From positions 49,251-113,250 of the forward strand of contig JBPOIA010000003.1 of the NCBI GenBank assembly GCA_052034975.1: DNA of 64,000 bases. Direction: 5' to 3'. This DNA comes from Candidatus Moraniibacteriota bacterium (GTDB taxonomy: Bacteria; Patescibacteriota; Minisyncoccia; Moranbacterales; UBA1568). Under the pieces are notes generated by a model. That model saw nothing but the letters and a program-made list of their open reading frames with translations. It ran no database searches and was not told where the DNA came from. Below, piece after piece: positions 1 through 64,000 of this stretch. The position numbers and the translations under genes are program-made. The stretch's first letter is position 1. Every line of letters begins with the position of its first letter.

Positions 1-1035
1 CCCGAGGAGCGCGAGCGCGGTATCACGATTTCTACCTCGCACTGCGAGTATGAATCCGACAAGCGCCATTATGCGCACGTCGACTGCCCAGGGCACGCCG
101 ACTACATCAAGAATATGATCACCGGTGCCGCGCAGATGGATGGCGCTATCCTTGTTGTATCCGCGACTGACGGTCCGATGCCGCAGACCCGCGAGCACAT
201 CCTGCTTGCCCGTCAGGTGGGCGTGCCGGCCATTGTCGTTTTCTTGAACAAGGTGGATATGGTGGATGATCCGGAACTCATCGATCTCGTCGAGGCCGAA
301 GTCCGCGAGCTTCTCTCCAAATACGAATTTGACGGCGACAATGCCGCTATCATCCGCGGCAGCGCCCTGAAGGCACTTGAGGCCAAAGGCGCCGACGAAG
401 AGACTGCCAAGCCGGTAATCGATCTTATCGCCGCTTTGGACGAGAAGATCCCGGAGCCGGTTCGCGATCTCGACAAGCCGTTCCTGATGCCGATCGAAGA
501 TATTTTCTCGATCGAAGGTCGTGGTACGGTCGTGACCGGACGCATCGAGCGCGGTCAGGTGAACATCAACGAGGAAGTGGAAATCGTCGGTATCCGTGAC
601 ACTGCCAAGACGGTCGTGACCGGTATCGAGATGTTCAATAAATCCCTCGACAAGGGTGTCGCCGGAGACAATGCCGGACTCCTCATCCGCGGTATCAAGA
701 AGGAAGACGTCGAACGCGGTCAGGTACTTGCCAAGACCGGTTCTATCACCCCACATACCGAATTCGAAGGCGAAGTCTACGTCCTTTCCAAGGAGGAAGG
801 CGGCCGCCATACTCCGTTCTTCAAGGGTTACAAGCCGCAGTTCTATATCCGTACCACGGATGTGACCGGCGAAGTGGAACTCCCGGAGGGTACTGAGATG
901 GTTATGCCGGGCGACACCGTGAAACTCAAGATTAAACTCTTGGCCCCGGTTGCTATGGAAGAAGGTATGCGCTTCGCGATCCGCGAAGGTGGTCGTACCG
1001 TCGGTGCCGGCGTGGCTACCAAGATTACCAAGTAA
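1..1035 (+). CDS. tuf: Elongation factor Tu (5' end truncated by window edge)
   Basis: In-frame translation from nt 1 reads [46 protein letters not shown], the canonical EF-Tu G-domain and domains II/III. Stop TAA at 1033-1035. Confidence 0.97.
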
Positions 1036-1123
1036 TCTTGATTCAAGCGAATTGAACGGTGAGCGACCGACGGCGGTCGTTCCCGCGATTGTTCTCTTGA
1101 AAAAAGGGAAACGGAGCAGTATA

Positions 1124-1459
1124 ATGAATGCAATGAAAAAGACGGAAACAGCGCAGACTTTGCGCGTGAGAATCAAAATCAAGGCGTACGATCATAAGGT
1201 GATCGACCAGTCCGCGAGAAAAATCGTGGAAACGGCCGAACGCACGGGCGCGCAGATTGCGGGTCCCGTACCACTGCCGACCGAGATCCATAAGGTCACA
1301 GTCAATCGCTCGACGTTCGTGCATAAGAATGCCCGCGACCAATACGAGATGCGTGTGCATAAGCGCCTGATCGATATTGTGAACCCGACGGGAAAAACCA
1401 TCGATAACCTCACGAATTTGGATTTACCGGCCGGTGTCGACGTAGAAATCAAAATGTAA
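1124..1459 (+). CDS. rpsJ: 30S ribosomal protein S10
   Basis: [73 protein letters not shown]. The ATG at 1124 is in frame within ORF 950-1459. Confidence 0.95.
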
Positions 1460-1461
1460 AT

Positions 1462-1536
1462 TAGAACTTTCGTTTTTGGCAATCTGCGTTTCCGCTGTTT
1501 CCGTTCTGCGCAGTTCATCCAAAAACGAGAGTTCTA
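1462..1536 (+). repeat. 75-nt nested inverted-repeat element inside the rpsJ-rplC spacer
   Basis: Arms TAGAACTTTCGTTTTTGG (1462-1479) and CCAAAAACGAGAGTTCTA (1519-1536) match 17 of 18. Inner stem CTGCG/CGCAG and a GTTTCCG x2 direct repeat. Confidence 0.6.
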
Positions 1537-1686
1537 AAAATAAATACTCGTTCAAGTCTCTCCCGATGTCCGGTATGGGTGCAGGGAAGGGATACTAAGC
1601 GAGCCAGGTTTTGCAAAAGACCGGCTGGGCCTTAGAAGGAACAGCTTTTTGCTTTTCAGTGCAGCGTAAGACATAGTTTCAGAGCA

Positions 1687-2295
1687 ATGAAATTCATCCT
1701 CGGAAAAAAATTGGGAATGACGACACTTTTCGATGAAACGAAGGGTGCGTTGAATATGACACTTATCGCGTGTGGTCGGAATACGGTGATGAGCACTCGT
1801 ACGCTTGGAAAAGACGGATACGTTGCCGTGCAGGTGGAAACCGATAAGACTGCCAAAAAAACCGTCCGTCGGGAATTTCGCCTTGGTAAGACCGCCGATA
1901 CGGAAGGATTGGCATCGATCGAAAAGACGGTGAATGATAAGTTTCCGGCGGCCACCGAATTGAACGTCTCGATATTCTCCGTCGGAGATGTCGTGAATGT
2001 CACCGGTATTACCAAAGCCAAAGGCTTTCAGGGTGTCGTGAAGCGTCACGGTTTCGGCGGATCGCCAGCAAGTCATGGCCGCAAGCACGATATGCGTAAG
2101 CCTGGTTCGATCGGCGCAACGTTCCCTGAGCACGTCATCAAAGGGAAGCGAATGGCTGGACGTATGGGTGGTGTGAATATGATGGCCCGCAATCTTTCCG
2201 TCGTGTATGTGGATGAAGCGGAAGGTCTTATCGGAGTGCGCGGCGCCGTGCCGGGCGTCAACGGTCGTGTTGTGAAGATAATGAGCGCCAAGTAA
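1687..2295 (+). CDS. rplC: 50S ribosomal protein L3
   Basis: MKFILGKKLGMTTLFDE..GFQGVVKRHGFGGSPASHG. Starts with ATG and sits in the expected operon position. Confidence 0.95.
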   Translation: MKFILGKKLGMTTLFDETKGALNMTLIACGRNTVMSTRTLGKDGYVAVQVETDKTAKKTVRREFRLGKTADTEGLASIEKTVNDKFPAATELNVSIFSVGDVVNVTGITKAKGFQGVVKRHGFGGSPASHGRKHDMRKPGSIGATFPEHVIKGKRMAGRMGGVNMMARNLSVVYVDEAEGLIGVRGAVPGVNGRVVKIMSAK

Positions 2296-2302
2296 TTCTC
2301 GT

Positions 2303-2956
2303 ATGCTGAAGATTTCTGTCAAAAATATCTCCGGTCAGGACGTAAAGGAACTTTCCTTGAAAGAGTCTTTGTTCGGCGTGCCGAAGAACGATGCTTTGGT
2401 GCACCAGGTCTATGTCGCGATGATGGCGAATCAGCGTCAGTCGATCGCTCATACCAAGGATCGTGCCGAACGCGCCGGTTCCGGTATCAAGCCCTGGCGA
2501 CAGAAGGGTACCGGTCGCGCCCGTGTCGGCCAAGTGCGTAATCCGATTTGGCGCAAGGGAGGTGTGTCGTTCGGTCCGACCAAAGACCGTAATTTTTCAA
2601 AAGATACGAACGCGAAAATGCGTCAGAAGGCGACTTTGGTTGCATTGAGCGAGAAATTCCGTGCCGGCAAACTCGTCGTTTTGGATGGGTTCACATATCC
2701 GGAAAAGAAGACCCGATTGTTTGTTGAGACACTTCAGCATCTTGATATGAATCAGAAAAGCTTTCTGCTTGGTTTGACCGGTGCTGAAGCGGGTATCGCG
2801 ATTATGGCGCGCAATCTTCCGAAAGCCGATTATACACTCGCTGAGAATTTGAATGTTATGGAGCTTTTGAATAGCGAATACCTGATCCTGACCGAAGACG
2901 GCGTGAAACGACTCGAAGAGCGTTTCGCGAAGTGGGCGGAAACAGCGAAGAAATAA
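2303..2956 (+). CDS. rplD: 50S ribosomal protein L4
   Basis: Contains GTGRARVGQVRNPIWRKGGVSFGPTKDRNF, the conserved L4 core. Confidence 0.95.
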   Translation: MLKISVKNISGQDVKELSLKESLFGVPKNDALVHQVYVAMMANQRQSIAHTKDRAERAGSGIKPWRQKGTGRARVGQVRNPIWRKGGVSFGPTKDRNFSKDTNAKMRQKATLVALSEKFRAGKLVVLDGFTYPEKKTRLFVETLQHLDMNQKSFLLGLTGAEAGIAIMARNLPKADYTLAENLNVMELLNSEYLILTEDGVKRLEERFAKWAETAKK

Positions 2957-2961
2957 CCGAT

Positions 2962-3327
2962 ATGGCATTGTTTGATAAAACAACCGAAGAGAAGAAAGAG
3001 CAGGCTGTGAAGCCGGCAGCGGGAAGAGAGAGCGTGCTGGCAAACCGGCTGCTTTCCCGTCCGCGCATTACCGAAAAGGCATATGCCTTGAATGCGTTAA
3101 ATCAATACGTGTTTGAGGTAGCGAAGAGCGCCAATAAGAAATCCGTGAAGCGCGCCGTGGAAGAAGCCTATGGTGTGACCGTGGAAGCGGTGAATATCGT
3201 ACGTCTCCCGGCAAAGAAGCATTTTACCGGACGGAACCGAACGCTTGGATTTAAGAGTGCGACCAAGAAAGCTGTCGTGACGGTTTCGAAGGGGCAATCA
3301 ATCGAGCTTTTCAAGGGCGGTATCTAA
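2962..3327 (+). CDS. rplW: 50S ribosomal protein L23
   Basis: MALFDK..ITEKAYALNALNQYVFEVAKSANKKSVKRAVEEAYGVTVEAVNIV. The ATG at 2962 is internal to ORF 2932-3327. Confidence 0.9.
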   Translation: MALFDKTTEEKKEQAVKPAAGRESVLANRLLSRPRITEKAYALNALNQYVFEVAKSANKKSVKRAVEEAYGVTVEAVNIVRLPAKKHFTGRNRTLGFKSATKKAVVTVSKGQSIELFKGGI

Positions 3328-3352
3328 ATAAGGAAAAGATTTTCCTGAGATT

Positions 3353-4180
3353 ATGGCAATCAAGATCTACAAAAAGAATAACGCCGGTCGCCGCAATATG
3401 TCGGTCGTGAAGCCGGAAGGCGTGACGGATAAGGCTCCGGAGAAGTCTTTGTTGGCTCCGTATAAGAAAAAAGCCGGCCGTTCGGGCGGAAAGATTTCTG
3501 TCCGACATCAGGGTGGTGGCGCCAAGCGTCGGTTCCGAGTGATTGATTTCCGTCAGGAAAAATATGATATTCCGGGTCGTATCGTGGCACTTGAGAAGGA
3601 CCCGAACCGCTCGTCGCTCATCGCGCTCGTTCAGTATGCCGATGGTGAGAAACGTTACATCCTTGCGACCAACGGTATGCGTGCCGGACAGACGGTCTTG
3701 TCTGGGAAAAGCGCCCCGGTCGTCAACGGTAACCGGATGCTTCTGAAAAATATTCCTGCCGGTACGATCATCTGCAATATCGAGATGAAAATCGGGAGAG
3801 GCGGACAGATCGTGCGGAGCGCTGGATCGCAGGCGACCCTGATGGCGCTTGACGGCGAGTTCGCCCAAGTGAAACTCGCATCCGGCGAAATCCGTTTGAT
3901 TCACTCCGAATGCTATGCTACGCTCGGACAGGTGAGCAATTTCGAACATAGCGCTGAACGTATCGGCAAAGCCGGTCGCGCCCGTCATCTGAATCGCCGT
4001 CCGGCGGTCCGTGGAAGCGCGATGAACCCGGTGGATCATCCGCACGGCGGAGGCGAGGGTCGCCAGCCGATCGGTATGCATCCGAAAACCCCGTGGGGTA
4101 AGCCGGCGCTCGGTAAAAAGACACGGAAACGCAAGAAAGCGAGCAACCAGTATATCGTCCGGCGTCGCTCGAAGAAGTAA
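3353..4180 (+). CDS. rplB: 50S ribosomal protein L2
   Basis: Carries the L2 signature GRNxxGxITxRHxGGG ([19 protein letters not shown]) and C-terminal [13 protein letters not shown]. Confidence 0.97.
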
Positions 4181-4206
4181 TTTCAATCAGAATCCTTACA
4201 CGTTAT

Positions 4207-4548
4207 ATGTCACGCAGTCTCAAAAAAGGCCCATACGTCGATCCGAGGGTACTCAAGAAAATCGAAGGAAAGAGACTTGGCGACCGTACGGTCATCAAGA
4301 CATGGTCTCGTGCCTCTACGATTTCTCCGGAAATGGTCGGATTCACGTTTGGCGTACATAACGGAAGGGATTTTACCTCGGTGTTCGTAACGGAAGAAAT
4401 GGTTGGTCATAAGCTCGGAGAATTCTCTCCGACTCGCAAATTTAACCGTCACGGCGGTAAGATGCAGAAAGAATTGGAAGTTGCTGCAAAACAGCGCGAA
4501 TTGGAAGCCGCCAAAGCCGCCAAAGCTGCCACTACCGATAAGAAATAG
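4207..4548 (+). CDS. rpsS: 30S ribosomal protein S19 with Lys/Ala-rich C-terminal tail
   Basis: [42 protein letters not shown], followed by a [26 protein letters not shown] extension. Confidence 0.95.
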
Positions 4549-4556
4549 GTGAATTT

Positions 4557-5090
4557 ATGAAAGTACGCGCAACCCTCAACAATTTACGGATCACTCCGCG
4601 CAAAGTGCGTCTCGTGACGCATATGATCACCGGGATGGATACCCGTGAGGCCTTGATCCAAATTTCCCGGCAAACCAAGCGATCAGCTCGTCCGATTCAC
4701 GATCTTCTGAAGAGCGCGATTGCTAACGCGACCAATAACTTCGGTTTGGACAGTGATAACCTGTATATTTTAGAGGCTCGTGTCGGTGACGGGTTGCGGT
4801 TGCAGCGTTGGTTGCCGCGGGCGTTCGGACGGGCGACACCGCTTTTGCGCCGAGGTTCGAATGTCACGCTTATTCTCGAAGAACGCATCGAAGGCAAGGG
4901 TCGGACCGCAAAAAAGGAAGCGGTTACGGTTGAGTCGGTAGAATCTGAAACGGCATCCGAAGTGAATGAAGAAAAAGGAGATCATCCGTCTGTAAAACCA
5001 AATGTACAGAAGGAGATCGCGCTTAGCGGAGGGAAAAAGCCGGCCGGAGCCAAGGTAGTCAAGAAAGTGTTCCAGAGAAAGTCCGTATAA
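4557..5090 (+). CDS. rplV: 50S ribosomal protein L22 with long C-terminal extension
   Basis: MKVRATLNNLRITPRKVRLV..ILEARVGDG..RWLPRAFGRATPLLRRGSNVTLILEE, plus a roughly 65-aa acidic/basic tail. Confidence 0.93.
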   Translation: MKVRATLNNLRITPRKVRLVTHMITGMDTREALIQISRQTKRSARPIHDLLKSAIANATNNFGLDSDNLYILEARVGDGLRLQRWLPRAFGRATPLLRRGSNVTLILEERIEGKGRTAKKEAVTVESVESETASEVNEEKGDHPSVKPNVQKEIALSGGKKPAGAKVVKKVFQRKSV

Positions 5091-5112
5091 ATCAATCGAA
5101 GTATCGAACCCT

Positions 5113-5769
5113 ATGGGGAATAAAGTTAATCCAACAGGCATTCGCATCGGCATCACGACGGACTGGCAATCTCGCTGGTTCAGTGATAAGAAGACGTATC
5201 GCGAGCAGTTACGCAAGGATATCGAGATCCGTGATCTGATCACAAAGAAGTGGAAAGCGGCCGCTATCGCGAGTGTCCATATCGAACGTTCCGCGAATGC
5301 TGTGCGGTTGATTATCCATACGTCGCGTCCGGGCGTGCTCATCGGTCGGGGCGGTACGGGTATCGAGGATTTGACGCGCGCGATCAAGAAGCAGTTTTTT
5401 GCTGGCAGGAAAGTTGAGTTGAAAGTGGAAGTGATCGAAGTGAAAAACGCCGATATGAACGCGATGCTGGTTGGCCAACAGGTGGCGGAACAGCTTGAGA
5501 AACGCATCCCGTTTCGTCGCGTGCTCAAGGGAACGCTCGATCAAGTGGAATCGAACAAGGGTGTCGAAGGCGTGAAGATAGAGATCTGTGGTCGCCTCGG
5601 CGGCGCCGAAATGTCTCGTCGCGAATGGTTGTCCCGTGGAAAGATTCCACTTCACACATTACGTGCGGACATCGATTTTGCCCGAACCGAAGCGAGAACG
5701 ACCTACGGTGTTATCGGCGTCAAAGTATGGATCTATAAGGGAGAGAAATTTACCGAAGTGCACGAATAA
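5113..5769 (+). CDS. rpsC: 30S ribosomal protein S3
   Basis: MGNKVNPTGIRIGITTDWQSRWF..KH domain..GAEMSRREWLSRGKIPLHTLRADIDF. Confidence 0.96.
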   Translation: MGNKVNPTGIRIGITTDWQSRWFSDKKTYREQLRKDIEIRDLITKKWKAAAIASVHIERSANAVRLIIHTSRPGVLIGRGGTGIEDLTRAIKKQFFAGRKVELKVEVIEVKNADMNAMLVGQQVAEQLEKRIPFRRVLKGTLDQVESNKGVEGVKIEICGRLGGAEMSRREWLSRGKIPLHTLRADIDFARTEARTTYGVIGVKVWIYKGEKFTEVHE

Positions 5770-5778
5770 AGAACGCGT

Positions 5779-6192
5779 ATGTTGCTCATGCCAAGAAAAG
5801 TAAAACATCGGAAGGTTCAGCGCGGTGGCTGGTCCGGAAGTCCTGCGACCCGTGGCGCCGAAGTTAGTTTCGGAAGCTATGGTTTGAAGTCGCTTGAGGA
5901 AGGCATCATCTCCGCCCGCCAGATCGAAGCGGCTCGGCGCGCGATGACTCGTTCGATCCAGCGCGGCGGAAAAGTATGGATTCGCGTGTTTCCGGATAAG
6001 CCGATGACGAAGAAGGGCGAACAGACTCCGATGGGAAAAGGAAAGGGAAGTGTTGATCATTTTGTCGCCAAAATACGAGCTGGAAAGGTATTGTTTGAGC
6101 TCGATGGTATTGGGAAGACCGCCGCGGCGGAAGCGCTCCGACTCGCAGCTCATAAGCTTCCGGTGAAGACGAAATTCGTAGAGCGTCACTAA
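5779..6192 (+). CDS. rplP: 50S ribosomal protein L16
   Basis: [48 protein letters not shown]. Confidence 0.95.
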
Positions 6193-6219
6193 ATTCGAGA
6201 AGATCCAAGGTATTTTCCT

Positions 6220-6432
6220 ATGAAAGCGAAAGAATGGCGGGACAAATCAGTGGGCGAGCGCGAGAAGGCGCTGACAGAGCTTGAGGACAAGCTTCGGAAG
6301 CTTCGTTTCGATTTGGCTACCCGCGAATCCAAAAATCACAGTGAACACGGAAAGATCCGGAAAGACATCGCTCGATTGCTTACATTGCGTCGTGAAGCCG
6401 AAACGCTTGACGCGAAAGAACATTCGAAGTAA
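6220..6432 (+). CDS. rpmC: 50S ribosomal protein L29
   Basis: MKAKEWRDKSVGEREKALTELEDKLRKLRFDLATRE. Size and operon position fit. Confidence 0.9.
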   Translation: MKAKEWRDKSVGEREKALTELEDKLRKLRFDLATRESKNHSEHGKIRKDIARLLTLRREAETLDAKEHSK

Positions 6433-6455
6433 ACTTCCCTTTTACGGAATTTTTT

Positions 6456-6716
6456 ATGAAGACAATGAATACATCGGAAAAAATGAAGAAAGCTCCCGTA
6501 TGGAAGGGTGTTGTCGTGAGCGACAAGATGGAGAAGACGCTGGTGGTGAAAGTGGATACGTTCAAGACGCATCCGAAATACCAAAAACAATACCGCTCCT
6601 CGAAACGATACAAAGTGCATATTGAAGAGAAGGGCGCGTACAAAGTCGGCGATACGGTTTTGTTCGAGGAGTGTCGACCGATCAGTCGGGAAAAGCGGCA
6701 CAAAATAGTCGGATAA
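6456..6716 (+). CDS. rpsQ: 30S ribosomal protein S17
   Basis: [65 protein letters not shown]. Confidence 0.95.
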
Positions 6717-6729
6717 ATATTCGAAACGT

Positions 6730-7101
6730 ATGATTCAGGCAGAAACATGGTTGAATGTAGCGGATAACACCGGGGCCAAAATGGTCGAGTGTTTCAAGGT
6801 GCTTGGCGGCACGCGGAAACGTTATGCCAAGCTGGGTGATATCATCGTCGCGTCAGTCAAAGTGGCTGAGCCGCGAGGTATGGTGAAGAAGGGCGATAAG
6901 GTGAAGGCGGTCATTGTCCGTCAGGCGCGTGAGCATCGTCGCAAAGACAATTCCTATATCCGTTTCGACGAAAACGCCGCAGTCATCCTTGAAGGGACGA
7001 GCCAGGATCCCAAAGGAACGCGTATCTTCGGACCGGTAGCCCGCGAACTCCGCGAACGGGGATTTACCAAGATCGTTTCCCTGGCACCGGAAGTTTTGTA
7101 A
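6730..7101 (+). CDS. rplN: 50S ribosomal protein L14
   Basis: [42 protein letters not shown]. Confidence 0.96.
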
Positions 7102-7134
7102 AGAATATTGAACGCACTACAAAGGAAGATATTT

Positions 7135-7440
7135 ATGAAGATCAAGAAAGGCGACCAAGTGAAGATCATTGCCGGTAAGGACCGCGGAAAGCAGGGCGAA
7201 GTGTTGCGTGTGTTTCCTGTGGCCGCGAAGGTGATTGTGAAAGGTGCCAATATCCTCAAGCGCCACATCAAGTCTCGTCGGGATGGCCAAAAAGGTGAGC
7301 GTATAGAGAAAGAGTTTCCCATCCATATTTCGAACGTGATGCTCGTTTGTCCGCATACCGGAAAGCCGACTCGGATCGGCCGAAAGATCGAAAGCGGCGA
7401 GAAGATCCGTATCAGTAAGCGTTCCGGTAAAGCCCTCTAA
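7135..7440 (+). CDS. rplX: 50S ribosomal protein L24
   Basis: MKIKKGDQVKIIAGKDRGKQGEVLRV is a KOW motif. The ATG at 7135 is preceded by AAAGGAAG. The ORF-track start at 7108 is a TTG codon. Confidence 0.92.
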   Translation: MKIKKGDQVKIIAGKDRGKQGEVLRVFPVAAKVIVKGANILKRHIKSRRDGQKGERIEKEFPIHISNVMLVCPHTGKPTRIGRKIESGEKIRISKRSGKAL

Positions 7441-7447
7441 AAGAGTT

Positions 7448-8014
7448 ATGAATACCCAGGCAATTAAAACAATCTACGAGAAAAAAGCCGTTTCTGGACT
7501 ACAGAAAGAGCTCGGCATCAAGAATGTGATGGCGGTGCCGCGCATTTCGAAAGTCGTCGTGAATGTTGGCGTCGGGAAATTCCTGAAGGACCAGAAACAC
7601 GTCGAAGAAGTGGTGAATTCGCTGGAAGCGATTACCGGACAGAAAGTTGTGATGACGCGCGCGCGCAAAGCGATCGCCGGATTCAAGACTCGCGAAGATT
7701 TGGAAATTGGTGCCCGGACAACGCTGCATGGCACCCGGATGTGGGCGTTTCTTGATCGTTTGTTCCATATCGCATTGCCTCGGGTACGTGATTTTCAAGG
7801 CATCTCCCTGAGCGCCGTCGATCACAGCGGAAACTGCAATATCGGCATCAAGGACCATACGATTTTTCCGGAAATCATTCCTGAGAAAGTCCAGCACATT
7901 TTTAGTTTCCAGGTCAACGTCGTAACGACCGCCAAAAACAGAGAAGAAGGGGCCGCGCTGTTTCGTTTGTTGGGAATGCCGTTTGAAAACAGCGGAAATA
8001 AGCAGGAATCCTAA
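7448..8014 (+). CDS. rplE: 50S ribosomal protein L5
   Basis: LGIKNVMAVPRISKVVVNVGVG..VVMTRARKAIAGFKTRE. Confidence 0.95.
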   Translation: MNTQAIKTIYEKKAVSGLQKELGIKNVMAVPRISKVVVNVGVGKFLKDQKHVEEVVNSLEAITGQKVVMTRARKAIAGFKTREDLEIGARTTLHGTRMWAFLDRLFHIALPRVRDFQGISLSAVDHSGNCNIGIKDHTIFPEIIPEKVQHIFSFQVNVVTTAKNREEGAALFRLLGMPFENSGNKQES

Positions 8015-8031
8015 ACGCGCACAAATAATTT

Positions 8032-8217
8032 ATGTCTAAGACATCCACATTCGCAAGAGCAGAGAAAACCCCGAAATTTTCGACCCGTATTGTCAGACGG
8101 TGTTGGAAATGCGGTCGGAAGCGGGGGTATTTGCGCCGGTATGCCATCTGCCGCATCTGCTTTCGCGAGCTCGCCTCAACCGGCGAGATCCCGGGAGTGA
8201 AGAAGTCTTCCTGGTAA
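8032..8217 (+). CDS. rpsZ: 30S ribosomal protein S14 type Z (zinc-binding)
   Basis: 61 aa with [25 protein letters not shown], a CxxC..CxxC zinc ribbon. Confidence 0.93.
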
Positions 8218-8248
8218 ACGGATATAAGCTAACAGCGAGAGAAGAATT

Positions 8249-8653
8249 ATGCTCGATCCAATCGCAGAAATGTTAACCAGAATTCGCAACGCGCAGGCCG
8301 CGGGACACGCACGGGTTTCCGTCCGTTTCTCGAAGCTCAAGCAAGCGATCGCTCAAATCCTCGAACGTGAGGGGTTTGTAGCCCGTGTCGAAAAGGAATC
8401 CGACGGCGTGCACGAGACACTTATTCTCTGGCTGAAATACGAGCAGGTTTCTCCGACAAAAAAAGCGCCAGCTATCCGTGAGATCACCCGAATTTCCAAG
8501 CAAGGTCGTCGTATTTATGTGAAAGGCCACGAAATCGAGAGGGTGAAAAACGGATATGGCATCTCGATCATCTCCACTTCTCAAGGATTGATGACTGGTA
8601 TGGAAGCGCACAAACGCAAGCTGGGTGGGGAATACGTGTGTAAGGTCTGGTAA
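8249..8653 (+). CDS. rpsH: 30S ribosomal protein S8
   Basis: MLDPIAEMLTRIRNAQAAGHARVSV..GISIISTSQGLMTGMEAHKRKLGGEYVCKVW. Confidence 0.96.
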   Translation: MLDPIAEMLTRIRNAQAAGHARVSVRFSKLKQAIAQILEREGFVARVEKESDGVHETLILWLKYEQVSPTKKAPAIREITRISKQGRRIYVKGHEIERVKNGYGISIISTSQGLMTGMEAHKRKLGGEYVCKVW

Positions 8654-8663
8654 CGTAAGAGTT

Positions 8664-9200
8664 ATGAGTAGAATAGGAAAAAAACCAGTAGCTATTCCAT
8701 CCGGCGCCGATGTATCCGTACAGGGCAGCGTCGTGATGGCCAAGGGTCCGAAAGGGACGCTTATGTTCACGCACCGTCGTGAAGTAAGTGTCACGGTCGA
8801 AAATGGCGAAGTCCACGTGGCAAAATTGAGCGAAGGGAAAAAAGCATCCGCTATCTGGGGGACGACCGCCAAGGTTATCGCCAATATGCTTTCCGGTGTT
8901 ACAATCGGCTTTCAGAAACAATTGGAGCTAAACGGTGTTGGTTTCCGTATGGCTCTTTCCGGCAAGAAACTCACGTTCGCTCTGGGCTTTTCGCATCCGG
9001 TAGAAAGAATGCTTCCGGAAGGAATCGAAGCGAAGATCGAAAACAACGTGCTCTCGATTACCGGGACGGACAAGCAGAAGGTCGGGGAATTCGCTGCGTT
9101 GGTGCGCAAGTTGAAACCGGTCGAGCCTTACAAAGGAAAGGGATTCCGATATGTCGGCGAAGCGGTCCGTCGCAAGGAAGGCAAGAAAGCCGCCGCATAA
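8664..9200 (+). CDS. rplF: 50S ribosomal protein L6
   Basis: MSRIGKKPVAIPSGADVSVQG..FSHPVE..KGKGFRYVGEAVRRKEGKK. The ATG at 8664 is internal to ORF 8625-9200. Confidence 0.95.
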   Translation: MSRIGKKPVAIPSGADVSVQGSVVMAKGPKGTLMFTHRREVSVTVENGEVHVAKLSEGKKASAIWGTTAKVIANMLSGVTIGFQKQLELNGVGFRMALSGKKLTFALGFSHPVERMLPEGIEAKIENNVLSITGTDKQKVGEFAALVRKLKPVEPYKGKGFRYVGEAVRRKEGKKAAA

Positions 9201-9228
9201 CTAGGACACTAAGCGAGAAGGTACGCGT

Positions 9229-9585
9229 ATGTTGAAACGAGAAGCGAAAAAAGTGAAACGATTCGAACGGAAGCGCCGGGTACGCGCCAAGATTTTTGGC
9301 ACGGCGACTCGCCCGAGACTCTCTGTATTCCGGAGCCTTCGGAGCATTGCGGTACAGGCGATCGACGATCAGTCTGGCCGGACGCTTGATCAGGCGAATC
9401 TTTCCGAAGTTGTCAAAAAATCTGCGCATACGGTCGAGGGCGCCGGAGCGGTCGGCGCGCTCCTAGCGAAGCGCCTGGTGGCGCTCAAGGTTACCGAAGC
9501 GGTCTTTGATCGGTCCGGATACAAATATCACGGCAAAGTGAAAGCGCTCGCCGAAGCGATTCGCAATGGCGGTGTGAAAATGTAA
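9229..9585 (+). CDS. rplR: 50S ribosomal protein L18
   Basis: RKRRVRAKIFGTATRPRLSVFRSLRSIAVQAIDD..GYKYHGKVKALAEAIRNGG. Confidence 0.94.
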   Translation: MLKREAKKVKRFERKRRVRAKIFGTATRPRLSVFRSLRSIAVQAIDDQSGRTLDQANLSEVVKKSAHTVEGAGAVGALLAKRLVALKVTEAVFDRSGYKYHGKVKALAEAIRNGGVKM

Positions 9586-9606
9586 TGTAAGCTTCATAAA
9601 CGACGT

Positions 9607-10134
9607 ATGGCGAAACGAGAACAAGGGAGAAAATCGATGAAACGGGAAAAGCCGGAGTTTGATCAGAAGCTCCTCAATTTGGCGCGCGTGACGCGTGTCG
9701 TGAAAGGCGGCCGTCGCTTCCGTTTCCGGGCGACGCTGGTTATCGGTAATCGCAAAGGAAAAGTGGGTGTTGGTGTTGCGAAGGGCTCTGATGTTTCCGA
9801 TGCGATCCAGAAGGCCTTTAATGATGCGAAGAAGAATCTGATTACGGTTGAGCTTGCCGGAGCGACTATTTCGCACGATGTTTCTGCCAAGCTCGGAAGC
9901 GCCAAGGTGCTCTTGAAGCCGGCTTCTCAGGGTCAGGGCGTGATCGCTGGCGGAGCGGTTCGTTCGGTGGTTGATCTGCTCGGCGTCAAGGATATCGTCT
10001 CCAAATCACTCGGCGCCTCTAATCCGCTGAATGTCGCTCGTGTCACCGTGAAGGCGCTTCAAATGTTGAAGGCTCCTCGTGTCCGCAAGGCGCCACAAAC
10101 GGAAAAGGTTCCGGCGGTTGAAGCGCAGGCGTAA
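9607..10134 (+). CDS. rpsE: 30S ribosomal protein S5
   Basis: LLNLARVTRVVKGGRRFRFRATLVIGNRKGKVGVGVAKG..AGGAVRSVVDLLGVKDI. Confidence 0.96.
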   Translation: MAKREQGRKSMKREKPEFDQKLLNLARVTRVVKGGRRFRFRATLVIGNRKGKVGVGVAKGSDVSDAIQKAFNDAKKNLITVELAGATISHDVSAKLGSAKVLLKPASQGQGVIAGGAVRSVVDLLGVKDIVSKSLGASNPLNVARVTVKALQMLKAPRVRKAPQTEKVPAVEAQA

Positions 10135-10156
10135 GACCTAACGTTCATAAGAAAGT

Positions 10157-10573
10157 ATGCAAATTCACCAGATTTCTGTTGCAGAGAAGAAACGGCGCAA
10201 GCGCATTGGACGTGGCGGCAAGCGTGGTACGACGTCCGGCCGCGGAACGAAAGGGCAAAAATCACGCTCCGGATCTTCCGTTGATCCTCTGTTCGAAGGT
10301 GGTCGTTCGACTTTTACCGAGCGCCTGAAAAAATTGCGCGGATTCAAATCCATCCATCCGAAAAAGCACACCATCACTTTGACTGATCTCGATCGGACAT
10401 TTGCGGATGGCGAGACCGTCACGCTCGCTCTTTTGGCTGAGCGGGGACTTGTTGCGAAGCGGAAACTCGCGCACGGTGCGAAAATCGTCGCGACCGGAAG
10501 TCTCAAGAAAAAGCTTTCCCTCGGGAAAGATGTGACAGCATCCGCGAAAGCACAAGAGGCGTTCGTCTCCTAG
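10157..10573 (+). CDS. rplO: 50S ribosomal protein L15 (directly after rpsE; no L30 gene between)
   Basis: KRIGRGGKRGTTSGRGTKGQKSRSG..LFEGG. Only a 22-nt spacer separates rpsE (ends 10134) from this gene. Confidence 0.94.
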   Translation: MQIHQISVAEKKRRKRIGRGGKRGTTSGRGTKGQKSRSGSSVDPLFEGGRSTFTERLKKLRGFKSIHPKKHTITLTDLDRTFADGETVTLALLAERGLVAKRKLAHGAKIVATGSLKKKLSLGKDVTASAKAQEAFVS

Positions 10574-10628
10574 ACTGAGGGATGCGAGCGCGGTATACTG
10601 CGCTTGTCCCTGATGCAGAAACAGAACT

Positions 10629-11900
10629 ATGCGCGAAATCCTCATCAACATCTTCAGGATATCCGAACTTCGGAATAAGATTTTTTTCATTCTCGGTCTC
10701 CTCGTCATTTATCGTGCGGCAGCGAACATCCCTCTTCCCGGAGTGGATGTTTTGGCATTGAAACAGTTGTTTGAGGACAATGCGTTTCTTGGACTTCTGA
10801 ACATTTTTTCCGGCGGCGGATTATCCAATATCTCCATCGTGCTGCTTGGTGTCGCGCCATATATCACGGCATCGATCATTATGCAGCTGCTCACGACTAT
10901 CGTGCCGGCGCTCGAACGCCTGTACAAAGAAGAGGGTGAACAGGGCCGTCAGAAGTTCAATATGTGGACACGCTTCCTTACGGTGCCGCTTTCGGCGCTT
11001 CAATCGTTTAGTATGCTTTCGTTACTTCGTTCGCAGAATATCCTGGGAGATATCTCGCCATTTTCGATGGCGGTCATCATTATTAGCGCTACGGCTGGTA
11101 CCGTTTTTCTGATGTGGCTCGGCGAACTTATCACCGAAAAGGGGCTTGGGAACGGCGTCTCGATGATCATTTTCGCCGGAATCATCTCGGGATTACCGAC
11201 CGCCTTTTCCCGTTTTATCGCAACGTGGGATCCTTCGCAGATATTCACGTATCTCCTGTTCTTCCTCTTGGCGGCCGTAACGATCGCGGGTGTCATCTTC
11301 ATCAACGAAGGACAGCGGACGATTCCGGTGGCCTATGCCAAACGGGTGCGTGGAGCGCAGGTCTATGGCGGCGCGGCAACACATCTTCCACTCAAGGTCA
11401 ATCAGGCCGGTGTTATCCCGATCATTTTTGCGGTGTCGCTCATTCTGATCCCGACGATGGTGGCCAATTTCTTGGCCCAGAGCGCGAACGGCAAAGTCGC
11501 CAGCATCGCGGTCTCGGTCGGCGGATGGCTGCAAGATCAACTGGTGTACGGAAGCCTCTATTTTTTCCTGGTGGTGCTGTTCACGTATTTCTATACCGCC
11601 GTCGTATTCGATCCGAACAAGATTTCTGAGAATCTCCAAAAGCAAGGCGGTTATATCCCGGGTATCCGACCGGGGCACACGACCGCCGAATATCTGTATC
11701 ATATCATCAATCGCATTACGCTCGCGGGTTCGGTATTCCTGGGCGTTATTGCTGTCCTGCCGTTCGTCGTGCAGGGAATGACAGGAATTCAAGCGCTTTC
11801 TTTGGGTGGTGTAAGTATCCTCATCGTCGTTTCGGTCGTACTCGAGACGATCAAACATATCCAAAGTCAACTTACGATGCGCAGTTACGAATCTTTCTAA
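10629..11900 (+). CDS. secY: Preprotein translocase subunit SecY
   Basis: 423 aa with 10 predicted TM helices. N-terminus LRNKIFFILGLLVIYRAAANIPLPGVD and the conserved LGVAPYITASIIMQLL. Confidence 0.96.
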   Translation: MREILINIFRISELRNKIFFILGLLVIYRAAANIPLPGVDVLALKQLFEDNAFLGLLNIFSGGGLSNISIVLLGVAPYITASIIMQLLTTIVPALERLYKEEGEQGRQKFNMWTRFLTVPLSALQSFSMLSLLRSQNILGDISPFSMAVIIISATAGTVFLMWLGELITEKGLGNGVSMIIFAGIISGLPTAFSRFIATWDPSQIFTYLLFFLLAAVTIAGVIFINEGQRTIPVAYAKRVRGAQVYGGAATHLPLKVNQAGVIPIIFAVSLILIPTMVANFLAQSANGKVASIAVSVGGWLQDQLVYGSLYFFLVVLFTYFYTAVVFDPNKISENLQKQGGYIPGIRPGHTTAEYLYHIINRITLAGSVFLGVIAVLPFVVQGMTGIQALSLGGVSILIVVSVVLETIKHIQSQLTMRSYESF

Positions 11901-11904
11901 CGCG

Positions 11905-12558
11905 ATGTCGAATAAAAACTATATCTTGCTCGGGCCGCCGGGAAGCGGCAAGAGCACCCAAGCGGAGCTTTTGAGGAAGGCATTCAGCCTCGTCCATATC
12001 GATATGGGCTCGGAATTGCGCGCGGCCGCCGAAGAGGATACGCCGCTCGGGCATACGCTGAACGATATCATCAATCGGCGGCGCGATTTGGTGCCGGACG
12101 AGATTATGCACTCAGTTTTAGGGAATGCGATTCGACGTGTTCCCGCTGACCAGGGGATTCTCATCGACGGAGCGCCTCGTCGCGAAAGTCAGATTGATGA
12201 AGTGGTCAGCGTCCTTGGCTCATTCGGACGGACCATCGATAAGGTTATTTTCATACGGTTGTCGGAAGCGGTATCTGTGGAGCGCATTTCCAAGCGCTTT
12301 CTGTGTTTCGGCTGCCATCGGCCGTATATTTTTGGCAAAGACATAACGGAGAAGGACGCGCGTTGCACGGTGTGCGGCGGGAAGATCAGTCAACGAAAAG
12401 ATGATACTGCCGCCGGCGTAAAAAAACGCTTCCAAATTTTCCATTCGGAAACATTGCCAGTCATCAAACATTTTGAACAGGAAGGAAAGCTTCTGTCTGT
12501 TGACGGCGATCGTGAGGCACAGGCGATTTTTGACGATATTGCCCGAGGAATGAATTGA
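11905..12558 (+). CDS. adk: Adenylate kinase with zinc-binding LID
   Basis: P-loop ILLGPPGSGKSTQAE. LID carries CFGCHRPY..CTVCGG (CxxC..CxxC). Confidence 0.95.
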   Translation: MSNKNYILLGPPGSGKSTQAELLRKAFSLVHIDMGSELRAAAEEDTPLGHTLNDIINRRRDLVPDEIMHSVLGNAIRRVPADQGILIDGAPRRESQIDEVVSVLGSFGRTIDKVIFIRLSEAVSVERISKRFLCFGCHRPYIFGKDITEKDARCTVCGGKISQRKDDTAAGVKKRFQIFHSETLPVIKHFEQEGKLLSVDGDREAQAIFDDIARGMN

Positions 12559-12568
12559 TAAGTATCCT

Positions 12569-13339
12569 ATGTCATCGGATTGGATAAAAACCGAAGACGA
12601 GCTTAGGCGCTTTCGCGAATCGGGAAAGCGTTTGGCATACGTATTGTCCGAGATCGGCCGGAATATTCGGCCGGAAATGACGACGTTCGATATCGATATT
12701 CTGGCGGAGCGTCTCATCCGCGAGCAGGGTGGCATCCCGATATTCAAAGGATATGGAACAGGAAAGCCGTTTCCTGCCTCGCTCTGCACATCGCTTAACG
12801 ACGAGGTCGTGCACGGTATTCCGAGGAAGAATCGAACAATCCGAGAAGGAGATCTTTTAAAACTCGATATCGGGATGCGTTTTGATGGTATGGTGACTGA
12901 TATGGCGCGCACGTTTCCGGTTGGTACGGTGTCGGCGGAAGCGATGAAGCTTCTTTCGGTGACCGAAGAGAGTTTGCGGCGGGGTATCGCCGAGCTTCAT
13001 CCTGGTGCACGGATTTCCGCGTATGCGCGAACAGTGCAAGAGTATGTCGAACAGAACGGATATTCGATCGTGCGCGACTTAGTGGGACACGGAGTGGGTC
13101 GCGAGCTTCATGAGGAACCACAAGTGCCGAATTTCGTATCCCGGGATATGTATGATTTCGTCATCGAGCGCGGAATGACGCTTGCGCTTGAACCGATGGT
13201 GAACAAGGGAGCGTTTACCGTGAAGATCGCTCCGGACGATTGGACATTCGTGACTGCTGACGGATCGCTTTCGGCGCACTTCGAAGATTCGGTCATCATT
13301 ATGGAAAATGGCGCGGAGACCGTAACTTTGTTTGATTGA
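12569..13339 (+). CDS. map: Methionine aminopeptidase type I
   Basis: Metal-ligand context LKLDIGMRFDGMVTDMARTF, HGVGRELHEEP, HFEDSVII. Confidence 0.93.
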   Translation: MSSDWIKTEDELRRFRESGKRLAYVLSEIGRNIRPEMTTFDIDILAERLIREQGGIPIFKGYGTGKPFPASLCTSLNDEVVHGIPRKNRTIREGDLLKLDIGMRFDGMVTDMARTFPVGTVSAEAMKLLSVTEESLRRGIAELHPGARISAYARTVQEYVEQNGYSIVRDLVGHGVGRELHEEPQVPNFVSRDMYDFVIERGMTLALEPMVNKGAFTVKIAPDDWTFVTADGSLSAHFEDSVIIMENGAETVTLFD

Positions 13340-13346
13340 GAACTCT

Positions 13347-13763
13347 ATGACAGAGGGGAACGAGCACTATTTGGGCATCGACTGGGGATCAGCAAAAGTC
13401 GGGTTGTCGCTCGCCCATAGCGAAACCGGTCTCGCACTTCCGTATGCCACACTTCCGAATAACAAAGATCTCATTCGGAAGATCGGAGAAATCATCGTGC
13501 GCGAAGAGGTAGGCACGGTCGTGATCGGTATCCCGTCATATGTAAACCGTGAGGAAGTGGAATATCCGGGAGAAGCGTTCGGGAGACTTCTTGCCGGGCA
13601 TTTTCCGGTCCGAATCGCGTATCAAAATGAGATGTTTACAACCAAGTTGGCCAGGGAACACCTGATCGCTGTCGGTGCCAGGAGAATTTCTGAACACGAC
13701 GACGAGGAAGCCGCGAAAATCATCCTTCAGGAGTGGCTTGATAATTTGAAGAAGGATACATAG
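13347..13763 (+). CDS. ruvX: Putative pre-16S rRNA nuclease / Holliday-junction resolvase-like YqgF
   Basis: YLGIDWGSAKVGLSLA..VVIGIP matches the RuvX/YqgF N-terminal RNase-H-like motif. The ORF-track start at 13332 is TTG; first ATG is 13347. Confidence 0.75.
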   Translation: MTEGNEHYLGIDWGSAKVGLSLAHSETGLALPYATLPNNKDLIRKIGEIIVREEVGTVVIGIPSYVNREEVEYPGEAFGRLLAGHFPVRIAYQNEMFTTKLAREHLIAVGARRISEHDDEEAAKIILQEWLDNLKKDT

Positions 13764-13840
13764 ACGCCCGATGCGCGCCTTTTTCTTTTGTGGTACAATA
13801 AAGACGCGATTCCTGAAATGTCATAACCGCTATTTTCCTT

Positions 13841-14611
13841 ATGGAACAGCCATTTTTGTCAGTCATCATTCCTGCCTATAAAGAAGGGGAGCGTATCGGC
13901 CGGAATTTACTCGAGATAGATAAATATCTCAAAGGAAAGAATTACACATACGAGATTGTCGTCGTTGTGGATGGGTCGCCAGACAATACCGCTGAGGTAG
14001 CGCGAAATTATTCGCTCCAAGTGCCGAATTTGCGTGTCATCGAGAATTCGGAAAACCACGGCAAAGGATACGTCGTTCGTCAGGGGCTCCTTGAAGCCAA
14101 AGGAAACCGAAGGCTTTTTCTTGATGCCGACGGTTCGACATCTATCACGCATCTTGACGCTTTCCTTCCGCAGTTCGAGCAGGGTTACGATGTCGTCATT
14201 GGATCGCGGGATATTGAAGGATCATTCATCCAAGTCCACCAGCAGAAGTGGCGTGAGGTTTTTGGTGATATGGGGAATTGGGCCATTCGCATTGTGCTCG
14301 GTCTTTGGAAATATCCCGATACGCAGTGTGGTTTCAAGATGCTTTCCGGGGAAGCTGCCGATCAGGTCGCGAAGCGTATGGTCGTTGACCGGTTCGGATT
14401 CGATTTCGAACTTATCATTCTCGCGATCAAGCTCGGTTTTACGGTGAAACAGATGCCAGTACGCTGGATGAATGAGGAGGGTTCCACGGTAAAGTTGTTC
14501 GGACCAAATGGATACGTGCAGGTGTTCGTCGATCTTTTCAAGACCAAATGGCGATTGCTCACCGGTTCCTATCGTATTCGGGAATATCAGAAGCGAGGAC
14601 CGACAGCGTGA
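13841..14611 (+). CDS. GT2-family glycosyltransferase (polyprenyl-phosphate sugar synthase-like, DPM1/ArnC type)
   Basis: LSVIIPAYKEGERI..VVVVDGSPDNT..LFLDADGST (DxD)..CGFKML, typical of Dpm1/ArnC-like GT2. Confidence 0.85.
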   Translation: MEQPFLSVIIPAYKEGERIGRNLLEIDKYLKGKNYTYEIVVVVDGSPDNTAEVARNYSLQVPNLRVIENSENHGKGYVVRQGLLEAKGNRRLFLDADGSTSITHLDAFLPQFEQGYDVVIGSRDIEGSFIQVHQQKWREVFGDMGNWAIRIVLGLWKYPDTQCGFKMLSGEAADQVAKRMVVDRFGFDFELIILAIKLGFTVKQMPVRWMNEEGSTVKLFGPNGYVQVFVDLFKTKWRLLTGSYRIREYQKRGPTA

Positions 14612-14642
14612 GTGTCACACCGAAATCAGCAAAAAGAAAAAA

Positions 14643-15674
14643 ATGACCGAGACAACCGTCGAAAAAACAAAAAACGCGACGCCGTACGAATCCGAGCTCA
14701 GGCAGGATATCGTGACTGGCGACTGGGTAGTGATTGCGACCGGCCGGGCCAAGCGACCGAACGATTTTGTGAAGCCGGATCATTTTCGGACTATCGATCA
14801 GGACGATCCCTTCGAACATCCCGAATCAAGTGGACAGGAGAAGGACGTGCTCATTTACCGGCGCGACGATGGTGATTGGAGTCTGCGTGTATTTCCGAAC
14901 AAATACCCGGCATTCTCGCGTGGACGCGTAGCCAAAGATCTTTCCGAAGGGCCGTATTTTTCGATGAGCGGATCGGGATATCACGAAGTGGTCGTTACGA
15001 GGGATGCACGGAAATCCATCGCGCTTCTCGAAACGTGGCAGGTTGCCGAGGTGTTGGATGCGTATCAGGAACGATTCCTCGCTCTGATGAACAAGAAAAG
15101 CGTCAATTATATCCAAATTTTCCACAATCACGGCAAGGAGGCGGGGGCATCCATCGCGCATCCGCACTCGCAGCTGATGGCTATTCCTGTTATTTCGCCG
15201 TATATTGATCTCGAATTGCGTGGTGCCGAACAGTATTACAAGCAGAATCGTCAGAAGGTTTTCGGTGTCGTCGCCGAATATGAGGGCGAGTCCCAGAAAC
15301 GGCTCGTGTTTGAGAACGATCACTTCATTGCTTTCTGTCCGTTCGCTTCGCGGGCGGCATTTGAGGTATGGATTGTTGGGAAACGGCCGAACCCGTATTT
15401 CGAACGGATTACTGATGAAGAGAAATTCGCCTGCGCTGAGGCGTTGCGGATGACGCTTCGCTCCGTTTATGACGGCTTGAACGATCCGCCGTACAATTTC
15501 TATATCCATACGGCACCCTGCGATGGTAGGGATTACCCGCAGTATCAGTGGCATATCGAGATCCTTCCGCATACGGCGACATGGGCCGGCTTCGAGCTTT
15601 CCACGGGCATCGAGATTTCCACGATTCAGCCGGAGGCGGCCGCCGAATACCTTCGCTCGAAGATTGCTTCATAA
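14643..15674 (+). CDS. galT: GalT-type HIT-family nucleotidyltransferase (galactose-1-phosphate uridylyltransferase-like)
   Basis: HxHxQ motif IAHPHSQLMAIP. C-terminal half-domain FENDHFIAFCPFASRAAFEVWIV. The 5' part of ORF 14508-15674 overlaps the GT2 gene and was rejected; the ATG at 14643 follows the GT2 stop. Confidence 0.7.
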   Translation: MTETTVEKTKNATPYESELRQDIVTGDWVVIATGRAKRPNDFVKPDHFRTIDQDDPFEHPESSGQEKDVLIYRRDDGDWSLRVFPNKYPAFSRGRVAKDLSEGPYFSMSGSGYHEVVVTRDARKSIALLETWQVAEVLDAYQERFLALMNKKSVNYIQIFHNHGKEAGASIAHPHSQLMAIPVISPYIDLELRGAEQYYKQNRQKVFGVVAEYEGESQKRLVFENDHFIAFCPFASRAAFEVWIVGKRPNPYFERITDEEKFACAEALRMTLRSVYDGLNDPPYNFYIHTAPCDGRDYPQYQWHIEILPHTATWAGFELSTGIEISTIQPEAAAEYLRSKIAS

Positions 15675-15694
15675 ACTCTTTCCGGAAGATTCTT

Positions 15695-16486
15695 ATGCCG
15701 ATACGTACGTTTTATGTTGTGGGAAATCTGAAGATGAATATGCTCTCGCGCGAGGAAGCGGCGCAGTATCTTGCCGTTTTCGATCGGGAAGCGCAGAGCA
15801 AAGAATACGCGAATGTTCTCGGTATCGTGTGTCCGTCGTTCGTGTATATTTCCCAGTTCGATAGTTTGCCTTCTGTCGTCAAAAAGGGTGCTCAGGATGT
15901 TTTTTGGGAAAAATCCGGTGCGTATACCGGAGAGATTTCCCCGGCGATGCTCAAGGATCAGGGTGTCGAATACGTCCTGATTGGCCATAGTGAACGGCGG
16001 ATATACGGTGGAGAAACGAATGAACAGATACGGGAGAAAACGATCGCTGCGCTCAAACATCATTTGACACCGATCGTATGTATCGGCGAAACGGATGCGG
16101 AGCGGCGCAATGAGAAGACCGATGTCGCGATCGCCAAACAGGTGGAAAGCGTTTTTTCTGGATTGTCGAAAGCGCAGGCGGAAAAAATCATCCTCGCGTA
16201 CGAACCGCGCTGGGCTATCGGAACGGACAAAACACCAACGACAGCAGAGATTCTCCAGGTACGCGTCCTTTTACGCAAGATGCTCACGGAATCGTTCGAT
16301 GTTCAGACCGCGGAGAGGATCGCGGTTCTCTATGGCGGATCGGTAAAGAGCGGATTTTTGCCAACGGTATCGTGGGAAGCGCAAATGGATGGCGTGCTCG
16401 TCGGGCGCGAAAGCCTGTTTCCGTACGAGCTTCTAAAAATGATGACGATGTTTCAAGAAGAAGCGGATCGGCAGAAGGGAACATAA
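15695..16486 (+). CDS. tpiA: Triosephosphate isomerase
   Basis: FYVVGNLKMN..VLIGHSERR..IVCIGE..ILAYEPRWAIGT..VLYGGSV. The ATG at 15695 is internal to ORF 15548-16486. Confidence 0.93.
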   Translation: MPIRTFYVVGNLKMNMLSREEAAQYLAVFDREAQSKEYANVLGIVCPSFVYISQFDSLPSVVKKGAQDVFWEKSGAYTGEISPAMLKDQGVEYVLIGHSERRIYGGETNEQIREKTIAALKHHLTPIVCIGETDAERRNEKTDVAIAKQVESVFSGLSKAQAEKIILAYEPRWAIGTDKTPTTAEILQVRVLLRKMLTESFDVQTAERIAVLYGGSVKSGFLPTVSWEAQMDGVLVGRESLFPYELLKMMTMFQEEADRQKGT

Positions 16487-16496
16487 GTGAAAGGAT

Positions 16497-17354
16497 ATGC
16501 TCACGAACGTCAAGGAAATATTGGAACAAGCAAAGACCGGTGGATATGCTGTCGGCGCGTTCAACACGGTCAATCTCGAAACGACGCGGGCGATCCTCGA
16601 GACGGCCGCCGAGCTCTCTTCTCCCGTCATCGTGCAGATGACGGAAAAAACGTTCGATTTCGCCGGTGGACGAGCGATCTTTCATTTGGTAAAAAACATT
16701 GCCGAATTTTACGCCAAGGATATTCCGGTGGGTATCCATCTCGATCACGGGAAGAGTTTCGAAGTCGTGGAGCGGGCGATGGATATCGGTTTTACCTCGG
16801 TGATGTATGACGGTTCACGCAAAGGATATGCCGATAATCTGATGATGACGAAAAGGATCGTGGAAATCGCCCATAGCCGCGGTGTCGTGGTGCAAGCGGA
16901 GCTCGGGAACGTGCCCTATCTCGGAGAAATGCAGATGGATACGATACAATGGGAAAAATATATGACTGATCCCGATCAGGCGGCGCAATTCGTCCGTGAG
17001 ACGGGCATCGATACGCTGGCGGTCGCGATCGGAAATGCGCACGGATTTTTTCGCGAGCGTTCCGAGCCCGATTACGATCGGTTGACGGCTATCGCATCGA
17101 TCGTCGATATTCCGCTCGTTCTGCACGGAGCATCGGATTGGCAAAACGGACGTGTGAAAGAAGTCATCAAGCGGGGGATCAATTGTTTCAACGTCGATAC
17201 TGCCCTCCGGATGGCTTTCATTGGCGGATTGCGCGATGCTCTCCGTTCCGAAGAAGAAATGGATCTGCGCAAGGTAATGGGAAACGCCAAGGAATATACC
17301 AAAAACGCCGTAAAGGAAAAGATGGTCATTTTCGGCAGTGCCGGGAAGGCGTAA
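16497..17354 (+). CDS. fba: Fructose-bisphosphate aldolase class II
   Basis: GGYAVGAFN..VIVQMTE..IHLDHG..LAVAIGNAHG..LVLHGASD. Confidence 0.92.
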   Translation: MLTNVKEILEQAKTGGYAVGAFNTVNLETTRAILETAAELSSPVIVQMTEKTFDFAGGRAIFHLVKNIAEFYAKDIPVGIHLDHGKSFEVVERAMDIGFTSVMYDGSRKGYADNLMMTKRIVEIAHSRGVVVQAELGNVPYLGEMQMDTIQWEKYMTDPDQAAQFVRETGIDTLAVAIGNAHGFFRERSEPDYDRLTAIASIVDIPLVLHGASDWQNGRVKEVIKRGINCFNVDTALRMAFIGGLRDALRSEEEMDLRKVMGNAKEYTKNAVKEKMVIFGSAGKA

Positions 17355-17377
17355 AATATCGTATTAATGGAATTTTT

Positions 17378-18382
17378 ATGACGAAAAAGAGAATCGCTAT
17401 CAACGGATTCGGCCGGATCGGTCGGGCGGCATTCAAGATCGCATTGGAGAAGAACGATCTCGAGATCGTCGCTATCAACGACCTTACGAGTCCGGATATC
17501 CTGGCACATCTCCTCCGTTATGATACGGCGTACGGGCACTATCGTCGGTCGGTTGAAGCGGGAGAAAAGTCTCTTCTTGTGGACAAGACGGAATTTCCGG
17601 TATATGCCGAACCGGATCCGAAGAAACTTCCCTGGAAGGATCTTCGTGTAGATGTCGTCCTCGAATGCACCGGACGGTTTACCGACAAGGGGAGTGCGGC
17701 ACAGCATATCGAGGCCGGTGCCAAGAAAGTCATCCTTTCCGCACCTTCCAAGGGCGATGATGGTTCTGTGCCGACATTCCTTATCGGCGTGAATGATGAC
17801 ACCTACGCGAATGAGACAGTGATTTCCAATGCCTCCTGTACGACGAATTGTCTCGCACCTGTCGCTCAGGTGCTTCACGACGCGTTTGGCATCGAGAAAG
17901 CTATTATGACGACGATCCATTCTTATACCGCCGATCAAAATCTGCAGGATGGTCCGCACAAGGACCTGCGTCGCGCCCGGGCTGCCGCGCAGAATATCGT
18001 CCCGACGACGACCGGTGCCGCCCTCGCCGTAACACAGGTCATCCCAGAGCTTAAAGGACTTTTTGATGGGCTTTCGATGCGCGTTCCAACGATCGTGGTG
18101 TCACTTTCAGATTTCACGTTTGTGCTCAAACAATCGGTAACCAAAGAAGCCGTGAACGAAGCGCTTCGCAAGGCGGCCGCCGAAGTGAAATACAAGAATG
18201 TTTTGGCGGTGACCGATGAGCCGCTCGTTTCGTCAGATTTTATTGGGAATCCATATTCAAGCATCGTGGATTTGTCGCTGACCAAGGTGATCGGAGGCGA
18301 CTTGGTGAAAGTGGTCGCGTGGTACGATAACGAATGGGGGTATTCGAACCGTCTTATCGAGATGGCAGAACGTATCGGATAA
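17378..18382 (+). CDS. gap: Glyceraldehyde-3-phosphate dehydrogenase
   Basis: INGFGRIGR..NASCTTNCLAP..WYDNEWGYSNR. The ATG at 17378 is internal to ORF 17138-18382, whose 5' part overlaps fba. Confidence 0.95.
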   Translation: MTKKRIAINGFGRIGRAAFKIALEKNDLEIVAINDLTSPDILAHLLRYDTAYGHYRRSVEAGEKSLLVDKTEFPVYAEPDPKKLPWKDLRVDVVLECTGRFTDKGSAAQHIEAGAKKVILSAPSKGDDGSVPTFLIGVNDDTYANETVISNASCTTNCLAPVAQVLHDAFGIEKAIMTTIHSYTADQNLQDGPHKDLRRARAAAQNIVPTTTGAALAVTQVIPELKGLFDGLSMRVPTIVVSLSDFTFVLKQSVTKEAVNEALRKAAAEVKYKNVLAVTDEPLVSSDFIGNPYSSIVDLSLTKVIGGDLVKVVAWYDNEWGYSNRLIEMAERIG

Positions 18383-18401
18383 GGAAAAGACAGGCACTCT
18401 T

Positions 18402-19613
18402 ATGAAAAAAAAGGAGGCACGTCCGGCGACGGATGTGGAACAATATAATGTCCGTTTGGAGGAAATCGCTGAAACAAGATTCGGAACGTTTTCCGATGAA
18501 GAAATCGCGGTCATTCTCAATGAGCGCCGGGAAATATCCGATTTTTTGGAACGCGAAGAGACGCGGCGCCGCGAAGAGGAGGCTCGCTTCCAGTCGCTCG
18601 AACGCGAACGATCCGAAATAGAAGAACAGCTCAGTACGCTCAATCGATCCATTTCTCCCGATAAGGATGATGACGAGCTTCTGAAACTGATAGAGGAACG
18701 CCGGACGCTTGAGAAACAGCTTGAACGTATTCGGCAGGAGTTGAGAGCGTCGGAGAACATTGTTTTAGAAAAAGGAGCGGCTGCGCAAGAAGGAGATGTC
18801 CCGTCGACACCGGAGACTTCCGTTTTGGATACCGAAGAAGACAACCGTCCTTCTCGAGAGGAAAAACCGCAGGAAAACCGAAAAGAACCAAAAGAAGAGT
18901 TGACAGAAGAGGCTTCTCCCGAGCCGATTGAATCTTCAGAAACAGTCCCGAGCGTTTCTTTGAAACAGGATTTCGGTGAACAGAAAATCGACATCAATCA
19001 GCTTGAAGAGAGCGCAGAAATGAGAGAATACCTCAAACAGCTGCAAGGGAATGTCGAATCTTTGGGAATGCTGCTTCAGGGGATGCCGGACACGGCCAAG
19101 GCTAATCGCGTGTTTATGCTGAAAGTGGCAGAAATCGACCCGGCGTACGCGATGCACTACGCGAGTGACACGCTCAGGCACGACGAACATTTCAACGTAC
19201 TGGTTGCTGGAATGCCGAATCGGCGCAACTCTGGAAACGCGCTGTCCGAAATGCTTCCTGAAGCACGGACGGCTCCGGTCGTTATGGCCGGTGTCAAGCA
19301 GGATTTCCGGAATATCCGGTTCGCGTCGCCCGATATGGAAGGGTATCGAGAGATGATTGATATCGCGAAAAAAGGCGCCTTGCAGAAACTGAAAGCGTTA
19401 AAGGAAAGTGTCGATGTCACGCTTCTTATCCCGAAGATCCTACAGAAAGATAAGGAATTTATGGGCGAAGCGGAACGATTGGTTATGTCGGGATCTCCAA
19501 AAGACGAGACAGATGCCGAACCGAAAGCGAAAGAAGAGCGTTCTGCGTTGAAAACTCCGGCTTCAACCAAGGAGGAGCGAAGCGTCTGGCGCATCCATCA
19601 TAGCGAGCTATAA
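18402..19613 (+). CDS. Hypothetical protein: N-terminal Glu/Arg coiled-coil, acidic low-complexity linker, C-terminal DUF4116-like repeat
   Basis: RREEEARFQSLERERSEIEEQL coiled-coil. C-terminal VFMLKVAEIDPAYAMHYASDTLRHDEHFNVLVAGM resembles DUF4116 repeat units. No enzymatic motif seen. Confidence 0.55.
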   Translation: MKKKEARPATDVEQYNVRLEEIAETRFGTFSDEEIAVILNERREISDFLEREETRRREEEARFQSLERERSEIEEQLSTLNRSISPDKDDDELLKLIEERRTLEKQLERIRQELRASENIVLEKGAAAQEGDVPSTPETSVLDTEEDNRPSREEKPQENRKEPKEELTEEASPEPIESSETVPSVSLKQDFGEQKIDINQLEESAEMREYLKQLQGNVESLGMLLQGMPDTAKANRVFMLKVAEIDPAYAMHYASDTLRHDEHFNVLVAGMPNRRNSGNALSEMLPEARTAPVVMAGVKQDFRNIRFASPDMEGYREMIDIAKKGALQKLKALKESVDVTLLIPKILQKDKEFMGEAERLVMSGSPKDETDAEPKAKEERSALKTPASTKEERSVWRIHHSEL

Positions 19614-19632
19614 GGAGATAAAGGATACCGTG

Positions 19633-21225
19633 ATGTACGATATCATCATCAAAAACGGGGTCATTGTCGACGGCAGCGGCCGCCCGATGTACCGTGCCGA
19701 TCTCGGTATCCGGGAGGAACGCATCGTCGAAATCGGGGATCTGTCACATACACAGGGCTCGCAGGTTATCGACGCCACCGGACAATACGTAGTGCCCGGT
19801 TTCGTTGATGTCAACAATCATTCCGATACGTACTGGGAATTACTGAGGAATCCGAAGCTCGAAGCGATGCTCGCGCAAGGCGTGACGACTATCGTCGGTG
19901 GAAATTCTGGATCGTCGCTCGCCCCGCTTACTGATCCGGGCGTCATCCGTTCCATCCAAAAATGGACGGATGTTGAGAAGATCAATTTCAACTGGCTGTC
20001 GATGGAGGAATTTTTGCGCGAGGCAGACAAGCGCCGTCCAGCCATAAACTTCGCGACGCTCGTCGGACACGGAACGTTGCGGCGCGGCGCGATGAAGGAC
20101 GAGACACGTACCATCACGCCGGAAGAGATCGCCGTTATGCAGAAAATGCTTCGGCAGGCTCTCAAGGAGGGTGGCATCGGATTCTCGACCGGACTGAAAT
20201 ACACGCACGCCCGTGGCGCCGGTGTACGCGAGCTTATCGCTCTCACAAAAACGGCGCTCGCTCAAAACGGCCTGTATGTCACATATGTCCGCGACGAGGA
20301 AGAGGGGTTGGTGAAGTCGGTCGAAGAAGCGATTCTGGTCGCACGGGAAACCGGCGCCCCGATCCACATCTCTCACCTCAAAGCCGTCGGCGAGAAGAAT
20401 TGGCCGTTGATGGACGATGTCTTCAGTCTGATCGAAACCGCGGCACTAAACGACATCAAAATCACGTTCGATGTGTATCCTTATACGGTGACCGGATCGG
20501 TATTGTATACGTTCCTTCCGGAATGGGTGACACAGGACGGCCGGAAAATGATGCTCGAACGTCTGCGTGACGCCCAGGTGCGGAGTGCCGTACTCCGTGA
20601 TATGCGACGCAAAGACATCGATTATTCGCAGATGCTCATCACCTCATCGTCGCTTTCGAAGATGCTTACGCGCCGGAGGATTTCGGAGATCGCCGAACTT
20701 CAGGGCAAGCCGCCCGAAGAGACTGTTCTCGATTTCCTCATCGCGAGCTCTGGCCGCGCCATCGTCTCGCTCGAAGTGCTCTCGGAAAAGAACGTCCGTC
20801 GGGCGGTGCAGCATCCGTTCTCGATTATCTCGAGCAACGGTGTCGGATACAACATCGCCCACAAGGAGACCGGCGAGCTTGTTCACCCGCGCAATTTCGG
20901 AACGTTTCCGAAAGTATTTGCGGAGTATGTACGCAAGGAGAAATCGCTTGGTTGGGAAGAAGCAGTACACAAGATGAGTGGCAAGCCAGCGCTCAAATTC
21001 GGTCTTGATCGGCGCGGATTTCTCCAAGAAGGCTATTTCGCCGACGTCGTTGTCCTTGATCCGAACACAGTCGAGGACAAAGCGACGATGGAAGATCCGT
21101 ACCAGTATCCGATCGGTATCTCACACGTCATCGTGAACGGCATCGTGGCGCTCGAAAATGGAGCGTTCTCCCCGCGTCGTGCCGGGATGATCCTCAAAAG
21201 GAAGAGCGGTTGGCTCCCGTGGTAG
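19633..21225 (+). CDS. N-acyl-D-amino-acid deacylase (D-aminoacylase) family amidohydrolase
   Basis: MYDIIIKNGVIVDGSGRP..VVPGFVDVNNHSD..TTIVGGNSG..ISHLKAVG. The ORF-track start at 19630 is GTG; the ATG at 19633 has AAGGAG upstream. Confidence 0.85.
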   Translation: MYDIIIKNGVIVDGSGRPMYRADLGIREERIVEIGDLSHTQGSQVIDATGQYVVPGFVDVNNHSDTYWELLRNPKLEAMLAQGVTTIVGGNSGSSLAPLTDPGVIRSIQKWTDVEKINFNWLSMEEFLREADKRRPAINFATLVGHGTLRRGAMKDETRTITPEEIAVMQKMLRQALKEGGIGFSTGLKYTHARGAGVRELIALTKTALAQNGLYVTYVRDEEEGLVKSVEEAILVARETGAPIHISHLKAVGEKNWPLMDDVFSLIETAALNDIKITFDVYPYTVTGSVLYTFLPEWVTQDGRKMMLERLRDAQVRSAVLRDMRRKDIDYSQMLITSSSLSKMLTRRRISEIAELQGKPPEETVLDFLIASSGRAIVSLEVLSEKNVRRAVQHPFSIISSNGVGYNIAHKETGELVHPRNFGTFPKVFAEYVRKEKSLGWEEAVHKMSGKPALKFGLDRRGFLQEGYFADVVVLDPNTVEDKATMEDPYQYPIGISHVIVNGIVALENGAFSPRRAGMILKRKSGWLPW

Positions 21226-21284
21226 GAAAATCCGAGTCTTAAAATAATCGAGGTGTTAAAGACATCAATTTCTAAGGCGGAATT

Positions 21285-22031
21285 ATGGAGAAAAATTTCA
21301 AAAGAATATTGACAATAGGAATTCTCATCATCTTGATATCAGGGATCGTTCTTTTTTTGGTGGGTTTTTTTGAAAAGACCAAGATACAAGAGAACTCTTC
21401 TCGGATTTCGTTATCTGATAGGGGAGATGAACAAAAACGAGCCGAACAAAAAGCAATAGAGGATAAAATCAATCAACTTTCCGATACGAAAGAGTGGCAG
21501 TTATTTACCAGTAGAAAGTGTGACTTTTCTTTTATTTATCCTCCTATTGCAAGTATTAATAGTGCATGGATGAACGTTCTTGACCCTCGAGATGCCTGTG
21601 AGCTTGTGGTATACATTCAAGATGGCGTTGTATCATCGGAATATTTTCACTTTCACATCAGGCCTTTACCCTATCCATCTCCATACGAAAACTTTAATCC
21701 GAACAAATTAACAGAAAATACGGTAAAGGACTGGAACGCAAAAAAAGTAGCAGAAGAACTGTTGAATCTCAACAAAACTGTATTTGTAAAAAAATATAAT
21801 AGAGAAAATACCTTAATTCCTATAGTAGAAATTCCTGTGAATGGGAAAAAGGCATACACGTTTTCACTTAATGACGGCTACTTCAATTGGGCTGGTGATT
21901 CACATAATCTTGAAAATAAAACGAGTTTTGCTTATATAGCAGACAATGAGGGGAAAGTATATGAAATCACCTTTCCAAGCAATGATAGACTTTCATTGTT
22001 AATCCTCAAAAGTTTAAAGTTTTCGAACTAA
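21285..22031 (+). CDS. Hypothetical N-terminally membrane-anchored protein encoded in a low-GC (about 33%) segment
   Basis: ATG with AAGGCGG RBS. N-terminal TM ILTIGILIILISGIVLFLVGFF. Composition is markedly more AT-rich than neighbours. No recognisable domain. Confidence 0.6.
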   Translation: MEKNFKRILTIGILIILISGIVLFLVGFFEKTKIQENSSRISLSDRGDEQKRAEQKAIEDKINQLSDTKEWQLFTSRKCDFSFIYPPIASINSAWMNVLDPRDACELVVYIQDGVVSSEYFHFHIRPLPYPSPYENFNPNKLTENTVKDWNAKKVAEELLNLNKTVFVKKYNRENTLIPIVEIPVNGKKAYTFSLNDGYFNWAGDSHNLENKTSFAYIADNEGKVYEITFPSNDRLSLLILKSLKFSN

Positions 22032-22054
22032 ATCCATAACACAAGAAAAAGAAA

Positions 22055-22088
22055 AACGCCTACCTGCATAATTTTGCAGGCAGGCGTT
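22055..22088. terminator. Bidirectional terminator hairpin between convergent genes
   Basis: AACGCCTACCTGCA-TAATT-TTGCAGGCAGGCGTT, a 13/14-bp stem with A/T-rich flanks on both sides. Confidence 0.7.
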
Positions 22089-22105
22089 CATTGTTTCAAG
22101 AAGTT

Positions 22106-23707
22106 TTATGGGATGGCGCCCATATACTCAAACTTCACCGCATCCACAGTGATAGATTTAGCTGTTTCTCCAGTGTTCCCTTGTAGGCTCACGGTCGAAT
22201 TCCCGGTAGCATAGAGATTGTAAGTCCCTATATCTACCCAGCGGTTAGAGCCTTGGGCAGCCGTGTATTGGTTCACAGTCTGGGAGGTATACGTCGTCCC
22301 GTTACTGCTTACGGTATACGTCGTACTCGTGCTGCTCGCGTATGTCGTGTTGGCAGGAACATATACCCATACCCTGTACTGGCCATTCTTGGGTAGCGCG
22401 GGTGACCAATTGGCGGTTCCCGAAGAGTTGGTTTCCTTGCTGAAGATGATGCCGCTATAGCCCAGCTGCGGAGATCCTGGGTTGAAGTTTGCTCCTTGGC
22501 GGCTCCAGTCGCCGATTGTGCTGGACGAGCCATTGCAAGTGGGAGTTGTGGAATTGAGTTTGAAAGTGCCCGTGCACTCGTACGGATGTACGACTAAACT
22601 AAAGGACGTCGACTCTGCTGAATACCACCCGTTGTTGATCAATTCGGAAGGATCCACTCTATTACTGATTTCAGCCCAGCTATAGGGAGTAGTTAGATAG
22701 CTATTGGGATCATTCTTCCGAATTTCGAAGTGCAGATGGGATACATACTGACCATCACCGGTCCCCACCTGCCCAACGGCTGCCCCCTTGAGAACAGGGC
22801 TGTTTTCAGTGCCTACCAGATCAAGCACTGAGTTATAACCCGTTTGACCGGATTTCAGCAGATGTGCATACATCGCATAGACTGTGGTAAGGAGCTCTCC
22901 GGTACCGGTAAGGAAGTATTTACCGGCCGGTGCGTCATGGCGAATGAGCACGGTCTTCCCCCAACCGTCAGAACTGCTTCCATCATTGATGTCTTCAATT
23001 TTGCCATTAGAAATGGCATAGAGAGCCTCACCAAGATCATCGCTCCCGCTTCCCTTGTTCCAGTCTTCGGCTACATGCGGAACACCGTTTGTGTTGTTGA
23101 GAGATCCGTAGCTTTGTTTTTCTGCGCCCCAACCATTGGGACTGGCTATGGTGTAATCCACAGGGTAGCGCATTGAAACGAAGAAGTATTCAGACTTTGA
23201 GAGAATCTTTTGCCCGCCAGCATCAAAGTTGAAATTGCAGTGATAGTTCGAAGATTGGTAATCAAAGTCTGTTTCTTGGTAGACGTCAACCGATGACTTG
23301 AGGTACGCATCATCGAAACAGATGGGATTTGCCAACCCAAACCAATACGGATCATCAGGGTCTTGCGACTGCGTGTACTCGTAGACGTAGTCATTGCCGT
23401 TTCCGTAGATGTCGTCGACGCTGTTGACGAGCAAGACCTTCGGTGAGCTGAAGAACTTGAAGACAGAATACCCACCGTGGAATTTGGCGGTACCGTTGTA
23501 GAAGTAGGTCGCCGCCTTCTCGGCCCCGTAAGAGTCGTTACTCAAGGTGATGATCTGCAACGCTTTGGTGTAAGTCGTTCCGTTGTGGGTATACGGAAGT
23601 ATGTAGTGCCCCGGACTTGTGGGGGCAGTGGCAAAAGCCGCGATCGAGCAGAGGTTTAACAGGAATACGCCGATGAATTTCATCGGTGCGGACAGAATCC
23701 TTCTCAT
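22106..23707 (-). CDS. Secreted M23-family (LytM-like) metallopeptidase with long Ser/Thr/Asn-rich C-terminal domain
   Basis: AGGAG is 8 nt upstream of the ATG at 23707. Signal peptide MKFIGVFLLNLCSIAAFATA. M23 motif GQVGTGDGQYVSHLHFEIRKN (HxH). C-terminal 170 aa are T/S/N/Y-rich (TTYASSTSTTYTVSSNGTTYTSQTV). Confidence 0.8.
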   Translation of the reverse strand: MRRILSAPMKFIGVFLLNLCSIAAFATAPTSPGHYILPYTHNGTTYTKALQIITLSNDSYGAEKAATYFYNGTAKFHGGYSVFKFFSSPKVLLVNSVDDIYGNGNDYVYEYTQSQDPDDPYWFGLANPICFDDAYLKSSVDVYQETDFDYQSSNYHCNFNFDAGGQKILSKSEYFFVSMRYPVDYTIASPNGWGAEKQSYGSLNNTNGVPHVAEDWNKGSGSDDLGEALYAISNGKIEDINDGSSSDGWGKTVLIRHDAPAGKYFLTGTGELLTTVYAMYAHLLKSGQTGYNSVLDLVGTENSPVLKGAAVGQVGTGDGQYVSHLHFEIRKNDPNSYLTTPYSWAEISNRVDPSELINNGWYSAESTSFSLVVHPYECTGTFKLNSTTPTCNGSSSTIGDWSRQGANFNPGSPQLGYSGIIFSKETNSSGTANWSPALPKNGQYRVWVYVPANTTYASSTSTTYTVSSNGTTYTSQTVNQYTAAQGSNRWVDIGTYNLYATGNSTVSLQGNTGETAKSITVDAVKFEYMGAIP

Positions 23708-23894
23708 TTCAATTCTCCTGATTCATAGAGTGGTAAAACGGATTTGGACAACACTTCTAGCTGTCATTTCATAGCATTTCCCCTTTCGTATTGTTAATGA
23801 ACCGGTTGAGATTATCAGAGGGGTGGTTCCTTGTCAAGTCGTCATTTTTTGTTTTTGACGCTAGAGGGTGTAAAATGGCGGATATCGCACACGT

Positions 23895-25295
23895 ATGCAA
23901 GAATCGTTTTTCAGGGACAAGAAGATCACGGTATTTGGCCTCGGTCTTAACGCGGGTGGCGTTGGCACGGCCAGGTTTCTCGCGGAACAGGGCGCGCGTG
24001 AGATCATCGTGACTGACATCAAGAGTCGCGAAGATCTCGCTTCGTCGGTCGAGAAGCTTGCCAAATACAAGAATATTACCTTCGTGCTTGGTCAACACCG
24101 GCCGGAGGACTTTTCGCGTGTCGATATGGTGATCAAAAATCCCGTGATCCCGTGGACGAACGAATATGTGAAACTCGCCGAGAAGCACGATGTGCCGGTT
24201 GAGATGGATTCCAGCCTCTTTTTTCGATTATGCAGAGCGCCGATTATTGGCGTAACTGGCACGAAGGGCAAGACGACGACTGCGATGCTTATCGCTCATA
24301 TTCTCGAAACTGCCGGCCGGAAAGTTCTTCGCGCCGGTATCGGGCAGATTGGCGTACTTGGTGTGCTGAACAAAATTACACCGGAGACAACGGTAGTATT
24401 CGAACTGTCTTCGTGGCGATTGTCGGCGCTCGCACGCACCAAGAAAAGCCCATCGATCGCGGTCATCACAAATCTTTATCCCGACCATCTTAATTATTAT
24501 AAGACGATGGAGGCGTACGCGGCGGACAAAAAGAATATCTTTTTATTCCAAAAGCGAAACGACACGCTCATCGCGAACGCCGATCAACCTGAAGTCCGCG
24601 AGATGGCGCAGGATGCGCCGGGCGGATGCGTTTGGTTTTCAAATAAACAGGCGATCGATGGTGATGGCGTCTGGCGCGAAGACGGGATGCTCTTTGTGCG
24701 GCAGGGAGGAAAACAAAGCGTGCTTTTGCCGCTTGAACATACCCGACTTGTAGGAGAGCATAATATCGGGAATATCGCCGCGGCCGCCCTCGCCGCCCTC
24801 GTCGCCGGAGTGTCTGCAAAGGAAATCCGTTTTGGCATCGAGAGTTTTTCCGGCGTGCCACATCGATTGGAGTATATAAGGGAAAAAGACAGCGTTCGGT
24901 ATTACAATGATACGGCGGCTACCATTCCCGAAGCGGCGATCGCCGCTCTTCGATCGTTTTCGCAGCCGGTGATTCTCATCTGCGGCGGCAGCGACAAGCG
25001 GCTCGTCTTCGATGCATTCGCTGACGAGATTTTCGCTCATTCCAAAGGAGTGATCTTTCTGAAAGGCGAAGGGACGGATAAACTCGCGTTTTCGCTCTCG
25101 GAACGCTTGGCACGGGAGGGACGGAAGATGAATTTTGAGATCGTGGAAAGTATGGGCAAGGCAGTGGAACTCGCCTCTCGGAGCGCTGAGCCGGGTGATA
25201 TCGTGCTTCTCTCGCCTGGCGCGGCGAGCTTTGGTCTCTTCCGGAACGAATTCGACCGAGGCGAGCAGTTCCGCGTCGCTGTCCAATCACTCTGA
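23895..25295 (+). CDS. murD: UDP-N-acetylmuramoyl-L-alanine--D-glutamate ligase (Mur ligase family)
   Basis: N-terminal Rossmann KKITVFGLGLNAGGVGTARFL. Mur ligase P-loop IGVTGTKGKTTT and DHLNYY. Length 466 aa. Confidence 0.8.
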   Translation: MQESFFRDKKITVFGLGLNAGGVGTARFLAEQGAREIIVTDIKSREDLASSVEKLAKYKNITFVLGQHRPEDFSRVDMVIKNPVIPWTNEYVKLAEKHDVPVEMDSSLFFRLCRAPIIGVTGTKGKTTTAMLIAHILETAGRKVLRAGIGQIGVLGVLNKITPETTVVFELSSWRLSALARTKKSPSIAVITNLYPDHLNYYKTMEAYAADKKNIFLFQKRNDTLIANADQPEVREMAQDAPGGCVWFSNKQAIDGDGVWREDGMLFVRQGGKQSVLLPLEHTRLVGEHNIGNIAAAALAALVAGVSAKEIRFGIESFSGVPHRLEYIREKDSVRYYNDTAATIPEAAIAALRSFSQPVILICGGSDKRLVFDAFADEIFAHSKGVIFLKGEGTDKLAFSLSERLAREGRKMNFEIVESMGKAVELASRSAEPGDIVLLSPGAASFGLFRNEFDRGEQFRVAVQSL

Positions 25296-25308
25296 AATTC
25301 TTGATGGC

Positions 25309-25355
25309 TTGACGGATGTTTGGAAAAGCCCTAATATACCCCCAGAGGGTATATT
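25309..25355 (+). promoter_or_regulatory. Sigma70-type promoter (TTGACG-17-TAATAT) overlapped by a 9-bp perfect inverted repeat AATATACCC-N5-GGGTATATT, a CsoR-type operator candidate
   Basis: -35 at 25309-25314, -10 at 25332-25337. Inverted repeat 25333-25355 spans the -10 and TSS. Lies 17 nt upstream of the CsoR-family gene. Confidence 0.65.
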
Positions 25356-25371
25356 TTAATTTTCTCGGCGT

Positions 25372-25614
25372 ATGAAAACTCAGCGAAACAAAGTGCTGTC
25401 GCGCATCGCCCGTATTGAAGGACAATTGAAAGGTATCCGCCGTATGGTGGAAGAGAAGGAGGAATGTCTCGATATCATCACGCAAGTGAGCGCCATCCGT
25501 GAAGCGGTCGGAATGCTCGGGGTCGAGCTTCTGAAGGATGATATGACGTGCAAATGGGACGGCAAGAAAAAGATCGATGAAGCCTATCTAAAAAACTTGT
25601 TTAAAATGCAATAA
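25372..25614 (+). CDS. CsoR/RcnR/CstR-family (DUF156) metal/persulfide-sensing transcriptional repressor
   Basis: 80 aa. LSRIARIEGQLKGIRRMVEEKEECLDIITQVSAIREA is the family N-terminal helix. Cys at about 32 and about 60 (DMTCK) without the CsoR His ligand, so CstR-like. A palindromic operator lies upstream (see promoter feature). Confidence 0.75.
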   Translation: MKTQRNKVLSRIARIEGQLKGIRRMVEEKEECLDIITQVSAIREAVGMLGVELLKDDMTCKWDGKKKIDEAYLKNLFKMQ

Positions 25615-25619
25615 CGCGT

Positions 25620-26855
25620 ATGAATCAGCCCTTTGAAGCCGCGCAGGCGCAGCTTCGTGCCGTCGAAGAGCTCGTTCGTATCGATCGAAATATCTTCGAG
25701 AGACTCCTCTTTCCGGAGCGCATTATCGAGGTGTCGATTCCTGTCCGAATGGATGACGGTACGACTAAAGTGTTTATCGGGTATCGTGCGCAGTACAACA
25801 GTGCCCGCGGTCCGTATAAGGGCGGGATTCGTTTTCATCCGGGCGTAACGCGCGAAGAAGTGACGGCACTCTCGATGTGGATGACGTGGAAAACGGCGGT
25901 CGTCGATATCCCGCTTGGTGGCGGTAAAGGAGGGGTCACTGTGGACGTGAAAACGTTGTCCGATCGGGAATTGGAAGCGGTGTCCCGAGGATATATCCGG
26001 GCGATTGCGCCGTTCATCGGGAGCGATCTCGATGTGCCGGCACCGGACGTTTCCACTGATGCGCGCATAATGGGATGGATGCTCGATGAGTACGAATCAG
26101 TGACGGGTCGCCACGTCCCGGGTGTCATTACTGGTAAACCGCTTTCACTTGAAGGTTCGCTCGGTCGTGAATACGCGACGGCGCTGGGAGCCTTTTTCGT
26201 GCTAGAACGGGCGCGGGAAGAACTCCATCTGCCGAAGGATGCGAGCGTGGCGATTCAGGGATTTGGGAATGGTGGATCGCATCTGGCACGACTGCTTGCA
26301 GAGAAAGGGTACAGAGTCGTGGCGATCGCGGATTCCAAATCGACGGTATACCGAAGCGATGGTCTCGATGTATCGGAAATCGCCGAACATAAGCGTACGG
26401 CGGGTAATTTGAAAACCTGTACTGGTTGTGAGAAACTGCGAAGCGAAGATGTCCTGACTGTTTCCGCCGATATCCTCGTTCCGGCCGCGCTCGAAGGAGC
26501 GATCCATCGGGGGAATGCTGCTGACATCCGAGCGAAGCTTATTGTCGAGGTGGCGAATGGGCCGGTGACACCTGAAGCGGATGCGATCCTTTATGACCGC
26601 GGTGTCACGGTGGTGCCGGATATCCTCGCTAATGCTGGTGGTGTTACGGTGTCGTATTTCGAACAGGTACAGAATGCGGCACATTATCCGTGGACGGAAG
26701 ACGAGGTGAATCAGCGTTTACAAGAGAAGATGGAATCAGCGTTTCGGGATGTTTCCCGAGCGAAAGAGGAGTATAATACGGATATGCGGACCGCTGCGTA
26801 TACACTGGCCGTGAAGCGTGTAGCGCAAGCGATGCGCGACCGTGGCCGTTCCTGA
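25620..26855 (+). CDS. gdhA: Glutamate dehydrogenase
   Basis: YRAQYNSARGPYKGGIRFHPGVT..KTAVVDIPLGGGKGG..AIQGFGNGGS. Confidence 0.9.
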   Translation: MNQPFEAAQAQLRAVEELVRIDRNIFERLLFPERIIEVSIPVRMDDGTTKVFIGYRAQYNSARGPYKGGIRFHPGVTREEVTALSMWMTWKTAVVDIPLGGGKGGVTVDVKTLSDRELEAVSRGYIRAIAPFIGSDLDVPAPDVSTDARIMGWMLDEYESVTGRHVPGVITGKPLSLEGSLGREYATALGAFFVLERAREELHLPKDASVAIQGFGNGGSHLARLLAEKGYRVVAIADSKSTVYRSDGLDVSEIAEHKRTAGNLKTCTGCEKLRSEDVLTVSADILVPAALEGAIHRGNAADIRAKLIVEVANGPVTPEADAILYDRGVTVVPDILANAGGVTVSYFEQVQNAAHYPWTEDEVNQRLQEKMESAFRDVSRAKEEYNTDMRTAAYTLAVKRVAQAMRDRGRS

Positions 26856-26923
26856 CAAAGGACAAAGGATCGAGCGGAGGTGCAAAATATTTTTTCGATT
26901 TTATAGAGTTTATTTTACGAAGT

Positions 26924-27871
26924 ATGTATGATGTGATAATAATCGGCGGGGGACCGGGAGGAGTGGCGGCGGGCGTGTATGCGGCGCGCAAGCGGATGAA
27001 GACGCTCTTCATCACCGAAAGTTTCCAAAGCCAGTCGGCGGTGTCGGCGAGCATCGAGAATTGGATCGGTACGGTGACGATTCCGGGTTGGGAATTCGCC
27101 GCCGCACTCGAAAAACACCTGCGCGCGCAGGAGGGTATAGAAATCAATACCGGTGAAAAAGTGTCCGGTATCGAGAGGCTTCCCGAAGGCGGATTCGCCG
27201 TTTTGACGGATAGGGGTGGACGTTCCGAAACGAAAACGATCATTGTGGCATCGGGCGGGCGGCACCGGCATCTGGATGTTCCCGGTGAAGAGAAGTTCAA
27301 AGGTAAGGGCGTCGTGTATTGTTCAACCTGCGATGCGCCGTTTTTTCGTGACAAGAGAGTCGTCGTGGTGGGCGGCGGAAACGCGGGACTCGAAGCTGTG
27401 GAAGACTTGCTGCCGTATGCGAAAGAAATTGTCATTCTTGTTCGATCGGGAGAGCTCAAGGGTGATCCGGTAACCAAAGAGAAGGTTCTGGCTGATCCGA
27501 AAGTGAGCGTTGTCTTTTTCGGCCTGACGCAGGAAATTGTCGGTGAACAGAAAGTCGAAGGATTGCGATACGAAGACGCGCAAACCGGTGAAGAAAAAAC
27601 GATTCCGACGGACGGCGTGTTTGTGGAAATCGGTATGGTGCCGAACACGGAGTTTGTGAAAGGTCTGCTCGATACGAATGAGCGCGGGGAAATCAAAATC
27701 GATGGCAAGACGGCTGCGACATCCTGTTCGGGAATCTTCGCGACCGGAGATGCGACCGACGTGCCATACAAGCAGAACAATATTTCCGCCGGTTACGGTG
27801 TGGTCGCTGCCCTTTCGGCGTACGACCTTTTCCGAAAAGCGAAAATATCTGGCGGCATTGACAAGAGGTAG
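26924..27871 (+). CDS. trxB: Thioredoxin reductase-like FAD/NAD(P) disulfide oxidoreductase
   Basis: YDVIIIGGGPGGVAAGVYAAR. Redox motif VVYCSTCDAPFF (CxxC; canonical TrxR is CATC). Second Rossmann VVVVGGGNAGLEA. GIFATGD. Confidence 0.78.
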   Translation: MYDVIIIGGGPGGVAAGVYAARKRMKTLFITESFQSQSAVSASIENWIGTVTIPGWEFAAALEKHLRAQEGIEINTGEKVSGIERLPEGGFAVLTDRGGRSETKTIIVASGGRHRHLDVPGEEKFKGKGVVYCSTCDAPFFRDKRVVVVGGGNAGLEAVEDLLPYAKEIVILVRSGELKGDPVTKEKVLADPKVSVVFFGLTQEIVGEQKVEGLRYEDAQTGEEKTIPTDGVFVEIGMVPNTEFVKGLLDTNERGEIKIDGKTAATSCSGIFATGDATDVPYKQNNISAGYGVVAALSAYDLFRKAKISGGIDKR

Positions 27872-27886
27872 AAAAGATGCTATAAT
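27858..27886 (+). promoter_or_regulatory. Perfect consensus sigma70 promoter TTGACA-17-TATAAT embedded in the last codons of trxB
   Basis: TTGACA at 27858-27863, 17-nt spacer, TATAAT at 27881-27886. Predicted TSS about 27893, 12 nt before a terminator hairpin. Confidence 0.7.
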
Positions 27887-27904
27887 GGATAAAGAATGGA
27901 AAAA

Positions 27905-27944
27905 GCGGGTGGTCCCAAAAGAGGGAACACCCGCTTTCTTTTTC
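27905..27944 (+). terminator. Intrinsic terminator hairpin GCGGGTGGTCCC-AAAAGAG-GGGAACACCCGC followed by TTTCTTTTT
   Basis: 12-bp GC-rich stem plus U-tract. A second hairpin CCAAGCG-ATGGGGAC-GCTTGG follows at 27945-27966. Confidence 0.7.
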
Positions 27945-28077
27945 CAAGCGATGGGGACGCTTGGGGGAAGAAATGGTTCTTTAAAAGAAAAACAAAGACA
28001 AAAATACCAAGACTTTCGTCTGGAAAAATAAAGACAAGTCTCCTTGTCTTCGCCTCCCAGAGAGGCTTTTTGCAACA

Positions 28078-28111
28078 CCGTTGCTAGATAAACGATCAGC
28101 AACGGTTTTTT
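28078..28111 (+). terminator. Terminator-like hairpin CCGTTGCT-N12-AGCAACGG followed by TTTTTT, immediately upstream of murA
   Basis: 8-bp stem and T6 tract. Third hairpin in the 240-bp trxB-murA spacer. Confidence 0.6.
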
Positions 28112-28193
28112 GCTTGAAAAAAAGCCAGTTTTTGGCTACACTGAACGAGATGTTCGAGAAGGGATTTGTGATCCGTTTATGGAAGAAGAGTCT

Positions 28194-29456
28194 ATGGAAG
28201 CATTCGAAATCAAGGGTGGGAAGAAATTGCGAGGAATGATCGCGGTGTGCGGATCCAAGAATGCAGCGACGCCGATATTGGCCGCGACGCTTTTGACGAA
28301 AGAAACGTGTGTAATCTCCAATGTGCCGCGCATCGAGGATGTGTTTCGGATGCTGGAAATCCTTGAAAGTATGGGAGCGGAAGTAAAGTGGCGCGGCGCC
28401 CATACGGTCGCTATCACGGCGAACAATATCGATCCAGAGAAAGTGGATGTGTCGGCGGTGAAGAAACTCCGTTCTTCGATCCTGCTTCTCGGGCCGCTTG
28501 CGGCGCGTTTCAAAATATTTTCTCTGCATCATCCTGGCGGCTGTGTGATCGGCGCACGTCCGGTAGGTACGCATTTTGACGCGCTCGAAAAGCTTGGTGT
28601 GAAGAGCACCGAGAAAGAGAAAGCGTATCGAATTGACGCAAGGAAGCGTCGAGCGGCCGAAGTCGTCTTGCGCGAGATGTCCGTGACGGCGACGGAAAAT
28701 GCGATGATGCTCGCTATATTGTGTCCGGGAAAGACGGTCATCAAAATCGCGGCTGCTGAACCACACGTGGAAGACTTGGGAAAATTTCTCATTTCGATGG
28801 GAGCGCGAATCAATGGTTTGGGAACGCATACGCTCGAAATCACGGGTGTTCGTCGACTTTCTGGCACGAGGCACGCACTTATTCCGGATGCCAACGAAGC
28901 GGCAACGTTTCTTATCCTCGGCGCGGCGACGGGAAGCCCGATCACGGTCAGGAATGCTCGTGAAGAACATTTGGATTTGGTACTCGAAAAGCTCCGCGAA
29001 TTTGGCGCAGAATTTTCCATAACGAAAAATGCCATTACGGTTGTTCCGGCGAAAAAATTATCGGCGGTATCGAAGATCGACACGCGTCCGTATCCTGGTG
29101 TGCCGACCGATGTGCAGGCACCGTTCGGAGTGCTTGCGACGCAAGCTGCCGGCGAGACACTCGTGCACGATTCGCTCTTCGAAGGACGATTCAACTATGT
29201 GTCTGAATTGGAGAAAATGGGCGCCCAGGCGACGGTGCTTAATCCGCATCAAGTCGTCGTACAGGGGAAGACGCCGCTTCACGGAACGGTGATCAAGAGC
29301 TATGATTTGCGAGCTGGTGCGGCGCTTATCATCGCGGCGCTTGTGGCGCACGGAACGACGATCATCGAGGATATCTATCAGGTGGATCGTGGATATGAGC
29401 GGATAGAGGAGCGTTTGCAAAATATCGGTGCGAAGATACGACGGATACACATATGA
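28194..29456 (+). CDS. murA: UDP-N-acetylglucosamine 1-carboxyvinyltransferase
   Basis: MEAFEIKGGKKLRG..K22-like..PGGCVIGARPV..LRAGAAL. The ORF-track start at 28110 is a TTG inside a terminator hairpin. Candidate ATGs are 28179 and 28194. Confidence 0.88.
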   Translation: MEAFEIKGGKKLRGMIAVCGSKNAATPILAATLLTKETCVISNVPRIEDVFRMLEILESMGAEVKWRGAHTVAITANNIDPEKVDVSAVKKLRSSILLLGPLAARFKIFSLHHPGGCVIGARPVGTHFDALEKLGVKSTEKEKAYRIDARKRRAAEVVLREMSVTATENAMMLAILCPGKTVIKIAAAEPHVEDLGKFLISMGARINGLGTHTLEITGVRRLSGTRHALIPDANEAATFLILGAATGSPITVRNAREEHLDLVLEKLREFGAEFSITKNAITVVPAKKLSAVSKIDTRPYPGVPTDVQAPFGVLATQAAGETLVHDSLFEGRFNYVSELEKMGAQATVLNPHQVVVQGKTPLHGTVIKSYDLRAGAALIIAALVAHGTTIIEDIYQVDRGYERIEERLQNIGAKIRRIHI

Positions 29457-30463
29457 TGTTTCTCAGGAAAATCGGCATTGATCTCGGAACGGCGAATACG
29501 CTTGTGTTCGTGCCGGGACAGGGAGTGGTTATCAACGAGCCGTCAGTGGTGGCGATTTCGCTTTTGGAGAACAGGGTGCTTGCAGTCGGGAACGAAGCGA
29601 AGGAGATGCTCGGCCGGACGCCGGACACAATCGTCGCGAGCCAACCGCTCAAAGACGGTGCCATCGCGGATTATCGCATTACCGAGGCGATGCTCAAGTA
29701 TTTTCTAAACCGGGTGGGGGGACGTTTCCGGTTTTTCCGTCCAGAAGTAGTGCTGTCGATTCCGGCCGGCATTACGTCAACGGAGCGGCGCGCCGTGATC
29801 GATGCGGCGCTCAAAGCCGGAGCGAAAGCGGCCTACGTCGTAAAAGAACCGATTTTAGCGGCGATTGGTGCCGGCATTCCTATTCATACGGCACAGGGAA
29901 ATATGATCATCAATATCGGCGGAGGCACCTCGGAGATAGCTATCATTTCCTTGGGCGGAATCGTGGCGGCACACAGTGCGCGTGTCGGTGGCAATCGTAT
30001 CGACCAGGCCATCGCGGATTCTATCAAGCGCAAGTATAGCCTAGCAATCGGCGATCGGACGGCGGAAGAGGTGAAGATGAGAATTGGTTCGGCGATCGCG
30101 CAGGTAAAGGAGGATCATATGGAAGTGCGCGGCCGCGACCTGATGGGCGGACTGCCGAAGACGGTCGTCATCTCGTCGAACGAAGTGACGGAAGCCATCC
30201 AAGACGAACTTCGTGAAATCATCAACGTTATCAAACAGGTGCTTCAGGAAACGCCGCCGGAATTGGCGGCGGACATTATGGACAAGGGAATGGTGCTTTC
30301 CGGCGGGACGGCACAGTTGAAGCATCTCGACCAGCTGATTTCGAAAACGATCAATGTGCCGTGCTACGTGGCGGATGACCCGGCTTTCTGTGTCGTGAAA
30401 GGTACCGGTATCGTGCTTGAGAATCTCGACACCTACAAGCGGAGTATTATGCTCGCGAAGTAA
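29453..30463 (+). CDS. mreB: Rod-shape determining protein MreB
   Basis: IGIDLGTANTLV..NEPSVVA..GGGTSEIAIISLGGIV..GDRTAEEVK. Start ATG overlaps the murA stop (ATATGATG). Confidence 0.93.
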   Translation: MMFLRKIGIDLGTANTLVFVPGQGVVINEPSVVAISLLENRVLAVGNEAKEMLGRTPDTIVASQPLKDGAIADYRITEAMLKYFLNRVGGRFRFFRPEVVLSIPAGITSTERRAVIDAALKAGAKAAYVVKEPILAAIGAGIPIHTAQGNMIINIGGGTSEIAIISLGGIVAAHSARVGGNRIDQAIADSIKRKYSLAIGDRTAEEVKMRIGSAIAQVKEDHMEVRGRDLMGGLPKTVVISSNEVTEAIQDELREIINVIKQVLQETPPELAADIMDKGMVLSGGTAQLKHLDQLISKTINVPCYVADDPAFCVVKGTGIVLENLDTYKRSIMLAK

Positions 30464-30536
30464 TCAGTTAACAAATAACAGAAAATAAAGAAGCGGGCCC
30501 ATACCGGATATTTCTTTGTTTCTTGTTAATTGCTGT

Positions 30537-31640
30537 ATGTTGATTGGAATCGACGCCTCGCGGGCGTTTCTCAGGCGGCGGACGGGTATCGAGGAGTACG
30601 CCTATCAGGTCATTGGCCATCTGCGTTTTGCGCTTCCGGAAGATACCCGTGTCGTGCTCTATGTCCGATCGGATCAGGATGTGACGCTTGATCTTCCGCG
30701 GGGTTGGCAGGCGAAGAAACTTTGGTCGCCACGATTGTGGACTCAGGCGCGTCTGTCGCTCGAAATGTTCCTTCATCCGCCGGATGTCTTGTTCGTGCCG
30801 GCCCATACGGTACCGCTTATCCATCCGAAGAAAACCGTCGTGACGATTCATGGCCTGGAATACGAATTCTGCCCAAAGGCCTATTCGTTGTGGGAGCGGC
30901 TCTATATGAGGTGCTCGATCCGTTTCTCATGCCGCGCGGCTAAGACCGTGGTGTGCGTGTCGGAGAACACTAAGAGGGACGTGATGCGGCTGTATGGCGT
31001 ACGGCCAGAAAAAATAAAAGTCGTATACGAAGGTTACGAAAAAAATCTTCCCGCTCCTCTTTCTCATCTCCCATCAAATCCTCATTCTCAATTTCCAATT
31101 TCCAAACCGTACTTGTTGTTTATCGGGAGGTTGGAGGAAAGAAAAAACATCATTCGGATCATCGAAGCGTTCAAGATATTGAAAGAAAAATACCGGATAC
31201 CGCATCGGTTGGTGCTTGTCGGAAAGCCGGGACACGGATATCAAAAAATAAAATCTAAAATTGAAGATCTCGAATCGGAAATCTGCATCGAAGAACGGGG
31301 ATACGTGACGGAAGAAGAGAAATGGGAGCTGCTTTTGGGTACGGAGGCATTCCTTTTTCCGACGCTTTATGAAGGGTTCGGTATTCCGGTGCTCGAGGCA
31401 CAGTCGGTCGGCGTACCGGTAGTGACATCGGACGTCTCGTCTTTGCCGGAAGTAGGGGGCGAAGGAGCGGTCTATGTCGACCCGAAGGATGCGGAGAGTA
31501 TTGCCGGGGGTATTTGGAAACTTCTTTCGGATGCGGATGTCAGGGATGATATAATGATGAAAGGAAGCGAAAATGCGAAGAAATTCAGCTGGGAAAAGTG
31601 TGCGGTATCGATTGCTGAAATTCTGACGCAGGAGAGATAA
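30537..31640 (+). CDS. GT4-family glycosyltransferase
   Basis: C-terminal GT4 signature FLFPTLYEGFGIPVLEAQSVGVPVVTS (EX7E). The ORF-track start at 30516 is TTG; first ATG is 30537 (MLIGIDAS). Confidence 0.82.
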   Translation: MLIGIDASRAFLRRRTGIEEYAYQVIGHLRFALPEDTRVVLYVRSDQDVTLDLPRGWQAKKLWSPRLWTQARLSLEMFLHPPDVLFVPAHTVPLIHPKKTVVTIHGLEYEFCPKAYSLWERLYMRCSIRFSCRAAKTVVCVSENTKRDVMRLYGVRPEKIKVVYEGYEKNLPAPLSHLPSNPHSQFPISKPYLLFIGRLEERKNIIRIIEAFKILKEKYRIPHRLVLVGKPGHGYQKIKSKIEDLESEICIEERGYVTEEEKWELLLGTEAFLFPTLYEGFGIPVLEAQSVGVPVVTSDVSSLPEVGGEGAVYVDPKDAESIAGGIWKLLSDADVRDDIMMKGSENAKKFSWEKCAVSIAEILTQER

Positions 31641-31659
31641 GAATTGATCGTACAGCGTG

Positions 31660-32787
31660 ATGGAAGTGACACGAACAGCGGGAATAAAAGGAGCTTTGGT
31701 ACACGATTTTTTGGTGTCTTACGGCGGAGCGGAGCGGGCGTTCCAGGCAATTGCCGAATTGTATCCGGAAGCGCCGATCTATACGCTGCTCGCCAGTCCC
31801 GAACTTGTCGAAAAGTATTTCAAGGGACGCGATATCCGCGTCTCGTGGCTTGGGAAACTGCCAAGATGGATCCGCAAGCGTTACCGGTTGTTTTTGCCAT
31901 TTTTCCCGTCGGCGGTCGAGGCGTTCGATCTCCGCGAATTCGACTTGGTCGTGTCGTCGTCTAGCGCATGGGGAAAAGGTATTGTGACACGGCTCAACAC
32001 CAAGCATATCGCCTATCTCCATTCGCCGATGCGGTACGCGTGGGATTATCACGAACAGTACCTCTCCGAGCTCGGCGCTCGGGGGAAGTTTTCTTTGTTT
32101 ACACGGGCGCTTCTTTCGTATCTGCGCGTATGGGACAGGCAGGCAGCGGAGCGACCGGATTTCCTTATTGCGAATTCTCGATACACGGAGGCGCGCATCG
32201 AGAAATATTACCGGAGAGAAAGCGTGGTGATCTATCCACCCGTATCGTTTACCGAGACACCCCGTATCGTAACGGAAAGCATTCGGAAACGGGACTATTT
32301 TTTGGTCGTATCAAGATTAACGCGTTCCAAAAAGGTAGACGTGGTTGTCGAGGCATTTAATAAGCTCGGTCTCCCGCTCGTTATCGTGGGAAGCGGTCCG
32401 GAAGAAGAGAGTCTACGAAAAAAGGCGAACAGGAACATTACGTTTACTGGATTTGTCGAGGATAGTCGACTCGTCGAATTGTATGCCGGAGCGCGAGCAC
32501 TCCTTTTTCCTTCCGAAGAAGATTTCGGTCTCGCGGCGGCAGAAGCGCTCTCGTTTGGGACTCCGGTCATCGCGTTCGAGTACGGCGGAATCCGCGAAAT
32601 CGTGGAGTCTGGTAAGACAGGCGAACTGTATCACGCACAGACGCCGGAGATTGCCGCAGAGGGCGTACGGCGGTTTTTGAAAAATGAGGGGAAGTATGAT
32701 ATCGATTTTATGAAAGCGTCGGTGGCGCATCTGACAAAAGAACGATTTCAGGAAGAGATGAGAAGATTTTTAGAGGAATACGTATAA
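31660..32787 (+). CDS. GT4-family glycosyltransferase
   Basis: LLFPSEEDFGLAAAEALSFGTPVIAFEYGGIREIV (EX7E). The ORF-track start at 31657 is GTG; ATG is at 31660. Confidence 0.82.
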   Translation: MEVTRTAGIKGALVHDFLVSYGGAERAFQAIAELYPEAPIYTLLASPELVEKYFKGRDIRVSWLGKLPRWIRKRYRLFLPFFPSAVEAFDLREFDLVVSSSSAWGKGIVTRLNTKHIAYLHSPMRYAWDYHEQYLSELGARGKFSLFTRALLSYLRVWDRQAAERPDFLIANSRYTEARIEKYYRRESVVIYPPVSFTETPRIVTESIRKRDYFLVVSRLTRSKKVDVVVEAFNKLGLPLVIVGSGPEEESLRKKANRNITFTGFVEDSRLVELYAGARALLFPSEEDFGLAAAEALSFGTPVIAFEYGGIREIVESGKTGELYHAQTPEIAAEGVRRFLKNEGKYDIDFMKASVAHLTKERFQEEMRRFLEEYV

Positions 32788-32911
32788 GAATGTCAAAGTT
32801 CAAATGACAAATATCAAATCAATGATTCAAATCGAAATGTCAAAAGCGCTTTTTAAACATTTGGAAATTTAGATTTGATTTGGCATTTGAAATTTGGATT
32901 TTGAAATTGAT
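32788..32911. repeat. AT-rich about 120-bp imperfect palindrome of CAAAT / ATTTG-type repeats centred on AAAGCGCTTT, upstream of holB
   Basis: Left half carries TGTCAAAG, TGACAAAT, TCAAATC, TTCAAATC, TGTCAAAAG. Right half carries their complements CATTTGG, ATTTGATTTGG, CATTTGAAATTTGG, ATTTTGAAATTGA. Centre AAAGCGCTTT at 32843-32852 is perfectly palindromic. Confidence 0.55.
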
Positions 32912-33820
32912 ATGTTCATCATCGGCCACCAAAAAGAAAGAAAAAAGCTTTCCAACATCGCGAAAAGTAAGAATGTCGCGCAGAGTTATATTTTTACCGG
33001 ACCTCAGGGGGTAGGCAAGGGTCTGTGCGCTCTTGAGTTCGCTTCTCTGCTTGTTGGCGATCCCTTGTTTGAGTCGGTTTCCGAGCGGCCACACCCGTTT
33101 GATGTTATGATCGTCCGTCCCGAAGAGGAGACGAAACGAGGCGTGACAAAAATGAGAAATATCGCCGTCGAGACGGTTCGTGACGCGCTCTTATTTCTCG
33201 GGAATTTTCCGGTTTCCGGAACGTATCGGGTGGTGATCATTGAGGATGCACAGAGGCTTTCGATGACTGCGCAGAACGCTCTTTTGAAGACGCTGGAAGA
33301 GCCGAACGCGTCATCGGTCATCATTCTGGTTACTCATGAGAAGGGAAGCATCGTGCCGACGATTCTCTCACGCACGGAGGAAGTACGGTTCGATTTCGTT
33401 CCTGAACAGGAGATACAAAACGGGATAGAGATGATGGGGTTTCCTGCGGCGGAACGCGAGGCGATTGCCCCATTTTTCTTCTCTCTCGGGCGGCCAGGAA
33501 TGATTCTTCGAGCGCTTTGCGATCCGGAAGCGTTCGCGGCCGATCGGACGATGCTCGCACAGCTTTTTCGTCTTTCGGCGCTTTCCGTGATCGAGAGACT
33601 CGCGCTTTCGGAACGGCTGGGTACAGATGTTCCGTGCGCGATACGATTGCTCGAATGGTGGCTGCCCGGATTACACGCCCAGGCATTCAAGGCGGTCGAG
33701 CGCGGTGGAACAGGGAGATTCTTCCTGCTTTTGGAAAATACCGAGCGAACAGTCGGTCTCCTAAAGACGACCCAGGGCAATGCGCGGCTTCTCCTGGAAA
33801 AACTTTTTCTCGGAGTGTAG
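32912..33820 (+). CDS. holB: DNA polymerase III delta-prime subunit
   Basis: AQSYIFTGPQGVGKGLCALEFA (degenerate Walker A), VVIIEDAQRLSMTAQNALLKTLEEP and ILVTHEKGSIVPTILSRT (sensor / SRC-like). The ORF-track start at 32894 is TTG; ATG is at 32912. Confidence 0.78.
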   Translation: MFIIGHQKERKKLSNIAKSKNVAQSYIFTGPQGVGKGLCALEFASLLVGDPLFESVSERPHPFDVMIVRPEEETKRGVTKMRNIAVETVRDALLFLGNFPVSGTYRVVIIEDAQRLSMTAQNALLKTLEEPNASSVIILVTHEKGSIVPTILSRTEEVRFDFVPEQEIQNGIEMMGFPAAEREAIAPFFFSLGRPGMILRALCDPEAFAADRTMLAQLFRLSALSVIERLALSERLGTDVPCAIRLLEWWLPGLHAQAFKAVERGGTGRFFLLLENTERTVGLLKTTQGNARLLLEKLFLGV

Positions 33821-33850
33821 GTTTTTTGTCTTGGGACGAGAATATTTTGA

Positions 33851-34825
33851 ATGCGTATGCGTTTTCTTTCGAAACCACAACCGAAACGGGAAAAACGCGG
33901 CTGGTTCACGTCGAAAAAAACGCGCCGGGAACAGTTGGAAACGACCAAAAAGGATTCGAAACGGTCTTGTATGGGTATACTTATCCTGTGGGGATTGTTT
34001 TTGGCGACAGCGCTGTATATCGCGTTGTATTCCTCATATATTCGCATCGGACGGATCGCGGTATATGGAACGGAGAAAATCGCTTCGGAAACCGTCCGGG
34101 ACTTCATCGACCGAGAACTTTCGGGAAAGTTTCTTGGCATCGTTCCGCGTGACGGATTTTTTGCTGTGCGTGAGGCGGCGATCGAAGCGGATATCGAAAA
34201 CGCATTCCCGCTGTTTTCAGATGTCTCGATAACGCGCGGATTTCCCGATCGGATCGATGTCAACGTCGTTGAACGGACGAGTATCATGCTTTGGTGTTCG
34301 CAGGAAAAATGTTTCCTACTCGATGAGTCGGGAATGCTTCGAGAAAATGAACGGGTATTTTCCGAAGAAAATTCGACTTTTGTTCTTAAGGTGACGGATC
34401 TGAGCGAGCGCTCCGCTGAGGCGGGCCAAAAAGTTTTTGATTGGGATTTTTCGTCGTTTGTCGGAACGATCCAGTCGGCATTTCTGAACCGGCTTGGCCT
34501 GGGAACGGAAACTTCCTACAAGACGGCATCGCGGTTCGCCGAGGACATCCGTGTAAGAACGGATGAAGGATGGGAAGCATACCTGAGTACGCGTGTCCCG
34601 GCGGAAGTTTCAGCCGGAATACTCAATCTCTTGTTCGAGAAGGAATTGCCGAAAGAAAAACGATCCGGATTGAAGTACATCGATCTTCGGACAGAGAATC
34701 GTATTTATTATGCATTTCAGGACGGTGTCGAACAGGCGGCGGGAACGTCGGGACAGGAAAATGCAGAAAAACAGCCCGATAGTTCGAAAATCGAAAAAAG
34801 CGACAAGAAAAAACCTGATCGATAA
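33851..34825 (+). CDS. FtsQ/DivIB-like cell-division protein (single TM + POTRA-like domain)
   Basis: Basic cytoplasmic N-terminus, TM GILILWGLFLATALYIALY, then IRIGRIAVYGTEKIASETVRDFI, a POTRA-like start. Acidic C-terminal tail. Confidence 0.6.
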   Translation: MRMRFLSKPQPKREKRGWFTSKKTRREQLETTKKDSKRSCMGILILWGLFLATALYIALYSSYIRIGRIAVYGTEKIASETVRDFIDRELSGKFLGIVPRDGFFAVREAAIEADIENAFPLFSDVSITRGFPDRIDVNVVERTSIMLWCSQEKCFLLDESGMLRENERVFSEENSTFVLKVTDLSERSAEAGQKVFDWDFSSFVGTIQSAFLNRLGLGTETSYKTASRFAEDIRVRTDEGWEAYLSTRVPAEVSAGILNLLFEKELPKEKRSGLKYIDLRTENRIYYAFQDGVEQAAGTSGQENAEKQPDSSKIEKSDKKKPDR

Positions 34826-34833
34826 GAAGAGTC

Positions 34834-36726
34834 TTAATCTCCGGCAGCGGGGATGTAGTAGATGAAGAACGCATCGCCGGCCCGAGCGATCGGGGCATAA
34901 TCAGAGAGCCACGCGTAGGTCTGCTTGCCGGACGGATTCGGCTTATAGAGGCTTTCCTGGTAGAAGAATGCTGAAATAGCGTACCAACCGGGTTCAATCG
35001 GACGTTCGTCCCACCAGGGAATATACTTGTCGCCGAGGTAATAGGCTGGTTTTGAGCCGCCGAAGTAATCGACGCGGATTTTGTCGATTGCGGGATAGTC
35101 GGACAGGAGGCATTGATCGGTGGAAGTGGCGCCTCCTGTCGCGCAGCGGTTCTGATCGTCGATGAAGACCTTGAGATGTTTGAGGTCTTGTCCCCAATCG
35201 TAGTTCGAATCAGTGACGTATCGGTAACCTTCCGTATGCCCGCCTGCTGCGGCATTGAAGTACGAGAGATAGCTCGGGTATGAAAGGACCGGGATAGCGA
35301 TGAGCACGAACGAGAATCCGCCGACGATGAGAGAAAAAGCTTTTCGGGTAAGAGGATCGTTCTGATGTTTCAAGAAATCGAAGAGAGTCTTGGCGATGAG
35401 CATATACAGGAAAGGGAGAATCGGAAAGAGGTGTCGGAAGCCAATGGTCAGATTACCGGTAACGCTGACGTATGTGTAAAAGAGAATGAAGAAGACTGAG
35501 AGGTATTGAGCGATCCTGGACTGGAATGATTGGACGAGGAGGGAGAAGAAGGAAGAGGTTTTTACCGAGAGGACTTTGCTGATTCGATACAGGCCATAGC
35601 CGGCCGAGGCGAGGAGAAGAAAGAGGAACGGAAGGGTTTCTTTGAGGAGGAAGACGACCGGGAAGTAGAACATCGAGGCACGATCGGAAACAACGCCGAG
35701 AAAATAATGGACATTTCCGGAGGCGACACGCGCGAAGACCATCGCGACACCGAGGAAGTATTCCGAAAGCGGTTTGAGGAATCGTGAAGCGCTGGTATCG
35801 ACGACGAGCGTATGCGCGAAACGGGCCGGAAGATTGTTTTGGGAAAGATGCTGGTCAGCCAGTTCCACAAGCTTTTCTTCCGGCATATGGAGCGTATTCC
35901 AGGCATAGAGCGACCAAATGAGGGTGAAGCAGACGAGGATGCTTCCGGCATATCGGAAGAGATAGTTTAAAAGTGTTTGAAATTTGAAACGTGCGACGGA
36001 ACGCGTCTCGTAGGATGGTTTTTGTTTGGTCAAAGCGTACAACATCGTGAAGAGACCGAAAATGGGAAACAGGAGTACGGCGGAAAATTTCGTCAGCTCG
36101 GCAAGCCCAAGGAAGATGCCGGCGACGGCCATATTTCTCAGACTTGGATATTTGAGGAACCGGACAAAGAAATAGAAGGCGAAGAAAATGAATGCGGCGC
36201 TGCCAATATCGGTCGTGACGTAGTGGCTGTGTGCGATGATATTAGGATCAGTGACATAAAGAAGGGTTGCGAAAAGCCCGGCGAGCGTGCCACCGAGCTC
36301 GCGTGTCCAAAGGAAAATGCCGATACCGAGGAAAACGGCGATGAGCGTGATCGGCAAGCGTGACCACAGCAGAATGGCATCGGCATCGTTACAGGCCTTT
36401 TTTGGTTCGGTGCAGTTCAAGAAGAGATCGCCGAGCACCCATTGTTCGTTGATACCTTTGCGCCATTCCTTTGCCTTGTACGGAAAAGAGACGGAAAGGA
36501 ATTGGAGCGGGATGCCAGAGAGATCCTTGATGAGCGGCGGATGCTCCGGATTAAGGCGCATATCGGAGGCATCGACATACGTATAGGCCGCGGGAATATG
36601 GGCACGCTCATCGAATGTGGCGGATTCCTGGGAAGAGATGACGGTCGAAAGGATAAAAAATGCGAGTAGGAGGAGAGCGACGATTCGTGGTGCGCAGGTT
36701 CTGAGCGTATCCATAGAGGATTTCAT
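34834..36726 (-). CDS. GT-C fold membrane glycosyltransferase, GT39/PMT-like (phospholipid-carrier-dependent)
   Basis: N-terminal loop motif ATFDERAHIPAAYTYV..RLNPEHPPLIKDL is diagnostic for PMT/GT39-type enzymes. About 11 TM helices plus an extracytoplasmic C-terminal domain of about 180 aa. ATG overlaps the stop of the upstream gene (TAATG). Confidence 0.8.
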   Translation of the reverse strand: MKSSMDTLRTCAPRIVALLLLAFFILSTVISSQESATFDERAHIPAAYTYVDASDMRLNPEHPPLIKDLSGIPLQFLSVSFPYKAKEWRKGINEQWVLGDLFLNCTEPKKACNDADAILLWSRLPITLIAVFLGIGIFLWTRELGGTLAGLFATLLYVTDPNIIAHSHYVTTDIGSAAFIFFAFYFFVRFLKYPSLRNMAVAGIFLGLAELTKFSAVLLFPIFGLFTMLYALTKQKPSYETRSVARFKFQTLLNYLFRYAGSILVCFTLIWSLYAWNTLHMPEEKLVELADQHLSQNNLPARFAHTLVVDTSASRFLKPLSEYFLGVAMVFARVASGNVHYFLGVVSDRASMFYFPVVFLLKETLPFLFLLLASAGYGLYRISKVLSVKTSSFFSLLVQSFQSRIAQYLSVFFILFYTYVSVTGNLTIGFRHLFPILPFLYMLIAKTLFDFLKHQNDPLTRKAFSLIVGGFSFVLIAIPVLSYPSYLSYFNAAAGGHTEGYRYVTDSNYDWGQDLKHLKVFIDDQNRCATGGATSTDQCLLSDYPAIDKIRVDYFGGSKPAYYLGDKYIPWWDERPIEPGWYAISAFFYQESLYKPNPSGKQTYAWLSDYAPIARAGDAFFIYYIPAAGD

Positions 36727-38333
36727 TAAGGGAGACGGATAATTACGAAAGCGCTGTCGGTACCGGGTCGGAGGTCGATCGTCTCAGTACGAGTTCCCGG
36801 AGCTCTTTTGAGGATATTTCCGATGATCTGTTCATCCTGGGAGGCGAAGATGATGACACTGTTGCCTGTTTTGATGTTCACGTCGGAGTCCGGCAGGAGA
36901 TAGGTCAGATTCTCGACCCGGCCGGTCGTGAAAAAGACGATCGGTTGCACGTTGATCGGGAGGCGGTTACCGACAATTTTGCTCCGGTCAGTCGAAACGA
37001 CGTATTTGTGTGTTTCTTCCGGCAAAGAAAGGAGGTATTCGCTGATATTACGGTAGTTGAGATTGAATGATGACGCCTGGCTCGGGCTGTGGGCGAAAAA
37101 AACGAAGTATTTGACGATATTGAAGAGCGCGCTGATGCCGAAAAGGAGGATAAGGATCGAGATGAGTACGCCACGGACGATCGGTGTTGAGCGGAACGTC
37201 TTTCTTATGAGCCAAAGAGCGGGGAGTGTCGCGAAGAGAAAGACCGGCGTCTGGGTGCCGATGGCGCGGAGTGCGTGTGGCAAACCTTCGTTCGTAAGGA
37301 ATTCCGGCATCAGCATTACAAAGAACGACGCGAGCAAAAAGACGTTTCTTGCGAGGCGTGTGTCGCGGTCATTGTTGCGGAAACGTCGTCCGAGGAGAAG
37401 GACGGTCTGCCAGACGACGAAGAGGAATCCGGCCAGGAAAAGCGTTCCGACGACGGGGTCGAGGATCGGGTAGGGCGGGTAATTATGTCGCCAGTTTTGG
37501 TCGCCGAAGAAATTGTATTTGATGAGCGAGAGACCGAAGGTTTTACCGAGCGTGCCCCAGAAATCACCGTGGTTGACGGTTGGCGAGAAAATGGAGACCG
37601 CTGCCGAGCGCGAAGCGAAATCTTCCGGATGAGAGATGAAGAAATGATAGAGCATCGGGGAAGCAGCGACAAAGGCGGCGAAAACGAACACGAGTGCGTG
37701 TTTGAAATAGCGGCGCAAGAATTTCTCATAGGAAAGCATTAGCGCCGGCAAGAGGATGATAAGGATGAGCGGTGCGAGACGAAACGCGACGTAGGTATGC
37801 AGCCCGAAACCGAAGAAAAGTCCGCTCCAGAGGAAGTCTCGGAAACGTTGAGTGCGCAGGCCGCGGAAGAAGAAAAAGAACGAGAAGCTAAGCAGGAAAG
37901 AAGTCATAATCGCGCGGAAACCGATGCGCGAGAAGTTGATGGCCCAGAATGAGGTGGCGGTGATAAAAGCGGCGACGAGTCCCGCGGCGCGGCGTTTGAA
38001 GAGCTCGCTTGCGAGCAGATACAATCCGAGGACGGTCAGAGTGCCGAAGATGACGGACCAAAGTTTGAGGACGGGAACGGTCGGACCGAAGACTTTGAGC
38101 GCGAGCGCCTGCAGATTGATGAAAAGTCCTTCGCGGCCGTAATTGTTTTCGTAGAAGAGGAGGTAGTTTCCGGTCTCGTTGGCATACATCGCGTCGGCGG
38201 CATTGACGGCCTCATCGGGATACAAACCGCTCGGAATATTCGCGATATCATAGCTCCGGAGGAAAAGCGCGAGCAGCAAAAAAAACGCGAGAGCGGCCAG
38301 GGCGAGAGAGCGTGGCGTTTCGTTTTGAAACAT
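36726..38333 (-). CDS. GT-C fold membrane glycosyltransferase, ArnT/GT39-like
   Basis: SGLYPDEAVNAADAMY (DE motif loop) and multiple TM helices. Translationally coupled to the downstream GT-C paralogue. Confidence 0.75.
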   Translation of the reverse strand: MFQNETPRSLALAALAFFLLLALFLRSYDIANIPSGLYPDEAVNAADAMYANETGNYLLFYENNYGREGLFINLQALALKVFGPTVPVLKLWSVIFGTLTVLGLYLLASELFKRRAAGLVAAFITATSFWAINFSRIGFRAIMTSFLLSFSFFFFFRGLRTQRFRDFLWSGLFFGFGLHTYVAFRLAPLILIILLPALMLSYEKFLRRYFKHALVFVFAAFVAASPMLYHFFISHPEDFASRSAAVSIFSPTVNHGDFWGTLGKTFGLSLIKYNFFGDQNWRHNYPPYPILDPVVGTLFLAGFLFVVWQTVLLLGRRFRNNDRDTRLARNVFLLASFFVMLMPEFLTNEGLPHALRAIGTQTPVFLFATLPALWLIRKTFRSTPIVRGVLISILILLFGISALFNIVKYFVFFAHSPSQASSFNLNYRNISEYLLSLPEETHKYVVSTDRSKIVGNRLPINVQPIVFFTTGRVENLTYLLPDSDVNIKTGNSVIIFASQDEQIIGNILKRAPGTRTETIDLRPGTDSAFVIIRLP

Positions 38334-38407
38334 ACGTTTTTGTTTTCTGTTTCTTGTGTTAGAATTATAGCAAATGAGAAGCGTTTCCGAAAGTTAAGAT
38401 ACCTGGA

Positions 38408-45332: not shown

Positions 45333-47789
45333 TTAGGATCCGTTCGTGGTACGGAAAGAAAGGACCGTTTCTGGCGTCAGGACGAAGACTTCGCCAGTTT
45401 TTTCGTTTATAGAAACAGCGAGACCGCTGCCGAACCGTTCCGAGAAGTATTGTGAGAGTATCGTTCCATCCTGGTTCCAGACCACGACACGCTTGTTTTC
45501 TGGATCGAGCACAGAGATGTGTCCGAGTGCTGACTGGACAGAGAGAGATCGTACCTGGAGCGGTGCTGTCGGGGATTCAAGCGTTCCGGTTTCCCGTCCG
45601 CGCGAGAATATCCGCACAGAAGACCGGTCGGTCGAAAGAAAGATGTTTTCGCTGACAGCGAAAGAAGCGGTATCGTCGAGGGAGAGAGAATTTTTTAGCC
45701 AGATGGTTGGCGCTCCAAATCCGCCTTCGGCGCGGGGAAAGCGGTAAATCTGATCGTTTTCGCTGTCGAGGACGTAGAGGTAGGTGAGATAGGTTCCGAT
45801 TGAGCGGATACGGGAATTTTCCGGTAGAGAGAGGTCGTTTCTGACGAATGTCTTGCTAAGAGGGCTCCATGCGAAGAGTCCTCCATCTTCGGTGACGATG
45901 AAGATGAGACGAAGATCCTCCATCGCTGCGGCGAGCAGGGCACGGCGATTATCCGGCAGAGCATAGCGTTTTCCTTCTCTCGGGAAGAAAATGTTTCCGG
46001 AAGAGATAAGGAAGAGATCGTTGTTGAGGATGACGGAAGCCAAGAGGGGTTCGTCTGCGGAGAAAAATTCGGTTATTTCTCCTGTATGTCGGGCATTCTT
46101 CTCGTTTTCGATCGAAAGCGTGGTGACGGCGGGCGATTCTTCCTGTGGTGTTATTGTCGTTTCGTTTTCGGTGATGGAATCGTTCTTAACGAACAAGAAG
46201 AAGAGACCGCTGCAGATGATGAAGAGTCCGATGATGCCGCCGAGGACGATTCTTTTTGAGAGCGGTTCAAGCCGTCCATAGAAGGCGAGGCATCCGTGAC
46301 CGATGGTGCCGACGCTTCTGAGAACGAATCTTGTCCATCGCAAGAGGAAATCACCGGTATGCTTCAGGCCAAAGAGGAATGTCTCGTATGATGAGCGGAG
46401 CGTTTCCGTGAGGGCTTGTCGTGGCGCCGTTGCCGATATTTCGGTTTCCATCGGTTGTTTTGGTGTATTCTTTCGATAAAAAGCTGCCAACCTTTCTTTC
46501 AGGAAAGGAGGAATATCTTCGTTGTCCGGCTGATGATTCGCTTCCGAAGATGCCGAAAAAGCCGGAGATTCAGAAAAAGATTCCTGTCGCAAAGAACCCG
46601 TATGATTTTCTTGTGGCGAAAACGGTCGGATATCAGTCTTTTTTTTCTGGGAGACGCGGTTCTTCCATTGATGACGCAGAGAACGTGCGATAGTCCTGGC
46701 GGCGGACCTGGCTTCTCCGGAAAGGCTTTGCAGCGAAATCGCGCTTTGTTTCCGTGCCTTGCGCAGCCACTTTTTCTGGTTATTGAGGATTCTGCCGGCG
46801 GAAGAAGCCATATCTTGCAGAAGGAGGGACGCGCGTTCCAAAAAAGGATGCGATGCCGGTTCCCCAGGCGTATCTCCTTGGACATAAATATGTCCCGTTT
46901 TGGAATCAACGTATTCGATCGTCTTTTCTGTTGGAAGAGCGGCGGAAGACGGGAGTAAGTGGGCGGTTTCTTTTGGGATGGCCGGTTTGAACGCGGCCTT
47001 GCTGAAAACGTTTTCGATGGCGGAATCGGTCTTCTCAGTTTCTTTTTTTCGGTGAGGTTTTGGAAGAGGGGAAAGTGGTTTTTCAGAGAGATCGACGACG
47101 ATGACTCCCGCCATATCGAGCTCATTTACGATGGCGGTTCTCAGGAATTGCCGAAAACGTTCAGTATCATCCATACGGAGCGCGTTCTTGCGTAGGTCTT
47201 CGGGTGAGAAGAGTCGGAAGATCTCCGGAGAAGCAAGGATGACCTTGTCGTCAGGCAGCAGGCGTCCGCTTGAGATTTCGACGAAGGTCTTGAGCGGATG
47301 AGCGGAAGACTCTTCGGAAGCGAGGCCTTCGGCGATGTCGGAGAGACCCTCGTTTCGCAGCAAGAGAATCTTTCCTTCGCCGGCCGCGGAGAAATGGAAA
47401 TTATTTTTTTCGAACACGCCGATAACGCCATGAAACTTTCCAAGCCAGGCGACGTTGCCATGCTTCACGAGCTCAGCGAGCGCGAGGTTTATTTTGTGGA
47501 GCGCCCCTTCGAAGCTTTCCACGGCGCCGCGTCTCGGATTGATGAAATACTCCTTTTTCGCGACAGAAGCGAGGAAGTTTACGATATAAGCGGAATCTTC
47601 GCTTCGTTCGGAGATCTCAAATACGCCGACGAGCGTTCCGAGGCCGGCTGCCGTGACATTCTCTCCGTTTTGGCGGAATGTCTTGATGTATGGCTCGAAC
47701 GAACGTCCGTTTGCTGCAAGGATTTCAGACACAGAAATTTCGAGCTCAGGAAGCGGTTTGGTTTTTTCCGGGTATCTTTTTTCTGGCAT
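45333..47789 (-). CDS. Hypothetical 818-aa bitopic protein: cytoplasmic N-domain, single TM, extracytoplasmic beta-propeller-like repeats
   Basis: ATG at 47789. TM IVLGGIIGLFIICSGLFFLFV at about aa 520. C-terminal repeats of hydrophobic-strand motifs (LFLISSGNIFF, IFIVTEDGGLFAW, YLYVLDSENDQIYRF, ISVLDPENKRVVVWN, VFVLTPETVLSF). Convergent with, and 24 bp from, the ATPase gene. Confidence 0.6.
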   Translation of the reverse strand: MPEKRYPEKTKPLPELEISVSEILAANGRSFEPYIKTFRQNGENVTAAGLGTLVGVFEISERSEDSAYIVNFLASVAKKEYFINPRRGAVESFEGALHKINLALAELVKHGNVAWLGKFHGVIGVFEKNNFHFSAAGEGKILLLRNEGLSDIAEGLASEESSAHPLKTFVEISSGRLLPDDKVILASPEIFRLFSPEDLRKNALRMDDTERFRQFLRTAIVNELDMAGVIVVDLSEKPLSPLPKPHRKKETEKTDSAIENVFSKAAFKPAIPKETAHLLPSSAALPTEKTIEYVDSKTGHIYVQGDTPGEPASHPFLERASLLLQDMASSAGRILNNQKKWLRKARKQSAISLQSLSGEARSAARTIARSLRHQWKNRVSQKKKTDIRPFSPQENHTGSLRQESFSESPAFSASSEANHQPDNEDIPPFLKERLAAFYRKNTPKQPMETEISATAPRQALTETLRSSYETFLFGLKHTGDFLLRWTRFVLRSVGTIGHGCLAFYGRLEPLSKRIVLGGIIGLFIICSGLFFLFVKNDSITENETTITPQEESPAVTTLSIENEKNARHTGEITEFFSADEPLLASVILNNDLFLISSGNIFFPREGKRYALPDNRRALLAAAMEDLRLIFIVTEDGGLFAWSPLSKTFVRNDLSLPENSRIRSIGTYLTYLYVLDSENDQIYRFPRAEGGFGAPTIWLKNSLSLDDTASFAVSENIFLSTDRSSVRIFSRGRETGTLESPTAPLQVRSLSVQSALGHISVLDPENKRVVVWNQDGTILSQYFSERFGSGLAVSINEKTGEVFVLTPETVLSFRTTNGS

Positions 47790-47874
47790 AGGTTCCTTTC
47801 AGTATAGCACATAAATGTCTTATTCAAGAGCTTTTTCCGTGATTTTCCGACTATTATCGTTATGAATGCGGGTT

Positions 47875-47903
47875 TTGACTTTTTCTCAGCCTTTTCCTAT
47901 ACT
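47875..47903 (+). promoter_or_regulatory. Sigma70-type promoter TTGACT-17-TATACT upstream of the wHTH gene
   Basis: -35 at 47875-47880, -10 at 47898-47903. ATG at 47953. Confidence 0.6.
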
Positions 47904-47952
47904 GCTTAATGAACCGTATCGCTGATATATTTAGGTATCGTCTGAAAACGTT

Positions 47953-48558
47953 ATGTCGCTTGCTCTCTTTGACTCGCTGTTCGGATCGAAAACACGTGCC
48001 CGGCTCATCCGTTTCTTTCTTCTGAATCCCGGAATCGAATTCAGCGCCTCGACGGTTGCTGAAAAAACGCTGGTTCCGAAAACGGAGGCGGCACGTGAGA
48101 TTATCCGTCTGGCAAAGATAAAACTCATCATCGAACACTCCCGTAAAGGCCGGAAGCATTTCAGCGTCAACGAAGAATTCCCGTTCTATACGGAACTGAA
48201 AAGCCTTGTTTCGAAGCTGAATGTTCACGCACAATCGCAAGTGTTCCGTAAACTGAAAACCGTCGGAGAAGTAAAACTCATACTCATCAGCGGACTTTTT
48301 CTGAATTATCCGAAAAGCAAGGTGGATATGATTCTCGTGGTGAACAACGTGAATCGCACGAAGTTGCGGCACGTCGTTACTTCTCTTGAAGCCGAAGTCG
48401 GCAAAGAGATCCGTTTCGTCTTGATGAACAATGAGGAGCTGCATTACCGACTGAATATGCTTGACAGATTCTTTATCGAATTCTTGGAAGGTCCGTATGA
48501 AGAAGTGACAAATAAAGTGCCGGAGCTCAAGCGATTTATCGCAGGACTCAAAAAATAA
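47953..48558 (+). CDS. Hypothetical winged-helix (ArsR-like) DNA-binding protein
   Basis: TRARLIRFFLLNPGIEFSASTVAEKTLVPKTEAAREIIRL, a wHTH N-domain. A consensus promoter lies upstream. Confidence 0.55.
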   Translation: MSLALFDSLFGSKTRARLIRFFLLNPGIEFSASTVAEKTLVPKTEAAREIIRLAKIKLIIEHSRKGRKHFSVNEEFPFYTELKSLVSKLNVHAQSQVFRKLKTVGEVKLILISGLFLNYPKSKVDMILVVNNVNRTKLRHVVTSLEAEVGKEIRFVLMNNEELHYRLNMLDRFFIEFLEGPYEEVTNKVPELKRFIAGLKK

Positions 48559-48586
48559 CGTTTTTTCAAAAAAGAGGCACACCTGT

Positions 48587-49684
48587 ATGTTTTTGTGGGT
48601 ATCCATCGGAATTATCCTTGTCGCGGCTGGCCTTGCAGTATGGCTGGCTCTTTTTTTGCGCGGCCGCTTTGGGATGAAAACGGCGGATCAGGAAGAGTTG
48701 AAGCAGCAGATAGAATCGTTCGATCGGCGTTCTGAAGAGCGCTTGCATTTAGTCGTGAATGCGCTCAATCAGCAACTTTCCAGTTTTCAGCACACACTCG
48801 ATCGACGTCTTGACGACACAGGAAAGCGACTGGATGAACGATTGGACGGCGCGGCGCGATCGTATGCGGATGTCCAAAAGAGCCTCGAGCAGATGAAACA
48901 TTCAAGCGAAAAGATCCTTGAGGTCGGTCGCGAGGTCGCGTCGTTGCAGGAGATCTTGAAGGCTCCGAAGATCCGGGGAGGTTTTGGTGAATTGATGCTC
49001 AAAGACCTGCTTTCCCAAATGCTGCCGAAAGAGCATTTCGCTTTGCAACATCCGTTCAAGAGCGGCGAAGTCGTGGATGCGCTCGTGCTCTTGAAGGGGG
49101 GTTCGGTGAGTGTCGATTCGAAATTCCCACTGGAAAACTTTAAGCGGGTACTGGCGGCCGGAACGGATGATGATCGTCGTGTCGCACGCCGGCAGTTCTA
49201 TGCGGATGTCCGAAAGCATGTCGATGCGATTGCGGCAAAATATATTGTTCCGGAAGAGGGAACGCTCGATTTCGCGCTGATGTATATTCCGGCCGAAAAT
49301 GTATATTATGAAATCATCATTAAGGATGATGACGATCAGGGCCTGCTCGAGTATTTGGCGCGCAAACGCGTGATGCCGGTGTCGCCAAATTCGTTTTACG
49401 CGTATATGCGGACGATTCTGTTCGGTTTGCAGGGGCTTCAGATTGAACGTCGGGCCAAGGAAATTATGGGACAGCTTGAAAAACTGGCACGGGAACACGA
49501 GAAATTCGAGCAGGAATTCGAGACACTTGGTGGCCATATCGGAAACGCGAGGAAGAAGTATGAGGATGCCGAGAAGCGTTTACGTCGGGTGAACGATCAA
49601 ATGGAACATACCCGGATCGGATCAGAAAAGGCGGCGGCTGCCCTGGAGGCGTCTTCAGGGGATCGGCAGGAAGGAAACGAATGA
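48587..49684 (+). CDS. rmuC: DNA recombination protein RmuC
   Basis: N-terminal TM plus coiled-coil. VDSKFPLENF..DFALMYIPAENVYYE..VSPNSFYAYMRTI, the conserved RmuC C-terminal nuclease-like region. Confidence 0.82.
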   Translation: MFLWVSIGIILVAAGLAVWLALFLRGRFGMKTADQEELKQQIESFDRRSEERLHLVVNALNQQLSSFQHTLDRRLDDTGKRLDERLDGAARSYADVQKSLEQMKHSSEKILEVGREVASLQEILKAPKIRGGFGELMLKDLLSQMLPKEHFALQHPFKSGEVVDALVLLKGGSVSVDSKFPLENFKRVLAAGTDDDRRVARRQFYADVRKHVDAIAAKYIVPEEGTLDFALMYIPAENVYYEIIIKDDDDQGLLEYLARKRVMPVSPNSFYAYMRTILFGLQGLQIERRAKEIMGQLEKLAREHEKFEQEFETLGGHIGNARKKYEDAEKRLRRVNDQMEHTRIGSEKAAAALEASSGDRQEGNE

Positions 49685-50106
49685 AGTGGAAACATATGGA
49701 ACATTTTTCCCTCACAACGAATCAAACCGAATGGGAGAGTGATATCGCCGAATCCGGACAGGGGACCGGATTTTTTTGCAATACGATCGTTCGCACACTC
49801 TGCTTATTCGCGGCCGGGATGCTCATTTTAAGCGTGGCGCTCCTGGCTTTTTTCATTCGGCCAACGGAAGCCCTCCTGGTACTCCACTATAATGTCTATT
49901 TCGGAGTGGATCTATTGGGTGCGTGGTGGCAGGCATATATTTTGCCGATGCTCGGCGCAGGGTTTTTTAGTGGACACCTTCTATTAGCCAGTTCCTTCTA
50001 TGGGAGATCCGAACGGATCGCGGCATATCTTTTATTACTCTCGGCCGGTTTGTTGAATTTTGGCATTCTTATTGCCTGCATCGGTACGGTATTTATCAAT
50101 TATTAA
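49681..50106 (+). CDS. Hypothetical membrane protein (3-4 TM)
   Basis: ATG overlaps the rmuC stop (ATGA). Hydrophobic segments LCLFAAGMLILSVALLAFFI, ILPMLGAGFFSGHLLLA, LLLLSAGLLNFGILIACIG. Confidence 0.5.
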   Translation: MKWKHMEHFSLTTNQTEWESDIAESGQGTGFFCNTIVRTLCLFAAGMLILSVALLAFFIRPTEALLVLHYNVYFGVDLLGAWWQAYILPMLGAGFFSGHLLLASSFYGRSERIAAYLLLLSAGLLNFGILIACIGTVFINY

Positions 50107-50127
50107 AGCCATACGGATTTCTGCGGT

Positions 50128-51150
50128 ATGTCCGAACTTTTCCTCCCTCCGTTCCTTATAGCATTCGCGCTTACGGCGGGATGTATTCTTCTTTTTTTGC
50201 TCGTGCCATTGTTCCGACGCACGCTTTGGCGTCTGGATGGCCGCCATAAGCCGAAACGCTCTCTATCCCGTCTAGGAGGCATAGCGATGCTTTCCGCTTT
50301 TCTCATAACGCTTTTTCTCGATCCGCACCTGGTATTGACACGGGAATTTCTCGGTCTTTCGGTCGGTATTATGCTTATCGCATTCTTCGGCTTATGGGAC
50401 GATCTTTCAGAATTGAGTTGGAAAGTGCAGATTTTCTTTCAGGCGGCGCTTACAATCATCGTGTTTATTTTCGGCGTGAGGATTGTTTCTTTGACGAATC
50501 CATTCGGCGGGACGATCGTGTTTCCGGAAGATCATTTCGTTATCCCGGCGTTCCTCATCCTGTTCGTTTGGCTCCTCCTTGTGATGAATGCGATGAATTG
50601 GCTCGACGGGCTCGACGGATTGTGCGGCGGTGTCGCGCTGGTCACATTGGTCGCCATTTTCTTTCTCAGTCTCAAGCCGGAAGTGAATCAGCCGCCGATC
50701 GCCATCATCGCCCTTATTGGGGCAGGCGTCGTTTCGGGATTTCTTTTTTTTAATATCTATCCGGCACGCATTTTAGCCGGAACGTCCGGATCAATGTTTC
50801 TCGGTTTTTTGATCGCCGTTCTGGCGGTTATTGCCGGTACGAAGATTGCGACGGCGCTTTTGGTGCTCTCGCTTCCGATTGCGGATGCCTTCTTCGTGAT
50901 GATGAGCCGTGTGCGCGCCGGCGTGTCGGTGTTTCAGGCGGACCAAAGACATCTGCATTATCGGCTAAAAGCGTTCGGCTGGTCCGAAAGACGGATTGCT
51001 TGGACATTTTTTTTCATAACCGTCGTTATTGCCATCCTCGCGTTGCTCACCGAAGGTATGATGAAATTCGTGGCGATTCTGATTATCCTCTCGGCGGTGT
51101 TCTACGTGCTGTCATTCGTGGAGCGTCGGACAAGAAAAATTTCTCTGTAA
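50128..51150 (+). CDS. Polyprenyl-phosphate N-acetylhexosamine-1-phosphate transferase (MraY/WecA family)
   Basis: 10 TM. GLWDDL, NAMNWLDGLDGL and the cytoplasmic loop motifs of the MraY/WecA superfamily. Confidence 0.82.
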   Translation: MSELFLPPFLIAFALTAGCILLFLLVPLFRRTLWRLDGRHKPKRSLSRLGGIAMLSAFLITLFLDPHLVLTREFLGLSVGIMLIAFFGLWDDLSELSWKVQIFFQAALTIIVFIFGVRIVSLTNPFGGTIVFPEDHFVIPAFLILFVWLLLVMNAMNWLDGLDGLCGGVALVTLVAIFFLSLKPEVNQPPIAIIALIGAGVVSGFLFFNIYPARILAGTSGSMFLGFLIAVLAVIAGTKIATALLVLSLPIADAFFVMMSRVRAGVSVFQADQRHLHYRLKAFGWSERRIAWTFFFITVVIAILALLTEGMMKFVAILIILSAVFYVLSFVERRTRKISL

Positions 51151-51152
51151 AT

Positions 51153-51590
51153 ATGTCTCCAAAGAACCTCATCGGCCTCGTGGTGGTCATTCTCGGATCG
51201 CTTTTGCTGCTCAGTGCTGTTTTTTTGGCACGGCAAGAAGAAGATACGGCATCTGTCTTTGTGGGCGGGAAGACCTATCGGCTCGAAGTTGCCGCGACGC
51301 CGCTTCTGCGTGAGCGGGGGCTTTCCGGTCGAGAGAGTTTGTGCTCAGCGTGCGGGATGCTATTTTTGTTTGAGCGTCCCGGAGCGTATGCTTTTTGGAT
51401 GAAAGGAATGCGTTTTCCTCTGGATATCGTCTGGGTGACAAATGGGAGCATCTCGCATATAGAACGGCGCGTCCCGACTGACTCGAGAGAGGCGCTCGTA
51501 CCCGATCAAGAAGCCGATTTCGTGCTTGAATTCAATGCTGGTGCGATGGATGGTGTGCAGATAGGGGATCATGTCGAATGGCATCGATAG
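51153..51590 (+). CDS. DUF192-family secreted/anchored protein
   Basis: MSPKNLIGLVVVILGSLLLLSAVF, then TYRLEVAATPLLRERGLSG..MLFLFE..YAFWMKGMRFPLDIVWV, typical DUF192. ATG at 51153 is internal to ORF 51000-51590. Confidence 0.7.
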   Translation: MSPKNLIGLVVVILGSLLLLSAVFLARQEEDTASVFVGGKTYRLEVAATPLLRERGLSGRESLCSACGMLFLFERPGAYAFWMKGMRFPLDIVWVTNGSISHIERRVPTDSREALVPDQEADFVLEFNAGAMDGVQIGDHVEWHR

Positions 51591-51606
51591 GACGGATTCC
51601 GAGGAA

Positions 51607-51640
51607 CCAAAAACCCCGCGTTGCGGGGTTTGGTATTTTT
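51607..51640. terminator. Bidirectional intrinsic terminator (CCAAAAACCCCGC-GTT-GCGGGGTTTGG + TATTTTT) shared by DUF192 gene (+) and the 51675-52268 gene (-)
   Basis: GC stem with A-run 5' and T-run 3'. Confidence 0.75.
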
Positions 51641-51674
51641 CAGAAAGAAAGAACGGAATACCTGTGTTTCTCTC

Positions 51675-52268
51675 CTATCGGTAGGCGCTGACGCGCGAGG
51701 AGTATTGCTTGAGATTCTCCAATTGCCGGCTGTTCAGAGTCTTTGATTTCTCGATACCTTGATTGATCAGGGTTTTCGAGAATTCGATGGACGTCTCGGT
51801 CGTTACGGTGCCGCCGGACCACTTCACGTTCTTGCGAAGATAATCCTCGATGTAGACTTTGTGTTCGGCCGTCAGCGAGGAATCGGCGTTCTTCTCGAGG
51901 TAATGGGCGAGCGCACGGCGGGCCAAATGAGTTGTCCCGTTTCCGCGTTCAGCCTGCTCGATGAAGGAGGCTTCGGTCTCGCGGCTGAGTTCCGGCGTCA
52001 CGACGACACTCGGCTTCACTTCCGCTTGGACGTCTTCGAGAGCCGTGTCTGTTTCTGAGATGTCGGCGACGCCTGTCGAGCCTTTCGTTTCGAGTAACGA
52101 GCCGGTCTCATCGGAGGCGATCTGTGAGCGTTGGGAATACGAATAGATTCCGAATGCGATCGCGGCGACGATGAAGACACTGACAATGATGCGGAGATTT
52201 TCTTGGATCCACGCCTTTGCCTGATTGGCGGACGTGTCCTCGAACATCGGATCTTGCTGTTCTGTCAT
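51675..52268 (-). CDS. Hypothetical membrane-anchored protein
   Basis: The ORF-track start at 52277 is GTG; ATG is at 52268 (MTEQQDP). TM IIVSVFIVAAIAFGIYSY. Followed by a shared terminator. Confidence 0.55.
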   Translation of the reverse strand: MTEQQDPMFEDTSANQAKAWIQENLRIIVSVFIVAAIAFGIYSYSQRSQIASDETGSLLETKGSTGVADISETDTALEDVQAEVKPSVVVTPELSRETEASFIEQAERGNGTTHLARRALAHYLEKNADSSLTAEHKVYIEDYLRKNVKWSGGTVTTETSIEFSKTLINQGIEKSKTLNSRQLENLKQYSSRVSAYR

Positions 52269-52680
52269 AGTATGCACCTCTCTTTCTAGATTAAGCTGAG
52301 ATTTTTTAAAGTGCGCTTGCGTTGAAGCCGCTGGCCAGAAAACGCGTGTGCGTTTTCAGCCGTATCGACCCCCGTCTTTCCATAGTAGAGCGCACACTTT
52401 CCACTGTCAACTAGACAAAAATACCGTTTTTCAGCTTAATAAAAGGATTTTTTCCAGAGAAAAAGGAGTTTTTCCGAATGCGATAAGAAACGGCGATTTT
52501 TCATTCGTGCAAAACGGAGGCGCAGAAAATTTTTCTGTCTCGCACGGAGACGATCATCCGTTTTGTTGTACGACGCATCGGAAATATTTTTTGAGAAATT
52601 TTTTTCTATAATTTTTTTAGTCAAGAAAAAAAATTTTGCATTCATCACGCACAGACTCTTGACACGTATTCATTTTCTCT

Positions 52681-52707
52681 TTGCATTTCTGAAAAAAAGA
52701 GTATAAT
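52681..52707 (+). promoter_or_regulatory. Candidate promoter TTGCAT-15-TATAAT driving the micro-ORF leader
   Basis: -10 TATAAT at 52702-52707 is perfect; -35 at 52681-52686. About 150-nt leader with hairpins (ATACGG..CCGTAT at 52716-52736; TCGCATA..TATGCGA at about 52808-52826) before the SD. Confidence 0.5.
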
Positions 52708-52860
52708 AAAAACATACGGAAGAATTTTTTCCGTATCGCGTACAGAAACACAAATGTCGCGTTAAAAAATAAAAAAGAAATTCCTCTTCCCGGATATTCT
52801 GATTCGCATAAACCTATGCGACAGAGAAGAAGGGAAGCGGTTCTGGAGGAGGTGACTATT

Positions 52861-52941
52861 ATGGCAGCCAAGAAAAAAGTAGCGAAGAAGAAGACCGCGA
52901 AGAAGACGACCAAAAAGAAGGCCACCAAGAAGCGCAAGTAA
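52861..52941 (+). CDS. 26-aa lysine-rich micro-protein (MAAKKKVAKKKTAKKTTKKKATKKRK)
   Basis: Not in the ORF track because it is under 60 codons. Strong SD GGAGGAGGTG 7 nt upstream. Its own promoter and structured leader lie upstream, and an intrinsic terminator lies immediately downstream. Confidence 0.55.
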   Translation: MAAKKKVAKKKTAKKTTKKKATKKRK

Positions 52942-52972
52942 TGTTGCCTTCGGTTCTTTTGGTTCGACAAAA

Positions 52973-53005
52973 CAAAAACCCCGAAATCGGGGCTTTTGTT
53001 TTTTT
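52973..53005. terminator. Bidirectional terminator AAAACCCCG-AAAT-CGGGGCTTTTGTTTTTTT between the micro-ORF (+) and prmC (-)
   Basis: Hairpin plus T-tract on plus, A-tract on minus. Confidence 0.7.
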
Positions 53006-53014
53006 AAAGAAACG

Positions 53015-53920
53015 TTAGAGGACGATGACGGCGACGCGATCGCGACCGGAAAGGTCTGGGTATATGGCGATAGTAGCTTTTGGAAAATGTCCTGTGAGGA
53101 TTTTTTTGAGAAGGGGCGTTTGTTCGGGGCTGATTTCAAGGAAAAGAGTGATCGGTTGCTTATGAGAAGTCTGGCTTTTTACGCGATTATGTAAAAAGTC
53201 AGTAGGGATGGATTTTGCTTGGTCGAGCAATCGGAAATAGTGATCCAATCCTTGTTGGGTGCTTACGAGGGCGGTTTTCGGTTCGAATTGTTTCACGTCA
53301 TCTTCGGCGGACTGCCAGATTTCCTCGGAGAGGTAGGGGAGGTTGGCGGCGATGACGATCTCATCCGCTGTCGTGAGTTTTTCTCTTATCGGATCGAGAA
53401 GATTTCCTCCGTGAAACGATATGATGTTTTCAACGCCGTGTTGTTTGGCATTTTCTTGTGCGACGGCAAGTGCTTCTCTGGAGATATCGGTGGCATGGAA
53501 TTCATAGGTCGGATTTCTTATCTCTTTCGCGAGGGTGACAATAATATTCCCGCTCCCCGTTCCGATATCAGCCAAAAATACAACCTGATTTGACGATTGC
53601 CGTTTCGTGTTACAGAGCGCTTTTTTTACAATGAGTTCAACGAGGAGTTCGGTCTCGGGGCGGGGAACGAGCGTCGCGGGAGTGACGAAGAAATCTCGGC
53701 CGTAGAATTCCTTGTTCCCGACGATGTAAGCGACCGGCTCGTGCTTCGAGCGGCGGGTGAAATATTCCCGCGCTTTCATTTCCGTTTCGGTATCAAGCGT
53801 ATACTCCGGATGTGCGAGGAGGAACGTCTTGTCTTTGTCAGTCGCGTGCGCAAGCAATACGAAAAAATCCCAAGGCGCGATGACTGATTGGAATTCTTTA
53901 TGCAATTCGGACAGGATCAT
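53015..53920 (-). CDS. prmC: Release factor glutamine N5-methyltransferase
   Basis: LADIGTGSGNI (SAM binding) and AANLPYL (NPPY-like). The ATG at 53920 is 7 nt after the prfA stop. The 5' extension of ORF 53015-54148 overlaps prfA out of frame and was rejected. Confidence 0.85.
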   Translation of the reverse strand: MILSELHKEFQSVIAPWDFFVLLAHATDKDKTFLLAHPEYTLDTETEMKAREYFTRRSKHEPVAYIVGNKEFYGRDFFVTPATLVPRPETELLVELIVKKALCNTKRQSSNQVVFLADIGTGSGNIIVTLAKEIRNPTYEFHATDISREALAVAQENAKQHGVENIISFHGGNLLDPIREKLTTADEIVIAANLPYLSEEIWQSAEDDVKQFEPKTALVSTQQGLDHYFRLLDQAKSIPTDFLHNRVKSQTSHKQPITLFLEISPEQTPLLKKILTGHFPKATIAIYPDLSGRDRVAVIVL

Positions 53921-53927
53921 AGAATGA

Positions 53928-55013
53928 TTATTGTCCTTGTTTCTCCAGCTTGCGGCGGATGTCTTCCTGTTCGAGGGCGTCGAGGATCCGGTCAAGATTA
54001 CCGTGGAGGATCTGCGGGATGCCGCTCCACGATTCCTTGATGCGGTGGTCGGTGATGCGGTCTTGGGGGAAATTGTAGGTGCGGATCTTCTCGCTCCGAT
54101 CGCCGGTGCCGATCTGGCTTTTGCGTGCGTCACCGAGCTCTTTGGCACGACGTTCTTCTTCTGCCTGATAGAGCCGCGAGCGAAGCACCTTCATCGCTTT
54201 TTCCTTGTTCTTGATCTGCGACTTCTCGTCTTGGCAGGAAACAACCACGCCACTCGGGAGGTGCGTGATACGTACGGCGCTGTAGGTCGTATTGACCGAT
54301 TGGCCGCCGGGTCCCGACGAGCAGAAAGTGTCGATGCGGAGGTCTTGGGGATTGATGACGATTTCCACGTCTTCGGCTTGCGGTAAGACGGCAACGGTCG
54401 CCGTCGAAGTATGGACGCGCCCCATCTTTTCTGTTTCGGGGACGCGCTGGACACGGTGCACGCCGGATTCGTATTTCATTTTGGAATAGACCGGCATTTC
54501 GCTTCCTCCGCGATTTATCTCGAAGACTACTTCTTTGAAGCCGCCTACCTCGGTCTGGTTGGAATGGAGCATCACGGTGCGCCAGCCGCGTGTTTCGGCG
54601 TAGTAAGAGTACATCCGGAAGAGTTCGGCTGCAAAAAGCGAGGACTCGTCGCCACCGGCGCCGGCGCGGATTTCGACGATGATGTCCTTGTTGTCGTTGG
54701 GATCTTTGGGAAGAAGGAGGCGTTTCAATTCTTCTTCGAGCGTGGTTTTTTCTTCGGCGAGCGAGAGGTTTTCTTCCATCGCGAGCGCACGGAGTTCCGG
54801 ATCGTTTTCGTCGGATTGGGTGAGTTCGGCATTGTCGCGCATCGTTTTTTCTACAATCCGAAAACGCCCGATGCGCTCCATAATGACATCGAGTTCTGTC
54901 TTGCGCCGACCGAGAGCGGCGAGTGCTTTCGGATCGCGTACGATGTTCGGATCGCTGAGGCGTGCCGTAATATCCGCGTGTTCACGTTCGATTTCTGCGA
55001 GGAGGTCTTTCAT
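53928..55013 (-). CDS. prfA: Peptide chain release factor 1
   Basis: [12 protein letters not shown] (GGQ) and the PxT-region context. 361 aa. Confidence 0.96.
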
Positions 55014-55202
55014 AGTTTTTAGTTCTTAGCTTGGATTTCTTCTTGCCGGAGCCATACCCGCTCGGCCTTCAAGGCTTCTCTGAAAGATACCGGCTTTGAA
55101 AAAATTTGAGTTTTTTACAAAAAATCCCGTCTGAGGATGAGACGGGAGGCGCTTTCTTCGGGATGAGTGATTTCGGGTACAAGAAAAAAGCGCGAGAGAA
55201 CG

Positions 55203-55508
55203 CTACGCAGCTTTTTTCACGGCTTTCTTTTCCTTTTTCGGAGCTTCTTTTTCGACTTTCACTTTCGGCACTTTCTTGCGGGCGGCCTGGGCGGCGGCGG
55301 ATTTTTCGGCGAGCTTCTTGAAACGGTCGACGCGGCCGGTGGTGTCGATGAGCTTCTTTTTTCCGGTGTAGAGCGGATGGCACTGGGAACAGATTTCCGT
55401 GTGCATTGTTTCCGTGGTTGAGCCAGTCGTAAGCACCGCTCCGCAAGAGCAGGTGATAGTGGCTTTGGTGGAATACTTCGGATGGAGTCCTTTCTTCATA
55501 AGGGTCAT
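55203..55508 (-). CDS. rpmE: 50S ribosomal protein L31 (Zn ribbon type) with Lys/Ala-rich C-terminal tail
   Basis: MKKGLHPKY..ATITCSCGAVLTTGSTTETMHTEICSQCHPLYTGKKK..GRVDRFKK. Candidate starts are 55508 and 55499. Confidence 0.9.
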   Translation of the reverse strand: MTLMKKGLHPKYSTKATITCSCGAVLTTGSTTETMHTEICSQCHPLYTGKKKLIDTTGRVDRFKKLAEKSAAAQAARKKVPKVKVEKEAPKKEKKAVKKAA

Positions 55509-55580
55509 TCACTCATTGATACCCACAGAGTCTATCATAAGCTTTACAAATTGGCAAGACAGGGCGCGACATTGGGGAAA

Positions 55581-55608
55581 ATTGACAATCGGCGAGAAAC
55601 TGATATAC
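55581..55608 (+). promoter_or_regulatory. Sigma70-type promoter TTGACA-16-TATACT giving a roughly 150-nt structured leader for rpsB-tsf
   Basis: -35 at 55581-55586, -10 at 55603-55608. Hairpin TCCGCA-TGTTTTT-TGCGGA at about 55622-55640. Confidence 0.6.
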
Positions 55609-55764
55609 TGGCTCCTGTATTTCTCCGCATGTTTTTTGCGGAAAGTATCAGTCATATTTCCGTTGCGCCTTTTCCTGGCTCCGCGCTTGCGAGGCCCCAA
55701 GGCGATATACGGCGGGAATAGGTGGTCCTTCGGGACGATATAATTAATAAGGAAGAAAACGCAT

Positions 55765-56571
55765 ATGACAGAGACTCAAAACGTCGCTCCGGCACCGGTA
55801 GCGCCAGAGAAGGCCGTCAAAGAGGCGGACGGCGGGTATTTCGCCGATTTCGATTTCGGGAAATTTGTCATCGATCTCGAATCGCTTCTGAAAGCGGGTG
55901 TGCATTTCGGTCATTTGAAATCACGTCGCCATCCGAAGATGGACGAATACGTCTATACGACGCGCAAGAACATCAATATCATCGATTTGGAAAAGACTGT
56001 GGAGCGACTCGACGCAGCTGTGAAATTCCTCTCCTCGGTTGCCGCTTCTGGTAAGCCGATCCTGTTTGTGGGGATGAAGAAACAGACGCATGATACGGTA
56101 CGGTCTTTGGCCGAGCGTCTAGAGCAGCACTTCGTGATTGATCGTTGGCTCGGTGGGACGCTGACGAATTTCAAGATGATCCGCGACCGAGCTCGCTATC
56201 TGAAAGATTCACAGGAAAAATTCGCGCAGGGCGAATTCAAGAAGTACACCAAATTTGAGCAGAGCAAGAAGCTCGAGGAGATCGAGAAACTGGAAAAGAA
56301 AGTCGGCGGTATCAAGCATATGGAGGTTCTGCCGGGCGCGATCGTGATTGCGGACGTGAAAGAGGCCGGTCTCGTGCTTCATGAGGCCCAGAAAATGAAC
56401 GTGCCGGTGGTGGGAATCGTGGACACGAATACCGACCCGTCATCCGTCGACTATCCGATTCCGGGGAACGATGACGCACTGTCTTCCTTGCGGCTCATAT
56501 TCAGCGAGCTTGGCAAGGCCGTTGTCGTCGGAAAGGCTTCAACCAAAGCCAAGGAGACGAAAAGCGCTTAA
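55765..56571 (+). CDS. rpsB: 30S ribosomal protein S2
   Basis: LLKAGVHFGHLKSRRHPKM..ILFVGMKKQ..VDTNTDPSSVDYPIPGNDDA. AAGGAAG RBS. Confidence 0.96.
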   Translation: MTETQNVAPAPVAPEKAVKEADGGYFADFDFGKFVIDLESLLKAGVHFGHLKSRRHPKMDEYVYTTRKNINIIDLEKTVERLDAAVKFLSSVAASGKPILFVGMKKQTHDTVRSLAERLEQHFVIDRWLGGTLTNFKMIRDRARYLKDSQEKFAQGEFKKYTKFEQSKKLEEIEKLEKKVGGIKHMEVLPGAIVIADVKEAGLVLHEAQKMNVPVVGIVDTNTDPSSVDYPIPGNDDALSSLRLIFSELGKAVVVGKASTKAKETKSA

Positions 56572-56622
56572 GAGAAAGTTCTTTTTGCGCTGAAAAAACT
56601 AACATTCGAACGACGTATTTTT

Positions 56623-57207
56623 ATGAGTCAGATGGAACAAGTGAAAGCGCTCCGCGAGAAAACCGGTGCCGGTATCGTGGACGTAAAGAAAGCGCTCGAC
56701 GAAGCGGGTGGCGATGAAGTGAAAGCGATCGAGGTCCTCCGCAAACGCGGCCAGGACAAGGCGCTCAAAAAGAGTGACCGTGAAACGTGCGAAGGTATTG
56801 TCGTGTCGTATGTCCATTCCAATAAGCGTGTCGGTACGCTCCTGAAGCTCTCCTGCGAGACAGATTTCGTAGCCCGCAACGAGGAATTCCAAGAACTCGG
56901 CCGCGATATAGCGATGCACATCACCGCTGCTGCACCGCGATACTTGAAGCCGGAAGATGTGCCGGCTGAGACGGTGGAAGCAGAAAAAAACATTTGGCGT
57001 GAACAGTTGGCGCAGGAAGGCAAACCAGCCGATCTGACCGAAAAGATCCTTGCTGGCAAGGAACAGAAGTTCCGGAACGAGGTTTCGCTTCTCACCCAGC
57101 CATTTGTGAAGGATCCGGAAAAGACCATCGGCGCCCTGTTGACCGAAAAAATCCATAAGATCGGGGAAAATATCCAAATCGGAGATTTTATCCGGTACGA
57201 AATGTAA
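56623..57207 (+). CDS. tsf: Elongation factor Ts (short, about 194 aa form)
   Basis: VKALREKTGAGIVDVKKALDEAGGD..DFVARNEEFQ. Confidence 0.9.
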   Translation: MSQMEQVKALREKTGAGIVDVKKALDEAGGDEVKAIEVLRKRGQDKALKKSDRETCEGIVVSYVHSNKRVGTLLKLSCETDFVARNEEFQELGRDIAMHITAAAPRYLKPEDVPAETVEAEKNIWREQLAQEGKPADLTEKILAGKEQKFRNEVSLLTQPFVKDPEKTIGALLTEKIHKIGENIQIGDFIRYEM

Positions 57208-57258
57208 GTGTTTTCTGCTAGAATAGAGACGAAGAACAGACAGTAACTGCTGACCGTG

Positions 57259-57930
57259 ATGTGGTATCTCATTGTCCCACCGATTATCGTTGTCCTCTCG
57301 CTTTCCTTTTTGCTGTGGTATCTGTCGCGCAAAGGAAGCGATCCTGCCATTGCCGAACAGCTGTCTCATTCCGATGAAACCGCCGGAAAGAATGGAAAAA
57401 TCTCCTTTCTTCGTACGAAGGGGTTTTTTCTCCGACATCTCGAAAAAGCAGCGCAGCATTCCAAGGTGATGTCTCTTCGGGCACATAACGCGCTCCATAG
57501 TTGGTCGCAGTCGATCAAGGCGCGTCGCCATACGGTAGAGCAAGCGAAGGAACAGGAGAAAGAGCCGACTGAAGAACTTTCACCGGTACTGGAAGAATCA
57601 CGGATGGAGATTCGTACTGAAACCAAGGAATCACCGGTGCTTCCGCCTCTTCCGAATCGTCCGATGGTGAGCGAGACGGTGGCACGTCCGGAAATCCGTC
57701 GGAAACGCCATCACAATGCATTGCGGGAGGAAGCGCTGATCGCCCGCATCGCCGTCGACCCGAAAGACTTCACCGCGTACGAAGAACTGGGGGACTACTA
57801 CCTTGAGACTGGTAACGTCAAGGATGCCAAGGAGTGTTATCGCCAGGTACTGAAGCTCTCTCCGATACAGCGGATGGTGAAGATCAAGATTCGCCGCCTT
57901 GAAAAGCTTCTTTCGGAACAAAAAGGTTGA
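57259..57930 (+). CDS. Hypothetical protein with N-terminal TM and C-terminal TPR-like helix pair
   Basis: WYLIVPPIIVVLSLSFLLWYL. C-terminal FTAYEELGDYYLETGNVKDAKECYRQVLKLSP. The ORF-track start at 57256 is GTG. Confidence 0.5.
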   Translation: MWYLIVPPIIVVLSLSFLLWYLSRKGSDPAIAEQLSHSDETAGKNGKISFLRTKGFFLRHLEKAAQHSKVMSLRAHNALHSWSQSIKARRHTVEQAKEQEKEPTEELSPVLEESRMEIRTETKESPVLPPLPNRPMVSETVARPEIRRKRHHNALREEALIARIAVDPKDFTAYEELGDYYLETGNVKDAKECYRQVLKLSPIQRMVKIKIRRLEKLLSEQKG

Positions 57931-57955
57931 AAAACAGGGGAGGCTCATATATGAT
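57927..57955 (+). promoter_or_regulatory. Possible promoter TTGAAA-17-TATGAT for the tRNA-Thr/Tyr cluster
   Basis: Sequence match only; overlaps a short hairpin GATAGACA..TGTCTATC. Confidence 0.3.
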
Positions 57956-57979
57956 AGACAGGCGCGTTTTGTGTCTATC

Positions 57980-58051
57980 GCCACCTTAGCTCAGAGGTAG
58001 AGCAGCGGTTTTGTAAACCGTTGGTCCTCGGTTCAAATCCGAGAGGTGGCT
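57980..58051 (+). tRNA. tRNA-Thr (anticodon UGU)
   Basis: Cloverleaf fits: acceptor GCCACCT/AGGTGGC, D-arm GCTC..GAGC, anticodon stem GCGGT/ACCGT with loop TTTGTAA (U33, UGU, A37), T-arm CTCGG-TTCAAAT-CCGAG, discriminator T. No encoded CCA. Confidence 0.85.
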
Positions 58052-58084
58052 CCGAGTGTTGTAAAGAGAAGAGTATTTTGAAAA

Positions 58085-58167
58085 GGGTAGGTGGCGGAGT
58101 GGTCAATCGCAGCTGACTGTAAATCAGCCGACTTCGGTCTACGGGGGTTCGAATCCCTCCCTGCCCA
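58085..58167 (+). tRNA. tRNA-Tyr (anticodon GUA), type II with long variable arm
   Basis: Acceptor GGGTAGG/CCTGCCC (one G-U), anticodon stem GCTGA/TCAGC with loop CTGTAAA, 14-nt variable arm, T-arm GGGGG-TTCGAAT-CCCTC, discriminator A. Confidence 0.85.
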
Positions 58168-58177
58168 CGAGAATAAA

Positions 58178-58219
58178 CTATAAAAGCACCATTACCGGGT
58201 GCTTTTATAGTTTTGTTTT
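58178..58219 (+). terminator. Terminator hairpin after tRNA-Tyr: CTATAAAAGCACC-ATTACCG-GGTGCTTTTATAG + TTTTGTTTTG
   Basis: 13-bp perfect stem plus T-rich tail. A sequence-related hairpin recurs at 58369-58410 after the second copy of the tRNA 3' end. Confidence 0.65.
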
Positions 58220-58243
58220 GAGGGAGGGATTCGAACGGGCAGG
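58220..58243 (+). repeat. Inverted partial copy of tRNA-Tyr T-arm/3' end (GAGGGAGGGATTCGAAC) followed by GGGCAGG, the complement of the tRNA-Tyr 3' acceptor strand
   Basis: Reverse complement GTTCGAATCCCTCCCTC matches tRNA-Tyr 58147-58162 at 16 of 17 positions. Confidence 0.6.
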
Positions 58244-58349
58244 AACGAGTAGCGAGCGAAGGCGAGCTAAACGAGTGTCGACGGATGCGCGTGAGCAAAC
58301 ATTCGTCGCTGCCCCGGGCAACGAAGTCGTCAGCAGACGACGAGGCGAA

Positions 58350-58366
58350 AATCCCTCCCTGCCCAC
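58350..58366 (+). repeat. Direct 17-bp repeat of the tRNA-Tyr 3' end (AATCCCTCCCTGCCCAC)
   Basis: Identical to 58152-58168. Followed, like the tRNA copy, by a related AT-rich terminator hairpin and TTTTGTTTG-AG(G/T)..GGAGGGAT. Confidence 0.6.
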
Positions 58367-58511
58367 AGAAAGTAAAAAGTACCCTGCGGGGTATTTTTTA
58401 CTTTTGTTTGAGTTGGAGGGATGAAAAGGGCGATAGCTAGACTTTTTGTGAAAAAACGTTAGAATAAGAAAAGTCTCAACGAATAGTTGAGGCTCGTATT
58501 TTTGAAAATAA

Positions 58512-58584
58512 GCCGTTGTAGCTCAGCTGGTAGAGCACCACCATGGTAAGGTGGGGGTCACCGGTTCAATCCCGGTCAACGGCT
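58512..58584 (+). tRNA. tRNA-Thr (anticodon GGU)
   Basis: Acceptor GCCGTTG/CAACGGC, D-arm GCTC-AGCTGGTA-GAGC, anticodon stem CCACC/GGTGG with loop ATGGTAA, T-arm ACCGG-TTCAATC-CCGGT, discriminator T. Confidence 0.8.
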
Positions 58585-58677
58585 CAGAAAGAACGGAAAA
58601 TGAAGGTTCAATGTTGACGGAACGACGGTTTTCGCGTACAGTGAAAAAGCTTTGTAAATCGTTTGAAGGTTGGAGTT

Positions 58678-58839
58678 ATGGGACAAATCAAGGATACGAT
58701 GGTAAAACTCAAATGTTCTTCGTGCAGCCGCATCACGCACTACACCAAGCGGAACAAGAAAAAGGTCAAGGAAAAGCTTGAGCTCTCCAAGTATTGCAAG
58801 TTTTGCAAGAAGAACGTGATACACACCGAGAGCAAGTAG
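58678..58839 (+). CDS. rpmG: 50S ribosomal protein L33 (zinc-ribbon form)
   Basis: Absent from the ORF track (53 aa). ATG with GAAGGTTGGAG RBS. MGQIKDTMVKLKCSSCSRITHYTKRNKKKVKEKLELSKYCKFCKKNVIHTESK fits the L33 pattern C-x2-C..Y..KN..(K/R)LEL.KYC.xC.KH..H.E.K. Lies between tRNA-Thr and tRNA-Trp as in the conserved thr-tyr-gly-thr / rpmG-trp neighbourhood. Confidence 0.85.
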   Translation: MGQIKDTMVKLKCSSCSRITHYTKRNKKKVKEKLELSKYCKFCKKNVIHTESK

Positions 58840-58879
58840 CTCTCGGTTTTTCAGATAATTTGTTACAATAGTCTTGAAA

Positions 58880-58950
58880 GGGAGTGTCGTATAGTGGCAG
58901 TACAACGGTCTCCAAAACCGTTAGCGGGGGTCCGATTCCCTCCACTCCTG
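58880..58950 (+). tRNA. tRNA-Trp (anticodon CCA)
   Basis: Anticodon arm ACGGT-CTCCAAA-ACCGT is nearly identical to the E. coli tRNA-Trp anticodon arm. Acceptor GGGAGTG/CACTCCT (G1-U72), T-arm GGGGG-TCCGATT-CCCTC. The predicted C at position 55 is unusual and should be checked with a covariance model. Confidence 0.75.
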
Positions 58951-59055
58951 CGGAGTAAAATAAAAAATTGAAGAATCAAAGATGGAAATTGATGTGTCTG
59001 CCAAAGGCGGAGAGGACGTTTTTTCATTTTGATATTTGATTTTTTATATTGTTAC

Positions 59056-59127
59056 GGCCCTATCGTCTATCGGCTAGGACATCAGGTTCTCATCCTGGAA
59101 AGCGGGGTTCGATTCCCCGTAGGGCTA
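59056..59127 (+). tRNA. tRNA-Glu (anticodon CUC)
   Basis: TCGTCTA..GGAC D-arm, 4-nt variable loop and GGGGTTCGATTCCCC T-arm, as in bacterial tRNA-Glu. Anticodon loop TTCTCAT. Confidence 0.8.
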
Positions 59128-59132
59128 CAGGT

Positions 59133-59177
59133 ATCAATAAAAATCACCTTTCTTTTTGGAGGGTGATTTTTATTGAT
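59133..59177. terminator. 16-bp perfect hairpin ATCAATAAAAATCACC-N13-GGTGATTTTTATTGAT downstream of tRNA-Glu
   Basis: Perfect 16-bp inverted repeat. AT-rich arms act as U/A tracts in both directions. Confidence 0.65.
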
Positions 59178-59337
59178 ATTTCTATCTCAGGGGAATCCTT
59201 CTCTCTAGCAAGGCTACATTTTGAAAATCCTCGTAGAAGCAGGGATTTTTTGACAAACCTATTTTGATATCTTATCCTGCAAGACCGGTTTTGACCGGTC
59301 TTCTGTCCATTAACAACCGAAGAAAGAGAGGTGGAAA

Positions 59338-60258
59338 ATGGCGACGTTCAATGAGAAGCTGCAAGCGAAGTGGAATGAGGGGAAATTCGTCTGTGTCGGG
59401 CTCGACAGCGAGCTCGGCAAGATTCCTAAATGTGTCAGAGTGCTGGATTCGAGGCACTTGGAACGTGACATAACCTTGTTCAATCAGGTTGTTGTAGATG
59501 CGACGCATGATCTTGCTTGTGCGTATAAGCCGAACCTTGCGTTCTATATCGCACATGGAGATCGTGGCCTTTGGGCTCTGCGTGATACGACGCAGCACAT
59601 CCATACCATTGCCCCTGATGTTCCCGTGATTCTCGATGCCAAGAGTATGGACATCGGCAATACCAATGCCGGTTACGTGCAGATGGCGTTTGAGTATTGT
59701 GGTGCCGATGCAATTACAGTGAATCCCTATCTCGGTATGGAAGCGGCTCAGCCATTTCTCGACCAGAAGGACAAGGGCATCATCGTGCTCTGTCGTACGT
59801 CGAATAAGGGCGCAGGGGAATTCCAGGATTGCAAAGTCCAACTTCCAACCCTGTATCCTGGCGGTAAGCATGAAGAATTCTTGCAGTTTGAGAAGAGGAT
59901 TGGCTATCAGTTGTCCGAAACCTGCGTTCCGCTCTATCAGTATGTCGCTTTCCACGTGGCCGAGCATTGGAACACGAATGGCAACTGTGCGCTCGTCGTC
60001 GGGGCGACGTGTCCGGAAGAGCTTACGCGGGTCCGTCGGATTGTCGGTGATATGCCGATTCTCATCCCAGGTATCGGTGCGCAGGGTGGCGACGTGGAGG
60101 CGACTGTGAAAGCGGGGATAGATAGCCGCGGGCAGGGGATGATCATCAATTCCTCGCGTGGCATCATCTTCGCCTCAGACGGCCCGGATTTTGCCGAAGC
60201 CGCTCGTCGCGAGACGGAAAAGCTTCATAATCTCATCAACCAGTACCGCAACTCATAA
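59338..60258 (+). CDS. pyrF: Orotidine 5'-phosphate decarboxylase, type 2 (long form)
   Basis: AGAGAGGTGG RBS. VCVGLDSE..YKPNLAFY..ILDAKSMDIGNT..PGIGAQGG. Confidence 0.85.
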   Translation: MATFNEKLQAKWNEGKFVCVGLDSELGKIPKCVRVLDSRHLERDITLFNQVVVDATHDLACAYKPNLAFYIAHGDRGLWALRDTTQHIHTIAPDVPVILDAKSMDIGNTNAGYVQMAFEYCGADAITVNPYLGMEAAQPFLDQKDKGIIVLCRTSNKGAGEFQDCKVQLPTLYPGGKHEEFLQFEKRIGYQLSETCVPLYQYVAFHVAEHWNTNGNCALVVGATCPEELTRVRRIVGDMPILIPGIGAQGGDVEATVKAGIDSRGQGMIINSSRGIIFASDGPDFAEAARRETEKLHNLINQYRNS

Positions 60259-60887
<629 letters not shown>

Positions 60888-61122
60888 TCTATATGTTCCA
60901 AAGGGCGCCGAGCGCAACCGCGCCACGGGCCCTTTTTCTTTTGTGCCCGGTAGGAGAACTTCGACTTATGAATAAAAAGTCTCTGTCATAAAGCGGAGGT
61001 TCTGAGGAAATAAACAAGTTTAACTGAGGATTTCAAAGCTTTGAAAAGAACTGTCGAAGTTTCACTACCGGGTGTGCTAAAATAAAAAGGTTCATTGCCG
61101 ATCGTTTATTGATGACTGTTTT

Positions 61123-61836
61123 ATGCCTACTTTGATTTTCGATATCGAGACCGTCGGGGAGGATTTCGATTCTCTCGACGAGACGAGTCAGGATGTGCTC
61201 ACGCGTTGGATCAAGAAGGAATCCGAAAGCGGGGAGAGCTATACGGCGGCCTTGGCTGATCTTAAGAACGGGATGGGCTTTTCGCCTTTGACCGGTCAGA
61301 TCGTGGCGATCGGGATGTACGATGGCGAACGCGCGAAGGGAGCGGTGTATTTTCAGTCCTCGCCCAAGAAAGAAGAGAAAAGTTTTGAGGAAGACGTCTA
61401 CAAGTTCGAAGTGATGACGGAAGAGGAAATGCTCCGGAAATTCTGGGACGTGGTGGAAAAGTATGATACGTTCGTCACCTTCAACGGCCGTCAGTTCGAC
61501 GTACCGTTTCTGATGGTGCGTTCGGCGATTCACGGTATCCGTCCGACAAAAAACCTTCTCGCCAATCGTTATCTCAACCACCACCCGCAGAACGCGCGGC
61601 ATATCGATCTGTACGATCAGCTCACGTTTTACGGGGCGATGCGAAAGAAGGGAAGTCTCCACCTTTGGTGCCGGGCGTTCGGCATTGAGAGTCCGAAAGC
61701 ACAGGGTGTCGATGGCGACGATGTGAAGATGCTTTTTGACAAGGGTCGAAGTGCCGATATTGCGCGTTACAACTCCCGCGACCTCAAAGCGACGTACGAG
61801 CTGTATCGGAAATATGAGGAGTATCTTCAATTCTGA
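61123..61836 (+). CDS. Predicted 3'-5' exonuclease, RNase H-like/DEDDy superfamily (PolB-exonuclease-domain-like)
   Basis: LIFDIETVG (Exo I DxE), TFNGRQFDVPFL (Exo II), YNSRDLKATYELY (Exo III Yx3D). Confidence 0.7.
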   Translation: MPTLIFDIETVGEDFDSLDETSQDVLTRWIKKESESGESYTAALADLKNGMGFSPLTGQIVAIGMYDGERAKGAVYFQSSPKKEEKSFEEDVYKFEVMTEEEMLRKFWDVVEKYDTFVTFNGRQFDVPFLMVRSAIHGIRPTKNLLANRYLNHHPQNARHIDLYDQLTFYGAMRKKGSLHLWCRAFGIESPKAQGVDGDDVKMLFDKGRSADIARYNSRDLKATYELYRKYEEYLQF

Positions 61837-61902
61837 TTTTTTGGCTTGTTTTTGGCGTTATTCCCTGTTATACTCCTACCTGTAATTTTCTCGGATTACG
61901 GA

Positions 61903-62988
61903 ATGACATCCCTCTCCGTCGAAGAAGAACTGAAAGCGTTCAAAGCGCGCTTGGATCCCAAGATCAGCGCGTATTTTGATACGGTACTCAAGCATTCCGA
62001 AAAAGAAGATGATCTGGTAGCGGAGGCGCTTCGGCATACGCGCGAGATCGTACTTTCCGGCGGCAAGCGCCTACGGGCGGCGCTTATGTACTACGGCTAT
62101 ATCGGTGCCGGCGGGACGGAAGAAGAAAAAATTCTCGAAACATCGGTGGCGGTCGAGCTCATTCACGCGTTTCTTTTGGTACACGACGATATCATTGATC
62201 GCGACGAGCTGCGCCACGGCGTACCGACACTTCATCGTCGGTACGCGGATTTCGGCAAACGCTTTTTTCCGAATACGGATACAGAACATTTCGGCGCATC
62301 CATCGCTCTTATTATGGGCGATATGCTCTGCGCTTTCGGAAACGATATTATTTTCCGTTCCGGCTTTCCGCACGAGCGGGTCTTTGAAGCGCTTTCCAAA
62401 CTGCAACACATCGTTTCTTTTACCGTAATCGGTCAGGCACGGGACGTGTATATGGAGTACAAACGTGAAGCGACCGAAGAAGAAATTATCCGGATGTATA
62501 CCAATAAGACAGCCAAATACACTATCGAGGGGCCGCTTCATTTGGGTGCGGTACTTGCCGGCGCGCCGCAGGAACTCCTTGACGCGATTTCACGTTATGC
62601 GGTACCGTTAGGCATCGCGTTTCAGATACAGGATGATATTTTAGGAGTATTTGGTACGGAGAAGCGTCTCGGCAAACCGGTTGGATCGGATATCAAGGAA
62701 GGCAAGATAACGCTTTTGGTGTCGCGCGTTCTTCGTGATGGGACACCAAAGCAACGGAAGCGGATACAGGAGTTGCTTGCGATGGGCGAAGAACTTTCCG
62801 AAGCTGATACGGAGGAATTCCGCTCCGTCATACGGGCATCCGGTGCGCTCGATGGTGCAAAGCAGCTAGCGGCGGAATATGTGGAAAAAGGACGTCTTGC
62901 GCTCGAAGACACGAAGGAAATGTTCGAGCCTTGTGCGTACAATTTTCTCCATTCCATAGCGGAATATATGATCGCACGCGAATACTGA
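61903..62988 (+). CDS. trans-Polyprenyl diphosphate synthase (FPP/GGPP synthase family)
   Basis: First Asp-rich motif LLVHDDIIDRDELRHG and second FQIQDDILG. ATG at 61903 within ORF 61846-62988. Confidence 0.85.
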   Translation: MTSLSVEEELKAFKARLDPKISAYFDTVLKHSEKEDDLVAEALRHTREIVLSGGKRLRAALMYYGYIGAGGTEEEKILETSVAVELIHAFLLVHDDIIDRDELRHGVPTLHRRYADFGKRFFPNTDTEHFGASIALIMGDMLCAFGNDIIFRSGFPHERVFEALSKLQHIVSFTVIGQARDVYMEYKREATEEEIIRMYTNKTAKYTIEGPLHLGAVLAGAPQELLDAISRYAVPLGIAFQIQDDILGVFGTEKRLGKPVGSDIKEGKITLLVSRVLRDGTPKQRKRIQELLAMGEELSEADTEEFRSVIRASGALDGAKQLAAEYVEKGRLALEDTKEMFEPCAYNFLHSIAEYMIAREY

Positions 62989-63002
62989 TTTTTTAAAGAA
63001 AT

Positions 63003-64000: not shown

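Follow-up and report, generated by a model that had tools for sequence, protein, structure and literature searches.

RtT Repeats of the Escherichia coli tyrT Operon

The closest described counterpart of the element considered here is RtT (RF00391), a set of 178-bp repeats in the tyrT-tyrV operon (hereafter the tyrT operon) of E. coli. These repeats have been annotated for more than 30 years and, to our knowledge, have no known function and are known mainly from enterobacteria. Bosl and Kersten are said to have described, in 1991, a 171-nt rtT RNA that is released from the tyrT transcript by processing. At the tyrT locus of E. coli K-12 the Rfam model finds four RtT units at 133-137 bits, and the unit is laid out as a T-rich tract, GGGGAAGGAT, GAGAAG, the core, GAGT and AATCCTTCCCCCACCACCA. 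The last 19 nt of tRNA-Tyr, from A58 onwards, form the 3' arm, with which the complementary 5' arm pairs in the Rfam consensus. Across 5426 complete E. coli genomes the RtT core is present in 1-10 copies per genome (median 3), and RtT is therefore also polymorphic in copy number. An RtT-like segment in the E. coli tyrU-glyT spacer finds no support in Rfam. One repeat unit of the tyrT operon encodes rttR (PMC3318445), and a link between RtT and the stringent response has been suggested (bioRxiv 10.1101/2024.07.17.603846).

Here, this design is compared with the spacer downstream of tRNA-Tyr in a 64-kb stretch of DNA (hereafter the window, meaning the whole stretch that was analysed). RtT was not mentioned in the first-pass annotation of the locus. 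The comparison that follows makes it probable that positions 58169-58366 of the window are one RtT-like tRNA-trailer unit and that a second unit, now decayed, has left its beginning at 58410-58436.

Direct and Inverted Copies of the tRNA-Tyr 3' End

The window carries tRNA-Thr(TGT) at 57980-58053, tRNA-Tyr(GTA) at 58085-58168 on the + strand (identified by ARAGORN, by the Rfam tRNA model at 59.2 bits and from its sequence) and tRNA-Thr(GGT) at 58512-58585, followed by rpmG, tRNA-Trp and tRNA-Glu. The acceptor stem of tRNA-Tyr contains a U4-G69 wobble, and the spacer between tRNA-Tyr and tRNA-Thr(GGT) is 343 nt long. The last 17 nt of tRNA-Tyr, from A58 to C74 (AATCCCTCCCTGCCCAC, 58152-58168), are repeated exactly at 58350-58366, and the 17-mer has these two occurrences only across the 64 kb. 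When up to three mismatches are allowed, 0.13 matches are expected by chance, and two matches were reached in 0 of 100 shuffles. The copy begins at A58, as does the direct copy in RtT, and the unit that it closes (58169-58366) adjoins tRNA-Tyr on the same strand.

Each copy is followed by a related, terminator-like hairpin and T-tract on the + strand. Hairpin 1 (58175-58213; 58175-58219 with its T-tract) has a 16-bp AT-rich stem with a GC clamp and separates tRNA-Tyr from the element, and hairpin 2 occupies 58368-58405 (58368-58409 with its T-tract). The regions 58152-58250 and 58350-58440 can be aligned past the 17-mer, with the hairpin, the T-tract and GGAGGGAT included, and represent about 1.4 tandem units with a repeat period of 198 bp. 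An inverted copy of 16 nt (AGGGAGGGATTCGAAC, 58221-58236) is 100% complementary to 58147-58162, corresponding to tRNA-Tyr positions 53-68; these two segments and hairpin 1 make up a single long quasi-palindrome. The direct and inverted copies, the paired hairpins and a tandem unit of about 200 bp had all been described in the first-pass annotation, as had the lack of a plausible ORF, and all were confirmed; the 181 nt between the direct copies leave no room for one.

The second copy ends in AC and continues with AG, and neither CCA nor ACCA follows it. It was therefore duplicated from gene DNA and not from mature tRNA. Reverse transcription of a mature tRNA was rejected as a source for this reason and also because the duplicated stretch of a related locus (L008) includes 9 nt of the gene trailer. 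The same arrangement is found at 93% identity in an independent assembly (L016), and the arrangement in the window is therefore not an assembly artefact.

Beyond hairpin 2, the segment 58410-58436 on the + strand (GAGTTGGAGGGATGAAAAGGGCGATAG) matches the start of a module type found in relatives, type F below (GGAGGGATGAGAAGGGCGTGAGTAG), and corresponds to the truncated 5' end of a second module. It carries a GGAT-GA(G/A)AAG junction, as in E. coli RtT. The sequence from there onwards (58437-58585, +) belongs to the context of tRNA-Thr(GGT) and includes a leader hairpin, with a promoter-like site at 58438-58465 (+). No promoter was found before the element in the window, and profile searches of the 64 kb returned no further module copy of any type.

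The spacer had also been thought to lie where tRNA-Gly is normally encoded, with a small structured RNA replacing the tRNA as one of three explanations. The normal order in Moranbacteria is Thr(TGT)-Tyr-Thr(GGT)-rpmG-Trp-Glu, without tRNA-Gly, and tRNA-Gly is absent between Tyr and Thr(GGT) in 18 of the 18 Moranbacteria loci in which both are adjacent; nothing has therefore replaced glyT. A structured RNA nevertheless fits best of the three, given the conserved hairpins and the covariation described below, and it is the replacement that has to be given up. Comparison with related genomes, which the first-pass annotation had proposed, finds a site that lacks tRNA-Gly throughout, a repeat structure that recurs and a spacer content that varies. 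If no tRNA is missing, what does the spacer contain? On neither strand of the Tyr-Thr(GGT) spacer did ARAGORN or Rfam find a tmRNA, and no other Rfam family reached threshold, RtT having a sub-threshold score only.

Anatomy and Fold of the Element

The element proper (58220-58366, about 150 nt) is structured, and its ends are a reverse-complement and a direct copy of the tRNA-Tyr 3' end. Within the 5' arm (58220-58236, +), GGGAGGGATT (58222-58231) pairs with AATCCCTCCC (58350-58359) in both the MFE and the alignment folds, and the resulting helix, P1, corresponds to the closing helix of the Rfam RtT consensus. The 3' arm (58350-58366, +) provides the 3' strand of P1 and a 3' overhang. These predicted folds show the arms pairing as P1 and closing a multi-branched structure. 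Enclosed by the arms is a GC-rich core of 113 nt (58237-58349, +), hereafter type A, whose structure was taken from the MFE fold and an alignment of five type A copies. Its outer stem (GGGCAG, 58237-58242, with CTGCCC, 58309-58314) encloses two hairpins, one at 58250-58269, in which tandem G-A flanks a GAAG loop, and one at 58279-58308. A small hairpin at 58311-58319, the hairpin P3 (GTCGTC-AGCA-GACGAC, 58326-58341) and the junction GAGGCGAA (58342-58349) complete the core.

The + strand of 58216-58370 folds at -63.6 kcal/mol (z = -3.7 against shuffles) with the tRNA-derived arms paired, and the - strand folds at -56.9 kcal/mol (z = -2.4). The GC-rich structured segment of the first-pass annotation is thereby upheld, and the hairpins that it had named are those at 58279-58308 and 58326-58341.

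Modules of the Same Design in Moranbacteria

Relatives were collected through the neighbouring tsf gene and represent Candidatus Moranbacteria (Patescibacteria); 46 Moranbacteria loci and 34 loci from other phyla were compared. Profile searches recovered at least 37 module copies in the Moranbacteria loci, with cores of type A (5), B (5), C (12), D (1), E (9) and F (5), and none in the 34 loci from other phyla. When sibling elements from 12 loci were submitted to Rfam, only tRNAs and one group I intron reached threshold. The modules follow tRNA-Tyr, -Glu, -Thr(GGT), -Gly or -Trp, those linked to tRNA-Gly(TCC) and tRNA-Trp coming from metagenome contigs, and never tRNA-Thr(TGT), where tRNA-Tyr comes directly next. 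The type A set consists of five copies only, of which four are full-length and one is a 3' half: those of the window and L016 (96% core identity), two in L004 (after tRNA-Tyr and after tRNA-Glu) and the 3' half in L006. A strict pattern for the 3' half returned no additional type A copies from JGI metagenomes.

The ends of the modules follow the local tRNA. The 5' end is the complement of its T-loop and 3' strand, exact over 9-18 nt and placed +47 to +59 nt after the tRNA, and the 3' end is a direct copy of the tRNA 3' end, exact over 13-20 nt and starting from the T-loop at or near A58. The position of the 5' arm in the window and its relation to the tRNA are repeated in 26 other instances. 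In L007, L008, L014, L016, L018, L020, L021, L028 and L030 the tRNA-Tyr 3' end is found again in direct orientation 173-354 nt downstream, and these second copies carry the local tRNA variant, with G or A at position 69 and with CCTTCCCGGCCCA in L028. Types C and F resemble E. coli RtT in having GAGAA where the T-loop complement would be. Type F cores that are more than 90% identical occur after tRNA-Tyr, -Glu, -Gly and -Trp with both arms switched to the local tRNA, and the arms of type A covary between the Tyr and Glu contexts. The alignments show arms that match whichever tRNA lies upstream.

The direct copy of L014 has diverged from the tRNA, with CTGTCC in place of CTGCCC, and the 5' strand has the compensating GGACAG; the pairing of the arms is therefore maintained independently of the tRNA. 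The Tyr-linked copy of L004 has a hybrid 3' arm (GGAATTCCC|TCCCTGCCC), which is consistent with a crossover in the T-loop or T-stem.

The spacer between tRNA-Tyr and tRNA-Thr(GGT) is hypervariable among relatives and ranges from 6 to 2230 nt. Many relatives have spacers of 6-90 nt without any such arm, and the module, being missing from these, is therefore dispensable. Solo copies are located away from tRNAs in L095 and L097, and an extended -10-like TATGGTAGAAT stands immediately 5' of the 5' arm in at least one solo relative.

Covariation and Strand Asymmetry

The consensus fold of type C was derived with RNAalifold from 10 copies and contains 46 pairs, in which 93.5% of cells are paired. 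Changes on both sides are seen in 29 of these pairs; column shuffles give 12.4 +/- 2.3 such pairs, with none of 500 attaining 29, and sliding the partners by 1-3 columns gives 5-9. On the + strand, the type C helices contain 32 G-U and only 5 A-C combinations, an excess which points to the + strand and to RNA as opposed to duplex DNA; the corresponding counts for type A are only 8 vs 5.

Compensatory changes are also seen in individual hairpins of the other types. P3 of type A has three covarying pairs, GTCGTC/GACGAC being replaced by GCGGTC/GACCGC and by GCCATC/GATGGC. In type F, the 3' hairpin changes from CTCCGCG/CGCGGAG to CTTTTTG/CAAAAAG around a constant TCGGAG loop. The covariation shows that compensatory changes preserve the fold of the family on the tRNA-sense strand.

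Turnover Downstream of tRNA-Tyr

Sequence is gained and lost at this site. L013 and L008 form an empty/filled pair, in which the entire 87-nt spacer of L013 reappears as the sequence after the second copy of L008. The duplication covers 26 nt, of which 9 nt belong to the gene trailer. Between the window and L016, flanking coding DNA is 69-77% identical, whereas hairpin 1 and the element are 93% identical, and the tRNA-Thr(GGT) leader is 97-99% identical, with 97% identity over the 75 nt that precede tRNA-Thr(GGT). After its second copy, L016 contains about 900 extra bases made up of a partial module with a third tRNA-end copy and a small gene. The high identity of the spacer relative to coding DNA and the extra unit of L016 fit spacer exchange through the flanking tRNAs together with gain or loss of units.

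Hairpin 2 of the window and the 27 nt that follow it are homologous to the hairpin and element start located directly 3' of tRNA-Tyr in L004 and L012. Hairpin 2 is therefore probably the original tRNA-Tyr terminator of the lineage. From the same homology, the lineage of the window probably once had a type F-like unit, of which all but the first ~25 nt has been lost. An exact-protein look-up of near-identical strains gave one contig, which stops inside tRNA-Tyr, and no record for the rpmG product.

Alternative Explanations

Duplicated tRNA 3' ends are familiar from integrase-mediated insertion, and the first-pass annotation had put forward the scar of an integrative element. In its CIME-like form, a tyrosine recombinase would have crossed over in the tRNA T-loop, the insert would have brought a replacement tRNA 3' end, and a deletion would have left attL and attR 198 bp apart in a miniature derivative. 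This accounts for the direct repeat, which spans the T-loop to the tRNA end over 17 exact nt like classical tRNA att sites, and the tandem accretion and hotspot behaviour of att sites and CIMEs have their parallel in spacers that hold variable cargo genes and tandem units. The filled and empty alleles of L008 and L013, with their 26-nt repeat into the trailer, are also in keeping with it, as are the many contigs that break at tRNA-Tyr and the inversion of the downstream block in L007 and L030. However, no integrase or integrase fragment was found in about 55 loci, no integrase or transposase was seen by inspection among the window ORFs or near the site, and no recombinase was seen among the variable-spacer ORFs of 13 loci, nine of these cargo ORFs having proved in Pfam scans to be something other than a recombinase. 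The 181-nt insert is a conserved covarying structure and not decayed cargo. Instead of one cognate site, the same core types occupy positions after Tyr, Glu, Thr(GGT), Gly and Trp, with both arms re-matched. Nor does a scar explain an inverted arm that pairs with the copy or a uniform orientation, and E. coli RtT shows the same design without an integrase. We consider the scar unlikely. Searches of IMG/VR viral contigs with four conserved-core patterns gave chance coding matches or nothing, and a phage or viral origin was rejected.

Could the element instead be a non-autonomous DNA element of the MITE or REPIN kind? Its hairpin ends would then be recognised, as single strands or cruciforms, by a transposase acting in trans, and the structure would serve transposition. 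MITEs and REPINs are likewise small, non-coding, hairpin-forming, multi-copy and intergenic, and such an origin would suit the inverted ends around a small non-coding core, the many copies and types, the presence/absence polymorphism, the very high core identity across diverged genomes and the solo copies in L095 and L097. Terminal repeats would be expected to belong to the element, but here the ends derive from and change with the neighbouring tRNA. All 37 of 37 copies have the same orientation as the tRNA, where an element of this kind could insert either way. The constraint is also strand-asymmetric and of an RNA type, with G-U well above A-C on one strand and GNRA-type loops, and no transposase was seen nearby. 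A transposing DNA element is accordingly improbable. Both this explanation and the scar cover the direct repeat and the turnover, but they leave unexplained why the arms are re-matched, why all copies share one orientation, why G-U is in excess and why E. coli has the same design.

A third possibility is that the trailer acts in cis, the arm extending the terminator hairpin so as to modulate 3' maturation of tRNA-Tyr or read-through into tRNA-Thr(GGT)-rpmG, with the direct copy as a competing decoy. The 5' arm is complementary to 16 nt of the real tRNA-Tyr but to only 10-11 nt of the copy, it pairs with the tRNA in the MFE fold of the 346-nt read-through transcript, and its distance from the tRNA is fixed. 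Such a role is nonetheless hard to reconcile with the many relatives that have short spacers and no arm, with the GAGAA of types C and F and of E. coli RtT, and with solo copies that have no tRNA, and it leaves the conserved cores unexplained; we regard it as very improbable.

The T-arm and acceptor fragments on both strands are the one point in favour of a degenerate or tRNA-like pseudogene, whether convergent (as the first-pass annotation had also considered) or a decayed glyT, and this reading can be practically discounted, since ARAGORN and Rfam (RF00005) detect no tRNA between 58169 and 58511 on either strand even at E <= 10, the fragments copy tRNA-Tyr and not a tRNA-Gly, tRNA-Gly never occupies this site in the lineage, and the conserved fold is unrelated to a cloverleaf.

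Several other candidates were set aside on anatomy. Casposon or CRISPR-like elements, integron attC sites, IS110 bridge RNA and TnpB omega-RNA-plus-guide systems did not match, and their partner genes were absent. K-turn, hammerhead and loop-E junction readings likewise did not fit.

Proposed Mechanism

The balance of these observations favours an RtT-like structured RNA module in a tRNA operon, which spreads and decays through recombination at copies of the tRNA 3' end. The module would be co-transcribed with the tRNA operon by read-through of a leaky hairpin 1, and in some relatives it may be transcribed from a promoter of its own. Since its terminus is a tRNA 3' end, the module could be released by tRNA 3'-processing enzymes, and such a release is reported for rtT RNA in E. 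coli.

In the DNA itself, recombination would take place at the repeated copies of the tRNA end. Unequal crossing-over and recombination in the T-loop could create tandem units, delete units (leaving remnants such as 58410-58436) and move cores between tRNA loci, and the conserved tRNA genes on either side would permit exchange of the whole spacer between lineages. The 5' arm probably stays complementary to the tRNA end or to the direct copy because P1 is under selection, or because quasi-palindrome template switching acts across the hairpin.

Significance

The Moranbacteria modules place the RtT design in a second, very distant lineage, with several core types, strong covariation and arms that follow five tRNAs. 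Arm pairing, the junction motifs and the hairpin beside the 3' arm are shown to be under constraint, and they therefore define concrete mutants and comparisons with which the design can be tested. As a rule of thumb for annotators, finding a tRNA 3' end duplicated some hundreds of bases downstream of the tRNA should not alone be taken to indicate an integrated element. The comparison also identifies hotspots of small-scale recombination, which break assemblies, at the tRNA-operon ends of these reduced genomes.

More tentatively, RtT-type modules may constitute an old and widespread class of tRNA-operon RNA, extending from Enterobacteria to the candidate phyla radiation, whose closing helix is re-templated on the upstream tRNA, a generalisation that we hold to be possible but doubtful. 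If it is true, one option is that copying or recombination directed by tRNA ends writes both the direct and the inverted copies of the target. The other is a tRNA-specific function in trans, in which the 5' arm can pair with the 3' strand of the tRNA and the 3' arm mimics that strand.

Comparison with Known Systems

YrlA and other Y RNA-like molecules, tmRNA and mascRNA resemble the element in being RNAs that borrow a tRNA 3' end, probably for processing. The element of the window differs in that it has no T-loop, D-arm or full acceptor mimic and matches no YrlA or tmRNA model. The likeness to att sites and CIMEs is confined to the direct repeat from the T-loop, the tandem accretion and the hotspot behaviour, and these systems are unlike the window in its lack of a recombinase, its conserved structured insert, its inverted arm and a core that serves several tRNAs.

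How close is the relationship to RtT itself? RtT is the only non-hairpin-type Rfam model that the element matches, the others being long-hairpin models of the microRNA type. On 58208-58368 (+) the match covers model positions 1-130 from end to end at 14.8 bits (E = 1.4-3), below the RtT gathering score of 45 bits, and part of this score stems from the shared tRNA-Tyr-derived ends. A score of 26.7 bits (E = 0.016), also below the gathering score, is reached by the type F element of L012, and the elements of L016 have no RtT match at E <= 5. In the reverse direction, a type F covariance model was built from Tyr-linked copies (n = 2, one without the 5' arm) and Glu-linked copies (n = 3); in a search of 66.6 kb comprising the E. 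coli loci and the window, its only matches were three E. coli RtT repeats, which aligned in register over their full length but scored a marginal 11-12.5 bits (E = 1-1.8). Similarity between the cores is not significant, whether measured by nhmmer with an E. coli profile (best E = 0.78) or by Smith-Waterman alignment against dinucleotide shuffles (z = -1.6 to 1.6), and the resemblance could therefore be convergent. As judged from these comparisons, the element is RtT-like in architecture, and the two could be homologous or convergent.

There are also clear differences. The window has a strong hairpin and T-tract before the unit, and the gene-encoded CCA of E. coli is absent. In Moranbacteria the design comes with six or more core types and follows five tRNA species, the arms being re-matched to each, which we have not found described for RtT. 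The shared features nevertheless concern the whole plan of the unit. In both systems it immediately follows tRNA-Tyr, shares its strand, repeats at intervals of about 180-200 bp and is closed by a direct copy of the tRNA 3' end from A58 (19 nt in E. coli, 17 nt in the window). A 5' arm complementary to this copy (GGGGAAGGAT in E. coli, GGGAGGGATT in the window) forms the closing helix, and a T-rich tract precedes it. Both have a GC-rich core with several hairpins, one of which abuts the 3' arm, and the GGAT-GAGAAG junction is common to the E. coli units, to Moranbacteria types C and F and to the remnant at 58410-58436 of the window. In both lineages, finally, the copy number of the unit is polymorphic.

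Element arrays beyond the window

Arrays of such elements also occur at two compared loci where no tRNA gene lies within 2.5 kb (L097, 12700-13040; L095, 1700-1990). Elements in these arrays are still terminated by tRNA-like 3' ends, e.g., AAATCCCTCCCTTTCCGCA, and an extended -10-like sequence, TATGGTAGAAT, lies upstream of one of them. A further mini type, with the form GAAGTTTATGCCC-loop-GGGTAAATCC, is also present in the relatives L002 and L028. In a genome from more distant Patescibacteria (L049, 7902-8240), 106-nt tandem repeats lie downstream of tRNA-Tyr and each terminates in the 3' end of that tRNA; no obvious inverted arm was found in these repeats, in a region that is partly N-masked.

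Type F elements follow tRNA-Gly(TCC) in L096 (2053-2215) and L098 (222-385). These two contigs are ~96% identical upstream of the tRNA gene and have the type F core in common. They share neither the terminator hairpin nor the DNA downstream, both of which are wholly different. Between them they also carry two alternative alleles of the junction, three adjacent bases apart: GGGGGAATCGAA is complementary to the T-loop, and GGGGGATGAGAA has the RtT-like form.

Variation and rearrangement at tRNA-Tyr

The tRNA-Tyr of the window (58085-58168) carries a U4-G69 wobble in its acceptor stem (GGGTAGG/CCTGCCC), where many relatives have A69 and a Watson-Crick pair. Each of the two variants, G69 and A69, is seen both at loci that have downstream elements and at loci that lack them.

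In two relatives (L007, 6939-7455; L030, 7843-8397), the Thr(GGT)-rpmG-Trp-Glu block is flipped relative to tRNA-Tyr, with breakpoints located at those ends of tRNA-Tyr and tRNA-Glu that bear elements. Many assemblies end at or just past tRNA-Tyr (L001, L005, L009, L011, L017, L025, L027, and L038). One Logan contig, L089, matches the window at 100% identity as far as 58148, within the T-loop, and then stops after seven unrelated bases. These contig ends suggest that strains are heterogeneous at the site or that a repeat has induced a break there.

Five relatives have a group I intron of ~215 nt in the anticodon loop of tRNA-Tyr (L015, 6598-6815; L042, ~7170-7380; L020, ~7270-7490; L030, ~7370-7580; L028, 6357-6554, the last matching Rfam Intron_gpI at 56.4 bits), and because of this interruption the gene is missed by ARAGORN. 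Between tRNA-Thr(TGT) and tRNA-Tyr in L020, L028, and L030 lies an ORF of ~200 aa with weak HTH matches and a LAGLIDADG-like YYGEGAK motif, which may encode a homing endonuclease. Separately, some relatives have small cargo genes within the Tyr-Thr(GGT) spacer, encoding a signal-peptide protein with no Pfam match (L016, 7173-7832), a Ser_hydrolase together with an AAA_33 kinase-like protein (L018, 7132-8432), and a HIT-domain protein (L019, 6977-7423).

Coding potential of the element

An arginine-rich ORF of 68 codons traverses the element in the window (58218-58424, forward strand). Compensatory changes in the hairpins argue that this ORF is a by-product of the GC-rich RNA. In E. coli, a small “protamine-like” ORF (tpr) is annotated inside the RtT unit.
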